Part shown: piece by piece, positions 1 to 64,000 of the stretch | How positions within the stretch are numbered: position 1 is the first letter of the stretch | Layout: each line of letters starts with the position of its first letter | NCBI GenBank assembly: GCA_014728175.1 | Contig: WJMA01000015.1 | Location: 72,646 to 136,645 of the forward strand | Reading direction: 5' to 3' | Source: Candidatus Fermentibacterota bacterium | GTDB lineage: Bacteria > Fermentibacterota > Fermentibacteria > Fermentibacterales > JCC-6 | DNA: 64,000 nucleotides | The notes under the pieces: model-generated | Told to the model about the DNA's origin: nothing | The model's database searches: none | What the model saw: only the letters and a program-made list of their open reading frames with translations | Position numbers and translations under genes: made by a program

Positions 1-181
1 CGAGGAGGCTCCTGAGCTTTTTCACTTGCAGTGGAGGAGCTTAGAGCAGTACGCAAACTTACTCTGAGCTGCTCATCTTGTGGTGAATTGTGGAGTATCA
101 GGATGAAGGTCTCTTTCCAGTTCTTCGGAAAGCGCCCCGTTCAACGTTCGATATTCGAGGGATGCCGGGGAAGGCTAAGAA

Positions 182-210
182 GACGGGGAGACGCGAGTCG
201 CCTCCCCGTC
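182..210 (-). terminator. GC-rich hairpin downstream of tRNA-Arg
   Basis: GACGGGGAG (182-190) pairs with CTCCCCGTC (202-210), just past the tRNA 3' end on the minus strand. Confidence 0.55.
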
Positions 211-215
211 CACTC

Positions 216-292
216 TGGTACGCCCGACAGGATTCGAACCTGTGACCTGCGGATTAGAAGTCCGCTGCTCTGTCCAGCTGAGCTACGGGCGC
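216..292 (-). tRNA. tRNA-Arg(TCT)
   Basis: Reverse complement GCGCCCGTAGCTCAGCTGGACAGAGCA-GCGGA CT TCT AA TCCGC-...GGTTCGAATCC...GGGCGT ACCA; cloverleaf with encoded CCA. Confidence 0.96.
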
Positions 293-304
293 ATTGGTAG
301 GCGT

Positions 305-333
305 ATTCTAGGCAATCACGTGGCTCGGGGCAA
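305..333 (-). promoter_or_regulatory. Putative sigma70 promoter for tRNA-Arg
   Basis: Minus strand TTGCCC-N17-TAGAAT ending 12 nt before the tRNA 5' end. Confidence 0.6.
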
Positions 334-340
334 ACCGCTT

Positions 341-364
341 GAGGGGGCACGTACGTGCCCCCTC
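341..364. terminator. Perfect 24-bp palindrome/hairpin after tRNA-Lys
   Basis: GAGGGGGCACGTACGTGCCCCCTC is self-complementary and lies 3 nt from the tRNA-Lys CCA end. Confidence 0.55.
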
Positions 365-367
365 GAC

Positions 368-443
368 TGGTACGTCCCCCGGGAATCGAACCCGGAACCT
401 ACGGATTAAGAGTCCGTTGCTCTGCCAGTTGAGCTAGGGACGC
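368..443 (-). tRNA. tRNA-Lys(CTT)
   Basis: Reverse complement GCGTCCCTAGCTCAACTGGCAGAGCA-ACGGA CT CTT AA TCCGT-...GGTTCGATTCC...ACCA. Confidence 0.96.
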
Positions 444-449
444 ATTGGG

Positions 450-526
450 TGGGGTGGGAGACCGGATTTGAACCGGCGACCACCTGATCCACAGTCAGGG
501 GCTCTACCAACTGAACTACTCCCACC
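450..526 (-). tRNA. tRNA-His(GTG)
   Basis: Reverse complement GGTGGGAGTAGTTCAGTTGGTAGAGC-CCTGA CT GTG GA TCAGG-...GGTTCAAATCC...CTCCCACCCCA; encoded G-1:C73 pair typical of tRNA-His. Confidence 0.96.
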
Positions 527-537
527 AGAGCGGCCAC

Positions 538-566
538 ATCCTAAAGGGCCGCTTGTATTCCGTCAA
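538..566 (-). promoter_or_regulatory. Putative sigma70 promoter for tRNA-His/Lys
   Basis: Minus strand TTGACG-N17-TAGGAT just upstream of tRNA-His. Confidence 0.65.
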
Positions 567-684
567 CCATTCCGCCGCCAATGGTGTAGAGTGTCTCGGG
601 AAGGGCTCAACGTTGACTTGGAGGGGGGTGAAGCATACTGTAAGATCCTTGGGTTGTACCGGGATACTCAACGGAGGTCGGCGG

Positions 685-1137
685 ATGAAATGTCCCCGCT
701 GCGGCAGCATGGACGACAGGGTCATTGACTCCCGGATAGTCAAGGACGGCAGGGCCACCAGGAGACGGCGTGAGTGCGCCGACTGCGGTAAGCGGTTCAC
801 CACATACGAGTACGTGGAAACATCCTACCCCATGGTGGCCAAGAAGGACGGGAGCCGGGAGCCCTTCGACCCGGGCAAGTTGCAGAACGGAATAGCCAGG
901 GCCTGCGAGAAGAGGGCGATATCGCTTCAGGAGATACAGGACCTGGTGGACAAGATCGTGGCGGAGATCTGCGACGAGTATCCGGAAGAGGTCGGTACCG
1001 ACTATATCGGCGACTGCGTTATGGGCCATCTGCAGCAATTGGACCAGGTGGCCTACGTGCGGTACGCGAGCGTCTACAGGCAGTTCAAGGACGTCTCGCA
1101 GTTCAAGGAGGAGCTGGATCGCCTGTTAAAGGGATGA
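685..1137 (+). CDS. nrdR: Transcriptional repressor NrdR
   Basis: MKCPRC...RVIDSR...RRRRECADCGKRFTTYE zinc ribbon plus ATP-cone, VAYVRYASVYRQFKD; GGAGG RBS upstream of ATG 685. Confidence 0.96.
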   Translation: MKCPRCGSMDDRVIDSRIVKDGRATRRRRECADCGKRFTTYEYVETSYPMVAKKDGSREPFDPGKLQNGIARACEKRAISLQEIQDLVDKIVAEICDEYPEEVGTDYIGDCVMGHLQQLDQVAYVRYASVYRQFKDVSQFKEELDRLLKG

Positions 1138-1291
1138 CCTCGTCTTGCATCTGCTTCCCTATCATCCTATTTATCGGTGTGCCTTTTTCGGCTGTCGGAT
1201 TGCGGGAAGCTTGCTGAAGACCATACAGGCCATGCAGTTCAAAGCTCCCGCTGTTTTTTCTTGCTGATACCGGTCGCCTGACGGGAGGCCA

Positions 1292-2602
1292 ATGGGCAAG
1301 CTCAAGTCCTTCGCCGGGGGAACGCATCCCCCGGATCGCAAGCATCTCTCATCGGACAAGGCCATAGAAAGGCTTCCTGCGCCGGAGACCGTTTGCGTGT
1401 CGCTGTGCCAGCAGCTGGGCGCTCCCTCGGAACCCACGGTAAAGAAGGGTGACAAGGTTTCCCGCGGGCAAGAAATAGGATCTCAGAGCGGCTTCATCAG
1501 TCTTCCCACTCACTCCCCGGTTGGGGGAACCGTCCTGAAGGTGGAGGACATGCCGATGCCCCACAGGAGGTCGGGCCCGGCGGTCCTAATAAAGACCGAG
1601 ACGGAGGAGGGAGGGCAGGTCTTCGAGCCCTGGCCGGAGTTCAGAGAGCATTCTCCCGAGGAGATAGTGGAAAGAATCAAGCTGGCGGCCGTGTGCGGAA
1701 TGGGTGGCGCGAGCTTCCCCACCTACGTCAAACTGTCTCCTCCTCCCGAGAAGAACATAGATACCCTCATACTGAACGGGGTGGAGTGCGAGCCCTATCT
1801 AACCGCGGACCACAGGCTGATGCTGGAGCATCCCGATGACATCATCCTGGGTATGGAGATCCTTGTCTATGCTCTGGGCGCGGAGAACGTGATGATGGGC
1901 ATAGAGATGAACAAGCCCGACGCCGTGGAGTTGATGAGGGAAAAGGGCGTAGAGGTTGTGCCTTTGAAAGTGAAGTACCCGCAGGGGGCGGAGAAGCAGC
2001 TTATCGATGCCGCCCTGGGTCGAGAGGTTCCTGCCGGTGGTCTTCCCCTGGACGTGGGAGTCGTCGTGCAGAACGTGGGAACTGCCAAAGCGGTTGCGGA
2101 GGCGGTTCGGGACGGCGTTCCCTCCCTGAGGAGACTGGTAACGGTAACCGGGTTGGGTGTGGAGAGCCCCGTTAACCTGGACGTTGCTGTGGGCACGCCA
2201 TTCAGTGCTCTTATAGAGAAGGCGGGAGGCTATCGAGAGGACGTGGCGAGACTTATTAACGGCGGGCCCATGATGGGCATCGCCCAGTACACCGATGAAA
2301 TTCCGGTGGTAAAGGGGACCAGCGGGGTGCTGGCGTTGAACAGCCACGAGGCAAGAGATGTGGCCGAAGGCCCGTGCATCCGGTGCGGCAAATGCACCGA
2401 CTCCTGTCCCATGAAACTGGTTCCCAGCCGAATAGCACGGTTCGCGGAGTACGAGAAGTGGGAGCAGGCCGAGAAGCAGGGGGCCCTGGATTGCATTGCA
2501 TGTGGAACCTGCAGCTACGTGTGTCCGGCGGGCCGGTATCTGGTCCACTACATAAAGCGGGCCCAGGAGATGATAAGAGCCCTGAGGAAGAGGGAGGCCT
2601 AG
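1292..2602 (+). CDS. rnfC: Rnf complex subunit C
   Basis: GMGGASFPT, NGVECEPYLTADH, YPQGAEKQL, GGPMMG, two CxxCxxCxxxCP motifs. Confidence 0.96.
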   Translation: MGKLKSFAGGTHPPDRKHLSSDKAIERLPAPETVCVSLCQQLGAPSEPTVKKGDKVSRGQEIGSQSGFISLPTHSPVGGTVLKVEDMPMPHRRSGPAVLIKTETEEGGQVFEPWPEFREHSPEEIVERIKLAAVCGMGGASFPTYVKLSPPPEKNIDTLILNGVECEPYLTADHRLMLEHPDDIILGMEILVYALGAENVMMGIEMNKPDAVELMREKGVEVVPLKVKYPQGAEKQLIDAALGREVPAGGLPLDVGVVVQNVGTAKAVAEAVRDGVPSLRRLVTVTGLGVESPVNLDVAVGTPFSALIEKAGGYREDVARLINGGPMMGIAQYTDEIPVVKGTSGVLALNSHEARDVAEGPCIRCGKCTDSCPMKLVPSRIARFAEYEKWEQAEKQGALDCIACGTCSYVCPAGRYLVHYIKRAQEMIRALRKREA

Positions 2603-3697
2603 ATGGCCGAGCCCCGTTACTTCGAGCTGGCCGTATCGCCTCACGTGGAGGGGCACCAGACCACGCGCAAGGTAATGTTCGACGTGGTGATAGCCCTGCT
2701 TCCGGCGCTGGCTGCGGCGGTGTGGTTCTTCGGGCCCAGGGCTCTGCTGTTGGTTGTCCTGAGCGTTGGCGCCGCCCTGGTCGCGGAGTACGCAAGCCTG
2801 CGGTTCATGAAGAGGCCCATCAGCTTCGTCCTGGACGGCAGCGCGATCGTTACCGGAATACTGCTGGCCTTCAACCTGCCGCCAGCGGTCCCCTGGTGGA
2901 TACCGGTGGCGGGTAGCGCCTTCGCCATAGTCGTTGCCAAACAGGCCTTCGGCGGTCTGGGGCACAACATCATGAATCCCGCTCTCCTGGGCAGGGCGTT
3001 TCTGGTGGCGAGCTTTCCGGTTCTGATGACTGCAGGCTGGATAGCACCCGGGCGGTGGCAACAGGAGGGGACCGGCCTTACCACCTCGGGAATTCCTCAG
3101 GAGCAACTGGCCGAGATAGAGGGCGCCGACGCCATCACCGGGGCCACTCCCCTTAACATCATGAAGCAGACCTACGACCGGGAAACGATGGACTCCCGGA
3201 TGGGGGAGGGAGCCACCGAGCAGGTGCGGGAGTCACTGTCTTCGGGGGGTACGTATCTCAACCTGTTCTTGGGCAAAATCGGTGGTTGCATCGGTGAGAC
3301 CTCGGGGCTCCTTCTGTTGCTGGGAGCGCTGTACCTGGTGGCCCGAGGGGTTCTGGAAGTAAGGCTTCCCCTCAGCTACCTGGGGACGGTCGCCCTGCTG
3401 GGATGGGTGTTCGGGGGCAGCGGCTGGTTCAATGGCGACCCGTTGTTCCACGTTCTGGCAGGCGGGGTCATTCTGGGCGGGCTGTTCATGGTATCCGATA
3501 TGGTGACCACGCCGGTCACCCCCAAGGGCAGGGTGATCTTCGGGGTGGGTGCGGGACTTATTACCATGATCGTGCGTAGATGGGGCGGCTATCCCGAAGG
3601 CTGCTCCTACTCCATTCTGCTCATGAACCTGGCTACCCCGTTGATAGACCGCTACACCCGTCCGAGGATACTGGGAGAGGTGAAGAAGAGTGGGTGA
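2603..3697 (+). CDS. rnfD: Rnf complex subunit D
   Basis: Membrane protein; AKQAFGGLGHNIMNPA, FMN-attachment TGAT motif, GCIGETS. Confidence 0.95.
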   Translation: MAEPRYFELAVSPHVEGHQTTRKVMFDVVIALLPALAAAVWFFGPRALLLVVLSVGAALVAEYASLRFMKRPISFVLDGSAIVTGILLAFNLPPAVPWWIPVAGSAFAIVVAKQAFGGLGHNIMNPALLGRAFLVASFPVLMTAGWIAPGRWQQEGTGLTTSGIPQEQLAEIEGADAITGATPLNIMKQTYDRETMDSRMGEGATEQVRESLSSGGTYLNLFLGKIGGCIGETSGLLLLLGALYLVARGVLEVRLPLSYLGTVALLGWVFGGSGWFNGDPLFHVLAGGVILGGLFMVSDMVTTPVTPKGRVIFGVGAGLITMIVRRWGGYPEGCSYSILLMNLATPLIDRYTRPRILGEVKKSG

Positions 3698-4286
3698 GAT
3701 CCTGAGATTGGGTCTGATACTGATGCTGGTCGCCCTGGTGGCGGCGGTGGCCCTGGGCTTCGTGAACAGCAAGACCGCTCCCATCATAGAGGAGCAGGAA
3801 AGGATGCGCAGGCAGGAGGCCATGAGAACGGTCACTTCCTCTCTGGGCGATTCCCTGCAGTTCGACTCCTTGGCGGTGGAGGGACTTGCCAATCCCTACG
3901 CCATGGTGGACCGACGGCTGGCCGTGGTCGCGGTGAGTGACGCCGTCTCGGGTGACCGTCTTGGCTACACCTTCGTGGCCTACGGCAAGGGCTACTCCAG
4001 CACCGTGCAAACCATGGTGGGAGTGGATAGCTCCGGACGAATAGTGGGTTGCAGCATCCTTTACCAGCAGGAGACTCCTGGGCTGGGGGCCAACGCCGAG
4101 AACCAGCCCTGGATCGGGCAGTTCGAAGGCAAGCGCATCTCCCAGTGCAGCGTGCGGAAGGACGGGGGAGAGATAGACTCCATAACCGGGGCCACCATCA
4201 CCTCCCGGGCGGTCTCCGACTCGGTTCGAGAGGGCCTGGAAGCGATGCGTGAGCAGGACCTGTTCGAAGGGGGGGAGAGAGCCTGA
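3690..4286 (+). CDS. rnfG: Rnf complex subunit G
   Basis: N-terminal anchor, ETPGLG, DSITGATITS FMN motif. Confidence 0.95.
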   Translation: MGEILRLGLILMLVALVAAVALGFVNSKTAPIIEEQERMRRQEAMRTVTSSLGDSLQFDSLAVEGLANPYAMVDRRLAVVAVSDAVSGDRLGYTFVAYGKGYSSTVQTMVGVDSSGRIVGCSILYQQETPGLGANAENQPWIGQFEGKRISQCSVRKDGGEIDSITGATITSRAVSDSVREGLEAMREQDLFEGGERA

Positions 4287-4891
4287 TGCGTCTTTGGGGC
4301 GAGTTCGCGAAGGGCATCTACAAGGAGAACCCCGTCTTCAAGCAGGCTCTTGGAATGTGCCCGTTCCTGGCGGTGACCACCTCGGTGGAGAACGCCCTGG
4401 GAATGGGAGCGGCCTCGACCTTTGTGGTGGTCTGCTCGAATTTCCTGGTGTCCGTACTGCGCAAGCTGATTCCCAGGAAGGTGAGGATTCCCTGCTACAT
4501 AGTCATTATTGCCACCTTCGTTACCCTGGTGGACATGGTCATGAACGCCTACGCACCACAGCTGCACAGAAGCCTGGGCATCTTCATACCTCTGATAGTG
4601 GTCAACTGTATGATCCTGGGCCGGGCGGAGGGTTTCGCCAACAAGAACACGGTGATAAAATCCCTGGCCGATGGCTTTGGCATGGGGGTGGGCTTCACCC
4701 TGGCCATGATCCTGATAGCGAGCTTCAGGGAGATCCTGGGCAACGGAACATGGCTGGCGGTAAACGTCTTGGGAGAGAGGTTCCACAACCAGCCGGTACT
4801 GATCGCGATTCTGGCTCCCGGGGCGTTCATAATAATGGGATTCATACTGGGTACCTTTAACATCCTCGAGCGGCGGAAGGCGGGTCGTTAG
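4286..4891 (+). CDS. rnfE: Rnf complex subunit E
   Basis: ENPVF..LGMCPFLAVT, IPLIVVNCMILGRAE. Confidence 0.95.
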   Translation: MRLWGEFAKGIYKENPVFKQALGMCPFLAVTTSVENALGMGAASTFVVVCSNFLVSVLRKLIPRKVRIPCYIVIIATFVTLVDMVMNAYAPQLHRSLGIFIPLIVVNCMILGRAEGFANKNTVIKSLADGFGMGVGFTLAMILIASFREILGNGTWLAVNVLGERFHNQPVLIAILAPGAFIIMGFILGTFNILERRKAGR

Positions 4892-4892
4892 T

Positions 4893-5537
4893 ATGAGCGC
4901 CTCGATGCTTATGGCGGCCGTTCTGGCCTCCCCGGACACCGGCGGGGGCGGAGTCAACGTCGCCAAGATGATGGCCATAATCCTGGGCGCGATCTTCATT
5001 AACAACTTCGTGCTGTCCAGGTTCCTGGGCATCTGCCCCTTCCTGGGGGTGTCGAAGCAGCTGGACTCCGCGGTGGGAATGGGCGCGGCGGTGATATTCG
5101 TCATGACCCTGGCCACCCTGGGCTCCTGGCTGGTCTACCACCTCTTGCTGGTACCGATGGAGCTCACTTATCTGAGGACGATCGCCTTCATCCTTATCAT
5201 CGCCTCACTGGTTCAGCTGGTGGAGATGATCCTGCAGAAGTTCAGCCCCGCTCTGTACAGCGCCCTGGGCATATACCTGCCGCTGATAACCACCAACTGC
5301 GCCATACTGGGAATGGCAGTTCTGAACATAGATGAGCGCTACGGCCTGGGTGAGTCGCTGGTGCACGCGGTGTCCGCCGGGATAGGCTTCACCCTCGCTC
5401 TGGTTCTGATGGCCGGCATCAGGGAGAGGCTGGAGACCGCCGACGTGCCCCCCGCCCTGAGGGGTCTGCCCATCACCTTTATAATCGCGGGAGCCATGTC
5501 GCTGGCCTTCTTCGGATTCGCGGGTTTGGGCGGTTAG
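4893..5537 (+). CDS. rnfA: Rnf complex subunit A
   Basis: NNFVLSRFLGICPFLGVS, LPLITTNCAILG. Confidence 0.95.
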   Translation: MSASMLMAAVLASPDTGGGGVNVAKMMAIILGAIFINNFVLSRFLGICPFLGVSKQLDSAVGMGAAVIFVMTLATLGSWLVYHLLLVPMELTYLRTIAFILIIASLVQLVEMILQKFSPALYSALGIYLPLITTNCAILGMAVLNIDERYGLGESLVHAVSAGIGFTLALVLMAGIRERLETADVPPALRGLPITFIIAGAMSLAFFGFAGLGG

Positions 5538-5538
5538 G

Positions 5539-6588
5539 ATGTCTCATCTTCTGGTTGTTGTGCTGTCCGCCGGCCTGCAATCGCAGGTGGATGCCATAGC
5601 TCAACCGGCGCTGGTTCTGGGGGCGGTCGCCCTGGTTCTGGGATTGGGGTTAGCCCTGGCCGCCAAGAAGCTGGCCGTCCGCAAGGATCCGGTCGCCGAG
5701 CGGATCGAGGAGTTTCTCCCCGGAGCCAACTGCGGAGGTTGCGGATATCCGGGCTGTCCCGCCTTTGCGGAGGCGGTCGCGGAAGGAAAGGCCCCGCCCA
5801 ACGGTTGCTTGGTAGTGGGGCCGGAGGTGGACGAGAAGATCGCCAAGGCCGCGGGACAAGAGGTCGAGGAGAGCGTCAAGAGAATCGCGGTGGTCAGATG
5901 CGGGGGCGGGCATTCGGCGACCGACGCGTTCGAGTACCACGGCCCCCCGGAGTGCGCATCCGCCATGCTGGTCATGGGTGGACAGAAGACGTGCCCCTAC
6001 GGCTGCCTGGGCTTCGGAGACTGCGTGGAGGCCTGTCCCTTCGACGCAATTCGCATGGGGGAGGGTGGCATCCCCGTAGTCGACGAAGAGAGCTGCACCG
6101 CCTGCGGCAGGTGCGTGGACGCCTGCCCCAAGGGGATAATCGAGCTGTGGCCGGCGGAGAACGACGTCATGGTGGCCTGCAGCAGCAAGGACAAGGGCGG
6201 GGTGGCGCGCAAGGCCTGCTCGGTTGCCTGTATCGGTTGCCGTAAGTGTGAGAAGGCCTGTCCCGTGGATGCCATTACCGTGGATGACTTCCTGGCCAGG
6301 ATCGATCCGGAGAAGTGCATCAACTGCGGCCTCTGCGCCACGGAGTGTCCGACCGGAGCCATTATCGATAAAGTGCCGGCCAGACCCAGAGCCTACATAG
6401 ACAGCAATTGCGTCGGCTGTGCCATATGCGTGGAGATCTGTCCTCTGGATGCGATCTCCGGGGAGCACAAGCAAAGACACGAGGTGGATCAGGAAAAGTG
6501 TGTGGGATGCGGCCTGTGCGTTTCGAAGTGCCCCACCAACGCCATCAGGCTGGTGGGCGCACTATCGTACAGGAGGAGCGAAGGGTAG
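5539..6588 (+). CDS. rnfB: Rnf complex subunit B (polyferredoxin type)
   Basis: LPGANCGGCGYPGC N-terminal FeS motif plus six ferredoxin-type Cys clusters. Confidence 0.95.
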   Translation: MSHLLVVVLSAGLQSQVDAIAQPALVLGAVALVLGLGLALAAKKLAVRKDPVAERIEEFLPGANCGGCGYPGCPAFAEAVAEGKAPPNGCLVVGPEVDEKIAKAAGQEVEESVKRIAVVRCGGGHSATDAFEYHGPPECASAMLVMGGQKTCPYGCLGFGDCVEACPFDAIRMGEGGIPVVDEESCTACGRCVDACPKGIIELWPAENDVMVACSSKDKGGVARKACSVACIGCRKCEKACPVDAITVDDFLARIDPEKCINCGLCATECPTGAIIDKVPARPRAYIDSNCVGCAICVEICPLDAISGEHKQRHEVDQEKCVGCGLCVSKCPTNAIRLVGALSYRRSEG

Positions 6589-6592
6589 ACCT

Positions 6593-7978
6593 TTGAACGA
6601 TGAAGAGAGCCTGAGGGGGCTTCCGGCCGTTCACGAGCTTCTGGACGTAATCCGGGAGCAAAGACCCGAATCGCTGCCTTCTTTTACGAAGAAGGCCTGC
6701 CGTCATGTATTGGACGAGGAACGGAAGCGCATAAGATCGGGCAAGAGCCCCAGAAAGCGGAAAGCGTTGGACGAAGCCGTGATCTCCCGACTCGACGCTA
6801 TCGAGCTGCATAGCATGGAGAGGGTGATCAACGCGACCGGAGTGGTACTGCACACGGCCATAGGCAGAGCCTGCCTTCCTCCGCCCGCCTCCGAGGCCGT
6901 CTCCAGAACCGCCGAAGGATACTGCGTTCTGCAGTGGAACAGGGAGACCGGCCGGAGAGGCCACCGGGACGAGCACATAGAGGATTTGCTGATCGAGCTT
7001 ACCGGGGCCGAGGCGGCCACCGTGGTCAACAACAACGCGGGTGCCACTTTCCTTATACTCTCCGCGCTCTGCCGGGGCAGGGAGGTAGTGGTCTCCCGGG
7101 GCCAGCTGGTGGAGATAGGCGGCGCGTTCAGGATACCCGAGGTGATGAAGCAGAGCGGCGCGGTGATGCGGGAGGTGGGCTGCACCAACAGGACGCACCT
7201 CAGGGATTACGAGGAGGCCATATGCGAGGAAACGGCGGCGCTTCTCAGAGTGCATCCATCGAACTACAGGATAAGGGGATTCACCGGCGAGGTGTCTCTG
7301 GAAGCCTTGGTGGACCTCGGTAACAGAACCGGGCTTCCGGTGATAGACGATCTGGGTGCCGGTAGCCTGGTGGACCTCAATCATTTCGGTTTGCCGACCG
7401 AGCCCACCGTCAGCCACAGCATCGAGGTGGGCGCCTCGCTGACCACCAGCTCCGGAGACAAGCTGATAGGCGGTCCGCAGGCGGGCATCATAACCGGCAA
7501 GAAAGAGCTGGTGGAAAAGATAAAGAGGCATCCCCTGGCCAGGGCGCTCAGGGTTGGCAAGTTAACTCTTTCGGGGCTGCAGTCCACGCTCAGGCTGTTC
7601 CTGGAGGATCCCGAATACCTTATAGAGCACCATCCTGTCTACAGCATGCTGGGCGCGGATTCGGACGAGCTGGAGGAGAGACGCAAGACCCTGCTGTCGG
7701 ACCTGGAGCTGCCGCCCGACTGCGAGGCCCAGCCCATAGAGACCGACAGCTACGTGGGAAGCGGCTCTCTCCCCGACACCCCGATACCCTCCCTCGGCGT
7801 AGGCATCACGGCCCCCGACGTCGATGAGCTGGCCCGGTTGCTGAGACTGGGTGCTCCAGCCGTGGCTTCCCGGGTAGAGGAAGGAATGCTGAAGCTGGAT
7901 GTCAGAACCGTGTTTTCCGAGCAGATACCCGAGCTGGCCCGGTTGGTGAGCTTAGTCGCTGGAGGGCTATGGGGCTGA
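6593..7978 (+). CDS. selA: L-seryl-tRNA(Sec) selenium transferase
   Basis: VINATGVVLHT, VVNNNAGA, SRGQLVEIGGAFRIP, SGDKLIGGPQAG (PLP Lys); start inferred at TTG 6593. Confidence 0.93.
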   Translation: MNDEESLRGLPAVHELLDVIREQRPESLPSFTKKACRHVLDEERKRIRSGKSPRKRKALDEAVISRLDAIELHSMERVINATGVVLHTAIGRACLPPPASEAVSRTAEGYCVLQWNRETGRRGHRDEHIEDLLIELTGAEAATVVNNNAGATFLILSALCRGREVVVSRGQLVEIGGAFRIPEVMKQSGAVMREVGCTNRTHLRDYEEAICEETAALLRVHPSNYRIRGFTGEVSLEALVDLGNRTGLPVIDDLGAGSLVDLNHFGLPTEPTVSHSIEVGASLTTSSGDKLIGGPQAGIITGKKELVEKIKRHPLARALRVGKLTLSGLQSTLRLFLEDPEYLIEHHPVYSMLGADSDELEERRKTLLSDLELPPDCEAQPIETDSYVGSGSLPDTPIPSLGVGITAPDVDELARLLRLGAPAVASRVEEGMLKLDVRTVFSEQIPELARLVSLVAGGLWG

Positions 7979-9852
7979 TAGTCGGCACCGCAGGTCACAT
8001 CGACCATGGCAAGAGCACGATCGTACAAAAACTCACCGGAACCGATCCCGACAGGCTGAAAGACGAGAAGGAGCGGGGAATTACCATTGAGTTGGGGTAC
8101 GCGTTCATGCCCCTGGCCGACGGCGGCGTCCTCTCCTTCATAGACGTTCCCGGTCACGAAAAATTCGTAAGACAGATGGTCGCCGGTATAGCTACGGTGG
8201 ACCTGTTCATGCTGGTGGTGGCCGCCGACGAGGGGGTGATGCCCCAGACCAGGGAGCATTTCGATGTCCTGAGGTTGCTGGAGGTGGACCGAGGCCTGGT
8301 GGTTCTCTCCAAGTGCGACCTGGTGGATGATGAGCTGCAGGATCTGGTCGAGTACGAGGTACGCCAGCTTTTGAGCGGCACGCCGACGGAGGGTGCGGAT
8401 GTCCTCAGAGTTTCCGCGGTTACCGGGCAGGGCATGGACGAGTTACGGGAAGACCTGAAGCGCATGGCAGGGGAAGTTCCGTTCAGGAGCCCTTCGGGGA
8501 ACTTCAGGTTGGCCATAGACAGGGTATTCGTTCTCAAGGGCTTCGGAACCATAGTGGGCGGCACCGCGCTGTCCGGTGTGGTGAGAATCGGTGACACGCT
8601 AGAGCTCCAGCCCGGAGCCAAGACTTATCGGGTCCGGGAGATGAGGGTCAACGAGGGCAGGTCCACCGAAGAGGGGAGCGCCGGAGACCGTATAGCGCTC
8701 AACATGGTGGGGCTGGAAAAGGAGGACGTGAACCGGGGATACGTGCTGGCCACCCCGGATTACGTCGAGCCTTTCGAGAGCCTGGATGCGTCCTGTACCA
8801 TGCTTCCCGGCGAGATAGACCTCAGCAACAGGATGAGGGTCCGCTTCCATACCGGAACCTCCGAGGTTATGGCTCGGGCTTTCCCTGCGGAGGGGAAGAC
8901 AATCCCCCCCGCCGGCACAGGTTTCGTTCACTTCCAGCTGGAAGGTCCGGTGGTGGCTCTGCCCGGCGACCGATTCGTAATCAGAAGGTACTCCCCCATA
9001 GTGACCATAGGCGGAGGCAAGATTCTGGAAACGGGCACCACCAAGATAAGGAAACGCCAGAAGGAGCGCCGGTTGAAAAGAATGGAAAAGCTCGCCCTTA
9101 TGGAGCCGGAAAGCATTCTTCGCCTTCAGGTGGAGGAGAATCCCGTCGAGGGCGTGACCATCGACCGGGTCGCCACGGAGTTCGGTCTTCCCGTTTCCGA
9201 GGTACAGAAGGCCCGGGACGCCCTTTGCTCCGAAGGGGTCGTAGAATCGGTGATGGACGGTTCGGTCGAAAGGATCATTTCCGGGCAGACCCTGGAGAGA
9301 GCCCAGAGCGACCTCAAGAACGCTCTGGAGAAGCACCACGGGAACAAGCCCCTCAGTCTGGGGGTTCCAACCGGCATGCTCCCCAGCCTGCTTCAGGGCT
9401 CCTATCCGAGCTGGCTTTTGAAGAACGTGGTAGCAAAAAACGAGAAGGATGGGACCATAGAGCGCAGAAACGACTACATAGCGCTTGCCGACCATCCCCC
9501 AGAGCTGCCCCCGGAACAGGCTCGAAAGGCCGGGGAGCTGATAGCAAGGGTGAACGAGATGGGCTTCGAGGGCGTGACTTCAAAAGGTGTTCCGAGCAGG
9601 AAACTTATGGAGGCCATGCTGGAGAGAAAGATGCTTCGGCGACTGGGAGAGGATCTGATTACGTCGAAGGAAATGGTCGAGAGAGCCCAAAGGCTGATAG
9701 AGGAGACCTTCGGTAAAGAAGGGTTTAGGCTGGCAGAGCTCAGGGACGCTCTGGGAACCTCACGCAAGAAGGCCCTTCTGTGGGCCGAGTTTCTCGACTC
9801 ACTGGGAAAAACGATAAGAAAGGGCGATCTCAGGTACCTGACCGACCGCTAA
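7969..9852 (+). CDS. selB: Selenocysteine-specific elongation factor
   Basis: GTAGHIDHGKS, ERGITIELGY, DVPGHEKF, C-terminal winged-helix region with SRK motif; overlaps selA. Confidence 0.95.
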   Translation: MGLIVGTAGHIDHGKSTIVQKLTGTDPDRLKDEKERGITIELGYAFMPLADGGVLSFIDVPGHEKFVRQMVAGIATVDLFMLVVAADEGVMPQTREHFDVLRLLEVDRGLVVLSKCDLVDDELQDLVEYEVRQLLSGTPTEGADVLRVSAVTGQGMDELREDLKRMAGEVPFRSPSGNFRLAIDRVFVLKGFGTIVGGTALSGVVRIGDTLELQPGAKTYRVREMRVNEGRSTEEGSAGDRIALNMVGLEKEDVNRGYVLATPDYVEPFESLDASCTMLPGEIDLSNRMRVRFHTGTSEVMARAFPAEGKTIPPAGTGFVHFQLEGPVVALPGDRFVIRRYSPIVTIGGGKILETGTTKIRKRQKERRLKRMEKLALMEPESILRLQVEENPVEGVTIDRVATEFGLPVSEVQKARDALCSEGVVESVMDGSVERIISGQTLERAQSDLKNALEKHHGNKPLSLGVPTGMLPSLLQGSYPSWLLKNVVAKNEKDGTIERRNDYIALADHPPELPPEQARKAGELIARVNEMGFEGVTSKGVPSRKLMEAMLERKMLRRLGEDLITSKEMVERAQRLIEETFGKEGFRLAELRDALGTSRKKALLWAEFLDSLGKTIRKGDLRYLTDR

Positions 9853-9892
9853 GACCACAGGACCTCTGAATCGTCCGCAACATGGAGGAACG

Positions 9893-11200
9893 ATGCACAT
9901 ATCGGTAGTGGGAACCGGATACGTCGGTCTGGTGGGGGCAACCTGCCTGGCCGAGATGGGCAACGACGTCATATGCGTGGACAGAGACCGCGACAAGATA
10001 GAGAAATTGAACAAGGAAATAATTCCCATATACGAGCCGGGCCTGGACGAGATGGTGGAGCGGAACGTGGAGGAGAATCGTCTCAGCTTCACCACTGACG
10101 TAGAGCATGGCGTCAAGGAGAGCAAGATCATATACATATCCGTGGGTACCCCTCCGGACGAGGACGGGTCCGCAGACCTGCAGCACGTTCTGTCGGTGGC
10201 CAGGGACATAGGCCGGCACATGAACGAATACAAGATAGTGGTGAACAAAAGCACCGTTCCGGTGGGCACTGCGGAGAAGGTGCGCAAGGAGATACTCTCC
10301 CAGACCGATTTTGCCGTCGATGTGGTGAGTAACCCCGAGTTCCTGAAGGAGGGCTCCGCGGTCGATGACTTCATGAAGCCCGACCGGGTGATCGTAGGAA
10401 CGGACTCCGAAGAGGTGGCGAAGGTAATGAATGACCTTTACGCTCCCTTCGTCCGTACAAACAACCCTATTCTGGTGATGAGCAACCGCAGCGCGGAGCT
10501 GACCAAGTACGTGGCCAATAGCCTGTTGGCAACCAGGATATCCTTCATGAACGAGATAGCCAACCTGTGCGACCGTATTAACGCGGACGTAAGAGACGTA
10601 AGGAGAGGCATAGGATCCGACAGAAGAATAGGTACCAGCTTCCTCTTCCCCGGAGTCGGTTTCGGTGGCTCCTGTTTCCCCAAGGACATCCGGGCCCTGC
10701 AAGCCACCAGTAAGGAAAACGGTTACCCACTCAGAATCCTTAACGCAGTAACCGGAGTTAACAGTGAACAGAAGAAGATACTGGTCGCTAAGGCGTTCTC
10801 CCACTTCGGAAAGGACCTGTCCGGGCTCCGTTTCGCACTCTGGGGGCTGTCCTTCAAGCCCAATACGGACGACATGCGGGAAGCCTCTTCGCTCACCATA
10901 ATCTCCGAGCTGCTGGACAAGGGCGCCGAGGTCTGTGCCTTCGACCCCAAGGCCATGGCCAACGCCAGGCATATACTGGGGGACTCCATCGATTACGCGG
11001 ATTCAAACTACGCGGCCTTGAAGGGAGCGGACGCTCTGATGGTAGCCACTGAGTGGACGGAGTTCAGAGAGCCGGACTTCCAGCGAATGATGGACCTCAT
11101 GAAGGCCCCGGTGGTTTTTGACGGTCGTAACATATTCAATCCCATTAAACTGCGAGATATGGGCTACACGTACTACGGTGTAGGAAGAGGCGAGTCGTGA
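9893..11200 (+). CDS. ugd: UDP-glucose 6-dehydrogenase
   Basis: GTGYVG, KSTVPVGT, NPEFLKEG, GFGGSCFPKD, FKPNTDDMRE. Confidence 0.93.
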   Translation: MHISVVGTGYVGLVGATCLAEMGNDVICVDRDRDKIEKLNKEIIPIYEPGLDEMVERNVEENRLSFTTDVEHGVKESKIIYISVGTPPDEDGSADLQHVLSVARDIGRHMNEYKIVVNKSTVPVGTAEKVRKEILSQTDFAVDVVSNPEFLKEGSAVDDFMKPDRVIVGTDSEEVAKVMNDLYAPFVRTNNPILVMSNRSAELTKYVANSLLATRISFMNEIANLCDRINADVRDVRRGIGSDRRIGTSFLFPGVGFGGSCFPKDIRALQATSKENGYPLRILNAVTGVNSEQKKILVAKAFSHFGKDLSGLRFALWGLSFKPNTDDMREASSLTIISELLDKGAEVCAFDPKAMANARHILGDSIDYADSNYAALKGADALMVATEWTEFREPDFQRMMDLMKAPVVFDGRNIFNPIKLRDMGYTYYGVGRGES

Positions 11201-12492
11201 CCGAGGCACCTTCCGTTGCCGTCCTGGGCCTTGGATACGTGGGCCTTCCGCTGGCCCTGGAGTTCGCCTCCGGCGGCTGCCGGGTCTACGGAATAGATAT
11301 CGACCCGGCAAAACCGAGGCTCCTCCTGGAGGAGAAGCGCAGCTACCTCAGGCACATCGAGTCGGCGAAAGTGCGTGAAGTCGTGGAGTCCGGAAACCTC
11401 CAGGCCGGGACCGACTTCTCCGTCCTGTCCGGCGTTAACGCAGCCATCATATGCGTCCCTACGCCCTTGGGCGGCTCCAGACAGCCCGACCTCAGCTTCG
11501 TTCTGGGTACCGCTGAGAAGATGGCGCCGTACATGAAAAAGGGCCAGCTGATCGTGCTGGAGTCCACCACCTATCCCGGCACGACCAGGGAAGAGCTGAA
11601 GCCCGTGCTGGAGAGGAGCGGGCTAAAAGCGGGAGTCGATTTTCACCTGGCCTTCTCCCCGGAGAGAGAGGACCCGGGCAACAGGAGGTTCACCACCAGG
11701 TCGATCCCCAAGCTGATTGGGGCGCTTACGCCGGAGGGAGCGGAGAAGGCTCGCGAGATATATGCTTACGCAGTAGAGAAGATGGTAATTGTAAGCTCTC
11801 CGGAAGTGGCGGAGATGGCCAAGATCACGGAGAACACGTACAGGGCAGTTAACATTGCGCTAGTTAACGAGCTTAAGGTGTTGGCGGATCGAATGGGGAT
11901 AGACATTTGGGAAGTTATAGAAGCAGCTTCCAGCAAGCCCTTCGGGTACACCCCTTTCTACCCGGGTCCGGGTTTAGGGGGACACTGTATTCCCATAGAC
12001 CCCTATTACCTGACGTGGAGGGCCAGGAAGTTCGGGATGCCCACCAGGTTCATTGAGCTGGCGGGAGAGGTAAATACGAGCATGCCGGAGTTCGTGGTGG
12101 GGAAGACAGCGAGGGCCCTGAACGACCGCAGGATGAGCGTTAAGGGAAGCAGCATACTTCTGCTGGGAATGGCCTACAAACCGGACATAGACGATTACAG
12201 GGAAACCCCGGCACTAAAGGTGCTGGAGAGCCTTTTAAAGCTGGGGGCGGAAGTGAGTTACAACGACCCCTATGTGCCGGAGATTCCGAAGGGTACCCGG
12301 CAGACGGACCTTACGATGGAATCGGTCGAACTGACGGAAGAACGTCTGCGTAAATCCGATTGCACGGTTGTCATAACCAATCACTCGTGCTACGATTACC
12401 AGTGGATAGTGGATCATTCCAACTTGGTGGTGGACACCAGAAACGCCTGTGCGGGAGTGGACGGAGCGGAAGAAAAGGTTGTGAAGGCGTGA
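11197..12492 (+). CDS. UDP-N-acetyl-hexosamine 6-dehydrogenase (WbpA/WecC family)
   Basis: GLGYVGLP, ESTTYPGTT, SPEREDPGN, GPGLGGHCIPIDP. Confidence 0.9.
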   Translation: MTEAPSVAVLGLGYVGLPLALEFASGGCRVYGIDIDPAKPRLLLEEKRSYLRHIESAKVREVVESGNLQAGTDFSVLSGVNAAIICVPTPLGGSRQPDLSFVLGTAEKMAPYMKKGQLIVLESTTYPGTTREELKPVLERSGLKAGVDFHLAFSPEREDPGNRRFTTRSIPKLIGALTPEGAEKAREIYAYAVEKMVIVSSPEVAEMAKITENTYRAVNIALVNELKVLADRMGIDIWEVIEAASSKPFGYTPFYPGPGLGGHCIPIDPYYLTWRARKFGMPTRFIELAGEVNTSMPEFVVGKTARALNDRRMSVKGSSILLLGMAYKPDIDDYRETPALKVLESLLKLGAEVSYNDPYVPEIPKGTRQTDLTMESVELTEERLRKSDCTVVITNHSCYDYQWIVDHSNLVVDTRNACAGVDGAEEKVVKA

Positions 12493-12917
12493 AAGGTTGC
12501 CTGCTGGCGCTGCCGTTGCTGGCCGCCGTGGCTCTGACCTCCGGCCTGGAGGAGTACTACGTTCCGGGGGTGGAGAGCGAAGGGGTTCAGATGAGCGTAC
12601 ATGTGTGGGGAGAGGTCCGTAATCCCGGTACCCACAGGGTTCCCGTCAACTCCGATCTGGTGGTGGCCCTCTCGGCGGCCGGTGGCCCCCTGTCCAGCGC
12701 CGATCTGGACGAGGTTCGAATCGTATACGACAGCCTGGAGATCGAGTACGACCTGGAGGCCTTCCTGCAGGCCGAGGGTAGCGCGGTGCCCGTTCTGAAG
12801 GCCGGAGCCACGGTCTACGTTCCCAGGGGGAGCTACGAATGGTGGAAGGACGCGGTGGACTTCGGCTATAAGATACTGGTGGCCGCGAACCTCATCTGGA
12901 TAATGACGGAGAGATGA
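12489..12917 (+). CDS. SLBB-domain polysaccharide export (Wza-like) short protein
   Basis: Signal-like N-terminus, VHVWGEVRNPG...ALSAAGG...ADL SLBB motif, hydrophobic C-terminal helix; GTG start overlaps upstream stop. Confidence 0.7.
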   Translation: MKGCLLALPLLAAVALTSGLEEYYVPGVESEGVQMSVHVWGEVRNPGTHRVPVNSDLVVALSAAGGPLSSADLDEVRIVYDSLEIEYDLEAFLQAEGSAVPVLKAGATVYVPRGSYEWWKDAVDFGYKILVAANLIWIMTER

Positions 12918-15139
12918 ACGACCGCATTTCCGACCGGGACACGATAAACCTGGCGGAGTACCTATGGCTTCTCCGCCGGGGCAAATGGATCATACTGGCT
13001 TTCGTTGTGGTCTCGGTGGCGGTAAGCGTATACATCACTCTGAGGACCGACCCGGTGTACAAATCGACCGGGACCTTCATATATAAGCCCAACAATACTA
13101 TAACCAGGGCTCTCGATATGTCTGGCGGCGTCTCGTGGTTCGAGGTAGAGACCTACCGGAACGATCAGATCGAGATTCTCAACAGCCGCAGCCTGGCGGA
13201 AGCTGTCGCCGACTCCATACTCAGGTCCCCGGACTCCGACAGCCTTATCGCCCTTCTGTTCGAGGGCGCGCCACCTCCCGGACCCAGGATAAGGGGCGCG
13301 TTGGCCGGGATGGCCAGGGGCAGAACTTCGGCCAGCATAAAGAAGGATACGGATTTCTTCGTTCTCTCGGCGACGGGGCACTCCCCGGCTTCGGCCGCCG
13401 CGCTGGCCAACGTGGTTATGCATACCTACTACAAGAGAAACCTTTCCCAGTCCCGCGGCGAGAACAGGGAGGTGCGCGAGTTCCTGGAGGAGCAGATGGA
13501 GCTGATGGCCGACAAGCTGGAGAACGATGAGGACTCCTTGCGGGCCTATAAGGAGCGCTTCGGTCTTGCCGACCTGGACGCGGAGACCAGGAGCCTGGTG
13601 AACCACCTGGCGAGCATACAGACCATGGAGAGCACGGCCAGTACCGCCATGGGAGAGGCCGAGGCCCGTCTGGAGTATCTTGGCAGACGCATCGATAATT
13701 ACCGCGCCGATCTGGGGGATGAACTGTCCGGTATAAACACCCCGCACATATCCCGGCTGCAGGATGAGATCTCGCGCCTGGAAACGGCCAGGTTGGAGCT
13801 GCTGTCGGAGGGGGAGAGTTACGACAGCCCGGTGGCCAGCGAGCTGGAGAGACAACTCGAGGATCGAAGGGCTGCCCTGGCGGAGGCCCTTAGGCAACAG
13901 GCTGAGGTTCTTTACCCGGCCGACCCCACCGGCGCCGTTCAGAGCCTGGTGAGCAGCCTGGCCCTGGCGGAGGCCGACTACAGGGCGGAGCAGACGAGAA
14001 CCCGGGTTCTTTCCCGGCTTTCATCCTCGTTGGAGGACAGCCTGTCCCAATTGCCGGAGATGGAGATGAGGTTGGCCCGGCTGGAGAGAAACCGCCAGGT
14101 CAGCGAAAACATCTACATTCTCCTCAGAACGAAGTATGAGGAGACCAGGATCTCCGAGGTGGGCCAGATAGGGGACGTAACCATAGTTGATACCGCTCTT
14201 CCCGGAAGCAAGATCAAGCCTTCCAAGAGGAGAAACGTCATCATGGGGCTTCTGGTGGGCCTGGCCCTGGGAGTGGGCACGGTCTTCCTCAAGGAGCAGT
14301 TGGACACCAGCATAAAGAACCCCGAGGACGTGGAGAACCTGGATATACCAGTTATCGGGGTGATACCCAGAATAGACAAATCGCAGTTCAAGAGGAAAGG
14401 AGTGATGCCCATAACCCACTCCGTTCCCAGGTCCCCGGCCAGCGAGGCGTACAGGGACCTGCGGACCAGCCTGCGATTCGCTCCCACCGAGGAGCCGATT
14501 CGAAGCATACTGGTGACCAGCGCCGGTCCCAGGGAGGGCAAGTCGATGACCGTGGCCAATCTGGCGGTCACCATAGCCCAAACCGGCCGCAAGGTGCTCA
14601 TAGTGGACACCGACCTGCGGCGCCCGGTCATGCACAACATCTTCGGCCTGGAAAGGGAGCCGGGGGTCTCCGAGGTGGTTGCCGGGATGAACTCGATAAG
14701 CCAGGCGGTCAAACCCGCCGATATAGAAAACCTGTTCGTGCTCACCTGTGGATACATCCCCCACAATCCCGCCGAGCTGGTGGGAAGCGTGAAGATGAGG
14801 AACCTGTCCGAGAAGCTCCTGGAGAGCTACGACTTCGTTCTGTACGACAGCCCTCCGGTGGCGGTGGTCACCGACCCCATACTGATAAGCTCGTTCGCCG
14901 ATTCTACCCTGGTGGTCGTAATGTCCAAGCTGGCCGACCGGAAGGTACTCAAATCCGCCTGGAGCAAGTTGCAGAGAACGGCCAAACACCTGTCCGGAGC
15001 GATCGTCAACGGCTTTGACCCGTTAAACGTGTACACCTCTTACGGCTACTACACGTACCGTTACCATTACTACTATTCGCAGCAGGGAAAGAGGAAGAGA
15101 AAGGTCCGCACCGGAGACCTACCCCACCGTAAAAAGTAG
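12914..15139 (+). CDS. wzc: Polysaccharide co-polymerase / BY tyrosine kinase (Wzc)
   Basis: Two TM helices flanking a coiled-coil, Walker A GPREGKS, DTDLRRP, YDSPP, C-terminal Tyr cluster YTSYGYYTYRYHYYY. Confidence 0.9.
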   Translation: MNDRISDRDTINLAEYLWLLRRGKWIILAFVVVSVAVSVYITLRTDPVYKSTGTFIYKPNNTITRALDMSGGVSWFEVETYRNDQIEILNSRSLAEAVADSILRSPDSDSLIALLFEGAPPPGPRIRGALAGMARGRTSASIKKDTDFFVLSATGHSPASAAALANVVMHTYYKRNLSQSRGENREVREFLEEQMELMADKLENDEDSLRAYKERFGLADLDAETRSLVNHLASIQTMESTASTAMGEAEARLEYLGRRIDNYRADLGDELSGINTPHISRLQDEISRLETARLELLSEGESYDSPVASELERQLEDRRAALAEALRQQAEVLYPADPTGAVQSLVSSLALAEADYRAEQTRTRVLSRLSSSLEDSLSQLPEMEMRLARLERNRQVSENIYILLRTKYEETRISEVGQIGDVTIVDTALPGSKIKPSKRRNVIMGLLVGLALGVGTVFLKEQLDTSIKNPEDVENLDIPVIGVIPRIDKSQFKRKGVMPITHSVPRSPASEAYRDLRTSLRFAPTEEPIRSILVTSAGPREGKSMTVANLAVTIAQTGRKVLIVDTDLRRPVMHNIFGLEREPGVSEVVAGMNSISQAVKPADIENLFVLTCGYIPHNPAELVGSVKMRNLSEKLLESYDFVLYDSPPVAVVTDPILISSFADSTLVVVMSKLADRKVLKSAWSKLQRTAKHLSGAIVNGFDPLNVYTSYGYYTYRYHYYYSQQGKRKRKVRTGDLPHRKK

Positions 15140-15233
15140 CTCACCAGCAATTTACCTTCGACGCAATCCGAACCGGCCTATGTCATATGTTTACTTGACA
15201 TTTCTTAACAGAGAGGGCCGTCCTGGCTCCCTA

Positions 15234-15286
15234 GTGGTGTAGAGTGTTATATAGTGGCTTGACAGTGGGGAAAAGTGGCATAGAAT
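15234..15286 (+). promoter_or_regulatory. dcw promoter with MraZ-type GTGG direct-repeat boxes
   Basis: GTGG/GTGT at 15234, 15244, 15254, 15265, 15275 (10-11 bp period) overlapping TTGACA(15259)-N16-TAGAAT(15281). Confidence 0.8.
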
Positions 15287-15303
15287 AGCTCCGGAGGGAT
15301 ACC

Positions 15304-15741
15304 ATGCCGGAGTTCACTGGGACACACACCCACACGCTGGACGAAAAGGGCAGGGTCAGCGTACCGGCCGCCTTCCGCAGACAGCTGACGGGAGAGGAAC
15401 TGTACGTGAACCTGGGGCTCGACGGATGCCTGGTTCTCTACACCCAGGAGAGATGGAGCAGCGTCAAGGAGGAGATAGCAGGTCTCTCCCGGGGCAAGAC
15501 CAATCAAAGGTTCTTCATGCGAAGGTTCGCCAGGTACCTCCGGGCGGTGAGTATCGACTCCCAGGGCAGGATATCCCTTCCTGCGGATCTCAGGGAGAAG
15601 GCCAGGATCGAGGACGAGGTTCTCTTCCTCGGGCAGTTCGACAGCATAGAGCTGTGGGCGCCGGATAGGTTCGAGAGGATCAGCGCCGAGGACGAGTACA
15701 GCTTCGAGCAGGCTGCAGAGGATCTTGGCATAGACATCTAG
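15304..15741 (+). CDS. mraZ: Division/cell wall cluster repressor MraZ
   Basis: LDEKGRVSVP and IDSQGRISLP duplicated SpoVT/AbrB motifs. Confidence 0.95.
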   Translation: MPEFTGTHTHTLDEKGRVSVPAAFRRQLTGEELYVNLGLDGCLVLYTQERWSSVKEEIAGLSRGKTNQRFFMRRFARYLRAVSIDSQGRISLPADLREKARIEDEVLFLGQFDSIELWAPDRFERISAEDEYSFEQAAEDLGIDI

Positions 15742-15763
15742 GTTCCCCGGAGGGCTGGTTTCG

Positions 15764-16648
15764 ATGACGCCACTCCTGGCAGGCCATGATCAGCCGGCCC
15801 ACGAGCCGGTGTTGCTGAACATGGTGTTGCGGTTTCTTCTGGGGGGTTCTCCCTCCGTTTTGGTGGATGGTACCGTGGGAGGCGGCGGTCATCTGCGGTC
15901 GATTCTCGAGGAATGCTCCCCGGATACCAGAATCATCGCCACCGATCGCGACCCCGATGCCGTCGAATCCCTGCGGAGAGAGCTGGGGTCCGACGACAGG
16001 GTCGTTCTGCGACAGGCCAGCTATGTTCGGGTTCCGACGATTCTATCCGAGTTGGACATCGGCCGGGCGGACGGCGCGCTTTTCGATCTGGGGCTCTCGT
16101 CCGTTCAGCTGGATTCCCCGGATCGGGGATTCTCTTACCGAATCAACGGGCCTTTGGACATGAGGTACGACCCGGGCTCGGGCGACCCGCCGGCCTCGGA
16201 GATACTGAACGAGCTGCCGCAGGAAATGATCGCCGACATCATCTACCATTACGGCGAGGAACGGCGAAGCAGGCGGATCGCCAGAACCATTGTGAGCTCG
16301 AGACCCCTTCGCACCACCGGCGATCTGGTACGGGCCGTATCCAGGGGATGCGGCCGTTACGACGTCAAGGCCCTATCCAGGGTTTTCCAGGCACTGAGAA
16401 TCAGGATAAACGATGAGCTGGGTCAGCTGGATTCTCTTCTGCGGGGGCTGGCCGAGTGGGTGGCGCCGGAGGGGCGGGTGGCCTTCCTAACCTTCCATTC
16501 GCTGGAGGATAGAAGGGTCAAAAGATTGTTTGCCGACAGCGACCTTTTCCGGCCCGCCGACCCGGCGTGGGTCTCTCCCGGTCCGGAGGAGAGGCGGAAG
16601 AATCCCAGGTCCAGGTCGGCCAAGTTGAGAATGGGGATCAGGGTATGA
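15764..16648 (+). CDS. rsmH: 16S rRNA m4C1402 methyltransferase
   Basis: HEPVL, DGTVGGGGH, DLGLSSVQLD, PLDMR, FHSLEDR, NPRSRSAKLR. Confidence 0.95.
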   Translation: MTPLLAGHDQPAHEPVLLNMVLRFLLGGSPSVLVDGTVGGGGHLRSILEECSPDTRIIATDRDPDAVESLRRELGSDDRVVLRQASYVRVPTILSELDIGRADGALFDLGLSSVQLDSPDRGFSYRINGPLDMRYDPGSGDPPASEILNELPQEMIADIIYHYGEERRSRRIARTIVSSRPLRTTGDLVRAVSRGCGRYDVKALSRVFQALRIRINDELGQLDSLLRGLAEWVAPEGRVAFLTFHSLEDRRVKRLFADSDLFRPADPAWVSPGPEERRKNPRSRSAKLRMGIRV

Positions 16649-16938
16649 GGTCTCCGAGAGCCAGCCTTGCTCTGATAGTTGCTATAGCCGCTGCAATCAT
16701 GGCGGTAGCGGAGGTGGCCATGCATAACCTGGGTGTGGCGATAGCCCTTCAGATGGAGACTCTGATAGAGCAAAGGGATGGGCTCTTAAGGCAGAAGGAG
16801 GACCTGGAGGCGACGCTGGGGATTCTTCTGGCTCCCTGCAGGCTAGAGAACGTGGGGAAGAAGCTTGGTCTGCGACCACTGCCCGTGGAGAGGTTCGCGG
16901 TGGTGGAACCATCTACGGAGAGTGAGGATCTTGAGTAG
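16645..16938 (+). CDS. ftsL: Probable cell division protein FtsL
   Basis: Short TM plus leucine coiled-coil protein at the canonical position between rsmH and ftsI. Confidence 0.65.
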   Translation: MRSPRASLALIVAIAAAIMAVAEVAMHNLGVAIALQMETLIEQRDGLLRQKEDLEATLGILLAPCRLENVGKKLGLRPLPVERFAVVEPSTESEDLE

Positions 16939-18646
16939 CCGGCAGCAGGTGTTGTCCGCCTCCAGGCGGAAGGCGAGGATGAGACTAGCCGTGGCCGCTA
17001 CCGCGCTGGTTTTCGCCTTAATTGTGGGCCGTCTGGCCTCCATCCAGGTATTGAGCCACGACCGTTACAAGCGGCTGGCGGACGCCCAGCATACCCACAG
17101 GGTGGTCATGGAGGCCAGGAGAGGAAGAATTCTGGACCGGAACGGATTTCTTCTGGCCGGGAACAGAGCCGTGGTGAGCTTCGAGGTTTACTGGCCCAGC
17201 GTACCCCGGGGGGAGGGGCATCTGATCGACTCCCTGGCGAGCAGGCTCGGAGATCGGGCCATGGTGGGGGTTCCCGTGGATCGCAGGGGACGCAACCAGA
17301 TAATAGCCAGGAATATTCCATACGAGGATGTCAGCGATCTTCTGGAGGGTAACCTCCCCCTGGGGGTAAACTGGACGGTGGGATCCCGCCGGACCTATCC
17401 CCTGGGTGACCTGGCCGCCAGTGTGGTGGGAAGGTGTCGGGACGGTGCCCTGGAAGGATTGGAGAGCAAGCTCAACTCCCTCCTGGCAGGCAAGGACGGC
17501 CAAAGGTACGTTCAGCGAAGTGCCTATCCCGGTCTGAGCATGACCGATCCGGAGGCCGAGAATCTATTGCCCCGGGATGGGATCGACGTCATGCTGACCA
17601 TAGACTCTCGTTTCCAGTGCATCGTGCAGAGAGAGCTGGCCAAGGCCGTACAGAGGAGCGGCAGCAGATGGGGAAGCGCGGTGGTCGTCGATCCCCGTAA
17701 CGGCGACGTACTGGCCATGGGTAACTACCCCGTCCGGGCCGGAAACGGCTCTCTGGCCATGAACTACGCGGTCCAGGGCTACCATGAGCCGGGATCCACT
17801 TTCAAGATAGTCACCCTCTCCGCCTGCCTGGAGGAAGGGGCGGTTATCCCTTCGGACACGTTCGACTGCAGCCGGGGGCAGATCGCGGTGGCCGACCGTA
17901 CCATAAGCGACTGTCACAGGTTCGGTCCGCTCTCGGTTGAGGAGATATTAAGCCATTCCAGCAACGTGGGCACCATAAAGATGGCCAATCTTCTCGATGA
18001 CGAGGTCTTCTACTGCTACTGCCGCGACTTCGGCTTCGGATCCAAGACCGGGGTGGAGCTGCCCGGGGAGTCGGAGGGGATCCTCAAGCCCCCCGACCAG
18101 TGGTCCGGAGTTTCCAAGGCCTCCATAGCCATCGGCCAGGAGGTGACCGTTACACCACTTCAGCTGGCGATGGCCTACGCGGCAATTGCCAACGGAGGCG
18201 TCCTCTATCAGCCCAGGCTGGTGGCCGCCAGCCGCTCCGAAGAGGGCTGGAGAAACTGGGCGACCTTTCCGCTGCATCGGGTTCTCTCTGAAGAGACCTC
18301 CAGGGAGATACGGAGAATGCTGGCTACGGCGGTACGGGAAGGTACCGGCACCACCGCCCGGATCCCGCAGGTGGCCGTCGGGGGGAAGACGGGAACTGCG
18401 GAGAGGCTTTCCGTGGGCACCGGGGAGTACCTCTCGGCCTTCGCGGGTATGGTTCCCGCCCATCATCCCAGCGTGGTGGTGGTCGTGGTTATAGACAGCC
18501 CCGAGTCCGAGTACAGGTTCGGCAGCGCCTTGGCCGCGCCCGTGTTCAAGGACGTGGTATCCTCCATGCTGGCCACCGAGCCCGAGATAGCGCTGGGTCC
18601 CTACCGGTCCACGGAGGACGAGTTGGCGGCGAGGGGGCCGAGATGA
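16931..18646 (+). CDS. ftsI: Class B penicillin-binding protein (FtsI/PBP3)
   Basis: RGRILDRNG, EPGSTFK (SxxK), SSN, GKTGTA; start approximate. Confidence 0.92.
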   Translation: MSSRQQVLSASRRKARMRLAVAATALVFALIVGRLASIQVLSHDRYKRLADAQHTHRVVMEARRGRILDRNGFLLAGNRAVVSFEVYWPSVPRGEGHLIDSLASRLGDRAMVGVPVDRRGRNQIIARNIPYEDVSDLLEGNLPLGVNWTVGSRRTYPLGDLAASVVGRCRDGALEGLESKLNSLLAGKDGQRYVQRSAYPGLSMTDPEAENLLPRDGIDVMLTIDSRFQCIVQRELAKAVQRSGSRWGSAVVVDPRNGDVLAMGNYPVRAGNGSLAMNYAVQGYHEPGSTFKIVTLSACLEEGAVIPSDTFDCSRGQIAVADRTISDCHRFGPLSVEEILSHSSNVGTIKMANLLDDEVFYCYCRDFGFGSKTGVELPGESEGILKPPDQWSGVSKASIAIGQEVTVTPLQLAMAYAAIANGGVLYQPRLVAASRSEEGWRNWATFPLHRVLSEETSREIRRMLATAVREGTGTTARIPQVAVGGKTGTAERLSVGTGEYLSAFAGMVPAHHPSVVVVVVIDSPESEYRFGSALAAPVFKDVVSSMLATEPEIALGPYRSTEDELAARGPR

Positions 18647-20097
18647 CCCTGTCCGAGCTACTTTCCGGAACCCGGATCGAGTGCCCGGAAACACTGGGGC
18701 AACGAATCGTCCGGGGCATTACCAACGATTCCAGGAATGTTACCGAGGACATGCTGTTTCTGGCGGTCAGGGGCTTCCGGACCGACGGGCACAGGTTCGT
18801 CGATCATGCCCTGGATGCGGGGGCGCTGGCTGCCATAGTGGAGACCCCCGTCGATTCCGTTAACGCCGGGACGCTGCTGAATCCCGATGGGGATAACAGA
18901 AGCCTGTTGGGCGTTCTCTCGGCCAAGTTCTACGGGCATCCCTGGGAGGATCTGCTTACGGTGGGGGTCACCGGAACCAACGGAAAGACCTCCACGGCGA
19001 GGATGCTGGCCTGGATCCTGGAGGGCCACGGTATGGGCTGCGGCCTGCTGGGCACGATAGGCTACGTGGTCGCGGGTAAGACTATGCAGGCCCGGGTAAC
19101 CACGCCTGAGTCACACCAGCTGACCCGTCTTCTGGATATGATGCGGCGCTCCGGAGACGATTGCTGCGTAATGGAACTCTCCAGCCATGCCCTGGCCTTG
19201 AAGAGGGCGGATCAGGTCCGGTTGGACGTGGCCGTCTTCACCAACATCTCCCAGGACCATCTCGATTTCCATTCGGACATGGGCGAGTACCTCAGGACCA
19301 AGATGCACATTTTCGACCTGATCAAACCCTCCGGTCGGGCGGTCATAGGGACCTACAGGCCGGGCTCCCCCTCCATCGAGGGTGCCGTCACCTTCGGGGT
19401 CTGTGAGTCCGACGACTACACGATAGAGGAGATAGAGGTGGGCCCCGGAAGGGCGAGTTACCGGATGAGCTGGGACGACGATTCCAGGCGGGTGAAGCTG
19501 AGCATAAGCGGCCGGGTCAACGTATTCAACAGCGCCGGCGCCCTGGCGACGGCCCTGGAGCTGGGGCTGGATCCCGACGAGGCCATATCCTCCCTGGCCG
19601 GTTTCCCGGGAGTCCCGGGCAGGCTGGAGCCGATAGACGAGGGCCAGGATTTCGAGGTGGTGGTCGATTACGCCCACACTCCGGATGCCCTGGAGAGAGC
19701 GCTTCAGCAGGCCAGGGAGATGACTGATAACAGGGTTCTGGTCGTCTTCGGAGCGGGAGGAGACCGGGACCGCAAGAAAAGGCCTATCATGGGCAGAATT
19801 GCCTCCGAGTCCGCCGAACTGGCCGTGGTAACCAGCGACAATCCCAGGACCGAAGACCCCAGAGGGATCATTGAGGAGATCCTTCAGGGCATGACCGGCC
19901 ATGCGGAGAAGATCGTACAGGCCGACCGCCGCAAGGCCATACGGCTGGCGGTGGAAAAGGCCCGGCCCGGTGACGTGGTTCTGATCGCCGGCAAGGGACA
20001 CGAGGATTACCAGGTGCTGGGTACCGAGAGGGTGCATTTCGACGACTGCGAGGAGGCCAGAAAGGCCCTTCGGTCATCTTCGGATGGTGGAGAATGA
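18643..20097 (+). CDS. murE: UDP-MurNAc-tripeptide synthetase (meso-DAP type)
   Basis: GVTGTNGKTS, TTPE, DYAHTPD, SDNPR (DAP specificity motif), AGKGHE. Confidence 0.95.
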   Translation: MTLSELLSGTRIECPETLGQRIVRGITNDSRNVTEDMLFLAVRGFRTDGHRFVDHALDAGALAAIVETPVDSVNAGTLLNPDGDNRSLLGVLSAKFYGHPWEDLLTVGVTGTNGKTSTARMLAWILEGHGMGCGLLGTIGYVVAGKTMQARVTTPESHQLTRLLDMMRRSGDDCCVMELSSHALALKRADQVRLDVAVFTNISQDHLDFHSDMGEYLRTKMHIFDLIKPSGRAVIGTYRPGSPSIEGAVTFGVCESDDYTIEEIEVGPGRASYRMSWDDDSRRVKLSISGRVNVFNSAGALATALELGLDPDEAISSLAGFPGVPGRLEPIDEGQDFEVVVDYAHTPDALERALQQAREMTDNRVLVVFGAGGDRDRKKRPIMGRIASESAELAVVTSDNPRTEDPRGIIEEILQGMTGHAEKIVQADRRKAIRLAVEKARPGDVVLIAGKGHEDYQVLGTERVHFDDCEEARKALRSSSDGGE

Positions 20098-21419
20098 ATC
20101 TAGGCGAGCTGGCCAGGGCCATGGATGGAGAGCTTCGCGCTGATCCCGACGCCAGGGTGGAAGAAGCGATAATCGATTCCAGGAAGGCCCATGAGGGCTG
20201 TCTCTTCTTCGCTCTGAAGGGATCCAGAACCGACGGTCACCGGTACGCCGCCGACGTGGTGGCCGAGGGTGCCTACGCCGTTGTCTCCAGACCCGTCGTG
20301 GATCGAGGGATCGTCCTGGTCGATGACGTCGAGAGGGCGCTTCTACGGGCCGGAACCTGGGCCAGAAAAAGGTTCGACTGCCCGGTTCTGGGGATAACCG
20401 GCTCCTCGGGGAAGACCACCACCAGGGAGCTCCTGGCCGCCGGGCTGCGGCAAAGGTACACGGTCGGCGTGACCGGGAGGAACCTGAACAACCAGCTGGG
20501 CCTACCCCTAACCCTTCTCAACACCGACCCCGGAGTGGAGGTACTGCTGCTGGAGATGGGAATGAACCATCCCGGAGAGCTGGACGCTCTGGGCGCGGTC
20601 GCCCTTCCTACCGCTTCCCTGGTCACCAACGTGGGCACCGCCCACATGGAGTTCTTCTCCGACCGGAACCAGATAGCGGCGGCGAAGGCCGAGCTTCTGA
20701 AACGGACCCGGCGGGAGGGCTTCTGCGTGATCCCGGTGGGAGAGCCGGTACTGGAAAGGGCGGCGGAGGAGCGAAAGCTTTCCGTGATGAGAGCAGGCCC
20801 CGGAGGAGACCTGTGGGTAGAGCGGGATCGACGCGGTTACCGGCTGCAACCGCCGGACTTTGCGATCCACCTCGCCCTGGAGGGGGAGCACAACTACGAG
20901 AACGCGGTGGTGGCGCTGCTGGCCTGCGACAGGATGGGGCTGACCCTACAGGAGTCGATGCAGGCGATGGCCGATTACGAGGGAATGCCCGGAAGGGGAA
21001 GAGTTCTGGACGTAGGTGGCGTGCGGATCATGGACGAGAGCTACAACGCCAACCCCGAGTCCACAATAGCCTGTCTGGGTACACTGGCCGAGAAGGTCCG
21101 GGACGATGGCGAGGGCATCGCGGTTCTGGGAAGCATGCTGGAGCTGGGAGAAAGAGCCTCTTCGTACCACCGCGACGTGCTGGAGTTCGCCGACCGGTTG
21201 GGCCTCAAACTGGTGGTTCTGGTGGGGGAGCTTTACCCGGAGGTATCCAACGCCCTAAGCAAAACCCCGTTCGTCTCCGTGGACGAACCGGAGGGAGCGG
21301 CCGGGCATGTGCTGCGGTCGGTCCGGCCCGGTGACGTGGTCCTGGTCAAGGGGAGCCATTCTTTGGGGCTGGAACGCACGGTTTCCGAGCTGGTTTCCGG
21401 TACCGGAGCGGAGACATGA
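20094..21419 (+). CDS. murF: UDP-MurNAc-pentapeptide synthetase
   Basis: GITGSSGKTTT, NNQLGLP, EMGMNHPGE, DESYNANP, VKGSH. Confidence 0.94.
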   Translation: MNLGELARAMDGELRADPDARVEEAIIDSRKAHEGCLFFALKGSRTDGHRYAADVVAEGAYAVVSRPVVDRGIVLVDDVERALLRAGTWARKRFDCPVLGITGSSGKTTTRELLAAGLRQRYTVGVTGRNLNNQLGLPLTLLNTDPGVEVLLLEMGMNHPGELDALGAVALPTASLVTNVGTAHMEFFSDRNQIAAAKAELLKRTRREGFCVIPVGEPVLERAAEERKLSVMRAGPGGDLWVERDRRGYRLQPPDFAIHLALEGEHNYENAVVALLACDRMGLTLQESMQAMADYEGMPGRGRVLDVGGVRIMDESYNANPESTIACLGTLAEKVRDDGEGIAVLGSMLELGERASSYHRDVLEFADRLGLKLVVLVGELYPEVSNALSKTPFVSVDEPEGAAGHVLRSVRPGDVVLVKGSHSLGLERTVSELVSGTGAET

Positions 21420-22756
21420 GGTACTGGTCCGACGGCAATGGCAGAACTGCGGGGGTGCTCGGATTGGGCAGGAGCGGCAGGGCGGCCGCCCGTCTTCTCC
21501 AGGGCCGGGGGTTCTCCGTGATAGGTATGGATTCCGATCCCTCCTGTGGAGGATGCGAGTATTGCCGGAAGGTAATGGTAGGACGACGACAGGAAGAGGC
21601 GTTGGGCGAGCTGGACGGCCTGGTCCTGAGTCCGGGCGTGGATCCCTCCTCCGAGATTCCATCCGCGGCCGACGACAGGGGCATACCCGTGGTGGGGGAG
21701 ATCGAGCTGGCCGGCCAGTTCGCCACAGCGCCCGTACTTGCGGTAACCGGATCGAACGGAAAGACCACTACGGTGGAATGGCTGGGCTTCACCTTGAGCC
21801 GGGCCGGTTACGAGGCCTGCGTAACCGGCAACATGGGCTATCCCTTCTCCCAGGCCGTGCTGGAAAGGCCGGACTCGGACTTCTTCGTGGTGGAGGTGAG
21901 CAGCTACCAGCTGCAGACCATAGAGAGCTTCAGGGCCCGAACCGCGGCCATACTGAACGTTACTCCCGACCACCTGACCCGGCATGGATCTATGGAGGGA
22001 TACATCCGGGCCAAGTCCCGGATCTTCATGAACCAGCGACCCGAGGACTCATTGGTCCTCAACGCCGACGATCCGGTGTCCGTTAACTTCATGGGGCTTA
22101 CCGAGGGACTCGAGCTTCATTTCAGCCTTCGACGGGAGGTTCGTACGGGAGCCTGCGTCGAGGACGACTCGATCGTGATGGCGTGGAACGGATCCCGGGA
22201 GAGACTCATGGGCACCGAAAAGGTGGCCCTTCCCGGAAGGCACAACCTGGCGAACGCCCTGGCGGTGGTATGCATGGCCAGGACGGTGGGGTTGGATTCT
22301 TCCCGAATGCTGCCGGGCCTGAGGGACTTCGGCGGCGTTCCCCACCGGCTGGAGGAGGTAAGAAACCTGGATGGCGTCCTGTACGTGAACGATTCCAAAT
22401 CGACCAACATCGACTCCCTGCGGGTGGCCCTGGAGGCACAGAGCAGGCCCGTGATCCTGATAGCAGGGGGCAGAGCCAAACAGGGTGACTACTCACAGCT
22501 TGCCCAGTTGGTGGGAGACAGGGTAAAGGTCGCGGTGCTGATCGGTGAGGGAGCGCAGACCCTGAAGAGGGCCTGGAATGACGTGACCGAGGCGCGAACC
22601 ATCGAAAGGCTGGACGGAGCGGTACGGGTCGCCAGGGAGGCTGCGGAGACCGGAGACGTGGTGTTGCTCTCTCCGGGCTGCGCCAGCTTCGACCAGTACA
22701 GAGACTTCGAGGAAAGGGGAGAGCATTTCAAAGCGCTGGTGGAGGATCTGCGGTGA
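21416..22756 (+). CDS. murD: UDP-MurNAc-L-Ala-D-Glu ligase
   Basis: VTGSNGKTT, EVSSYQL, NDSKSTN, LLSPGCASFDQY..FEERGEHF. Confidence 0.95.
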   Translation: MRYWSDGNGRTAGVLGLGRSGRAAARLLQGRGFSVIGMDSDPSCGGCEYCRKVMVGRRQEEALGELDGLVLSPGVDPSSEIPSAADDRGIPVVGEIELAGQFATAPVLAVTGSNGKTTTVEWLGFTLSRAGYEACVTGNMGYPFSQAVLERPDSDFFVVEVSSYQLQTIESFRARTAAILNVTPDHLTRHGSMEGYIRAKSRIFMNQRPEDSLVLNADDPVSVNFMGLTEGLELHFSLRREVRTGACVEDDSIVMAWNGSRERLMGTEKVALPGRHNLANALAVVCMARTVGLDSSRMLPGLRDFGGVPHRLEEVRNLDGVLYVNDSKSTNIDSLRVALEAQSRPVILIAGGRAKQGDYSQLAQLVGDRVKVAVLIGEGAQTLKRAWNDVTEARTIERLDGAVRVAREAAETGDVVLLSPGCASFDQYRDFEERGEHFKALVEDLR

Positions 22757-23859
22757 GAGCGGAGATCGGCAGAAGGAACAGGATCCTGCTGATGGTCACC
22801 TTCGTTCTGCTGGTGGTGGGAACCCTCGCCGTGTATTCCGCAAGCTCGTTCATATCGATCAGGCAATCCTCCGACGCCGGAAGCTTCCACTACCTGCTGG
22901 GTCATCTGCAGAGGATCTGCGTAGGATTGGTGGTGGGAACCGTAGCCTATCTGCTACCCCAGCGCACCTGGAGAGCTCTGTCTCCCTGGCTGTTCCTTAT
23001 GGCCCTGATCCTGCTGGCATCAACCGTGGTTCCCGGCAATCCTTTCGCCCCCCGGATCAAGGGTGCCTCCAGATGGGTGGTCGTGGGTCCCCTGCGGCTC
23101 ATGCCCTCCGAGCTGGTGAGATTCAGCTACGTGCTGCTGGTCGCCGCCCTGGTCTCCCAGGGCCAGGTGTCTCTAAGGCGGCCGTGGGGTTTCGTTTCCA
23201 TAGCCGTTCTGGGAATGATTCCGGCCCTGATCATGATCTTCCAGCCGGACTTCGCCGGAGCCTCCTACCTTACCGCGGTAATGATAGTGTTGATGTTCCT
23301 GGCGGAGGCCCGGCTGTCCCATCTTCTGCTGCTGGTTCTGTTCCTGCTCAGCCTGGCCGCGGTAGGCATTCTGTCTTCGCGCTACAGGATGCACAGGATA
23401 CTGGGTTACGGCCATCCCACCGAGCACGTCCAGGAGGAGAATTTTCAGCCCTACCAGGCCTGCATTGCTCTGGGGAGCGGAGGACTTCAGGGAAGAGGGC
23501 TGGGTCAGGGCAGGCAACAAAGGGGATTCCTTCCGGAGGCCTTTTCGGACTTCATCCTGGCTGTGGTGGGCGAAGAGACCGGTTTCGTGGGGGCCACCCT
23601 TCTGCTCTCCCTGATGTTCGTTCTCTGTCTGTGCGGATGGACGATAGCGGCCGACGCCGACGATCTCTTCAGCCAGATCACGGCGGGAGGGCTGACCGCT
23701 TCCATAGCAATGGGAGTAGCCATCCATACCGGGGTGGTTACCAGGCTGCTTCCCGCCACCGGCATGCCCCTTCCCCTGATCTCCTGGGGTGGCACCAACA
23801 TCATCGTGACCCTGGCCAGCATAGGTCTTTTGGCCCGAATGGGCAGAGGGGGTCGCTGA
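22753..23859 (+). CDS. ftsW: SEDS peptidoglycan polymerase FtsW
   Basis: Multi-TM, GASRW, QPDF, LPEAFSDFI, TGMPLPLISWGG. Confidence 0.92.
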   Translation: MRAEIGRRNRILLMVTFVLLVVGTLAVYSASSFISIRQSSDAGSFHYLLGHLQRICVGLVVGTVAYLLPQRTWRALSPWLFLMALILLASTVVPGNPFAPRIKGASRWVVVGPLRLMPSELVRFSYVLLVAALVSQGQVSLRRPWGFVSIAVLGMIPALIMIFQPDFAGASYLTAVMIVLMFLAEARLSHLLLLVLFLLSLAAVGILSSRYRMHRILGYGHPTEHVQEENFQPYQACIALGSGGLQGRGLGQGRQQRGFLPEAFSDFILAVVGEETGFVGATLLLSLMFVLCLCGWTIAADADDLFSQITAGGLTASIAMGVAIHTGVVTRLLPATGMPLPLISWGGTNIIVTLASIGLLARMGRGGR

Positions 23860-23860
23860 G

Positions 23861-24937
23861 ATGATAAGGGTATGTCTGGCCGGAGGCGGCACCGGAGGGC
23901 ACATAAGCCCGGCCATAGCAATCTCGGAGGCGCTGCAAAGGACCGGTATTTGTGAGTGCTTCTTCGTGGCTACCCACCGGCTGGTGGACAGGCGGATGTA
24001 CTCCTCCTACGGCTCCCGCGTTCATTACATGGAATCCCCCCGTCTGGACATCGGAGGATTCGGAAGCAAGCTGCTGCTTCCTCTGAAGGGTCTTTCGGCG
24101 GTGCTGAAGGCCCGAAAGCTTCTAAGGCTGGAGGGCGCCGATATAGTCCTGGCCACGGGAGGATACTCCTCCTTCTACTCCGTGCTGGCGGCCAAGAGCA
24201 TGGGGTTGCCGGTGATGCTGCACGATTCCAACAGCGTTCCCGGCAGATCCAACAGGGTCGCGGCCCTGGTCTCCGATCTGGTCATGGTGGGCTTCAGCGG
24301 GGCCTGCAGCTATTTCCGGGGAGCCTGCGAGTTCACCGGCAACCCTGTTCGTTACAACTTGCGCAGGATCAATCCTCTGAAGGCGAGGGACGCCCTGGGG
24401 CTTTCACCGGAGCTGCCCGTGGTTCTTTTCCTGGGTGGAAGCCAGGGAGCGAGAAGTTTGAACGACCTGGCGCTGCAGTGCCCGGATGACGTGCAGGTTC
24501 TTCTTCAAAGCGGCAGAAGGAACGGCGAGAGGGTTCAAAAGCTGTCCGCCGGCCGGCCGAACCTGAGGCCGTTCGATTTCGTCGATGATCCTTCGGAGAT
24601 TTACTCCGCGGCGGACGTAGCGCTGGCTCGGGCAGGGGCCATGAGCGTAGCCGAGCTGGCGTGGTTCCGTCTTCCCTCCGTGCTGATCCCCTATCCGCAC
24701 GCAGCGGACGCCCATCAGTTGAGGAACGCAATGGAGGTTGCCGGCCTGGGTGGGGCCCTGCTGCTTCGGGAGCCTGAGGCGAGTGGGGAGAAGGTCTGGA
24801 ACCTGGTACAGGATCTGCTGGACGACTCTGCCAGGAGAAAAGAGATGAGCATGGCCCTCATCGGCCTGATGCCCGAAAACCCGGCTGCGAAGATTGCCCG
24901 CAGAGTGGTCCGGGCATGCTGGAGGCCGGCGGTATGA
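23861..24937 (+). CDS. murG: Lipid II GlcNAc transferase
   Basis: GGGTGGHISP, GNPVR, GGSQGA, RAGAMSVAEL. Confidence 0.94.
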   Translation: MIRVCLAGGGTGGHISPAIAISEALQRTGICECFFVATHRLVDRRMYSSYGSRVHYMESPRLDIGGFGSKLLLPLKGLSAVLKARKLLRLEGADIVLATGGYSSFYSVLAAKSMGLPVMLHDSNSVPGRSNRVAALVSDLVMVGFSGACSYFRGACEFTGNPVRYNLRRINPLKARDALGLSPELPVVLFLGGSQGARSLNDLALQCPDDVQVLLQSGRRNGERVQKLSAGRPNLRPFDFVDDPSEIYSAADVALARAGAMSVAELAWFRLPSVLIPYPHAADAHQLRNAMEVAGLGGALLLREPEASGEKVWNLVQDLLDDSARRKEMSMALIGLMPENPAAKIARRVVRACWRPAV

Positions 24938-26262
24938 GCGGTTCTGTCCACCTCATGGGAATAGGCGGCACCGGTATGAGCGCACTCGCCAGGTGGTATC
25001 TGCATCTGGGCTGGCGGGTTAGCGGCTGCGATCTCTCCGAGGGTGAGGAGACCGGGAGGCTGAGCTCGCTGGGAATCGAGGTGCGCAAGGGACACAACCC
25101 CGACCATCTGAAGGGGATCGACTGCCTGGTATTCTCCGCGGCGGTTCCCTCGGACAATCCCGAGCTGCGGGCCGCCAGAGAAGAAGGAATAACGGTTCTG
25201 AGAAGGAGCGAGGCCTTGGCCGAGCTAACCGCCGGTTCCGAGACGGCGGCGATATCGGGAGCCCACGGCAAGACCACGACCACCGCTCTGATCGGGTGGA
25301 TTCTTCAGAGCGCGGGGATGGATCCGCTGGTGATGGCAGGAGGCAGCTCCGTGGCCTGGGACGGCAACTTCCGGGCCGGTGACGGTCCACGGGTGGTGGA
25401 GGCAGACGAGTACGACCGGGCGTTTCTAAGACTCACTCCCAAATGGAGTTGCGTGACCAGTTTCGACAGGGAGCATCTGGAGTGCTACGGCAACGAGGAA
25501 GTTCTGTCGACGGCCTTCTCGATTTTCCTGGAGATGACTCTTCCCGGAGGGGGGATAGTGGTTCCGGAGGATCGGAAGGGCCTGGCCTACTGGGCGGAGC
25601 GCCTGGAAAGGAAGGTGGTGACCACCGGCCGGGGAGGAGACCTCCATTGCGCTTCCCGGGGACCGAGCGACTGGGGGGAGCTTTACGAGGTAGCCCGGCA
25701 TTCCGGAAGAATTCCTCTACCGGGAGCGCACAACCTTCGCAACTGCGAATCGGCCTTCGCAGTGTGCGGGTTGATCGGGGTACCGATCGGGGAGTGCGTT
25801 AGGTCGGTGGAAAGTTTCCCCGGGGTAAGCAGAAGATTGGAAAGGCTGAAGGGCGAGGGCGACGGGGAAAGGCTCCTGATATCGGACTACGCCCACCATC
25901 CGGCCGAGATGGAGTCCGCCATACGGGCGGTGCAGAGAATGGACCGGGGAGAGGTGGGAGTGGTCTTCCAGCCCCACCTGTACTCCAGGACTGCGGCCCT
26001 TTCCGAGCAGATGGGAAAGGCACTCAGCCTGGCCGACTGGTCCTTGGTCCTGCCCATCTTTCCGGCCCGGGAGGAGCCCGTCCCGGGAATCGACAACAGG
26101 TTGGTGGCGAACGCGGCGAGGCGATTGGGTGCCCGGTGTCAGACCTGTACGGAGGAGGAGCTCGCCGAAAAACTGGCCTCCCTCCGATCCCGGGTGGTGA
26201 TCTTCATGGGCGCCGGAAGCGTTGATGCCATGGCCCGCAGGTTGGTGGAGGAATCGGTATGA
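24934..26262 (+). CDS. murC: UDP-MurNAc-L-alanine ligase
   Basis: GIGGTGMSALA, GAHGKTTT, EADEYDR, DYAHHP, FQPHLYSRT. Confidence 0.94.
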   Translation: MSGSVHLMGIGGTGMSALARWYLHLGWRVSGCDLSEGEETGRLSSLGIEVRKGHNPDHLKGIDCLVFSAAVPSDNPELRAAREEGITVLRRSEALAELTAGSETAAISGAHGKTTTTALIGWILQSAGMDPLVMAGGSSVAWDGNFRAGDGPRVVEADEYDRAFLRLTPKWSCVTSFDREHLECYGNEEVLSTAFSIFLEMTLPGGGIVVPEDRKGLAYWAERLERKVVTTGRGGDLHCASRGPSDWGELYEVARHSGRIPLPGAHNLRNCESAFAVCGLIGVPIGECVRSVESFPGVSRRLERLKGEGDGERLLISDYAHHPAEMESAIRAVQRMDRGEVGVVFQPHLYSRTAALSEQMGKALSLADWSLVLPIFPAREEPVPGIDNRLVANAARRLGARCQTCTEEELAEKLASLRSRVVIFMGAGSVDAMARRLVEESV

Positions 26263-26957
26263 GGCACGGCAAAGCCGTGGTATGGCCCTTCTTGATTCTA
26301 TCCCTCCTCGCCTTTGGGGGAGCGCTGGCGTACAGGTGGGCCGAGAGACGAGGGGTGTTCGACCTGGACGTGATCAGGATCAGGGGAGCCTCTCCGGCGG
26401 ACTCCACCGTAGTTGCCTGCCTGGTCGCACCCCTGTTCGGTACCCCCCTGGGATCCGTGGACATCGATGGGCTGCGACGGAACCTGGAAGAGGTGAGCTT
26501 CATCCGGAAGGCCGAGGTGAAGAGAAGATGGCCCTCAACGGTGGTGGTCGACCTTCAAACCGAGACCGCCGCGGTGCTCCTGGCGGTGGGGGATAGGATG
26601 GTCCCCCTGACCGAGTGCTGCCAGCCCCTTCCCCCCGATCACCTGTGCGATTCGTTGCCCGTGCTGGAAGTTCGGGAGAGGATCGAGCCGGATGTGCTGT
26701 CGGAGATCGTTCCCTGGATGGGCCTGGGCAGACTTCCAGCCGAAGAGGTGCAGGACGCGTTCGTGGACGACAGGGGTCTTACGGTGCGACTTCGTTCCGG
26801 AGTCTCCGTGCTGGTGGGTCGAAGCAATCTGGATAAACGCTGGAAGTTCTATCGAAGCGTGCCACCTTCCCTGGTCCGAACCGCCGAGGGAGGTTGCGTG
26901 GACATGCGTTTCAAGAACCAGGCGGTATTCGACCTGAGGTCGGAGGAGGGGTCATGA
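26259..26957 (+). CDS. ftsQ: Cell division protein FtsQ/DivIB
   Basis: TM plus POTRA (VKRRWPSTVVV), C-terminal VDMRF; positioned before ftsA. Confidence 0.8.
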   Translation: MRHGKAVVWPFLILSLLAFGGALAYRWAERRGVFDLDVIRIRGASPADSTVVACLVAPLFGTPLGSVDIDGLRRNLEEVSFIRKAEVKRRWPSTVVVDLQTETAAVLLAVGDRMVPLTECCQPLPPDHLCDSLPVLEVRERIEPDVLSEIVPWMGLGRLPAEEVQDAFVDDRGLTVRLRSGVSVLVGRSNLDKRWKFYRSVPPSLVRTAEGGCVDMRFKNQAVFDLRSEEGS

Positions 26958-28198
26958 ACGGTCACCTTCTCGCGAGCCTGGACATAGGAACCGGCAAGGT
27001 GATCTGCGCGGTGGCGGAGCTTTCGCCCGAGCAGGAGTTCTGCGTCACCGCGGTGGGCCAGGAAGAGCTGGGTGGGGCTCTCCGTAGAGGGATGGTGGTA
27101 AGCGTAAAGAAAGTGGCTGCGGCCATCGAGAGCGCGATCGAGGAAGCCGAGTTGGTCCTGCCCTGGTCCGTCGAGGACGTGTTTCTCTCCGTAAGCGGGG
27201 AGCACGTGAGGGGCTTTGCCGGGACCGGCACGGTCAGCGTGGGCAGCTCGGACGAGCAAGGGGCGTCGGAGATAACCAGGGAGGACGTCGCGAAGGCAGA
27301 GGAAGCGGCCAGAGCGGTCGGGCTTCCCGCAGGATGCAGGGTATTGGAAACCATAAGAAGGGATTACGCCGTGGATGGCTTCGAGCGTTTGCGCGAGCCA
27401 CCCATGGGACTGAACGCCGAGCAGCTTAGTGCCAGGATCTACACCGTCATATCGGACAAGGTGGCCACCCAGAATCTCGAGCAGTGCGTAAGGCAGGCCG
27501 ACAGGTTCGTATCCGGTGTATATCCCTCCGCCCTGGCCAGTGGCATGGCGGTTCTGTCGGAGGACGAGATGGAGATGGGAGTGGTGGCGGTGGACGTGGG
27601 AGCCGGCACCACCGACGTCGCCGTTTTCAAGGACGGCACACTCGCCCATCTGGGAGTGGTCTCACTGGGCGGGGACCTGATTACCAGCGACCTGCAGTCT
27701 CTGCGGGTATCCCTGCAGGAGGCGGAGAAGCTGAAGACCAAATGGGCGGTGGCCAGCGATTCGATGGTGGACGCGAAAAAGAGCATGAAGGTGCCCCGGC
27801 TGGGAGGCAGGGGGACCTTTACCGTATCCCACGCCGTGGTCTCCCAGATAGTTATCCAGCGGGTGGAGGAGATCTTCGAGGCGGTCTCCAGGGAAATCTC
27901 GAAATCCGGGCTGGACTCGACCGAGCTTCCGGGCGGAATGGTGGTCACCGGCGGCAGCTCCAGGCTTCCCGGTCTGGTCGAGGCTGCCGGCGAGGTGACG
28001 GGCCTTCCCGTCGAGCTGGGCAAGCCCACCGGATTCGAGACCGCGACGGAGCTGGTCTCCTCGCCCGAGTACTCCACGGCGGTGGGGCTTCTGCTTTTGG
28101 GACTGAGAAAGGTTGGTGAGAGTGAGAGATGGACCCGGGAGAGGTTCTTCTCGGAAGTAAAGAGCAAGATAGCCGAAATACTGAAGAAGCTGCGTTAA
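26954..28198 (+). CDS. ftsA: Cell division protein FtsA
   Basis: LDIGTGK, VDVGAGTTD, VTGGSSRLPG, C-terminal amphipathic helix. Confidence 0.94.
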   Translation: MNGHLLASLDIGTGKVICAVAELSPEQEFCVTAVGQEELGGALRRGMVVSVKKVAAAIESAIEEAELVLPWSVEDVFLSVSGEHVRGFAGTGTVSVGSSDEQGASEITREDVAKAEEAARAVGLPAGCRVLETIRRDYAVDGFERLREPPMGLNAEQLSARIYTVISDKVATQNLEQCVRQADRFVSGVYPSALASGMAVLSEDEMEMGVVAVDVGAGTTDVAVFKDGTLAHLGVVSLGGDLITSDLQSLRVSLQEAEKLKTKWAVASDSMVDAKKSMKVPRLGGRGTFTVSHAVVSQIVIQRVEEIFEAVSREISKSGLDSTELPGGMVVTGGSSRLPGLVEAAGEVTGLPVELGKPTGFETATELVSSPEYSTAVGLLLLGLRKVGESERWTRERFFSEVKSKIAEILKKLR

Positions 28199-28208
28199 GG
28201 AGGGTAGC

Positions 28209-29360
28209 ATGGCAGTGATCGAGTTGAAGGAAATAGGAGAGGAGACCTCCGGCCGAGCCATACTGAAAGTGGTAGGTGTGGGGGGCTGCGGCGGAAACGC
28301 GATCAACCGGATGATAAGGTCCAACCTTACGGGGGTCGATTACGTCGCGGTCAATACCGATTGCCAGGCTCTGGAAGGTTGCCTGGCCGACACCCAGGTG
28401 CAGATCGGTCCCCGGGTTACCCGGGGCCTGGGTGCGGGCGGCAACGCCGAGGTCGGCGAACAGGCCGCGGAGGAAAGCATCAAGGAGGTCGAGGAATCGA
28501 TCGAGGGCAGCCACATGGTCTTCATAGCCGCGGGTATGGGCGGTGGTACCGGCACCGGGGCCGCGCCCGTGATGGCCAAGGTGGCCCGGGACGCCGGCGC
28601 CATAACCGTGGGAGTTGTCACCAGGCCCTTCGAGTTCGAGGGTACGGTGAAGGCCAACCAGGCCGAGCACGGTATAGAAGCTCTGCGCAAGGACGTGGAT
28701 ACCCTGATCGTAATACCCAACGACAGGCTGCATGCCCTGGCCGATCCGGAGGCTAGCCTGCAGAGCGTTTTTGACATGGCCAACATGGTGCTGCTCAACG
28801 CAGTGGAGGGAATATCCAGCCTGATCTCATCCCCCGGGCTGATCAACCTGGACTTCCAGGACGTGAAGAACGTCATCACCCAGGGCGGCGGAGCTATGAT
28901 GGGCAGTGGCAAGGCCACCGGCCAGAGCAGGGCGGTGGAAGCGGCCCGAGAGGCGATATCCAGCCCCCTTCTGGACAGTGTGTCCATAGAAGGCTCCAAG
29001 GCCCTTCTGGTGAGCATACTCTCCTCCTCGAAGATAAGGTTCTCCGAGTTCACGGAGGTCATGCACACCATCACCGGGGTGGTTGGCAACCAGGCCAACG
29101 TGTTCATGGGCTCCAGCATAAACGAGGAGATGGGTGAGGAGCTCAAGGTGACGGTCATATCCACCGGTTTTGGAGAGATACCTGCTTCCGAGCCGGAGGA
29201 GATAGAGATCTCCGTCGACGAGGAGATGGACTTCCCCTACGCCAAAGGCAGGTCCGGGCAGGAGCGGGAGCAGGCTCCGATAATAACCCAGGGACCTAAC
29301 CCCAAGGTGGAGACGAAGCACCCGAGAATCCCCCCGTTCCTCAGGAGAACGGTGGACTAA
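28209..29360 (+). CDS. ftsZ: Cell division protein FtsZ
   Basis: GVGGCGGNA, GMGGGTGTG, NLDFQD, C-terminal IPPFLRR peptide. Confidence 0.97.
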   Translation: MAVIELKEIGEETSGRAILKVVGVGGCGGNAINRMIRSNLTGVDYVAVNTDCQALEGCLADTQVQIGPRVTRGLGAGGNAEVGEQAAEESIKEVEESIEGSHMVFIAAGMGGGTGTGAAPVMAKVARDAGAITVGVVTRPFEFEGTVKANQAEHGIEALRKDVDTLIVIPNDRLHALADPEASLQSVFDMANMVLLNAVEGISSLISSPGLINLDFQDVKNVITQGGGAMMGSGKATGQSRAVEAAREAISSPLLDSVSIEGSKALLVSILSSSKIRFSEFTEVMHTITGVVGNQANVFMGSSINEEMGEELKVTVISTGFGEIPASEPEEIEISVDEEMDFPYAKGRSGQEREQAPIITQGPNPKVETKHPRIPPFLRRTVD

Positions 29361-29458
29361 AACATTGTGATAGAACAGTTTATGCTGTTTTATTGCGATA
29401 CCGTTTGGCTCGCCAGTATATTCGAGGGGCCAAAAACCTCAGGGGAGCGGCGTTTGGG

Positions 29459-31117
29459 ATGAGTCGAAGATCTGCGGCCGACAAATACGATGCCAGAAGA
29501 AGAGAGTTCCTGGAAAAGGAGCAGAGGCTTCTCTACGCGGACAACCAAGGCGTTTTCGAGACGGTCCTGGCAACGGCCAAGAGGTACGGTACCGCCATGG
29601 CCTCTCTGGAGTACCAGCGCATCTTCCTTCATCTGTCCAGCTGGCCGGAGACCCGGTGCGAGAGGGCTTTCTTTCCCCAGAAGGACGAGTTCCACTGGCG
29701 CAAGCGCTTCGAGAGGCCCTTCGTAACGCACGACTCGGGAAAGCCCCTGGGCAAATCGGACATGATCCTGTTCCACATCTCCCACGAGCGGGATTACGAG
29801 GACATGCTGCGGATGATGCAGATGTCGGGCATCGCCCTTCGCTCGGAGGACCGGGCGGGTACCTGGCCCATAGTGATTGCCGCGGGCTTATGCGTTACCG
29901 CCAATCCGCTTCCCCTGGCCCCGTTCGTGGACGCCTTCATCATAGGCGAGACCGAGCCGGCCCTGGGACCGGTGCTGGATACCATAAAGAGCCTGGGAGC
30001 GCAGGGCGCGGGCATGTCCAAGATTCTCAGGTGGGTGGCCCAGCTTCCGGGCATATACGTCCCCTCCCATCACGGGGTCACCGACGTCGGTACCACCATC
30101 ATGAGGCAATGGGCGGGGGCCGATGCCATCGGATCCCGGTCCTGCGTATGTACGCCGAAATGTGATCTGGGCCCCATCAGCCTGCTGGAGATAGCCAGGG
30201 GCTGCCCCTACAACTGCAGATTCTGCATGGCCGGCTACATATACCTTCCCTACCGGGAGAACCGCCTGGAGGACCTGATGGAGTCCATCGACGAGCTTCC
30301 CAAGAATATGCCGTTGTGTCTGATGGGATGCTCGCCACCCTCACACTCCGCCTTCGGAGACATCGTGGGATACGCTGAAAAGAACCGGCACAAGGTAACT
30401 TTGGGATGGCTGAGGCCGGAGGACGAGCTGCAGTTGCGCAACATGTGCGAGGACTACTCTCCTTGCACGGTAACCGTGGCTCCCGAGGCGGGAACCGAGA
30501 GCCTGCGCAAGGTAGTAGGCAAGAGCCTTTCCGACGAGGAGGTCATCGATGCCTTCCGCAAGGCTCCGCCGGATGCCGAGAGAGGTAGGCTCTACTTCAT
30601 GTTGGGCCTTCCCTTCGAGGAGGAGGAAGACCGGCAGGGCATCGTTGAGCTGGTCGAGCGGGTGAGAGAGATGACGGACCTGCCTCTGGTGGTCTCCATC
30701 TCGCCGTTCGTTCCCCGACCCTGGACCGCCTTCCAATGGTCACCCATGGTTCGTCCCAGAAGACTGAGGGAGCGATTGGAGCCCATAGAGGCTGGCCTCA
30801 AGCGCATATCCAAGGTCGAGCTGGAGGTATCCAGCTTCAGGGAGGGTCACATAGTGGCTCTTCTGGCCAGGGGAGGGGCGGACGTGGCCCGGGCGCTGGA
30901 GGAGAGGCTGAAGGGTTTGGGTTGGAATACGGCCTTCGGAAACGCGGGCATAAAGATAAACTGGGTTTTCAAGCCTTTGAAGCCAGGCAAGAAGTTCGGA
31001 TGGGACTTCCTCAACATGGGATTCGGATATACCCGGCTGACCCGGGAACTCCAGCTGGCCGTATCGGCCAACCAGTGCCGTTTCAAGGCCAAGCCCAGGC
31101 CGGAGGAAGAGGAGTAG
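29459..31117 (+). CDS. Radical SAM protein (B12-binding-like N-terminus, TIGR03960/YgiQ-like)
   Basis: EIARGCPYNCRFC, APEAGTESLR, LYFMLGLP, FVPRPWTAFQW. Confidence 0.82.
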   Translation: MSRRSAADKYDARRREFLEKEQRLLYADNQGVFETVLATAKRYGTAMASLEYQRIFLHLSSWPETRCERAFFPQKDEFHWRKRFERPFVTHDSGKPLGKSDMILFHISHERDYEDMLRMMQMSGIALRSEDRAGTWPIVIAAGLCVTANPLPLAPFVDAFIIGETEPALGPVLDTIKSLGAQGAGMSKILRWVAQLPGIYVPSHHGVTDVGTTIMRQWAGADAIGSRSCVCTPKCDLGPISLLEIARGCPYNCRFCMAGYIYLPYRENRLEDLMESIDELPKNMPLCLMGCSPPSHSAFGDIVGYAEKNRHKVTLGWLRPEDELQLRNMCEDYSPCTVTVAPEAGTESLRKVVGKSLSDEEVIDAFRKAPPDAERGRLYFMLGLPFEEEEDRQGIVELVERVREMTDLPLVVSISPFVPRPWTAFQWSPMVRPRRLRERLEPIEAGLKRISKVELEVSSFREGHIVALLARGGADVARALEERLKGLGWNTAFGNAGIKINWVFKPLKPGKKFGWDFLNMGFGYTRLTRELQLAVSANQCRFKAKPRPEEEE

Positions 31118-31126
31118 GAGGGCCGG

Positions 31127-31315
31127 TCAGGCCTTTCTTACCCTGCCCGCTCTTATGCAGGCCGTGCAGACCTTGATTCTCTTTACTTTGCCGTCCACTA
31201 TGGCCCGTATCTTATGCAGGTTGGGCTTCCAGGTACGCTTGGAGCGCTTGTCGGAGTGGCTGACGTGATGCCCCGAGACCGTACCCTTGCCGCATATCTC
31301 GCATTTGCGTGACAT
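31127..31315 (-). CDS. rpmB: 50S ribosomal protein L28
   Basis: MSRKCEICGK...VSHS...RTWKPNL...VCTACIR. Confidence 0.96.
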   Translation of the reverse strand: MSRKCEICGKGTVSGHHVSHSDKRSKRTWKPNLHKIRAIVDGKVKRIKVCTACIRAGRVRKA

Positions 31316-31434
31316 GGAGTGATTCCTTTCGATCCCTGACCAACGCTATTGGAGGGACGAATAAATAAGACCTCGAAGTTCCTCTGGCAAGGCTGGCTAT
31401 CCTCCAGCAGGGAACTGCCAACCGTTCTCGGTGG

Positions 31435-31462
31435 TTGACACTGGTGAGGAACCTGTGATAAT
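31435..31462 (+). promoter_or_regulatory. Putative sigma70 promoter for ssrA
   Basis: TTGACA (31435-31440) then GATAAT (31457-31462), 17 nt before the tmRNA 5' end. Confidence 0.6.
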
Positions 31463-31479
31463 TCTCATTGGGCACTCGT

Positions 31480-31831
31480 GGGGGCGACAGGTCTCGACGG
31501 GCTCGGAAGTGGTTCCGCGGTTGCATGCCGAGGTCCGCAGCCTCGTAAAACATGCGGAACACACAACTGCCGCGTAATACGGCAACCGCCGCTCCCTAGA
31601 ATCGGAGCGGCCGCTCTCCTCGGCCCGGCCTTCCGGTCGGGGGTAGAGCGTCAGAAGGAAGGCTGGTCGGAAAGCCCAGCTGTCAGGTGTACCGGCGAGA
31701 TTTAAAGGCAGCTACTCCGGGCACGGCCGGTCGGAGTCAAAGCCTGGAGGAAATGCAGCTCCGACCTAAGCATGTAGGAGCTGCGGAGTCCCCGAGTCCG
31801 GACGCGGGTTCGATTCCCGCCGCCTCCACCA
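31480..31831 (+). ncRNA. ssrA: tmRNA (SsrA)
   Basis: 5' GGGGGCG pairs with 3' CGCCTCC-ACCA including the G3:U alanine identity pair; T-arm GCGGGTTCGATTCCCGC; GCATG/CATG helix 2; pk1 CGAGG-TCCGCAG-CCTCG...TGCGGA; pk2-pk4-like pairings. Confidence 0.96.
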
Positions 31832-31881
31832 GCTTCCCTGACACTCGAATATCGTGGAAGCGGGTTGAAGTGGTGTGCCAG

Positions 31882-32346
31882 TTGCGGCTTTTGAGCTTCA
31901 TCAGCCATGAGAGGATCAAGATCCTCCAGTGCGGGACCAAGCGAGAGGCTCTGATGGAGATGATAAAGCTGCTACAGAGCACGGGTGCCGTATCCGAGGA
32001 AGACGGATTGTCCCACCTTATCTTCCAGCGCGAGGCCAGCATTAGCACGGGCCTAGAGCTGGGTATAGCCGTACCCCACACCAGAATAGAAGGCATGGCC
32101 AAGCCCGTGGTGGCCGTAGGCACAGCACCCCACGGCATTCCCGACTACGAGACCATAGACGGCTCTGAGGTCACCATTCTGGTCATGATAGTTACCGGCA
32201 CCGGCAATCCCGCCGTATACAGTACGCTGCTGGCTCAGGCCGTCGAGATACTCAGGATCGACGAGGCCAGGGAAGAGCTCATGGCCGCTTCCACCCCCGC
32301 CGAGATCTACGGAATTCTGGCCGCCCGGGCCGGTGACAAGAGCTGA
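31882..32346 (+). CDS. PTS EIIA (Fru/Ntr-type) domain protein
   Basis: REASISTGLELGIAVPH phospho-His motif; start approximate. Confidence 0.82.
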   Translation: MRLLSFISHERIKILQCGTKREALMEMIKLLQSTGAVSEEDGLSHLIFQREASISTGLELGIAVPHTRIEGMAKPVVAVGTAPHGIPDYETIDGSEVTILVMIVTGTGNPAVYSTLLAQAVEILRIDEAREELMAASTPAEIYGILAARAGDKS

Positions 32347-32824
32347 GCGTACCGCGTTGAGGATAGTTTTCGAACCCATAGGAGCCGTTCACACTCCCTA
32401 CAGCGAAAAGGCTCCGCGCCAGCCGATGGAGGACGACGAAAGCGGCGAGTTCCTGATAGAGTTGTTTCCCCTCTACAGGGGGGCCTTGCGGCTGATCGAC
32501 CGGTTCAGGTACGTATACGTGCTCTTCTACATGGACAGGACCGGCTACAGGGGCAACGCGGCCCACCCCCCCGGCCTGAAAGGCGGGTCGGTCGGCCTTT
32601 TTGCCAGCCGCTCCCCCCACCGACCCAACGCCATAGGCCTGGACGTGGCCAGGATAATCGAGGTGGTGGACGACCTTCGCCTTCGAACCTCCGGTCTCAG
32701 CGCTCTGGACGGTTCGCCCCTGCTGGACCTCAAACCCTACACTCCCGGGGACGTAAAGCCCGACGCCAACCCGGGCTGGATCTCCGGCTACGACGAAACC
32801 TCCGGTCAGTCCAACCAAGAGTGA
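32333..32824 (+). CDS. trmO: tRNA m6t6A37 methyltransferase TrmO (TsaA family)
   Basis: PIGAVHTPY, GLFASRSPHRPNAIGL, LDGSPLLDLKPY. Confidence 0.88.
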   Translation: MTRAERTALRIVFEPIGAVHTPYSEKAPRQPMEDDESGEFLIELFPLYRGALRLIDRFRYVYVLFYMDRTGYRGNAAHPPGLKGGSVGLFASRSPHRPNAIGLDVARIIEVVDDLRLRTSGLSALDGSPLLDLKPYTPGDVKPDANPGWISGYDETSGQSNQE

Positions 32825-32831
32825 TCCCGGC

Positions 32832-34202
32832 TCACCAAGCGGAGCGAGCTTGGCTTCCGAGTGGCGGGTTTTTTGAGTTTTTTGAAAAACGTCCCAGGGT
32901 GATGAGGAGCGCGGAGACCAGAAGGCCGTAAAGGACGGCCTGTTGGGCTCCGACGAGTTTGGCCGCCACTGCGGTGGCTCCCCCGCCCAGGAGCGAGGAG
33001 ACCGCCCACGGCCCCTGGACCCTTCGCTTGTTGCACAGCCCGGCCAGAACCGGAAGGGGAGCTCCGGCGGCGAACACGGTGTAGGCCCACTTCAGAAGCT
33101 CTACTATGCCCGTGGAAAGCATGGCCAGGACGAGGCCGGCGGCCCCCAGCGCCCCTGCAGTCAGGCTGAAACGGATGCGGTGGGACAGCCGATTTTTTCC
33201 GCTTGGAAGCAAATCTACATCTACTATGGTGGTCCCCGTGAGCAGCACGCTGTCCGCCGAGGACATCATCGCCGCCAGAAAGGCCAAAAAGGCAAGGGAA
33301 GCCAGCCAGGGGGACATGACCACCTCGATTACGTCCGCCAGAAGACCGTCCCCGCCGGATTCCGGGAACAGGACTCTTCCTCCCAGTGCGATCACCGCCA
33401 CCAGCGCCGCGGAGAATATCTTGACCGCCCCCGCGGCCACGGTTCCCCTCCTGGCCGTGGAGACGTCCCGGGCCGAGAGGATCTTGCCATACACGTCTCC
33501 GCCCACCAGGCCGGGCAGGCCGATCATGGCCAGCAGACCGAACACGGCCGGCAGGTCGAGACCAGAGCCGGTGGGAAAGGCAAGGGATCCATCCGGCAGA
33601 CCCGCCAGCCAGTCGGTACGCCGCAATACGGCCAGGGCGGGAAGTATCAGCCCGGCGCCCAGAACCAGAAGCAGCTGCAGCAGGTCGGTCCAGGCGACCG
33701 CGGTCTGGCCGCCCATAAGGGTATAGCAAAGGAAGATCAGGGCGGTTATCACCATGCAGACCGACTCGGGAAGAGAGGTTATCCCCCGCAGAAACGGCGC
33801 CGCCGCTCTCAGCAGCAGGGCGAACCAGGCCACCTCCGCCATCGCTACCAGGACGGCCACAGACAGCCTGAAACCGCCTCCGTATAGCCTGCCGCCGATC
33901 TGGGGGAGGGAGAGGCAGCCGGTGGCCCTGATCTTCCGGGCCAGCAGAAAGCCGCCGGTGATCAGGGCCAGACCCAGGGGGAGGTCCAGCCATACCCCGG
34001 ACAGTCCGTGGCTGTGTACGAAGCTGGCCAGGGCGACGGTCGCGCTGCCCCCGATCGCGGTGGCCGAGAGGCTCACCGCGACTATGGGTGAGGAAAGTTT
34101 CCTTCCGGCCAGATAGGTCTGCTCCCGGCTGCGTACCGAGCCTCGGAAGAGGAATCCAATGCCGATCAGAACGGCGGCGTAGACGGCGAAGATGGCTGCC
34201 AA
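32832..34202 (-). CDS. Sodium:solute symporter (SSS family)
   Basis: YLAGRKL, YTLMGGQTAVAWTDLLQ, AAMMSSADS; many TM helices. Confidence 0.88.
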   Translation of the reverse strand: MAAIFAVYAAVLIGIGFLFRGSVRSREQTYLAGRKLSSPIVAVSLSATAIGGSATVALASFVHSHGLSGVWLDLPLGLALITGGFLLARKIRATGCLSLPQIGGRLYGGGFRLSVAVLVAMAEVAWFALLLRAAAPFLRGITSLPESVCMVITALIFLCYTLMGGQTAVAWTDLLQLLLVLGAGLILPALAVLRRTDWLAGLPDGSLAFPTGSGLDLPAVFGLLAMIGLPGLVGGDVYGKILSARDVSTARRGTVAAGAVKIFSAALVAVIALGGRVLFPESGGDGLLADVIEVVMSPWLASLAFLAFLAAMMSSADSVLLTGTTIVDVDLLPSGKNRLSHRIRFSLTAGALGAAGLVLAMLSTGIVELLKWAYTVFAAGAPLPVLAGLCNKRRVQGPWAVSSLLGGGATAVAAKLVGAQQAVLYGLLVSALLITLGRFSKNSKNPPLGSQARSAW

Positions 34203-34240
34203 CGGGGCCTTTCCTTTTGGTTCGGAAAACCGGCTACCTA

Positions 34241-34268
34241 AAGGGAGGCGGTTTGCACCGCCCCCCTT
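34241..34268 (-). terminator. Intrinsic terminator after PFOR
   Basis: AAGGGAGGCGGT-TTGC-ACCGCCCCCCTT hairpin just past the PFOR stop. Confidence 0.6.
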
Positions 34269-34283
34269 CGGTTCTGCCTTGGA

Positions 34284-37200
34284 CTAGTCTACGGTCCAGT
34301 CCATCTCGGCCATCTGCTGGTACAGCTTGAACCGCCTGGAAACCTCCTCCTGGGCCCGTGCCAGGAGTTCCTTGGCCCGCTCGGGTTTGCTGAGGGTAAG
34401 GGTCTTGAAGCGGTTCTCTTTGTAGGCGTACTCCTCGAAGGGAATCGAGGGAGCCTTGCTGTCCAGCTGCAGGGGATTCTCACCCTGCTCTATCCTGCGC
34501 GGATCGAACCTTATGAGGGGCCAGTAACCGGACTTGACCGCCCGCTTCTGCTCGTCGTGGCCCCTGGTCATGTCGATTCCGTGGGCTATGCAGTGCGAGT
34601 AGGCGATAACCAGGCTGGCGCCGGGGTAGCTCTCCGCCTCCACGAACGCCTTGACTGCCTGGTTGAAGTTGGCGCCTATGGCCACCCGGGCCACGTATAT
34701 GTTGCCGTAGGTCATGGCCAGCATGGCCAGATCCTTCTTGGGTGCCGGCTTGCCCGAGGCGGCGAACTTGGCCACCGCTCCCAGCGGGGTGGCCTTGGAG
34801 CACTGGCCGCCGGTGTTGGAATAGACCTCGGTATCCAGCACCAGGGCGTTGACGTCCCTTCCCTGAGCCAGCACGTGGTCCAGGCCGCCGTAACCTATGT
34901 CGTAGGCCCAGCCGTCGCCTCCGAAGATCCACACGCTGCGCTTCACGAAGTAGTCGGCCACGCTCTCCAGATGTCTGGCCTCCGGCTGGTCTATTCCCTT
35001 CAGCTTCTTCATCAGCCGGGCCACATTCTTTCTCTGCTCGGCGACCTCTGCCTCGGTGTTCTGGCTGTTCGAGAGCAGGGCGTCGACCAGGTCCTTGCCC
35101 ACCTGATCGGCCAGCTTGTGCAGAAGCTCCACCGCGTACTCGGTGTGCTTGTCCGCGGTCAGCCGGAAGCCGTAGCCGAACTCCGCAGCATCCTCGAACA
35201 GGCTGTTGTTCCAGGCCGGGCCCCTGCCCTCGGCGTTGGTGCAGTAGGGGGTTGTGGGCAGGTTGCCGCCGTATATGGAGCTGCAGCCGGTGGCGTTTGC
35301 TATCACCGCCCGGTCCCCGAACAGCTGGCTGACCAGCTTTACGTAAGGGGTCTCACCGCAGCCGGCGCAGGCCCCGGAGAACTCGAACAGCGGCTTCATC
35401 AACTGTGAGTCCTTCACCCGGGAGGGCTTGAGGTCCGTCCGGTCGTAGTCCGGAAGGGTAAGGAAGAACTCGAAGTTCTCCCGTTCCCTCTCCCGAAGCG
35501 GAGGCTGGTACTCCATGTTTATGGCCTTTTTGCCTTCCTCCTCCTTGTTCTTGGCCGGGCAGGAGTGGAAGCAGGTCCTGCAGCCCGTGCAGTCCTCGGG
35601 GGCCACCTGGACCGAGAACTTCATTCCCTCGAACTGGGGCCCTTTGGCGTCGATGCTCTGGAAACTTTCCGGCGCGTCCTCCAGGCATTCCGGGTCGTAG
35701 ATCTTCATCCGGATCGCCGCATGGGGGCAGACCAGAGCACAGATGCCGCACTGGATGCATACCTCTGGGTCCCAGACCGGGATCTCCTGGGCCACGTTCC
35801 GCTTCTCCCATTTGGTGGTTCCCAGGGGGAAGGAGCCGTCGGCCGGCATGTCGGAGACCGGTACGTCGTCGCCCTCCCGCCTTATAATCTTGGCGGTCAA
35901 CTTTTTAACGAACTCAGGAGCCTCGTCTGGTACGGTGGAAGGCATGGAGAAGTCGCTGGTGATCTCCTTGGGGTACTCCACCTTGTGCAGGTTGGCCAGA
36001 GCCATGTCCACGGCGTTGAAGTTCTTCTGAACTACGTCCTCGCCCTTGCTGCCGTACGTCTTGCGTATCGCGCCCTTGATCTTCTCAATGGCCTCGTCCT
36101 TGGGCAGTATCCCCGAGATAGCGAAGAAGCAGGTCTGCATTATGGTGTTGATGCGTACGCCCATCTCGGCCTCTTTGGCCACCGCGTAGGCGTCTATCAC
36201 GTAGAAGTCGATGTTCTTGTCCACCATTACCTGCTGCGCCTCCCGCGGAAGGCTGTCGTAGGCGTCGTCGGGCCCGTAGGGAGTGTTGAGCAGGAAGGTG
36301 CTGCCTTCCTTGGCGTAGCTCTGGAGGATGTTGTACTTCTCCATGAAGATGTTCTGGTGCACGCCTATGAAGTCGGCGTCGGATACCAGACAGGTGAGCT
36401 TGATCGGATCGGGGCCGAACCTCAGGTGGCTGACCGTTACCGCGCCGGCCTTCTTGGAGTCGTACTGGAAGTAGCCCTGAGCGTAGTTGTCGGTCTCCTC
36501 ACCGATTATCTTGATGCTGTTCTTGTTCGCGCCCACCGTTCCGTCCGACCCCAGACCGAAGAACACCGCCTGGTGGATACCCGGGTTCTCCAGACAGAAG
36601 TCGCGGTCGTAGGGAAGCGAGGTGTTGGTTACGTCCTCCTCTATGCCTACGGTGAAGTGCTTCTTGGGAACCTCCCGGGCCATGTTGTCCAGCACGCCCT
36701 TGACCATGCCCGGGGTGTACTCCTTGCTGGACAGACCGTAGCGGCCGCCGACGACCTTTATGTCGCGGCCGGTCTCCACGAAGGCGTCGACTGTGTCCAG
36801 GTACAAGGGCTCCCCGGGGCTGCCCACCTCCTTGGTCCGGTCCAGCGCGGCCACCACGGCCACGTTCTCCGGAAAGGCCTGGGAGAAGGCCTCCATGTCG
36901 AAGGGCCTGTACAACCTGACCTTGACCAGGCCGACCTTCTCGCCCTGCTCGGCCAGAGTCTCCACGGTGGTGTGGGCCACCTCGGCTCCGGAGGCCATCT
37001 GTACGATGACCCTCTCCGGCTCGGGGTGCCCGACGTAGTCGAACAGGTGGTACTTCCTTCCGGTGAGCTCACCGAACAGGTCCATCCTCTCCTGAACTAT
37101 CTCCGGGGCAGCTACGTAATAGGGATTCACGGTCTCCCGGCCCTGGAAGTAGACGTCCGGGTTCTGGCTGGTCCCCCTGACTACGGGGCAGTTGGGGTTG

Positions 37201-37823
37201 AGGCCGCGGTCCCGGGCGGCGAGAACGGCCTCGTCGTCTATCATCTGCCGCAGCACATCCTCCTCCACCAGCTCTATTTTCTGGATCTCGTGGCTGCTGC
37301 GAAAGCCGTCGAAGAAGTGCACGAAGGGCAGCCTGGTCTTGACGGCGGAGGCGTGGGCGATCACGGCCATGTCCATTACCTCCTGAATGGAGCTGCTGGG
37401 CAGCAGCGCGAAGCCGGTGTTCCTTACCGCCATCACGTCACTGTGGTCGCCGAAGATGGAGAGCGCCTGGCAGGCCAGGCTTCGGGCCGATACGTGGAAC
37501 ACGCCGGGGGTGAGCTCGGCCGCTATCTTGTACATCGATGGTATCATCAGCATAAGGCCCTGCGATGCGGTGAAGGTGGTGGTCAGGGCGCCGGTCTGAA
37601 GAGCTCCGTGGACCGACGCTGAGGCTCCGCCCTCGCTCTGCATCTCCTGCACCAATGGTATAGTGCCCCAGATGTTGGTCTTGCCCTCCGAGGACCACTG
37701 GTCTGCATGCTCGCCCATGGGGCTGGATGGCGTTATGGGATAGATGGCGATTACCTCGCTCAGCTTGTGGGCCATGCGGGCCGCCGCTTCGTTTCCGTCG
37801 ATGGTTATCATCTTCTTGGCCAT
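34284..37823 (-). CDS. nifJ: Pyruvate:ferredoxin (flavodoxin) oxidoreductase, single-chain
   Basis: IYPITPSS, EMQSEGGA, GLGSDGTVGANK, two ferredoxin motifs, FSGACAGCGET, GGDGWAYDIG. Confidence 0.97.
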   Translation of the reverse strand: MAKKMITIDGNEAAARMAHKLSEVIAIYPITPSSPMGEHADQWSSEGKTNIWGTIPLVQEMQSEGGASASVHGALQTGALTTTFTASQGLMLMIPSMYKIAAELTPGVFHVSARSLACQALSIFGDHSDVMAVRNTGFALLPSSSIQEVMDMAVIAHASAVKTRLPFVHFFDGFRSSHEIQKIELVEEDVLRQMIDDEAVLAARDRGLNPNCPVVRGTSQNPDVYFQGRETVNPYYVAAPEIVQERMDLFGELTGRKYHLFDYVGHPEPERVIVQMASGAEVAHTTVETLAEQGEKVGLVKVRLYRPFDMEAFSQAFPENVAVVAALDRTKEVGSPGEPLYLDTVDAFVETGRDIKVVGGRYGLSSKEYTPGMVKGVLDNMAREVPKKHFTVGIEEDVTNTSLPYDRDFCLENPGIHQAVFFGLGSDGTVGANKNSIKIIGEETDNYAQGYFQYDSKKAGAVTVSHLRFGPDPIKLTCLVSDADFIGVHQNIFMEKYNILQSYAKEGSTFLLNTPYGPDDAYDSLPREAQQVMVDKNIDFYVIDAYAVAKEAEMGVRINTIMQTCFFAISGILPKDEAIEKIKGAIRKTYGSKGEDVVQKNFNAVDMALANLHKVEYPKEITSDFSMPSTVPDEAPEFVKKLTAKIIRREGDDVPVSDMPADGSFPLGTTKWEKRNVAQEIPVWDPEVCIQCGICALVCPHAAIRMKIYDPECLEDAPESFQSIDAKGPQFEGMKFSVQVAPEDCTGCRTCFHSCPAKNKEEEGKKAINMEYQPPLRERERENFEFFLTLPDYDRTDLKPSRVKDSQLMKPLFEFSGACAGCGETPYVKLVSQLFGDRAVIANATGCSSIYGGNLPTTPYCTNAEGRGPAWNNSLFEDAAEFGYGFRLTADKHTEYAVELLHKLADQVGKDLVDALLSNSQNTEAEVAEQRKNVARLMKKLKGIDQPEARHLESVADYFVKRSVWIFGGDGWAYDIGYGGLDHVLAQGRDVNALVLDTEVYSNTGGQCSKATPLGAVAKFAASGKPAPKKDLAMLAMTYGNIYVARVAIGANFNQAVKAFVEAESYPGASLVIAYSHCIAHGIDMTRGHDEQKRAVKSGYWPLIRFDPRRIEQGENPLQLDSKAPSIPFEEYAYKENRFKTLTLSKPERAKELLARAQEEVSRRFKLYQQMAEMDWTVD

Positions 37824-37899
37824 GTGTTTCGCTCCGTCTCCTTCTCGATGTGCGATCTACGGTCGCGAAAGGCCCGGCCGGTCTTTCGGAGACCTGTCT

Positions 37900-39282
37900 T
37901 TACACCATTCTCCCCAGCGTTCTGGGGAAGGGGATCACGTCCCTAATGTTGTCGATACCTGTGAGGTACATCAGCAATCGCTCGAACCCCAGACCGAAGC
38001 CCGAGTGGGGTGCGGTTCCCCAGCGTCGGGTCTCAACGTACCAACGGTAGTCCTCTCGGTCAATTCCCATACTCTCGATTCGCTCCTGCAGGAGGTCCAG
38101 TCTTTCCTCGCGTTGGCTGCCGCCCACGATCTCCCCCACCTCGGGAAACAGAAGATCCGTGCAAGCGGCGGTTTTCCCATCGTCGTTCAACCTCATGTAG
38201 AACGGTTTGGCCTGGGCGGGGTAATCCGTAACGAATACCGGGCCGCCGTAGACCTCCCCGGCCAGGTAGCGCTCGTGCTCCGAGGAGAAACCGCCGCCCC
38301 ACCGGGGTCGGGTCTCGAAGCGGTTGGAGGCCTCCGTAAGCCTCTCCACGGCCTCGGTGTAACTTGCCCGGACGAAGGGCTCCTCGGTGAGCATCCTGTA
38401 CCTATCCCGGACGTCAGCGTCCACCCGCTCGTCCAGGAAGGCAATCTCGTCCCGGCAGCGATCCAGCATGTAAGAGGCAATAAAGCCAATGAACTGCTCG
38501 ATGAGCTCCATGCTGTCAGAAAGATCGTAGAAGGCCATCTCCGGCTCTATCATCCAGAACTCCGAGGCGTGCCACCGGGTGTCGGAGGGATCCGCCCTGA
38601 ACGTGGGCCCGAAGGTGTATACCTTTCCCAGGGCCAGGGCCAGGGGCTCGGTCTCCAGCTGGACGCTGACCGACAGGAAGGCCTTTCGCCGGAAGTAGTC
38701 CTGCTCGTAGTCCACCTCTCCGTCACGTTTCGGGACCGCATCTAGCGGCAGGGAGGTCACCTGGAAGGTCTCGCCGGCTCCCTCGGCGTCGCTGGCGGTT
38801 ATAAGGGGAGGATGAACGTAGAAGAATCCCCTCTCATCGAAGAACCTGTGTATGGCAATGCTCAGATGATGCCTCATCCTGAAGACCGCCCCGAAGATGC
38901 CCGAGCGAAGGCGAAGGTGGGGGATGGTCCTCAGGAACTCCATGGTGTGCTTCTTCTTCTGCAGCGGGTAATCTTCCGGAGCCGGCCCGATTATTTCCAA
39001 CTCCTCGGCATGGACCTCCCGAGGCTGCTCCCGCCCCGGGGATTCCACCACGGTTCCGCAGACCCGCACCGCGGCGCCGGTGGCCAATCCCTTGAGCGAG
39101 TCGTCGTCGAAGCTCTTTCTGTTCAGGACCACCTGCAGGTTCTCCTGGCAGGAGCCGTCGCTGATCGAGGCGAAGGCGACGTTCTTGCCCATCCTGGCCG
39201 TCCTCACCCATCCGTAGACGGTTACGTCGCTTCCGATCCCGCTTTCGTTGAGAACGTCGCGAATGTCGTCGTGGGGTATCAT
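37900..39282 (-). CDS. asnS: Asparagine--tRNA ligase
   Basis: OB-fold GWVRT, DAEGAGETF, FGPTFRAD, EFWMIEPE, GFGLGFER, NIRDVIPFPRT. Confidence 0.94.
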   Translation of the reverse strand: MIPHDDIRDVLNESGIGSDVTVYGWVRTARMGKNVAFASISDGSCQENLQVVLNRKSFDDDSLKGLATGAAVRVCGTVVESPGREQPREVHAEELEIIGPAPEDYPLQKKKHTMEFLRTIPHLRLRSGIFGAVFRMRHHLSIAIHRFFDERGFFYVHPPLITASDAEGAGETFQVTSLPLDAVPKRDGEVDYEQDYFRRKAFLSVSVQLETEPLALALGKVYTFGPTFRADPSDTRWHASEFWMIEPEMAFYDLSDSMELIEQFIGFIASYMLDRCRDEIAFLDERVDADVRDRYRMLTEEPFVRASYTEAVERLTEASNRFETRPRWGGGFSSEHERYLAGEVYGGPVFVTDYPAQAKPFYMRLNDDGKTAACTDLLFPEVGEIVGGSQREERLDLLQERIESMGIDREDYRWYVETRRWGTAPHSGFGLGFERLLMYLTGIDNIRDVIPFPRTLGRMV

Positions 39283-39337
39283 CACGAGCCTCCCGGCTTG
39301 GTATGGGTTGGAACCTATGAATCTAAGAAAAGCCGGC

Positions 39338-40318
39338 CTATCTGACCAGAGAACCGCCGGGGGTGAGATCGGACCGTAAGATGGCCCGCAGCTCCTCTAT
39401 GCTGTATCCCAGAAGCCGGCCCTGCCAGGTGTCCCTCTCTTCCAGGACGCTTCTTATCCTGCCCAGGGCCAGTTGCTTGTGAAGCGACCAGTCGGGGGCC
39501 AGAGTCATCTCCGGGGGGGCCTCTCCGGTCAGCCTCTCCACTATCACGTCCGGCTCCAGCCTCTCCAGGAACTCGGCCACCAGTGCGGCGTAGTGCTCCA
39601 GGCTGATCATCTCGAACAGGCCTTCCCGGTAATGCCTGGCCAGGGGGGTGCCCTCCACTACGTGCAGATTGTGGATCTTCACCCCGTCGGTGCGGGTCTT
39701 GTTCAAAAGCTCGGCCGTGGCCCAGACGTCGTCCTCGCTTTCCCCTGGGTATCCCAGTATCACGTGCGCCGACGTCAGGACCGGAAGCTCTCCCAGCGTC
39801 TTGAGCGCTTCCTCCGCCTCCGCCGCGGTGTGCCCGCGGTTCATGCTGCGCAGGATTCCGTCGCTGGCGCTCTGCACGCCCACCTCCACCCACAGCATCG
39901 TTTTCTGCCCAAGCCGCCCGAACAGCGAAAGGATCTCCGAAGGAAGGCAGTCCGGACGGGTGCACAGCGCCAACCCCACCACTCCCGGATACTCCAATGC
40001 CTCCTCACATATCTTCTCCAACTCGTCCACCCGCCCGTGCGTGGTGGTCTGATCCTGCAGGTAGGCTATGTACCGGTGGGCCTTGAAGCGCTCCGACACG
40101 TACTCGGTGCCCTTCCGCAGCTGCTCGGTGACCGAGTCGCTGCTGTCGTAGCTTTTGGGCAGGCTGCTGCGGGGGTTGCAGAAGACGCAGCCGGCGGTGT
40201 CGATCGAGCCGTCGCGGTTGGGGCAACCGAAGCCGCCGCATACGCCGACCTTGTGTACGCGGTGGCCGAACCGCTTTCTCAAGAAGCCGTTGAGGTTGCG
40301 GTAGCGGGCAACCTCCAT
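39338..40318 (-). CDS. TIGR01212 (YhcC-like) radical SAM protein
   Basis: GFGCPNRDG...GCVFC, TRPDCL, VKIHNLHVVEGT. Confidence 0.88.
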   Translation of the reverse strand: MEVARYRNLNGFLRKRFGHRVHKVGVCGGFGCPNRDGSIDTAGCVFCNPRSSLPKSYDSSDSVTEQLRKGTEYVSERFKAHRYIAYLQDQTTTHGRVDELEKICEEALEYPGVVGLALCTRPDCLPSEILSLFGRLGQKTMLWVEVGVQSASDGILRSMNRGHTAAEAEEALKTLGELPVLTSAHVILGYPGESEDDVWATAELLNKTRTDGVKIHNLHVVEGTPLARHYREGLFEMISLEHYAALVAEFLERLEPDVIVERLTGEAPPEMTLAPDWSLHKQLALGRIRSVLEERDTWQGRLLGYSIEELRAILRSDLTPGGSLVR

Positions 40319-40359
40319 TAGAATCCCCTTCCACCATCGTTTACGGAGGTGATCGCGCG

Positions 40360-41157
40360 GTGTCAGGTCAGGGATATCCCGAAGCAACCTCCGTCTTCCT
40401 AGATCATTATGCCATTCGGCCGTCTCGGCCAGGGATGGACCAGCTGGACCTGTTGGGACATGAGTTTTCCCGCATTCCCTGGGAGAACCTTACCAAGTAC
40501 CTGCGCAAGCTGGAGGTCCCTCCCGGCAGGGAGCGCATGAGGGGGCCGCTGGAGGTTTTCGAGGACCATGCACGGCTGGGAACCGGCGGGACGTGCTTCT
40601 CGCTCACCGAGGCCCTGGGTAGCACCCTGAGGGACCTCGGCTTCCGCTGCCGGGTGGCCATGGCCGACATGAGCCACGGCCGCGACATCCACTGCGTTCT
40701 TCTGGTAAGAATGGAGGAAGGGCTGTTCGTGATAGATCCCGGTTACCTGGTTCCCGTACCTGTGGAGCTGCGGCGGGACCGTCGTACAGGCGCCAACGCC
40801 TTCGGAAGGCGCTACGAGTACGATCCGGTCGAGGGGGGATGGAACATGTACACCACCGAGGCCGGTGTCAGGACCTGGCGCTACCTCCTCAAGTCCCGGC
40901 CGGTGGACGGCGCCGAGTTCGAGAGGCATTGGCTCCGCAGCTTCGAGGCCACTTCTATGAACGGACTGCACATAAACCGTCTGGATTCCCGGGGAAGGTC
41001 CTACGTGCACAACCACAAGATGCGGCTGGTGGACGTCTCCGGAAGGTCGTCCAACCACAACCTCAGGGAAGGGTACCCAGTTAGGGTGAGCGCGATGTTC
41101 GGCATAGACGAGGAGGTCGCCTCCAGGGCCTGGGACCGCCTGCAGGAGAGCGTCTGA
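40360..41157 (+). CDS. Arylamine N-acetyltransferase-like protein
   Basis: IPWENL, GGTCF (Cys), HCVLLV (His), IDPG (Asp) catalytic triad. Confidence 0.78.
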   Translation: MSGQGYPEATSVFLDHYAIRPSRPGMDQLDLLGHEFSRIPWENLTKYLRKLEVPPGRERMRGPLEVFEDHARLGTGGTCFSLTEALGSTLRDLGFRCRVAMADMSHGRDIHCVLLVRMEEGLFVIDPGYLVPVPVELRRDRRTGANAFGRRYEYDPVEGGWNMYTTEAGVRTWRYLLKSRPVDGAEFERHWLRSFEATSMNGLHINRLDSRGRSYVHNHKMRLVDVSGRSSNHNLREGYPVRVSAMFGIDEEVASRAWDRLQESV

Positions 41158-41690
41158 TGGCCCGCCCGGGAATAGTGGAGCCGGCGATGGTTCTGGTGAG
41201 CATGATACACCGATCGGACGAGGCCCTGAAACGGGCGGCGGCCGAGTTGGAAGAGATCTTCGGCAGCCCAGAGCTGCGAAGCGAACCCTACCGCTTCGAC
41301 ATGTCGCCCTACTACGAGGACGAGATGGGAACCGGCCTGCAGCGGCTCTGGCTGGCCTTCGGCCGCCTGGTGGACCCGGCCCGTCTCCCCGATTGGAAGC
41401 TCTCCTGCCACCGGCTGGAGGAGCGGCTGTCGACCGACGGCAAAAGAACCGTGAACCTGGATCCCGGCTACATGGACCTGGGCAAGCTGGTTCTGGCGTC
41501 GTTCAAGCCGGCGCCGGAGAAGATCTACATGGGCGACGGGGTCTGGGCCCACACCTGCCTGCTCTACGGTCATGGCCGCTTCACCGCGCCCGAGCACAGC
41601 TTCCCGGACTTCGCCGACGGAAGGTTCGACGGATTCCTGACCGAAGTACGAAGGGTTTATCGAAGGCTGCTGGCCGAAGAAAAGGGCTAG
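41157..41690 (+). CDS. DUF4416 family protein
   Basis: YYEDEMG, RTVNLDPGY, LVLASFK, FPDF. Confidence 0.78.
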   Translation: MARPGIVEPAMVLVSMIHRSDEALKRAAAELEEIFGSPELRSEPYRFDMSPYYEDEMGTGLQRLWLAFGRLVDPARLPDWKLSCHRLEERLSTDGKRTVNLDPGYMDLGKLVLASFKPAPEKIYMGDGVWAHTCLLYGHGRFTAPEHSFPDFADGRFDGFLTEVRRVYRRLLAEEKG

Positions 41691-41694
41691 CTCC

Positions 41695-42050
41695 TCCCGA
41701 GACTTATACATTGATCGACGCCGACGATCCCCAGAGCCGAGAGACCCTCTCTGAGTACATCTCACGGGCTCCCTTCTCACTGGAAAGGATGACCTTCGCG
41801 AAAGGCTCGGATACGGTGCTTTTCAGGGGTGAGCATTTTCATCTAGGGCTTGGCCGGAACTTCGAGGTCACAGACCCCCTGGAATGGATAGCCCGGATCA
41901 CCTCGCACATTCCGCGGAAGGGAGCAAAGCAGGTCATCTACTACGGAGCGTACAGCCAGGCCTCCCCCACAGCCACCCGAGCTGGTCTGCGAGCCGGACG
42001 CCGACTACGTTCCCTGGCAGGATGATGTCCCGGAGATAGAGATTGGATGA
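41695..42050 (+). mobile_element. IS91/ISCR-family (Y2) transposase remnant, 5'-truncated with internal deletion
   Basis: YISRAPFSLERM...DPLEWIARITSHIPRKGAKQVIYYGAYS resembles the Y2 transposase C-terminus; frame shifts to ELVCEPDADYVPWQDDVPEIEIG*. Confidence 0.75.
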
Positions 42051-42226
42051 TGAATATCCATGGCCGGGCTGCATGCTTCTGTGGAAGACGGTTCGTCCGA
42101 AACGGAACTGTCTGGTTTGTTGACCGGTTAGGCCCGATTGGATATCCTCATCTGGGCTGAGAATGCCTCCAGACAGCGCAGAGGAAGCTGGAGATGCTGG
42201 ATCGATCGAGCACCTGAAATCTATTT
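41978..42226 (+). repeat. IS91-like 3'-end unit, copy 1
   Basis: Imperfect direct repeat of 43771-44027; colinear over 187 bp (41978-42164 vs 43771-43957) and weakly similar beyond. Confidence 0.85.
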
Positions 42227-42229
42227 TGA

Positions 42230-42611
42230 CAGCGGTCGTAATCCTTACCCATTCATTGGATATAACCTCGGTGGCATGACTTCAGTCCGCGAACTTGCAG
42301 TGATGCTGGAGAAGTGCGAGTTTCTGCTAACCACCGATAACGGTATTGCACACCTCGCAGCAGCAGTTGGCACACCGATTGTCGGGGTCTTCGGACCGGT
42401 TCTGCCGCAGTTTCGTTTGAACGATGAAAGATATGTGGGAGTGACTGCAGCAGCTGATAGTTCTTGCGTAGGCTGCTGTCACAAATCAGACTGGAATAGC
42501 GTTCCTCCAAGAGAATGTCCTATTGGTTCACACGAATGTATGCGGAAGATCACCCCCAGTGCCATAATTGCTGCATGTGAAGGGCTAATTAGAGAAAAGA
42601 AGAATTCGTGA
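42230..42611 (+). pseudogene. 5'-truncated GT9 (heptosyltransferase-like) fragment
   Basis: LLTTDNGIAHLAAAVGTPIVGVFGP...C..C...CP...CMRKI GT9 C-terminus; N-terminal half replaced by the repeat. Confidence 0.75.
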
Positions 42612-42618
42612 AGGTAGG

Positions 42619-43365
42619 ATGAAAGACACAACAGATTTCTATGAAGAGTATTGGAGACAAAGGGAACGTGAAGGAAGACTCCACATATTGGATGGTATGT
42701 GGACCCATGATAGGATTACCATCGCTGTCCGAATGATTCAGCAAACACTGCCAGAAACACGGGACATAAGCGTGTTAGACATCGGCTGCGGCGAAGGTGC
42801 TTTGGGGGAAGTGCTTAAGGCAAGTTGGGGAAATAAGTTGGAGCTGGTAGGTGTAGACATTTCCAGCACCGCGCTGAGACATGCGCGCAACCACTACGAT
42901 GACACAATATGCGTGAACGTAGAGTCACAAGAACTCTCACATATCTTCAAGAACAGGCATTTTGAGTATGTCGTTTGCCTGGAAACCCTGGAGCACCTCT
43001 TTGAGCCCGCCAAGCTGCTTCAGCAATTCGCTGTGTTGCTGAAGCCGGAGGGTTATCTGATTGCATCTTTCCCCAACATCGCCTGGTGGAGGTATAGGCT
43101 TGATCTGCTGCAAGGGAAGTTCCCACAGGGATACGTTCTGTCCCATCCAAACGAACATATTCAGAACTTCACCCTGGGGTCATTCTACGAACTTCTGAAA
43201 GGAAATGGGTTTGAACCGGTTATGCTAAACGGCAAGTTTGCCCTGCCGTGGATTTTCAGGCCGCAGAGGTTCTTTGTGCAAATTCTCAGACGATTTCCGA
43301 GTCTTTTCGGTTATCAGCTTGTCGTGTTGGCGAAAGCCAGCCAGAACATCGAGGGTAATCCGTGA
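42619..43365 (+). CDS. Class I SAM-dependent methyltransferase
   Basis: VLDIGCGEG, GVDIS, ETLEHL, LKPEG..IASFPN; AT-richer than flanking core genes. Confidence 0.85.
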   Translation: MKDTTDFYEEYWRQREREGRLHILDGMWTHDRITIAVRMIQQTLPETRDISVLDIGCGEGALGEVLKASWGNKLELVGVDISSTALRHARNHYDDTICVNVESQELSHIFKNRHFEYVVCLETLEHLFEPAKLLQQFAVLLKPEGYLIASFPNIAWWRYRLDLLQGKFPQGYVLSHPNEHIQNFTLGSFYELLKGNGFEPVMLNGKFALPWIFRPQRFFVQILRRFPSLFGYQLVVLAKASQNIEGNP

Positions 43366-43770
43366 GAATCGCATTCATTGTCAGTAGTTTTCCCGCCATC
43401 TCTGAGACTTTCATTCTCAACCAGATCACCTGTCTAGTGGATATGGGTCACGAAGTGGACATCTTTGCGGCAGCGAAAGGAGACAACCCCAAGGTTCATT
43501 CAGATGTTGAGAAGTACGACCTTCTGTCACGGACATCGTATTACGGGTTGCTAGGCAACAAGATGTGGCGAGTTTTGAAGACAGTCTGGCTCCTTATCTC
43601 GAAAGGGAAACCATATCCCTTGGTCATAATCAGGTCATTGGACTTCTTTAAGTATGGGAAAAGATCACTAAGTCTCAGGTTGTTCTATAAAGCAATACCG
43701 TTCTTGGGCAAAGAACCGTATGACATAGTCCACTGTCATTTTGGACCCAATGGCAACGTCGGCGCACTAT
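43362..43770 (+). pseudogene. 3'-truncated GT4 glycosyltransferase (WcaL-like N-terminus)
   Basis: FPAISETFILNQI...DIVHCHFGPNG, broken at 43771 by the second repeat copy. Confidence 0.78.
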
Positions 43771-44027
43771 CGAGCTGGTCTGCGAGCCCGATGCCGATTA
43801 CGTTCCCTGGCAGGATGACGTTCCGGAGATAGAACTCGGAAAATGAATCTCCATGGCGGGGCTGCATGCTTCTGTGGAAGACGGTTCACCTGAAACGGGA
43901 CTGTCTGGTTCATTGACGGGTTAAGGCCGCTTGGGCATCCTCATCTGGGCTGAGAATACCACTCCAAAGAGTGCAGATAGGACCGGAGAAGCCGGTCCGG
44001 ATAAAGCCGGAAATCCAGTTTCCTATT
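43771..44027 (+). repeat. IS91-like 3'-end unit, copy 2, ending in an oriIS-like TTCCTAT
   Basis: Encodes ELVCEPDADYVPWQDDVPEIELGK*; ends AAATCCAGTTTCCTATT, resembling the IS91/ISCR oriIS ...TTCCTAT. Confidence 0.8.
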
Positions 44028-44251
44028 GGCCAGTGGATGTCGGTGGGGCCGGGCCCGTACTCGCTTCTCACAACGATGTTCTTGCCCCTGAAGCTGATCG
44101 GCCCCCCGTAGCTGCCGGGGCCGACGAGAACGGTGTCGCCGTCCTCTACCGCTGCGATGGCCTCCTGGATGGTGGGGTAGTCACCGGGAACGTGAAGGGT
44201 TGCCGCAAGGCAAATCGAAGCGATGGACAGCATGAGGGCGACCCGGATCAT
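44028..44251 (-). pseudogene. Truncated secreted pectin-lyase-like/beta-helix protein (N-terminus only)
   Basis: Signal peptide plus ATLHVPGDYPTIQEAIAA..DGDTVLVGPG.Y motif; reading frame runs into repeat copy 2. Confidence 0.7.
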
Positions 44252-44400
44252 GGCATGCGCACCTCTCTTTGTTCCGTGTAGTCAAGCTACGCACCCCGGG
44301 CCGAAGGGTCAAGCTGTGAGGGCATTTGCCGAAGTCGGATGATAAGCATACATTGGTGTCGTGTGTTAGACCGATGAAGGAAGCAGGAAGGGGCAATACC

Positions 44401-47331
44401 ATGCGAGTCTACCGCGAGAGGGTTCTTCTGGTCGTCGCTGTCGTTCTGTCTTTCGCTCGGATCTGTTGGAGCGACAACTACTACGGCAGGCACGGCCACA
44501 ACTACATCTACCTGGAGAATGTGGGCGAGGACGAGTACGACACCCGCGAGTACATGCCGGTCGTATGGGATGTACGCAACGCCTTCTTCCAGCTGAGGGA
44601 CTACTACTGCAGCTACGGCTGGGACGACGACTCCCAGAGGGATTACGAGAACACCTACGAAGCGCTGGACAGTCTCCTCCAAGAGGGGGAATCGTACGGC
44701 ATCAGCTTCGCCAACTGCCGCTCGGAGCTCCGGATCATGTCCGATACCGAGCTGGAGAGTGGGCCGGAAGAAGGCCAGTACTTCGTCGAGGTGGCAAAGC
44801 TCGCCCGCGAGGCTTCGCTTCATCTGATCGCGGGCGGGTTCGAAACCGACCTCTCGTCAGCTACCCACAACGACCTGGTTGTCGACTACCTCTCGGAGTA
44901 TGCCGACTATGGAAGCTGGTTTCCCGGCGAAGGGGATTTCCTCGGGGTCTTCGGTTTCGACGAGCCTGATGCCAGGTACGAAGGACCGAGCTGGGAGAAC
45001 TGCGAGTACAACTATGAGTGGTACAAGCTGGTGGACGTCTACGCAGATGACAGCCGGCAATGCATTTCCGAAGATATCCTACCTTTCGGGACATTCCTGG
45101 TAAGATGGAAGACGAAGGATGAGGATTCTCTCTATTACAGGGAAACCATCCCTCTGTTCTGCGAAGAGTTGGAGGCGCCCATACTGGTCAAGTACCCCCG
45201 CAGATTCCGCAGGATCGACGACTACCGGGATTTCCCCGACCAGATCCAATTCGAAGAGATTATCGGATTCACGGATCTGCTTCCATCCGGTTCGGTCGAC
45301 TACGGGGCGTACGCCTCGCATGATGAGCTGTTCGCCGTCGACGACGAGGGTACGCTTCGCATCTACTCGTTCGTCAACGCGAAATCCCAGACCGATACGA
45401 TGGAAGTAGTCCGGGTGGACAGCCTGGAACTCCCGCCGGCACTCGGCACGAACCCGGTTTGGGCCGCCAGCGACTTCCGCGCGATTGACATAGGTGACAG
45501 ATCGTCCGCTGCCAATCTGCTCAACGGAGCGGTTGCCCTCTTCAATCCTGCCGACCCGTCCGTCAACCTAGTAGCGTTCCACGACGGCTCCGAGATAGCC
45601 TATCGAACCATAGAGGGCTTGGCGTCCAACGCCATCGCAACGGATGTCTGCTGCGTTGGTGAGTGTAACTACCCCATCCACCATGATTCGCCGCAGGACC
45701 GCAGAGGAGGGCTGATAGGCCACGGGGAGCTTCGGATACTGGTCTGCTTAGAGCTGTTCGAGGGTACTCCCCCGCACAAGGTACACAGGGCAATTGTATT
45801 CGAATGGAACGGAAGCAGCTTCGCCAACGTGACAGGCAGCCAAAAGGGGATAGAGCTGGACGTGGAACCGGACGGCGCCGCGTGGGGCATCTTCTGGCCC
45901 AACCACAACTACTGGAGTATCAGCGACGGTGTAGAACAGAGCGGCTTCCTTGTCTACAACACCGGCACAGGTGCCTATCAGGCGGTGTACGAAACCGAAG
46001 ACGACCCGGAATTGTGGACCGCGTCCGATACCCGGCAGGACGACATCTTCGAAGCGGGCGAGGAGCTGTTCGTTGCCAGGCGCAGCAATCGCTTCCCCTG
46101 CTTCACCGCCGGAATGGACTACGTCTGTCGCCTTATCCCTGGCCAAAGCGTGGGCGGTTACGACGCAGTCCTCGACTTCCGAACCGGCTTCGGGCGCGAC
46201 CAGGACGAGGCCCTCAGGGCCTTTCAGAGCGCCCCCTTCGATCTTCCCGGGCAATACACCTTCTCCAACGTGAACGACGCCTGCTGCTACAGGCCCCTCA
46301 GGTACGGGAGGGACGACCATCTCCTCGTCTCGATCGACAATGGTGTTGCGTCCTACATCTACCGGAGCGATGATCCGATCGACTTTAGAGCCGCCGAGGT
46401 GGGCGGGGAGCTAGAGATCGAGTTACTCACATCTGACAAGCTCGAGGTCGAGGCAACCGATGCGCCATTGCTCGCCACAGGCAGAGTGTACGGCGTCAGA
46501 AGGCCTGTAAGGTCGTTATTAGCTGACAACTCTGACACCGGGCATCCGGATCGGGTGTCTCTTCTGCGTGCGGATATAGACGTCCAGGGCACAGGAGACC
46601 TCTTCCAGGATTACGACGACGCTCTGGATACGATGTTCGTCTACGGGATAGATGGAACCGACAGGAGCAACTGCCTGCTCCCCAACGTGCGGTGCGCCGG
46701 CAGGGCGCAGGACGGCCAGCTGTCGTACTACGCCTCGCAGGATACGTTGCTGTACCTGATGGCCTGCCCTGTCGTTCACGGTGCCCGGGGGCTGCATCTT
46801 CGTGCGCTGGACTTCGCCCTGATGTGTGGCAACGGAGGCCCCCCATACCCGGCGAACCTCTACCGCTGTCCTCCGCTTCTTCTCAACTGGGGTCCGGGTG
46901 TGGACAAGGATAACGTGGACATGCTGTCCCGTGCGTACGGCGTTCTGCGTATGCTCACGGGCGAGGGCACGAGCAACCCCGACTTCCTGTCGGCTCTGAT
47001 AGACGAGAACTGGGAGATACTGGATTGGGATCACGCCCAGAACGCTACCTGGGAGAGTGGGTTCCAGCCCGACCCCGACAACGACTGGCTCAACTTCGTG
47101 GCTCTGGAGCATTCGGTCTCCGAGGAGGTACTTGTGATAATCGTCAACGATGGTCCGGCGAAGGTGGAGGATGCGTACATCGTCTTTCCGGGCAAATGGG
47201 CCGAATCGTACGACAAGCACCACATCGGCGGCTTCGAGGAGAACATGCTGCGGGACAAGCCGACACTCTGTCTGTTCTACGATTTCGTACCCGCGTACTC
47301 CGCCAGCCTGTACTGGCTGGAGCGGAAGTAG
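44401..47331 (+). CDS. Large secreted hypothetical protein (~976 aa), possibly glycoside-hydrolase-like
   Basis: Long ORF, signal peptide, acidic and aromatic-rich; FDEPD and VHGARGL motifs. Confidence 0.75.
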   Translation: MRVYRERVLLVVAVVLSFARICWSDNYYGRHGHNYIYLENVGEDEYDTREYMPVVWDVRNAFFQLRDYYCSYGWDDDSQRDYENTYEALDSLLQEGESYGISFANCRSELRIMSDTELESGPEEGQYFVEVAKLAREASLHLIAGGFETDLSSATHNDLVVDYLSEYADYGSWFPGEGDFLGVFGFDEPDARYEGPSWENCEYNYEWYKLVDVYADDSRQCISEDILPFGTFLVRWKTKDEDSLYYRETIPLFCEELEAPILVKYPRRFRRIDDYRDFPDQIQFEEIIGFTDLLPSGSVDYGAYASHDELFAVDDEGTLRIYSFVNAKSQTDTMEVVRVDSLELPPALGTNPVWAASDFRAIDIGDRSSAANLLNGAVALFNPADPSVNLVAFHDGSEIAYRTIEGLASNAIATDVCCVGECNYPIHHDSPQDRRGGLIGHGELRILVCLELFEGTPPHKVHRAIVFEWNGSSFANVTGSQKGIELDVEPDGAAWGIFWPNHNYWSISDGVEQSGFLVYNTGTGAYQAVYETEDDPELWTASDTRQDDIFEAGEELFVARRSNRFPCFTAGMDYVCRLIPGQSVGGYDAVLDFRTGFGRDQDEALRAFQSAPFDLPGQYTFSNVNDACCYRPLRYGRDDHLLVSIDNGVASYIYRSDDPIDFRAAEVGGELEIELLTSDKLEVEATDAPLLATGRVYGVRRPVRSLLADNSDTGHPDRVSLLRADIDVQGTGDLFQDYDDALDTMFVYGIDGTDRSNCLLPNVRCAGRAQDGQLSYYASQDTLLYLMACPVVHGARGLHLRALDFALMCGNGGPPYPANLYRCPPLLLNWGPGVDKDNVDMLSRAYGVLRMLTGEGTSNPDFLSALIDENWEILDWDHAQNATWESGFQPDPDNDWLNFVALEHSVSEEVLVIIVNDGPAKVEDAYIVFPGKWAESYDKHHIGGFEENMLRDKPTLCLFYDFVPAYSASLYWLERK

Positions 47332-47474
47332 GGGCGCTTCGGTCCTGGTGGGGCACTAGCCACGACTTTAATATTGGAAGGTAGGTGTTGGGGCGGAACT
47401 CTGGATTAACGGCACGCGATCCTGAGGTGGGCCTTGAATGTAGATCTCGGCAAGGCGGGTTGGAGGAACCCGGA

Positions 47475-48731
47475 ATGCTGACCTTCCTTCCGTCATGGTC
47501 CCTGAGACAAGTGTTCCTCAGATGCGCATTACCCCTGGCCATTGGAGTCCAGGTAGCGGGGGTGATATGCATCGAGCCCATTAATATGGATAGCCATGAG
47601 TACATTGCTCTTGCCCGCGGCCTTTGCGAGCATCAGGAGTACTCGGCACCACGGGGGCTGAGCGGGGTAGACAGTTTCACCGGCGAGTCTCCGACCCGTC
47701 TGCGACAGCCCGGATACCCGGTTTTCCTGGCGTTTTTCTATTGGGTCTTGGGTCAGAAGGTGCTCGTCGTTCAGATCGCCCAGATGGTACTCAACTGCCT
47801 TGCCCTCTGGTTCATGCTGACGGCGGCGGACTGTCTGCTGGATGGCAAGCTGATGCCGTGGGCTGCCGTGTTTGCCGTGCTTTATTTTCCTTGGCTGATC
47901 CTCTCGAGCATGATCCTGGCCGAATCCCTGTTCATCGTTCTTCTTTGGTCGGCCGTCCTTGCGATGGCCAAGTCTGTTGTGCTCGATGGAAAGAGGTGCT
48001 ACTTATTCTCTGGGATTCTCATGGGCGCCGCGGTGATGGTGAAGCCGATAGGCTTGCCGGTTCTGCTGCTCTCGGCTGTCCCGATAGCAGTGGTTTTGGG
48101 ACTGAGAGAGGGGCTGAGATCCTGGTCGCTGGTCGTAACGGGTTGTCTGATATGCGTCGTTCCATGGGCCATCCGGAACTACGCCGCTCTAGGTGAGATA
48201 ACCGTTCTCCCGAGCACCTCGGGCTATAACCTATGGGTTGCCGCAAGACCGCTCGGAGCCGAGTGGTGGGACTCATCGGAAGAGTTCACGTGGGCAACGG
48301 AGGACTGGAAGCGCTACTACATAGACCGACGTGCTTCTGAACGCTTCAGAGAGCTCGCCATTGCCAGACTCGAAGTGGACGGTGCATTCGTAGTAGCAGG
48401 CAGGGCATTGCTCCGGACCTTCTCAGCGTGGTTGAGGTTCCCGGGCACAGGTAACCGTGTTGGCTGGAACCCAAGCTACGTTTCGTTGACCGCCGTCCAG
48501 TTGGCCATGGTCGTGCTGGCGATTCTCGGGATCATTCGGCTGAGAAACAGAAGATCGCTGTTTCTCTTGCTCCCGGTTGTGGCCCTTACAGCCTGTCTTC
48601 CGGTATCCAAGGGTCTCACCAGATACCTGTTGCCCGGCATGCCCGGGGTTGCTCTGTTGTCCGGACATGGCCTGTTGAGCATGCTGAGGTTGGACGTCAG
48701 AAGAGGTGAGGGTGTTGGCAATAAGCCGTAG
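47475..48731 (+). CDS. GT-C membrane glycosyltransferase (GT39/ArnT-PMT-like)
   Basis: DSHEYIALA, RQPGYPVFLA, LAESLF, PWAIRNY, RYLLP; multi-TM; start approximate. Confidence 0.75.
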   Translation: MLTFLPSWSLRQVFLRCALPLAIGVQVAGVICIEPINMDSHEYIALARGLCEHQEYSAPRGLSGVDSFTGESPTRLRQPGYPVFLAFFYWVLGQKVLVVQIAQMVLNCLALWFMLTAADCLLDGKLMPWAAVFAVLYFPWLILSSMILAESLFIVLLWSAVLAMAKSVVLDGKRCYLFSGILMGAAVMVKPIGLPVLLLSAVPIAVVLGLREGLRSWSLVVTGCLICVVPWAIRNYAALGEITVLPSTSGYNLWVAARPLGAEWWDSSEEFTWATEDWKRYYIDRRASERFRELAIARLEVDGAFVVAGRALLRTFSAWLRFPGTGNRVGWNPSYVSLTAVQLAMVVLAILGIIRLRNRRSLFLLLPVVALTACLPVSKGLTRYLLPGMPGVALLSGHGLLSMLRLDVRRGEGVGNKP

Positions 48732-48998
48732 CCTTGGTCGCCCCAACTGCGAACTGTTAGTCATCTTACGGCCCGCTTTTCTTGCTTCGGCAGCTAGACA
48801 CCCGGTTCTGGAGCTGGGTCAAGGGCGAGAAATGCCCGCTCCCTGATAATTCACTGCCAAGGCAGTGAAAATACCGGTTTCGAACGCCACCAACGGTCGA
48901 ACGGGCCCTTTGAGAGACAATCTTACTACCGGAGCAGTAAAAAAGGGCGTTACGAACCTGGCCCCGATCGCCGGAACACCCTTACGGAATGGGGGCCT

Positions 48999-50165
48999 CT
49001 AGAACTCCACCCCCGCCAGGGTCTCCATCGCGTCTTCCAGCTCGTCGTCGGACAGGCAGCCGAAGCTGACCCTGAGATGCCCCTCGCCGGTGGGGCCGAA
49101 GGCGCTGCCGGGTATGGCGGCTATGCCGTAGCGCTCCAGCAGGTCGAGGCAGGCGTCCAGTGAGTACAGGCCGGTGTTGGCCTTGGCCAGGGTGAAGAAG
49201 CCGCCCTCGGCCGCTCTCCAGTCCAGACCGGGGCTCTGGTCCATCGCCTCTCTGCAGGCGTGAAGCCTCTTCAGCACCCCCTGTACCATCCCGTCGATCC
49301 ACTGCTGCTCCCTCAAGGCTTCCTCGAGCAGGTGCTGGGCGGGAGTGGGAGGGCATATCACCACAGAGTCCTGCACCTTGAGCGCCTGCTCCATCAGGGC
49401 GTTCGGGCCGAACAGGTAGCCCAGGCGCCAACCGGCCATGCCCAGGCTCTTGGAGAAGCTGCCGAAGACCATCACGTGAGGGTCGCCGTTTGGCTTTGCG
49501 GGAGCGTAGTTGGCCCCCTCGAAGTTGAAACGCTCGTAGGTCTCGTCTATTATCAGGAACGTGCCGCTGTCTCTGGTGGCCTCGCACAGCCAGCTCAGCT
49601 CGGGCTCGGATAGGGCCGATCCGGTCGGGTTGCCCGGATTGACCAGCACCAAGGCGCTTACCCGGTCCAGGTTCCGTTCGATCGCGCTCTTCGGGAAGGC
49701 CCAGCGATCGTTCTGGGTTTCCATCGGAACCGAAACCAATTCCATGCCGCTGAACAGGATGGCGAAGACGTGGTCGAAGTAGTAGGGCTCTATGACCATA
49801 ACCCTGTCGCCTACCTCGGTGCAGGCCAGCAGAGCGCCCAGGAAGGCCTGGCTAGCCCCGCAGGTGAGGTGGAGCTGGCCCTCCCAGTCCAGATCTATGC
49901 CCCTTCTCTGCCTGAGGTCGTCGGCCACCGCACGTCTGGAGCTGCTCAGGCCGGGGTCGGGGCCGTACCCGTGCAGCTCTGTGTCGTACAGCTTTTCGGA
50001 GAGGTTCCGAATGGCCTTCTCGGGAGGGGCGTACCAGGGAACCGCCTGGGCCATGGAGAAGACCCTTCGGCCCTCCGACCGCATCTTCCTCACCTTGGCC
50101 ATGATGTGGGCTATGGGAGGGAGGTCTATCTTTTTCATTCTGTCGGAAGGTTCGAAGCTTCGCAT
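48999..50165 (-). CDS. PLP-dependent class I/II aminotransferase
   Basis: NPGNPTG, DETY, SFSKSLGMAGWRLG. Confidence 0.9.
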   Translation of the reverse strand: MRSFEPSDRMKKIDLPPIAHIMAKVRKMRSEGRRVFSMAQAVPWYAPPEKAIRNLSEKLYDTELHGYGPDPGLSSSRRAVADDLRQRRGIDLDWEGQLHLTCGASQAFLGALLACTEVGDRVMVIEPYYFDHVFAILFSGMELVSVPMETQNDRWAFPKSAIERNLDRVSALVLVNPGNPTGSALSEPELSWLCEATRDSGTFLIIDETYERFNFEGANYAPAKPNGDPHVMVFGSFSKSLGMAGWRLGYLFGPNALMEQALKVQDSVVICPPTPAQHLLEEALREQQWIDGMVQGVLKRLHACREAMDQSPGLDWRAAEGGFFTLAKANTGLYSLDACLDLLERYGIAAIPGSAFGPTGEGHLRVSFGCLSDDELEDAMETLAGVEF

Positions 50166-50274
50166 TTCAGTGGCCCCGATTCGTTCTTATGTTTGTCTTC
50201 GTGCGGTTCGATCCGGCGAATGACTATTGCACCGCGTACGCACCCGACGTCAAGCTGAGGGGTTTCCGGGGCCG

Positions 50275-51387
50275 ATGAGAGTAATGGTGAGCGCGAACTG
50301 CAGATTGGACGGCGACTCGGCGGACAACGCGCTGGCCCTGGCCACCATCCTGTCGCGGCGGGGGCACGACGTGCTCCTGCAGGGACGGGAAGGCAACGCC
50401 CCGGTTACCAGGGCGAAACAGCTGGGGATGGACGTGGCCGCGGTAGGCCTGTCGGGAGGTCGCCTCCTGACCGGGCTGGCCGGGTACGCTCGCGTTCTGC
50501 GAGGATGGAGGCCTGATGTGATGGTGGCCTTCCAGGCCGAGGGACAGACCGCCGCGGCTCTGGCAGGGCGGAGGCTTCCCCTGGTAAGGGTGCTGCACGA
50601 GCTGCCCAGATCTTTCCGGGGGGCTTTTCGGAGAATGGTCGACCGCCGGACCGACCTGGTGGTCTTTCCCTCGGAGTTCATGGCTCGGAAAGGATGCGCT
50701 GGAGAGAGGGCCGGTTACGCATCGGTCATACCCCATCCGGTGGAAACCGAGCGTTTCCGGCCTTCGGAAGCGGCCGGAAAGGAGCCGATTCTGCTCTCCG
50801 TGGGCAGGCTGGTCCCCGAGAAGGGCCACCGGGTGCTGATCAGGGCTCTGTCCATGCTGCCGGATGAGGTCAGAGCGGTCATCGCGGGGCCCGAGGCCCG
50901 GTACTCCCGCCGGGACTTGCTGGATTACTCCCGGGAATTGGGCGTCGCCGAGCGGCTGGATTTACCGGGACCGATCGAGGATCCCCGCAGCCTTTACTCC
51001 GCCGCCCGTCTGGGAGTAGTATGCAGCCTGGGCCGGGAGGTGGTTTCCCGGGCGGCCATGGAGATGATGGCCAGCGGGCTTCCCGTTCTGGCCGCGGCCA
51101 CCGATTCCCTTGTGGATCTGGTATCCGATGGCAGAACGGGGCTTTTTCACTCTCCGGGCAACCACAGTCAGCTGGCCCGTCAGGTCTCCTTCCTGCTGGA
51201 GAACCCTTCCGTGGTAAAGGAAATGGGCGCCGCGGCCAGGGACCGGGCCTGCCGGATGTTGAGCTTTGATGTAGTGGGAGAGACCTGGGAGAAGCAATTG
51301 CGGGCGCTGTGTGGCGGGGAACAACACCCGGACTGGCGTGTACCACGTTCGGGGCCGCAATACGCCGGCAACAGCTGGAAGGAATGA
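50275..51387 (+). CDS. GT4 glycosyltransferase
   Basis: VGRLVPEKG, E-x7-E (EVVSRAAME), DGRTG. Confidence 0.85.
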   Translation: MRVMVSANCRLDGDSADNALALATILSRRGHDVLLQGREGNAPVTRAKQLGMDVAAVGLSGGRLLTGLAGYARVLRGWRPDVMVAFQAEGQTAAALAGRRLPLVRVLHELPRSFRGAFRRMVDRRTDLVVFPSEFMARKGCAGERAGYASVIPHPVETERFRPSEAAGKEPILLSVGRLVPEKGHRVLIRALSMLPDEVRAVIAGPEARYSRRDLLDYSRELGVAERLDLPGPIEDPRSLYSAARLGVVCSLGREVVSRAAMEMMASGLPVLAAATDSLVDLVSDGRTGLFHSPGNHSQLARQVSFLLENPSVVKEMGAAARDRACRMLSFDVVGETWEKQLRALCGGEQHPDWRVPRSGPQYAGNSWKE

Positions 51388-51391
51388 TCCC

Positions 51392-52222
51392 ATGGGGCTG
51401 ATACTCGTTGGTTTACTTCTTGTTGTAGTCGGCTTCCCGTTCGCAGAGGAACCGGCGGACTCCCTTCCCGAGCCGGAGGAGTACATTCCCAGATACGTGG
51501 AGAATAACGCTTTCGGGCCGGGGGAGAGGCTGGTGTTCAGCGTCGAGTACGGAATCATCAAGGCCGGAACGGCCACCCTGGAGGTGACCGGCCCGGAGGA
51601 CTACGAAGGTGCCCTGGCCTACAGGATCAGCGCCACCGCCCGCTCCAATCCCGCCTTCAGCACCTTCTTCGAGGTGAACGACGTAAACGAGGCGGTCCTG
51701 GACGCGGTGCAGTTCCATACGCTCCGGTTCTTCAAGAGCCTGCAGGAGGGAAGCTATTCCCACCAGGAGGAGGTGCTCTTCGACCAGGAGGCCGGGATCG
51801 CCAGATACCCCGACGAGACCGACTCCAGCAAGATGGTCTCCGAGATACCACCCCACGCCCTGGACGTTCTCAGCTCGCTTTACTACGCCCGTACTCTTCC
51901 TCTGGAGGTGGGTGAGGTATACGAGCTGGAGACCCATACGGACAACGAGAACTACTCCCTGAAGGTCACCGTCCACTCCCGGGAGAGGATCAGGGTTCCG
52001 GCCGGTTCCTTCGAGTGCGTGATGGTCCAGCCCGAGCTGCGGTCTGAGGGGGTCTTCGACCAGCAGGGGGAGCTATACGTCTGGCTGACTGACGACCAGA
52101 GGCACATGCCGGTGCTGATGAGGAGCGCCATAGTCATAGGCGAGATCGCCTGCCTCCTGGAGGAGTACACCCCCGGCGAGCCCCTGGACATAGAGAACCC
52201 CTTCCCAGATGGCGAAGAATGA
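51392..52222 (+). CDS. DUF3108 family secreted protein
   Basis: Signal peptide, GERLVFSV.YG, D.LSSLYYAR, VPAGSFEC, WLTDD..HMPV. Confidence 0.8.
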   Translation: MGLILVGLLLVVVGFPFAEEPADSLPEPEEYIPRYVENNAFGPGERLVFSVEYGIIKAGTATLEVTGPEDYEGALAYRISATARSNPAFSTFFEVNDVNEAVLDAVQFHTLRFFKSLQEGSYSHQEEVLFDQEAGIARYPDETDSSKMVSEIPPHALDVLSSLYYARTLPLEVGEVYELETHTDNENYSLKVTVHSRERIRVPAGSFECVMVQPELRSEGVFDQQGELYVWLTDDQRHMPVLMRSAIVIGEIACLLEEYTPGEPLDIENPFPDGEE

Positions 52223-53124
52223 CCTCCGAGATCCTCGAGCTGCGCGCCGAGAAGCTTCTAAGGCGGATCGAGGGTGCGGGTTTGTCCGTCGAGCAGCGGA
52301 AAGAGCTGGCCAACGGCCTGCAGTACTCGCTGCGCCGGGAAGAGGAAACCTGCAGAATCAACCTGTACTACTCCCGCAAGAAGGGCTTCTCCATAGTTCC
52401 CGCCGGCGGCTCCGAGGAGCTTTTGGAGCTCGTAGAGGGGCTGGCTGAGAGGCCGGTTCCCAAAGGGGTGTGGTCGGGGTCGGACGAGGCGGGCAAGGGC
52501 GACTACTTCGGAGGTCTGGCCGTCTGTGCCTTCTGCTGCGACGAGACGACCGCCAGTCTATTGAGGCGCTCCGGCGTGGTGGATTCAAAGATGCTGGCCA
52601 ACCTCCGACTGAGAGAGGTGGCGTCCGCTGTCAGAGAGCGGGCCGAGGGTCGGTGGTCCTTGCGCCACGTTAAGGCGGAAGGTTACAACAGGGCGCTGGC
52701 CGGGCTCAGAGGGGAGGGCCACAACAGCCTGGACCTGCTGGCCGAGATGCACGGCGGGGCCGTGGCCGACCTTCTGTCCTCGGGCTGCGCCCCGGATCGG
52801 GTCGTGGTGGACAGGTTCTGCGACCAGGAACGGCTGGCTCCCCTTATGCCCGACGGCGGGTACACTCTGGAGGTGTATCCCGGGGCGGAGTCGGATCCGG
52901 CTGTGGCCGCGGCCTCCATACTGGCCCGGGATTCCTACCTGGACGAGCTGAGCGACCTCTCGGAGAGGTTCGGGGTACGTCTTCCGCCCGGGTCCGGATG
53001 GGAAGCCGACAGAGCGGGGGCCGGGCTGGTCGGGAAGCACGGAGAGCGGGCCCTCGCCTCCGCAGCGAAGCTGCATTTCCAGAATACCAGAAGGGTCAAG
53101 GAGATATCCCGTCTCAACTCTTGA
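52219..53124 (+). CDS. rnhC: Ribonuclease HIII
   Basis: GSDEAGKGDYFG, GVVDSK, VAAASILAR, AKLHF; N-terminal extension. Confidence 0.87.
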   Translation: MTSEILELRAEKLLRRIEGAGLSVEQRKELANGLQYSLRREEETCRINLYYSRKKGFSIVPAGGSEELLELVEGLAERPVPKGVWSGSDEAGKGDYFGGLAVCAFCCDETTASLLRRSGVVDSKMLANLRLREVASAVRERAEGRWSLRHVKAEGYNRALAGLRGEGHNSLDLLAEMHGGAVADLLSSGCAPDRVVVDRFCDQERLAPLMPDGGYTLEVYPGAESDPAVAAASILARDSYLDELSDLSERFGVRLPPGSGWEADRAGAGLVGKHGERALASAAKLHFQNTRRVKEISRLNS

Positions 53125-53233
53125 CAATCCCTTCGGTGAGCACAAATACTACTAGCTCGATGCAGGGGCTGGTTACGCGTTAGATACACTCAACAGCCGT
53201 AAAGTGTACTTCACAGGCGTGAAAGGAGCTGTG

Positions 53234-53593
53234 ATGAGGGGTTTGTTTATAGTCTTGATGAGCCTGTCCCTGGTTCTGCTCGGAGCGGCATGCGGCGAGC
53301 AGGCCGGAGAGGCCACCGAAGAGACTGAAGAAGCGATCGAGGGGGCTGAAGAGGCCGTCGAGGAAGCCGAAGAGGCTGCAGAGGAAGCCGAAGAAGCTCT
53401 CGAGGAGACCGAGGAAGCCGCCGAGGAGGCCGTTGAAGAGACCACCGAAGAGCTCGAAGAGCTCGAGGGAATAGAGGAAGAGGAAATCGAAGAGGAAGTC
53501 GAAGACGTAGAGGAGGAAGCCGAGGAAGTCGTAGAGGAGGCCGTAGAGGAAACCGGAGAGGCCGTCGAGGAAGAGGCTCCGGCTACGGAATAG
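53234..53593 (+). CDS. Extremely Glu-rich lipoprotein
   Basis: Lipobox LGAA-C; mature part about half Glu; AGGAG RBS. Confidence 0.75.
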   Translation: MRGLFIVLMSLSLVLLGAACGEQAGEATEETEEAIEGAEEAVEEAEEAAEEAEEALEETEEAAEEAVEETTEELEELEGIEEEEIEEEVEDVEEEAEEVVEEAVEETGEAVEEEAPATE

Positions 53594-53598
53594 CTGCT

Positions 53599-55986
53599 CT
53601 ACGATCCTTTTTCGATTACGGGAGCCGGGCTCGGGCCCGGCTTCCTTTTTCGTTTCCAGAAAGACGCGATTTCGCCCAGGTCATCGGAAAGGACGGGCAG
53701 CCCGTCGCCCTGCAGCCAGTATGACGGCAGAAGCCGCAGCAGCCGCGGTGAGGTGTACCTGCTTCCCATAAGTACTATTACCCCTCTCTGGCCGGGTTTT
53801 CTGACCAACCTTCCGGCCGCCTGCACGGCCCTGGTGATACCGGGTACGGTCATTGCCCTGTAGAATCCGTCATGACCCATTCCGCGGTACCTGTCTATAA
53901 GCATGCGGCGCCTCAGGTCGATCGCCGGCAGCGATGGTCCGACCACCACCGCGCCCCGCAAATGGGGGGAATCGAACTCGATTCCCTCGGCGAATATCCC
54001 TCCGCTCACCGTGAGCACTATGGATCGATCCACGCTTAGGGCCTGGGCGAAGAAATCCTCCCGCTGCCGGTGGCTCATGCTCCGCCGTTGGCAGCAGAGC
54101 TCCGCGCCTTCCCGCCGCAGCTCGGCCGCGAGCATGTCCAGGTACCGGTAGGAGGGCATGAAGACCAGGTAGATGCCGGGAGCGGTTTCGTACAACCTCA
54201 GGATACGCCTGGACAGGAGGGGCAGGGTATGCCGACGAGCCCTGTAACGGGTGTCCACGCGGGGATCGACCCATACCCCCAGGTTGTCCGGAGGAAAGGG
54301 GTATTCCGTTTCCACCACGGTGGTCCCGCTGCCCAGGCCCAGGAGCTCGAGGTAGTGATCCGCGGGGCTGAGAGTGGCGGAGAAGGCCACCACCGAGCCC
54401 AGGCGTCCCTGCTGGGTCGCCAGCTCCGGTGAGGGGTCGGTGCAGTAGAGTTCCAAAAGAGGGTCGCCCTCCGACCGATCCAGGATAAGACGAAACCTGT
54501 CGTCTTCCGGGTCGCACAGGGCATCCATGTCCCTGCAGGCCCTGAACAGGTCCAGCAGCGCTCTGGAGGGCTCGTCGACGTCGGCGAGTACCTCCCTCCA
54601 CAGGGGACTGAGCCCGGGAGGGCCGACGTTGGTTAACTCCATCTGGCTTTCCCGGGTGTCGGCGAAACGATCGCAGAGCGAGTCGAGAAGCCGCCGCCAG
54701 GGGTCGACGATGCGGGGAAGGGCGGGATGTGAATGGTTGCTCAACGCTTCATCCAGCTGTGACCTGCGTATCCGGGGCGAGTAGTAATCCACGGCCCTGG
54801 GCGGCAGGTTGGCCGCCTCGTCCAGAAGCACCACGCATCCGGCGGCATCGCCATCGTCTGAGAAGAACCTGCGCAGGGCGATGTGAGGGTCGTATACGTA
54901 GTTGTAGTCGCATACGATCACCTCGCACCAGACCGACAGGGAAAGGGCCAGCTCGAAGGGGCACACTCCGATGCTCATCGCTTCGGCCAGCACGTCGCCG
55001 GCGCGTATTACGCCTGCAGAGAGGAGCCGGTCCAGGGAGCCGTTCTGCACCACTCGTTCCGCGAATCGCTGGGCGCGGGGGCATCTGGAGGGCAGACAAA
55101 CCTCCGATTCCTCCGGGCACAGCTGGTCTTTGGATCTGAGGAAGAGCGCCTTGACGGGCAGGTCGGAGGTGATCCTCTCCAGGGCGGCCGCCACGGTCCT
55201 CTTCTGAGTGTTCTTGGCCGTGAGGAAGAAGAGCCTCTCGGCTCGTCTTACGCAGACAGGGACGGCTCCGCAGAGAACGGCGGCGGTCTTTCCCGAGCCG
55301 GTGGGTGCTCGCAACAGTAGCGGGTCGCCGGAGCTGACGGCGGCCGAGACCTCATCTATCATCCTCTGCTGACCGGGGCGGAGCTCGTCGTAGGGGAACC
55401 GGAAGCTATTCAGGGCCTCCAGTTGCCGGCTCCTTCTGTCCAGATACTCGCTCAGCCTTCCGGTCACCCTGGCCAGCAAATCCCTCCACAAATCGGAGCA
55501 CCGGTCGCAGAAAACGTCCACCGGAACCGTTACCGGCTCGACATCGTCCTCCGGGAAGGGGGAGACGTACACCAGGGCGGCCCGAACGTCGTTCGGCCTA
55601 AGCGCCGGCTCCTCCGCCAGCAGCGCCCGGGAGTAGAAAATCAGCTGCAGAAGGTGCGGGGAAGGAAGGTCTGCGGTACCGGAGGGGGGATCGAGGGAGG
55701 TCTTCACCTCGTGCACCCTCGCCCCGCCCTGGTCGCGGTAGATCAGATCGGCCCTACCCGATACCACCATATCTATGCCCCCGTGGCTTTCCCGCAGGGT
55801 CAGGCCTACCTCGGATTCTGCCCCCCGGCTTCGCCTACGGCGGAGGTAGGCGTTGTGGGCCCTGGTCCGGGTGTGGAGGTCCACGCCGTCTATTCCGGTT
55901 ACCGGCCCGGGCGTGGGGACCAGTTCGATAAGCCTTCTTATCCCCGTTTCCAGCCGTGCGGAGTCCGTATTCAGGCCCGTAATCAT
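53599..55986 (-). CDS. Rad3/DinG-family FeS helicase with N-terminal PD-(D/E)xK nuclease domain
   Basis: GRADL..EVKT..QLIFY nuclease motifs; APTGSGKT, FeS Cys residues, CDYNY, DEAA, SATL, QAAGRLVR. Confidence 0.87.
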   Translation of the reverse strand: MITGLNTDSARLETGIRRLIELVPTPGPVTGIDGVDLHTRTRAHNAYLRRRRSRGAESEVGLTLRESHGGIDMVVSGRADLIYRDQGGARVHEVKTSLDPPSGTADLPSPHLLQLIFYSRALLAEEPALRPNDVRAALVYVSPFPEDDVEPVTVPVDVFCDRCSDLWRDLLARVTGRLSEYLDRRSRQLEALNSFRFPYDELRPGQQRMIDEVSAAVSSGDPLLLRAPTGSGKTAAVLCGAVPVCVRRAERLFFLTAKNTQKRTVAAALERITSDLPVKALFLRSKDQLCPEESEVCLPSRCPRAQRFAERVVQNGSLDRLLSAGVIRAGDVLAEAMSIGVCPFELALSLSVWCEVIVCDYNYVYDPHIALRRFFSDDGDAAGCVVLLDEAANLPPRAVDYYSPRIRRSQLDEALSNHSHPALPRIVDPWRRLLDSLCDRFADTRESQMELTNVGPPGLSPLWREVLADVDEPSRALLDLFRACRDMDALCDPEDDRFRLILDRSEGDPLLELYCTDPSPELATQQGRLGSVVAFSATLSPADHYLELLGLGSGTTVVETEYPFPPDNLGVWVDPRVDTRYRARRHTLPLLSRRILRLYETAPGIYLVFMPSYRYLDMLAAELRREGAELCCQRRSMSHRQREDFFAQALSVDRSIVLTVSGGIFAEGIEFDSPHLRGAVVVGPSLPAIDLRRRMLIDRYRGMGHDGFYRAMTVPGITRAVQAAGRLVRKPGQRGVIVLMGSRYTSPRLLRLLPSYWLQGDGLPVLSDDLGEIASFWKRKRKPGPSPAPVIEKGS
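53620..53650 (+). terminator. Intrinsic terminator after the Glu-rich lipoprotein
   Basis: GGAGCCGGGC-TCGG-GCCCGGCTTC followed by TTTTT; overlaps the 3' end of the convergent helicase gene. Confidence 0.65.
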
Positions 55987-56039
55987 GCGTTTACTTTAAA
56001 GCGTCCATGCCCCGTTCGGCAAGGGAGGGTTGAAAACGC

Positions 56040-58424
56040 CTATCTGCCCAGCACCAGAAGCCTGCAAGTATCGTAAAGCGAACCCGACTCGGCACGGACC
56101 ATGTACAGGCCCGGTGCGAGCTCCGAGCAGTCGTAGGTAGTGCGGCTGGTCGTAACGAAGCTTCGTATCTCCACGGTCTGCTCGCACCTCCCGGCGAGGT
56201 CGAAGATCCTTACGGTGGCGGGTAGGGTCGGGTCCGGCCTGCGCAGAACGATCTCGATGCTGCCTCGGGCCGGTATGGGGGCGATGGAGACCTCGAAGGG
56301 TCCCGGCGGGGAGGGCTCGTCTTCCTCTACGCCGGTGGCTCCCACCTCTCCCCTCAGGGGGATGAGGTCATGGCCGCTTACCATCCAGGGCATCAGGCCC
56401 TCCTGCTGCAGGGGTTGGAAGACCAGGGTCACGGTTCCGGTGGAGTCGGTCAAACCCGACGAGTAGAGTTGCTCGTCGGGCTTGCGAAGGCATACCAGGG
56501 CACCGGGTACCGGCCGTCCGGAGATCGTGCTTACGGTGAAGGTGGCCGAGGTGGCGCCCGGCTCGATTCTTTCGGGGGCATCCACCTCGGGGCAAACGGG
56601 CACTCCGGAGCGCATATCCAGCAGGGGATCACCGAGGAAGTGAAACAGATCCCATTCCTCCTCCGTCCTGTCCTCCGGGTAGGGGCTTCCCGGGGCGGCT
56701 GCCTGCATCTCCAGCTTACCTGCGAAGAGAGCCTGGCCGGCCCTGAAGCTTCCGTAGGGATCGGTGTAGACTGTCGGCGGCCAGACCGTTTCCTCCAGAA
56801 AGCTCATGTGTATTCCGTAGCAGAGGTAATCGTTGTAGTAGCTGTACGACTCGCCCGTCGCGGCGAATACTCCCACCGCGCCGCCTTCCATGCCCAGGAA
56901 GCATTCGGCCAGGCAGTCCTGGGTGAAGTCGCCCGTGTGGCAGTTTATGCTCATTACGATCGGGGTCCGAAAGCCGTTGTCGAGGTTTTCCAGCTGGCTC
57001 TTGTGGTAGAGGGGACAGGCCCACGACTCCACGGTTCCATGGGATCTCTGTTGCAGGAAGAACACCCCCCGGTTGATCCTGTCGTTTACCCCCTCGGCGG
57101 TACCCGCCCACTCTATGTCCATGGGAACCTCGCCCCCGGTGGAGGGCGGGTCGGGACGGTAATAGAGGGGAAGGGAATCGTACTGCCCGGTCTTCACGTA
57201 CTCCCTGTGCACCGTTCTTCCCTCCAGCTCGGTCAGGGTTCGATACAGAGCCTCGTTGGTGAAGCAGAACCAGAGGTCCGCTATGCCGTCGCTGTCCGCG
57301 TCCTGAAAGGCCCCGGCGTTCAGGGCGCTCCTCCAGAACGTGGGGTCGTGCAGGGGCTGGAGGTCCCACCTGAGGATCTTCTGCTCCACCTCCCCGTACT
57401 CGTCGGGGCTTACGGCCAGCCGGCCGTAGTAGATGTCGGCCATGAAGTCCGAGCCGTCCACGCAGCAGTAGCGGTTGTCCGTCCAAACGCCCGTGCTCTC
57501 CGAATACGCCGGGGGAAGGAAGTCGCTGTCTCCGGCGAACAGAACGAACGACGGAGGCGGGGACCACGTCTGGTAGGCCTGGCGGATGTAGCCGGCAATC
57601 CTCTCCCGATCCCATCCCTCCGCAGAGACCACCGCGGTGGGAAAGCCCTGCTGCCGGCGGACGACGGCCAGGTCCTGCACCAGATCGTAGAAGCCGTCAC
57701 CAGCCAGTATCAGAACCTCCGCCCCGGGAATCTGGCCGTTCCGCTCCGAATGAAGCACGGACCGGGCCTTGGGAAGAATCTCTCCGTTGAGCAGCATCCC
57801 GCGGAGCTGGCGGTTGAAGAACCTGGACTCGGCCTGCCTGGCGCAGCGGATGGAGGCGCCCATGTCTATGCTTAACCTGATTACGGGAAGTACTCCCACC
57901 CGGCCAGAGGTGGGGTCCGTCAGCACCGGCACCAGGCCGAAGCGGCCCACGGTTACCCCCCTCAAAACGCCGTCGATGCTCCACTGAACGCAGCCGGAAG
58001 GATACCAACCCTCCTGCGGAGCCGGCGCTCGATCTCCCTGCCCTCGGTACGTTCCATCCTCGGTGGGAATGGGTCGCATGGGGCTGAGCTTCATCGGGTC
58101 CAGCCATACCGTATCGGGGCACTCGACGGAAACCCGCGGGTTGGGGTCGGGGGGAAGGGCGGCGAGGAAGGATACCTTGGGAAGCATCGGCATTCCATCT
58201 TCCGAGGCCCATATCGTCGCTCCGGGAAAAGCTATCGTGTAGGATCCGTCCGGTAGCTGTCGTAGCTGCAGCTCCGGCACCCGCAGCTCCAACTCCAGGG
58301 AGGTGGGCGTACACCGAAGCAGGCGCAGCTCGGCCGGTCCCTCGAGGCCGGTCAGCAGATCCATGGTCTGCGCGTTCGCCGCGCACAGCGTATAAAGCAG
58401 CAGCGGGACGACTATCCTAGCCAT
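56040..58424 (-). CDS. C25 (gingipain-like) cysteine peptidase with C-terminal sorting-type domain
   Basis: Signal plus propeptide, VLFAGD, DIYYGRL, RSHG and SINC catalytic dyad, FLGDP, IFDLAGR..GLYMVR. Confidence 0.85.
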   Translation of the reverse strand: MARIVVPLLLYTLCAANAQTMDLLTGLEGPAELRLLRCTPTSLELELRVPELQLRQLPDGSYTIAFPGATIWASEDGMPMLPKVSFLAALPPDPNPRVSVECPDTVWLDPMKLSPMRPIPTEDGTYRGQGDRAPAPQEGWYPSGCVQWSIDGVLRGVTVGRFGLVPVLTDPTSGRVGVLPVIRLSIDMGASIRCARQAESRFFNRQLRGMLLNGEILPKARSVLHSERNGQIPGAEVLILAGDGFYDLVQDLAVVRRQQGFPTAVVSAEGWDRERIAGYIRQAYQTWSPPPSFVLFAGDSDFLPPAYSESTGVWTDNRYCCVDGSDFMADIYYGRLAVSPDEYGEVEQKILRWDLQPLHDPTFWRSALNAGAFQDADSDGIADLWFCFTNEALYRTLTELEGRTVHREYVKTGQYDSLPLYYRPDPPSTGGEVPMDIEWAGTAEGVNDRINRGVFFLQQRSHGTVESWACPLYHKSQLENLDNGFRTPIVMSINCHTGDFTQDCLAECFLGMEGGAVGVFAATGESYSYYNDYLCYGIHMSFLEETVWPPTVYTDPYGSFRAGQALFAGKLEMQAAAPGSPYPEDRTEEEWDLFHFLGDPLLDMRSGVPVCPEVDAPERIEPGATSATFTVSTISGRPVPGALVCLRKPDEQLYSSGLTDSTGTVTLVFQPLQQEGLMPWMVSGHDLIPLRGEVGATGVEEDEPSPPGPFEVSIAPIPARGSIEIVLRRPDPTLPATVRIFDLAGRCEQTVEIRSFVTTSRTTYDCSELAPGLYMVRAESGSLYDTCRLLVLGR

Positions 58425-58486
58425 TTAAGGACCTCCGTGGTCGATAGAAACAACCACGGGAGTATAGGCAGTGTTCCCCCAACGAA

Positions 58487-58514
58487 GAAGGGGCGACCCG
58501 AGGGCCGCCCCTTC
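58487..58514 (-). terminator. Hairpin between the two C25 genes
   Basis: GAAGGGGCG...CGCCCCTTC inverted repeat shortly after the upstream C25 stop. Confidence 0.55.
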
Positions 58515-58531
58515 CGAAGAGTGGATGGGCT

Positions 58532-60970
58532 CTACTTGAACAGCACCAGCTTGTGAACGGAAGGTTCTCCGTCCACCTCCAGCCTGGCGAAGTACACACC
58601 CTGCGGTGCGGGCCGGCCGTTGGCCGTGCCGTCCCATACCAGCTCGTGGGAGCCGGCGTTGAGCTCGTCGTCGGTTACTGTGACCACGGCCCTTCCGGCC
58701 AGGTCGTATATGGTCAGCTCCACGTGACCGGAGCGGTCGAGGCCCAGAGGGAACACAACGGCGGAGCTGAAGGGGTTAGGCCTGGGTATGCCCCGTCTGG
58801 CGACGACGGCACCGGCCTGTTCTCCTACCCCCGGACCGTTGATCGAGCCCTCGCTGGGCAGGGCGTTGTGCGAGGTGACCATCCACGGTATCTCCGTGGT
58901 GGAGGTGGTGGCCTGGAAGGTTAGGGTGACCGATCCGCCGGCGTCGGTCTCACCCGTGGCGTAGATGTCGTCATCGGATTTACGCAGGCACACCAGCGCG
59001 CCTTCCACCGGCCCGTCGGTTGAATCGTAGACCTCGAAGGTAGCCTCCGTAGAGCCGGAGGTAAGGCTGGAGGGCGCGGTTACGGAGAGATCGAACGGCA
59101 CCTCCGACCTCATGTCCATCGTGGGATCGCCGAAGACGTGGAAGAGGTCCCACTCCATCTCCGCGTAGTACTCCCAACTGCCGTAGGGGTTGCTGGGAGC
59201 GGCCTCCTGCATCTCCAGCTTTCCTCCCATCAGGGCCTCACCGGCCAGGAAGTTGCCGTAGGGGTCGGTGAAGATGGCCGGGGGAGATACGTACTGGTCG
59301 TTGAAACTCGTGTAGAGGCCGTAGCAGAAGTAGTCGTTGAAGTAGCTGTAGGAAGTCGATGATGCTCCGACCACCATCACCGCTCCGCCCTCCATCCGGT
59401 GGAAGTTCTCGGAGAAGCAGTCGCTGGTGAACTGTCCGGTGCTGCAGTTTATGCTCATGACCATGGGAGTCTTCTCGCCGTTGGAGAGACCCGACAGGTC
59501 GTCGATGTAGTAGGGCGGGTCGGCCCAGCCGCTGACCGAGCCGTGGTCTCTATGCTGCACCAGGAAGACGCCGCTGTTTATGGCGCTGTTGATGCCGTCG
59601 GCGTCTCCGTCCCAGGTGATCTCGGTGGGCACCTGGGCTCCGGTGCTGGGAGGATCGGGCCGGTAGTAGTAGGGCTCGGGCTGGCTGCTGTTGGTTACGT
59701 ACTCCCTGGTTACGGTCTTGCCGTAGTAGTCGATGTAGGTGTCGCGGACGGACTCGCAGGTGAAGCAGAACCAGCGGTCGGCCTCACCGTCGCCGTCGCT
59801 GTCCTGCAGCATACCCGCGCAGAGTACGTTGCCCCAGAAATCGGCGTCCAGCAGCGGGTTGAAGTCCCATTTGAGGGTCTTCTCCACTATGTTGCTTATG
59901 TGGTCGGTGGGAGTGGCGAATCTGCCATGGTAGATGTCGGCCATGTAATCGGAGCCGTCCACGCAGCAGTAGCGGTTGTCGGTGTCTATCCCGGTGCTCG
60001 AGGAGTGGTAGGGGGGCAACTCACCGCTATCTCCGACGAACAGGACGTAGGAGGGGGGAATGGTCCAGGTGTCGTAGGCTTCCTGGATGTAGCTCTTGAT
60101 GGAATCCTCGCCCCAGCTTCCCGCTGCCACCAGCGCCGGCAGGAAGCCCTGTTCGTGCTTACGGTTGACGAACTCGTCCATCATGGTGTCTACGAAGTCG
60201 TCGCCGGCCAGGATGAGAAGATGCGCCTCGTCGATGTCTCTGGCCTCGGCGGGAGTCCGGGCCACGACCGGCCCGGATCGCCGCACGGAGAATTTGGATT
60301 CCGGCTCTCCAAGCACTGGGGCGTTGACCAGAACCTGGCTGAAAGTGGACTTGAAGAACGGAGAGTAAAGTCTGCGGTCCACCGAGACCGCTCCCCCCAG
60401 ATCGAACCTGAGCCTGATTCTCTTTACGGCCGTTACCTCTCCGGACGAAGCATCGTAACGGGCCAGGGGGACCGCGAACCTACCGACGTGTACGCTTCGT
60501 AGTATTCCGTCGTAGGTATAGATCACATCGCTCGATGGATGCATACCCGAGTCGTAAGCTGCCTCGATGACTGTAAAGGGAGGGTTCTCGTAGGTGTCGT
60601 CGGAAGGAATGGGCTGGAACGGCCAGGGTTTGAACTGTCCCAGGGAAACCGTTTCCTCTTCCAGGATAGTCCAGTTGATATCTGTGTTTCCGGCCACCGC
60701 CGCCAGGAATCCGGCCTTGGGAATGGAAGGGTAACCCGGCTCGGGTGCGGTGGGTGTTGCGGCGGGGATATTCATTACCATGTACTCTTCACCCTGTTGG
60801 GTGCGGCTGGTAAGCTCTATCCCCGGTACGGTTATCTCGATCTCCATGCAGGAGGGTGTGGCTTCCAGGACTTCCAGCCTGGCATGTTCCAGGCCCTCGG
60901 CCCCGAAGTCCACCCATTCGGCCGAAGAGATTCCTGCGATGAAGAGCATCAGAACGAGAATCCTCTTCAT
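58532..60970 (-). CDS. C25 (gingipain-like) cysteine peptidase with FlgD-Ig/T9SS-type C-terminal domain
   Basis: VLFVGD, DIYHGRF, RDHG and SINC, FGDP, PNPF..IYDLAGR..WDG..GVYFARL..KLVL. Confidence 0.87.
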   Translation of the reverse strand: MKRILVLMLFIAGISSAEWVDFGAEGLEHARLEVLEATPSCMEIEITVPGIELTSRTQQGEEYMVMNIPAATPTAPEPGYPSIPKAGFLAAVAGNTDINWTILEEETVSLGQFKPWPFQPIPSDDTYENPPFTVIEAAYDSGMHPSSDVIYTYDGILRSVHVGRFAVPLARYDASSGEVTAVKRIRLRFDLGGAVSVDRRLYSPFFKSTFSQVLVNAPVLGEPESKFSVRRSGPVVARTPAEARDIDEAHLLILAGDDFVDTMMDEFVNRKHEQGFLPALVAAGSWGEDSIKSYIQEAYDTWTIPPSYVLFVGDSGELPPYHSSSTGIDTDNRYCCVDGSDYMADIYHGRFATPTDHISNIVEKTLKWDFNPLLDADFWGNVLCAGMLQDSDGDGEADRWFCFTCESVRDTYIDYYGKTVTREYVTNSSQPEPYYYRPDPPSTGAQVPTEITWDGDADGINSAINSGVFLVQHRDHGSVSGWADPPYYIDDLSGLSNGEKTPMVMSINCSTGQFTSDCFSENFHRMEGGAVMVVGASSTSYSYFNDYFCYGLYTSFNDQYVSPPAIFTDPYGNFLAGEALMGGKLEMQEAAPSNPYGSWEYYAEMEWDLFHVFGDPTMDMRSEVPFDLSVTAPSSLTSGSTEATFEVYDSTDGPVEGALVCLRKSDDDIYATGETDAGGSVTLTFQATTSTTEIPWMVTSHNALPSEGSINGPGVGEQAGAVVARRGIPRPNPFSSAVVFPLGLDRSGHVELTIYDLAGRAVVTVTDDELNAGSHELVWDGTANGRPAPQGVYFARLEVDGEPSVHKLVLFK

Positions 60971-61171
60971 TCTTTCTCCTTACGCTTTACGCTGTTTCTG
61001 ACCAAATAGGCTTCGAAGTGGCATTTAAACGTGGAAGGATTGTAGATTCCTCCGTAGCAGTTATTATGCCGCGGCCCCTTTGGGTCAAGACACGGGAGGT
61101 TTCCCCGGACCTCCTCGCAGGATTATGTTTGTACCTGATCGTATCTATTTTAGCTCCCGGAAAGGCATTCG

Positions 61172-62392
61172 TTGGAGAGAAAGAAACCCTTTATCACCGC
61201 GTCGGAGAGGGTGGGAAAGCTGCCGCCCTACCTGTTCGCCGAGCTGGACAGGCGGAGGTCGGCCGCTCGAAAAAAGGGCGTCGATCTTATCGATTTCGGA
61301 ATAGGCGACCCGGACCTGCCCACTCCAAAGCCCGTAGTGGAAACCGCTAGGGGGGCGGTCGCGGTTCCGGAGTACCATCGCTATCCGCAGAGCCGGGGAA
61401 GCGATTTCTTCAAGGAGGCCGCCTTCCGGTGGCTGTCGCGGGAGTTCGAGATACCCTCCCTGGACTCATTGGAGGTGGGCGCTCTGATAGGAGCCAAGGA
61501 GGGTCTGGCCCACCTGCCGTCTGTCTTCTGCAATCCCGGTGACGTAGTGTTGACGCCGAATCCCGGATATCCGGTGTACAGGGCCTCTGCCATCCTGGCC
61601 GACGCCACCCCGGTGGACGTGTCCTTAACCAGGGAGAACGGGTTCCTGCCCGATTTGGGTGTGCTCGACGAATCGGTCCTTAGATCGGCGAAAGTGGTGT
61701 TTCTCAACTACCCCAACAACCCGACCGGAGCGGTCATGGGCAGGCAGGCAATGCGGGAGATAGTGGAGTTCGTTCGTAGGAAGGACGTACTGCTGGTCAG
61801 CGATAACTCATACAGCCACATCAGGTTCGACGGCGAGAAGCCGACTTCGTTCCTGGAAGTCCCCGGAGCGGAGGATGTCTGCCTGGAGCTGCACAGCTTC
61901 TCCAAGACCTTCAACATGACCGGCTGGCGGGTAGGTTTCATCGTCGGCGGCGCCAAGCTGGTCCGAACCTTCATGGGAGTGAAGGAGAACCTGGACTCCG
62001 GGGTCTTCACCGCCGTGCAGAAGGCGGCGGAGACGGCGATCGACCTGGGCCCCGAGCACCTGGATTCGTTGTTGGCGACGTACCGCTCCCGCCGGGATAC
62101 CCTCCTCGAAGGATTGCTGAAGCTGGGCTGGGACGTCTGCGACACCCCGGGGACCTTCTACCTCTGGGCGGCGCTCCCCCGGGGAACGTCCTCCATGCAT
62201 TTCGCCAGCAGGCTTATCTCCACCGCGGGGATCGTGGTCACTCCAGGAAACGGCTTCGGAAGCAACGGCGAGAGCTACGTACGTTTCGCGCTGACCGTGC
62301 CGGAGGACAGGATACTGAAAGCTCTGGGCAGGCTGGAGCAGAAGGAGATTTCCAGCATGTGGAAGAAAAGCTCTCATCGTAAGAGGAGCTGA
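61172..62392 (+). CDS. dapL: LL-diaminopimelate aminotransferase-like
   Basis: LPPYLFAEL, GIGDPD, GAKEGL, LNYPNNPTG, HSFSKTFNMTGWRVG. Confidence 0.82.
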   Translation: MERKKPFITASERVGKLPPYLFAELDRRRSAARKKGVDLIDFGIGDPDLPTPKPVVETARGAVAVPEYHRYPQSRGSDFFKEAAFRWLSREFEIPSLDSLEVGALIGAKEGLAHLPSVFCNPGDVVLTPNPGYPVYRASAILADATPVDVSLTRENGFLPDLGVLDESVLRSAKVVFLNYPNNPTGAVMGRQAMREIVEFVRRKDVLLVSDNSYSHIRFDGEKPTSFLEVPGAEDVCLELHSFSKTFNMTGWRVGFIVGGAKLVRTFMGVKENLDSGVFTAVQKAAETAIDLGPEHLDSLLATYRSRRDTLLEGLLKLGWDVCDTPGTFYLWAALPRGTSSMHFASRLISTAGIVVTPGNGFGSNGESYVRFALTVPEDRILKALGRLEQKEISSMWKKSSHRKRS

Positions 62393-62736
62393 TGAAGCTG
62401 ACTCTACGGATCAGGGGGATAGCCCTGGAGGTTGTGCTCGGGGAACTGCCACGGGAAAGGATCTTTCCCCGCCGAGTCTTTCTCGACCTAAGGTGGGAGG
62501 GCGATTGCGATCCCTCCTCGCCGGAGGTGGATTACGAAAAGGTTTGTGTCGCCCTCTCGTCTCTGCGGGGCAATAGCTACCGCTACGCCGAGGAGTTGGC
62601 TTCCGAGGCGATGGACGTTCTTCGAGACGGCTTCCCCCGGGGCAGCTGGAAGGTAACCATTCGTAAACCATTTCCCCCCTGTAATTTGCCGGTGGACGAG
62701 GCCTCGGTCACCTTGAACTCGGAGCCGATAGATTGA
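62392..62736 (+). CDS. folB: Dihydroneopterin aldolase (divergent)
   Basis: G...ER, VDY, E.LA, VTIRKP pattern; directly before folK. Confidence 0.7.
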   Translation: MKLTLRIRGIALEVVLGELPRERIFPRRVFLDLRWEGDCDPSSPEVDYEKVCVALSSLRGNSYRYAEELASEAMDVLRDGFPRGSWKVTIRKPFPPCNLPVDEASVTLNSEPID

Positions 62737-63254
62737 CCGCCGTACCGTTCGCCGTGGCCATGGGTAGCAATCTGGGCAGCAGGGAGGCGAACCTTCTGGC
62801 GGGAGCGGCGTTCATAATGGGCTCCGGGCTGGTCTTCGAGCCTTCCCTGTCGGGGATGGTGGAGAGCGATCCGAAGGGTGGGGTCGAGGGCGGGGCCTTT
62901 CTCAACTGTGTGATGGTTGGAGGCGCGAACGGTTCTCCCCGGCTGATGCTGGAGCTGTGCAGGAGCGCGGAGAGCGCCCTGGGAAGCCGGATCAACAAGG
63001 AGGGCCGGGCCCGCCGTCTGGACGTAGACCTGCTCTTCGTGGGAGACGATCCGGTAACGGAGGACGATCTCAGCCTTCCCCACCCCAGGATGTACGAGCG
63101 GAGGTTCGTTCTGCAGCCGCTGAGCCAGGTGTGGGAAGGGCCGGTACCGGTTCTCGGGGCCAGCCCCGCCGACCTCCTGGAGAAGCTTGGATCGGGGGAG
63201 GATCTTCGAGTGCTCCTGGACAGGCCCGATCCGGGCCGGCTGTGGAGACTATGA
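62733..63254 (+). CDS. folK: HPPK pyrophosphokinase
   Basis: MGSNLG, FLNC, RRLDVDLL, LPHPRMYERRFVLQPL. Confidence 0.92.
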   Translation: MTAVPFAVAMGSNLGSREANLLAGAAFIMGSGLVFEPSLSGMVESDPKGGVEGGAFLNCVMVGGANGSPRLMLELCRSAESALGSRINKEGRARRLDVDLLFVGDDPVTEDDLSLPHPRMYERRFVLQPLSQVWEGPVPVLGASPADLLEKLGSGEDLRVLLDRPDPGRLWRL

Positions 63255-63904
63255 GAGAGAAGAGCTTCGTAGTGGTGGAGGGCCCGATCGGGGTGGGAAA
63301 GACCACCCTGTGCCGATTGCTCGCCCGCCAATGGGGCACCAGGGCCATTCTGGAGGAGTTCGAGGAGAATCCCTTCCTTCCCAAGTTCTACCAGGATCGC
63401 AGGGCCTACGCGTTTCAAACCCAGATCTTCTTCATGCTCAGCAGGTTCCGCCAGCAGCAGAAGATGGCTCAGCTGGACCTGTTTTCCAGCCGGCTGGTCG
63501 CCGACTACATGTTCGCCAAGGACAGGATTTTCGCTGCGGTAAACCTCAGCGACAACGAGTTGGACCTGTACAATGTCCTGTCTCAGATTCTGCGCAGGGA
63601 GCTGCCCGAGCCCGATCTGGTCATATTCCTCCAGGCCTCGGTGGATACGCTGCTGCGGAGGATAGAGGCCAGGGGAAGATCCTACGAGCGTAACATGAGC
63701 CGGTCCTACGTGGAACAGATCGTGGAAGCTTACAACGACTACTTCTTCCGGCAAAGGCCCCACCACATATTGCTGGTAAACACCGACCGCGCCGACTTCA
63801 GCGAGAACGAGGAAAGCCTGAGGGGACTGCTGGACGCCATCGAGAGCCACGGAGGAGGGTTCGAGACCTACGTGCCTCGCCTGGGGGAAGCTGGCTACCC
63901 CTGA
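63251..63904 (+). CDS. Deoxynucleoside kinase (dCK/dGK family)
   Basis: VEGPIGVGKTT, NPFLPKFY, KDRIFA, PDLVIFL, RGRSYE. Confidence 0.9.
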   Translation: MREKSFVVVEGPIGVGKTTLCRLLARQWGTRAILEEFEENPFLPKFYQDRRAYAFQTQIFFMLSRFRQQQKMAQLDLFSSRLVADYMFAKDRIFAAVNLSDNELDLYNVLSQILRRELPEPDLVIFLQASVDTLLRRIEARGRSYERNMSRSYVEQIVEAYNDYFFRQRPHHILLVNTDRADFSENEESLRGLLDAIESHGGGFETYVPRLGEAGYP

Positions 63905-64000
63905 TGGAGTTGGCCCGGACCGAAGAGCGGATCCGCGGGGTCTGCGAAGATTGGCGGGAAGATGGTCTGCAAATAGGCTTCGTACCTACCATGGGCGCTC
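63904..64000 (+). CDS. panC: Pantoate--beta-alanine ligase, 5' part (runs off window)
   Basis: MELARTEE...IGFVPTMGAL matches the PanC N-terminus. Confidence 0.85.
   Translation, partial: MELARTEERIRGVCEDWREDGLQIGFVPTMGA

What the first reader, a model, noticed from the sequence alone, without database searches (positions are those of the whole stretch)
31529..31611. tmRNA whose canonical resume position encodes only Ala-Ala-stop: a minimal (A)AA degradation tag
Seen: the tRNA-like domain and pk1 are intact. pk1 has stem CGAGG/CCTCG, and loop TCCGCA pairs with TGCGGA ending at 31558. A 10-nt spacer ending ACAACT follows, then GCC(31569) GCG TAA. TGCCG(31568-72) and CGGCA(31580-84) can form a hairpin with the TAA in its loop, as helix 5 does for normal tags. 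Established: in E. coli the resume codon lies about 11 nt after pk1 with A at -4, typical tags are about 10 residues, and the C-terminal Ala-Ala is the core ClpXP determinant. RqcH Ala-tailing shows that bare Ala tails can act as degrons. Inference: this tmRNA would append just AAA, with no adaptor (SspB/ClpA-type) segment, far shorter than any tag I know. Alternative: resumption at the in-frame GCG 31554 gives AEHTTAA*, but that codon lies inside pk1 stem 2.
Basis: partly seen in the sequence, partly recalled or inferred. Interest (0 to 1): 0.85.

Follow-up and report, generated by a model that had tools for sequence, protein, structure and literature searches.

The report
tmRNA with two-alanine tag, already reported
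This is a real ribosome-rescue RNA (tmRNA) whose built-in message is only Ala-Ala-stop; every assembled member of its phylum (Fermentibacterota) shares this, and a 2025 tmRNA database paper already noted it, though nobody has tested how it works.

Summary
Window 31480-31831 (+) is a full-length, single-copy tmRNA (Rfam RF00023, 167.7 bits). The model's resume codon falls on GCC 31569, followed by GCG and TAA.

It is not an assembly error. In the 70 genomes held for the phylum, 61 carry the same frame, and the other 9 have no tmRNA assembled. Across 52 distinct sequences:
- Codon 1 is always GCC.
- Codon 2 uses all four Ala codons.
- The stop is always TAA.
- A at -4, the known frame-setting base, is invariant.
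- No other frame is conserved.

The true helix 5 lies downstream (31588-31611) and covaries.

The window's genome has SmpB, ClpXP, Lon, ArfB and an RqcH-family protein. SspB is absent from all 70 genomes of the phylum.

The phylum is Candidatus Fermentibacteria (Fermentibacterota). PMC11915505 (2025) already reports "only 2 aa (Ala-Ala)" tags, "especially common among the Fermentibacterota". The finding is therefore real and unusual, but already known. Whether the Ala-Ala-Ala end acts as a degron is untested. E. coli data argue both ways.

Raw reads could not be checked.

The parts
31435..31462 (+). Sigma-70-like promoter: TTGACA, 16 nt, TG-GATAAT. It lies about 18 nt upstream of the mature 5' end.
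   Evidence: 11 of 12 hexamer matches with an extended -10 TG. One site was found against a mean of 0.3 in shuffles. This is a consensus match only.
31480..31831 (+). Complete one-piece tmRNA (ssrA) gene.
   Evidence: RF00023, 167.7 bits, E 1.9e-66, model positions 1-374; it is the only match over the cut-off in the window's own genome.
31480..31486 (+). 5' strand of the acceptor stem (GGGGGCG). It pairs with CGCCUCC 31821-31827, giving a G3-U pair, and is followed by ACCA.
   Evidence: Read directly. That the G3-U pair is the alanine identity element is recalled knowledge.
31529..31558 (+). Pseudoknot 1: CGAGG/CCTCG and TCCGCA/TGCGGA.
   Evidence: Relatives keep the pairing with different sequences (for example CCACC with GGTGG), visible in the alignment. 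No formal count was made.
31559..31568 (+). Single-stranded spacer and resume-site element ACACACAACT. The A at 31565 is position -4.
   Evidence: A at -4 in 52/52, A at -3 in 51/52, A at -6 in 51/52, T at -1 in 50/52. Positions -5 and -2 vary C/T. E. coli A86 at -4 is the main frame determinant (PMC2481249).
31569..31577 (+). Tag reading frame GCC GCG TAA (Ala-Ala-stop).
   Evidence: the Rfam resume codon aligns here. GCC 52/52; codon 2 GCA 31, GCG 12, GCC 7, GCT 2; TAA 52/52; this is the only frame conserved in all 52.
31568..31584 (+). Possible small hairpin UGCCG/CGGCA with the stop codon in its loop.
   Evidence: -6.8 kcal/mol, z -1.87; 76% of cells paired and 0 of 6 pairs with a change on both sides. 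RNAalifold does not predict it. It can form but is unproven.
31588..31611 (+). Helix 5 homologue: GCCGCUCC / GGAGCGGC, with loop CUAGAAUC. It now lies outside the reading frame.
   Evidence: aligned to model helix 5.: -17 kcal/mol, z -4.41; 89% of cells paired and 5 of 8 pairs changed on both sides.
31612..31831 (+). Pseudoknots 2-4 and the 3' half of the tRNA-like domain (T arm GGGUUCGAUUCCC, acceptor 3' strand, CCA).
   Evidence: alignment. Posterior probabilities are lower in pk2-pk4 and high in the T arm and acceptor.

Best explanation
This is the working tmRNA of a Fermentibacterota bacterium, and its mRNA-like part has shrunk to two alanine codons and a stop.

Shown by sequence and comparison:
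- The gene is complete, single-copy and promoter-preceded.
- It has an intact tRNA-like domain, pk1 and a frame-setting A at -4.
- The only conserved frame is GCC GCN UAA.
- This is the state of every assembled tmRNA in the phylum.

Inferred from the established mechanism:
1. Ala-tmRNA with SmpB enters a ribosome stalled on a stop-less mRNA and donates its alanine.
2. The ribosome switches to GCC, adds two more alanines and terminates at UAA through RF1 or RF2.
3. Every rescued chain therefore ends in Ala-Ala-Ala.
4. Ribosome release is the conserved core function.

Further inferred, and less certain (about 55-60%):
- The Ala-Ala-COO- end is read as a degron by ClpXP. The gene pair is present, and ClpX has GYVG and RKH loops.
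- No adaptor is involved, since there is no SspB.
- The efficiency probably depends on the last residues of the truncated protein itself.
For: - Gene identity: RF00023, 167.7 bits; single copy; promoter 11/12.
- Resume site: the Rfam consensus resume codon aligns to GCC 31569. [quoted passage not shown]
- Coding signature: GCC 52/52; codon 2 uses all four Ala codons; TAA 52/52. The 5' strand is invariant while its putative pairing partner tolerates mismatches, so the constraint is on the sequence, not the pairing.
- Other frames give unrelated peptides of 3 to more than 20 residues.
- Phylum-wide: 61 of 70 genomes and 45 of 46 high-quality ones. The 9 misses lack any tmRNA.
- TAA is an ordinary stop here. 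It closes 9 of 58 long frames and ends arfB, and RF1 and RF2 are both present.
- Partners: SmpB, 178 bits, above cut-off, with a basic C-tail; clpP-clpX adjacent; ClpX with GYVG and RKH; Lon.
- Literature: the terminal Ala-Ala-COO- is the most important ClpXP element (PMC7652416). RqcH alanine tails are ClpXP degrons in B. subtilis (PMC8012679). One round of tmRNA translation suffices for rescue in H. pylori (PMC2584231).
- The same reading is published in PMC11915505.
Against: - No direct evidence of expression, tagging or degradation. Read and RNA look-ups failed.
[quoted passage not shown] - The H. pylori minimal-tag mutant was viable but stress-sensitive and non-competent. That mutant's tag ended in Val, not Ala-Ala.
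- Codon 2's free third base would lie in the loop of the possible small hairpin, so its variability alone does not prove translation.
- ARAGORN does not recognise the gene.
Confidence: 0.6

Rival explanations
1. Rescue without efficient tagging. The tmRNA appends AAA, but this is too short to be a reliable degron. The phylum has largely uncoupled ribosome release from targeted proteolysis and leaves truncated proteins to general quality control by Lon, FtsH and chaperones.
For: - E. coli screen: Ala-Ala was not sufficient, and tags under 5 residues were not enriched (PMC10862746).
- Minimal-tag H. pylori is viable, so rescue alone can be enough for life (PMC2584231).
- There is no SspB in 0 of 70 genomes.
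- Lon is present, and ArfB, which rescues without tagging, is also present.
Against: - If the tag's identity did not matter, the two codons should drift. Instead both are Ala in 52 of 52 sequences, and codon 2 changes only synonymously.
- The Ala-Ala-COO- dipeptide is exactly the part of the ssrA tag that ClpX contacts (PMC7652416).
- Ala tails work as ClpXP degrons in B. subtilis.
Confidence: 0.3
2. Translation resumes elsewhere and a longer tag is made. It could start upstream (for example at the in-frame GCG in pk1, or at ACA/ACU just before GCC), or run in another frame to a stop in the helix 5 loop.
For: - ARAGORN proposes longer tags in 13 of the 24 relatives examined.
- Upstream in-frame triplets are open in most sequences, for example ...TTAA and ...ITAA.
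- Helix 5 loops often contain stop triplets, such as the window's TAG 31597-99.
Against: - The 13 ARAGORN calls differ in position, frame and sequence, and 11 of 24 get no call at all.
- The +1 and +2 frames end after 3 to more than 20 codons with unrelated peptides.
- The pk1-to-GCC distance varies between 22 and 25 nt, so pk1 codons are not consistently in frame.
- One sequence (L094) has an in-frame TAG five codons upstream.
- The upstream triplets vary at their middle base and are fixed at their third base, the reverse of a coding pattern.
- The invariant A sits exactly at -4 relative to GCC.
Confidence: 0.06
3. Artefact or dead gene: an assembly indel truncates an ordinary tag, or the gene is a decaying copy.
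For: Raw reads could not be inspected. ARAGORN fails on it.
Against: - The same frame is found in 61 independently assembled genomes from 13 genera.
- It is the only tmRNA in the genome.
- All structural domains score well, helix 5 covaries, and SmpB is intact.
Confidence: 0.02

Closest known systems
[quoted passage not shown]
   Same: The same phylum, the same reading frame (two Ala codons then a stop at the resume site) and the same conclusion. [quoted passage not shown]
   Different: The paper gives only two sentences and a count of 25 sequences, with no analysis of conservation, structure or partner genes.
- the motif in 61 of 61 assembled tmRNAs of the phylum;
- synonymous-codon and -4 A statistics;
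- a retained, covarying helix 5;
- an inventory of SspB, RqcH, ArfB and ClpXP.
The paper's supplementary files could not be opened, so I cannot say whether this very sequence is among the 25.
Canonical ssrA tag / tmRNA (E. coli AANDENYALAA)
   Same: The tRNA-like domain, pk1, a roughly 10-nt A-rich spacer with A at -4, a GCN resume codon, a UAA stop, the SmpB partner, and a product ending in Ala-Ala-COO-.
   Different: - Eight internal residues are missing, so the SspB- and ClpA-binding parts and the Leu at -3 are absent.
- The stop codon lies 11 nt upstream of helix 5 rather than in its loop.
RqcH/NEMF alanine tailing (bacterial RQC)
   Same: The end product is a nascent chain with a short C-terminal alanine run, which in B. 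subtilis is a ClpXP degron (PMC8012679). An RqcH-family gene is present in 69 of 70 genomes of the phylum.
   Different: RqcH tails are made without a template on split 50S subunits and vary in length. Here the alanines are templated on a 70S ribosome, number exactly three, and are followed by normal termination.
Engineered minimal-tag tmRNA (H. pylori SsrA-STOP; PMC2584231)
   Same: A stop codon soon after the resume codon still supports ribosome rescue and viability.
   Different: That construct is engineered rather than natural. It appends Ala-Val, not Ala-Ala-Ala, and it caused stress sensitivity and loss of competence.
tmRNAs without a tag frame (mitochondrial forms, Nasuia, some plastid and phage mini-forms; PMC11915505)
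   Same: An extreme reduction of the mRNA-like function.
   Different: Here a resume codon, a frame and a stop are all kept and are strictly conserved, so full trans-translation with termination is expected.

Membership tests
tmRNA (Rfam RF00023) | Covariance-model score at or above the gathering score over the full model | tested here: met
   167.7 bits against 47, model positions 1-374, not truncated.
tmRNA (Rfam RF00023) | tRNA-Ala-like acceptor stem with a G3-U pair, a T arm and a 3' CCA | tested here: met
   5' GGGGGCG pairs with CGCCUCC, followed by ACCA; the T arm is GGGUUCGAUUCCC. That G3-U is the AlaRS identity element is recalled knowledge. Charging itself is not testable here.
tmRNA (Rfam RF00023) | Pseudoknot 1 followed by a single-stranded spacer with A at -4 and a GCN resume codon | tested here: met
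   pk1 at 31529-58, a 10-nt spacer, A at -4 in 52/52 and GCC in 52/52.
tmRNA (Rfam RF00023) | Tag frame of the usual length (most often 10 aa) with its stop codon in the loop of helix 5 | tested here: not met
   The frame is 2 codons. TAA 31575-77 lies upstream of helix 5 (31588-31611). This feature is typical rather than required. The family curators accept such sequences.
tmRNA (Rfam RF00023) | SmpB partner encoded in the genome | tested here: met
   NF003843 at 178.2 bits (cut-off 130) and PF01668 at 175.8 bits. A basic C-terminal tail is present.
2-aa Ala-Ala-tag tmRNAs of Fermentibacterota (PMC11915505) | Two Ala codons then a stop at the resume position | tested here: met
2-aa Ala-Ala-tag tmRNAs of Fermentibacterota (PMC11915505) | Organism belongs to the phylum Fermentibacterota | tested here: met
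   The window's genome was grouped by the tool with 69 others as one phylum. Identical tmRNA sequences link several of those genomes to public records titled Candidatus Fermentibacteria, Aegiribacteria, Sabulitectum, Fermentibacter daniensis and Hyd24-12. The window's own record name was not shown.
ssrA-type ClpXP degron | C-terminal Ala-Ala with a free carboxylate | tested here: met
   This is the encoded product of the frame. PMC7652416 names this dipeptide as the key element. It is a prediction from sequence, not an observed protein end.
ssrA-type ClpXP degron | Supporting upstream residues (Leu at -3; at least 5 residues in E. coli screens) and an SspB-binding segment | tested here: not met
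   The tag supplies only Ala at -3, and further upstream residues come from the truncated protein. The requirement is from PMC10862746. SspB is absent in 0 of 70 genomes.
ssrA-type ClpXP degron | Tagged proteins are degraded by ClpXP | not testable with these tools
   Only the presence of the genes is shown: clpP-clpX and ClpX with GYVG and RKH loops (the motif names are recalled).
RqcH/NEMF alanine tailing | Alanines added without a template on the 50S subunit by an NFACT protein | tested here: not met
   The alanines here are encoded by codons in the tmRNA. An RqcH-family gene (NFACT_N at 170.3 bits plus NFACT-R_1 at 36.6 bits) exists separately in the genome. The tmRNA works like this system in its product, but it is not a member.

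The most novel reading that the evidence does not exclude
In Fermentibacterota the two nascent-chain quality-control routes have converged on a single oligo-alanine C-terminal degron. Trans-translation adds exactly Ala-Ala-Ala, RqcH-type RQC (present in 69 of 70 genomes) adds alanine tails, and one protease system, most likely ClpXP without any adaptor, reads both. On this reading the long ssrA tag became dispensable once the protease accepted bare alanine ends whatever lies upstream. This has not been proposed in the passages I read. It is weakened by two observations: RqcH also coexists with ordinary tags (1 of 5 outgroups; B. subtilis, recalled), and an unrelated MAG with an all-Ala tag has no RqcH.
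Probability: 0.3. Interest if true: 0.6.

Novelty: already known. Interest (0 to 1): 0.35.

Why it matters
The ssrA tag is the textbook example of a co-translationally added degron. A whole phylum that keeps only its last two alanines is a natural experiment on what the tag minimally needs. It can show whether Ala-Ala-COO- alone is enough for ClpXP in some bacteria, or whether ribosome release is the only indispensable function of trans-translation.

There is also a practical consequence. ARAGORN missed or mis-called all 24 tmRNAs of this phylum that I gave it, so annotation pipelines that rely on it will report no tmRNA or a false tag for these genomes.

Tried and rejected
1. It finds no tmRNA in the window. 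On the 24 relatives it gives nothing for 11 and inconsistent tags for 13, so it cannot fix the resume codon here. Rfam did that instead.

Expression and base-level accuracy remain unchecked, and cross-genome conservation stands in for them.

4. The small hairpin as a conserved element. RNAalifold does not predict it, and it has no compensatory change. MAFFT also misaligns one genus, in which the 3' strand follows the stop directly. It is therefore neither supported nor excluded.

5. A collection-wide scan for other minimal tags. Of the 119 stretches:
   - 47 are tmRNAs like the window's, and all 47 carry the motif.
   - I read the matched strings of the other 72, except L054, where my pattern found no string.
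   - 14 of those 72 went to Rfam. Four are tmRNAs: L055, L075, L119 and the truncated L151.
   - The remaining 58 were judged by eye only to be chance hits in coding DNA.

6. A link between RqcH and the short tag was considered and found weak.

7. One fetched outgroup locus (L034, family f8) was not recovered by nhmmer and was left out.

8. Literature searches found no functional study of a natural 2-aa tag.

Full report
**What is there**

Window 31480-31831 (+) is a complete one-piece tmRNA. Rfam RF00023 scores it 167.7 bits against a gathering score of 47, over model positions 1-374. It is the only match above the cut-off in the window's 2.6 Mb genome.

A near-consensus sigma-70-type promoter lies at 31435-31462: TTGACA, 16 nt, TG-GATAAT, with 11 of 12 matches.

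- pk1 is CGAGG/CCTCG and TCCGCA/TGCGGA, ending at 31558.
- The spacer is 10 nt and ends ACAACT.
- GCC is at 31569, then GCG, then TAA at 31575-77.

The Rfam alignment puts the model's consensus resume codon on GCC 31569.

**It is a lineage trait, not an error**

- tmRNAs from 24 genomes of the same order all carry GCC GCN TAA at the same place. Five outgroup genomes have ordinary tags: ANSNEYALAA, GNYNYALAA, ANDYALAA, ANDYDVAVAA and ANEVALAA. One further outgroup locus, L034, was not recovered by nhmmer and was left out.
- A structural pattern (pk1 5' strand, pk1 3' strand, 15-32 nt, then GCN GCN TAA) hits 61 of the 70 genomes held for the whole phylum. That includes 45 of 46 genomes that are at least 90% complete. 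The reversed control pattern hits none.
- The nine genomes without a hit have no tmRNA at E<=1e-18 (0 of 5, 0 of 4). Every assembled tmRNA of the phylum therefore has the two-codon frame.
- Record titles from a scan of all species genomes name the group as Candidatus Fermentibacteria / Hyd24-12, with genera Aegiribacteria, Sabulitectum and Fermentibacter.

**Evidence that the frame is read at GCC**

Pooling all loci gave 52 distinct tmRNA sequences. Their statistics:

| Position | Result |
|---|---|
| Codon 1 | GCC in 52/52 |
| Codon 2 | GCA 31, GCG 12, GCC 7, GCT 2 |
| Stop | TAA in 52/52 |
| -4 | A in 52/52 |
| -3 | A in 51/52 |
| -6 | A in 51/52 |
| -1 | T in 50/52 |
| -5 and -2 | vary between C and T |

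- If the upstream triplets were codons, their middle bases would be changing and their third bases would be fixed. That is the reverse of a coding pattern.
- The pattern fits the known recognition element. [quoted passage not shown]
- The +1 and +2 frames give unrelated peptides of 3 to more than 20 residues.
The distance from pk1 to GCC varies between 22 and 25 nt among relatives.
- TAA is an ordinary stop in this genome. It closes 9 of 58 long open frames in the window and ends arfB, and both class-I release factors are present.

**Structure around the frame**

  - Across the phylum 76% of its cells pair, but none of its six pairs shows a change on both sides. RNAalifold does not predict it.
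  - Its 5' strand is the invariant tag itself, so covariation cannot settle the matter.
  - The 3' strand tolerates mismatches while the 5' strand never changes. That points to a constraint on the sequence, not on the pairing.
- The element that Rfam aligns as helix 5 is a different, stronger hairpin at 31588-95/31604-11 (-17 kcal/mol, z -4.41).
  - 89% of its cells pair, and 5 of 8 pairs change on both sides.
  - Helix 5 has therefore been kept as a structural element, but the stop codon has moved out of its loop.
  - The TAG in the window's loop (31597-99) is out of frame.

**Partners in the window's genome and the phylum**

| Component | Result |
|---|---|
| SmpB | Present, 178.2 bits (cut-off 130), normal basic C-terminal tail |
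| clpP-clpX | Adjacent; ClpX has the zinc finger, a GYVG pore loop and an RKH loop (motif names recalled) |
| Lon | Present |
| ArfB | Present, equivalog model at 161.3 bits (cut-off 100) |
| ArfA | Not found in the window's genome |
| SspB | Not found in 0 of 70 genomes |
| RqcH-family (NFACT_N plus NFACT-R_1) | Present in the window's genome and in 69 of 70 genomes of the phylum |

**How it most likely works**

Steps shown:
- the gene, its frame, its conservation and its partner genes.

Steps inferred from the established mechanism:
1. Ala-tmRNA with SmpB enters the stalled ribosome.
2. The nascent chain receives the charged alanine.
3. Translation resumes at GCC and adds two more alanines.
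4. Translation ends at UAA, releasing a chain that ends in Ala-Ala-Ala.

Whether that end is a degron is open.

In favour:
- The Ala-Ala-COO- dipeptide is the most important ClpXP element of the ssrA tag and is what the ClpX pore contacts (PMC7652416).
- RqcH-made alanine tails are ClpXP degrons in B. subtilis (PMC8012679).
- Both codons are held as alanine across the phylum, which would be unexpected if the residues did not matter.

Against:
- In an E. coli screen Ala-Ala was necessary but not sufficient. No tag under five residues was enriched. The authors blame the Gly/Ser linker upstream in part (PMC10862746).
- An engineered minimal tag in H. pylori supports viability, so rescue alone can suffice. 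That tag ended in Val, and the mutant was stress-sensitive (PMC2584231).

I put about 85% on AAA being appended and about 55-60% on it serving as a protease signal.

**Comparison with what is known**

This is already in print. [quoted passage not shown] - The paper says nothing more on conservation, structure or partners in the text I read.
- My other searches found no functional study of a natural two-residue tag.
- The 2014 survey 'Ends of the line for tmRNA-SmpB' does not mention one in the passages returned.

The window's gene is therefore one more member of a published class.

- The trait is universal in the phylum as assembled.
- The synonymous-codon and -4 A statistics.
- Helix 5 is retained and covaries.
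- ARAGORN missed or mis-called all 24 tmRNAs of the phylum that it was given.
- The inventory of ClpXP, Lon, ArfB and RqcH with no SspB.

The co-occurrence with RqcH suggests that the two pathways converge on one oligo-alanine degron, but the link is not specific:
- Only 1 of 5 outgroup genomes with ordinary tags has RqcH over the cut-off.
- An unrelated genome with an all-Ala tag has none.

**Other minimal tags seen in passing**

Outside the phylum, most hits are chance matches in coding DNA. I judged most of these by eye; 14 of the 72 non-phylum stretches were tested with Rfam.

Two are real tmRNAs with all-Ala frames at the Rfam resume codon:
- **L075**, from a 0.9 Mb Pseudomonadota MAG, has GCA GCG GCT TAA. 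Its relatives have ordinary tags of 7-27 residues: ARAGORN gave tags for 16 of 20 loci.
- **L119** has GCA GCG TAA at 151.3 bits. It is a second tmRNA in a 1.6 Mb genome whose main copy encodes ANNDFALAA. It lies on a contig with two further ~112-nt tmRNA-like matches. This looks like a mobile element or a foreign contig.

**Verdict**

- The hairpin detail is unproven, and the true helix 5 lies elsewhere.
- The degron function is inferred only.
- Novelty: already known.
- Interest: modest. The open and testable question is whether bare Ala-Ala-Ala is a working degron.

Noticed in passing
window 216-525 (-): A cluster of three tRNA genes: Arg-TCT (216-292), Lys-CTT (368-443) and His-GTG (450-525).
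   Followed up: no
L001, L012-L036 (tmRNAs of the phylum): ARAGORN finds nothing in 11 of the 24 tmRNAs and proposes 13 mutually inconsistent long tags in the rest. Pipelines that rely on it will miss or mis-annotate ssrA across this phylum.
   Followed up: partly
L075:1627-1984 (-) (also held as L177): An unrelated 0.9 Mb Pseudomonadota MAG has a tmRNA (138.2 bits) with GCA GCG GCT TAA at the Rfam resume codon, a three-codon all-alanine tag. Its relatives carry ordinary tags of 7-27 residues: ARAGORN gave tags for 16 of 20 loci. That genome has no NFACT_N hit. It is an isolated case, and an assembly error is not excluded.
   Followed up: partly
L119:6709-7050 (-); same contig G097:C2:12849-12960 and 19939-20051: A 1.6 Mb genome holds two full tmRNAs. 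The main one (L192) encodes ANNDFALAA. A second one, at 151.3 bits, has GCA GCG TAA at the resume codon. Two ~112-nt tmRNA-like matches lie within about 13 kb on the same contig. This may be a mobile element carrying tmRNA variants, or a mis-binned contig.
   Followed up: partly
L055:2189-2569 (+): A tmRNA from a Bacteroidia MAG (137.4 bits) has a 52-nt unaligned stretch after the resume codon and an odd predicted tag. ARAGORN gives ADSKKSVARCLICQAN. Its GCTGCTTAA is out of frame with the Rfam resume codon.
   Followed up: no
G054 (contigs C127 and C209): One genome of the phylum carries two different tmRNAs with the Ala-Ala frame on two contigs. With 4% contamination, it is probably a mixed bin.
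   Followed up: no
window 31596-31603 and the same loop in relatives (alignment A1 columns 85-94): Helix 5 loops often still contain a stop triplet: TAG in the window, and TGA, TAA or TAG in many relatives. The triplet falls in different frames relative to GCC in different genera. It may be a relic of the ancestral stop position. I did not count these.
   Followed up: partly
G000:C60:36925-37296 (L161:1474-1905): The arfB reading frame stays open for about 276 codons upstream of its likely start. The true start was not determined.
   Followed up: no
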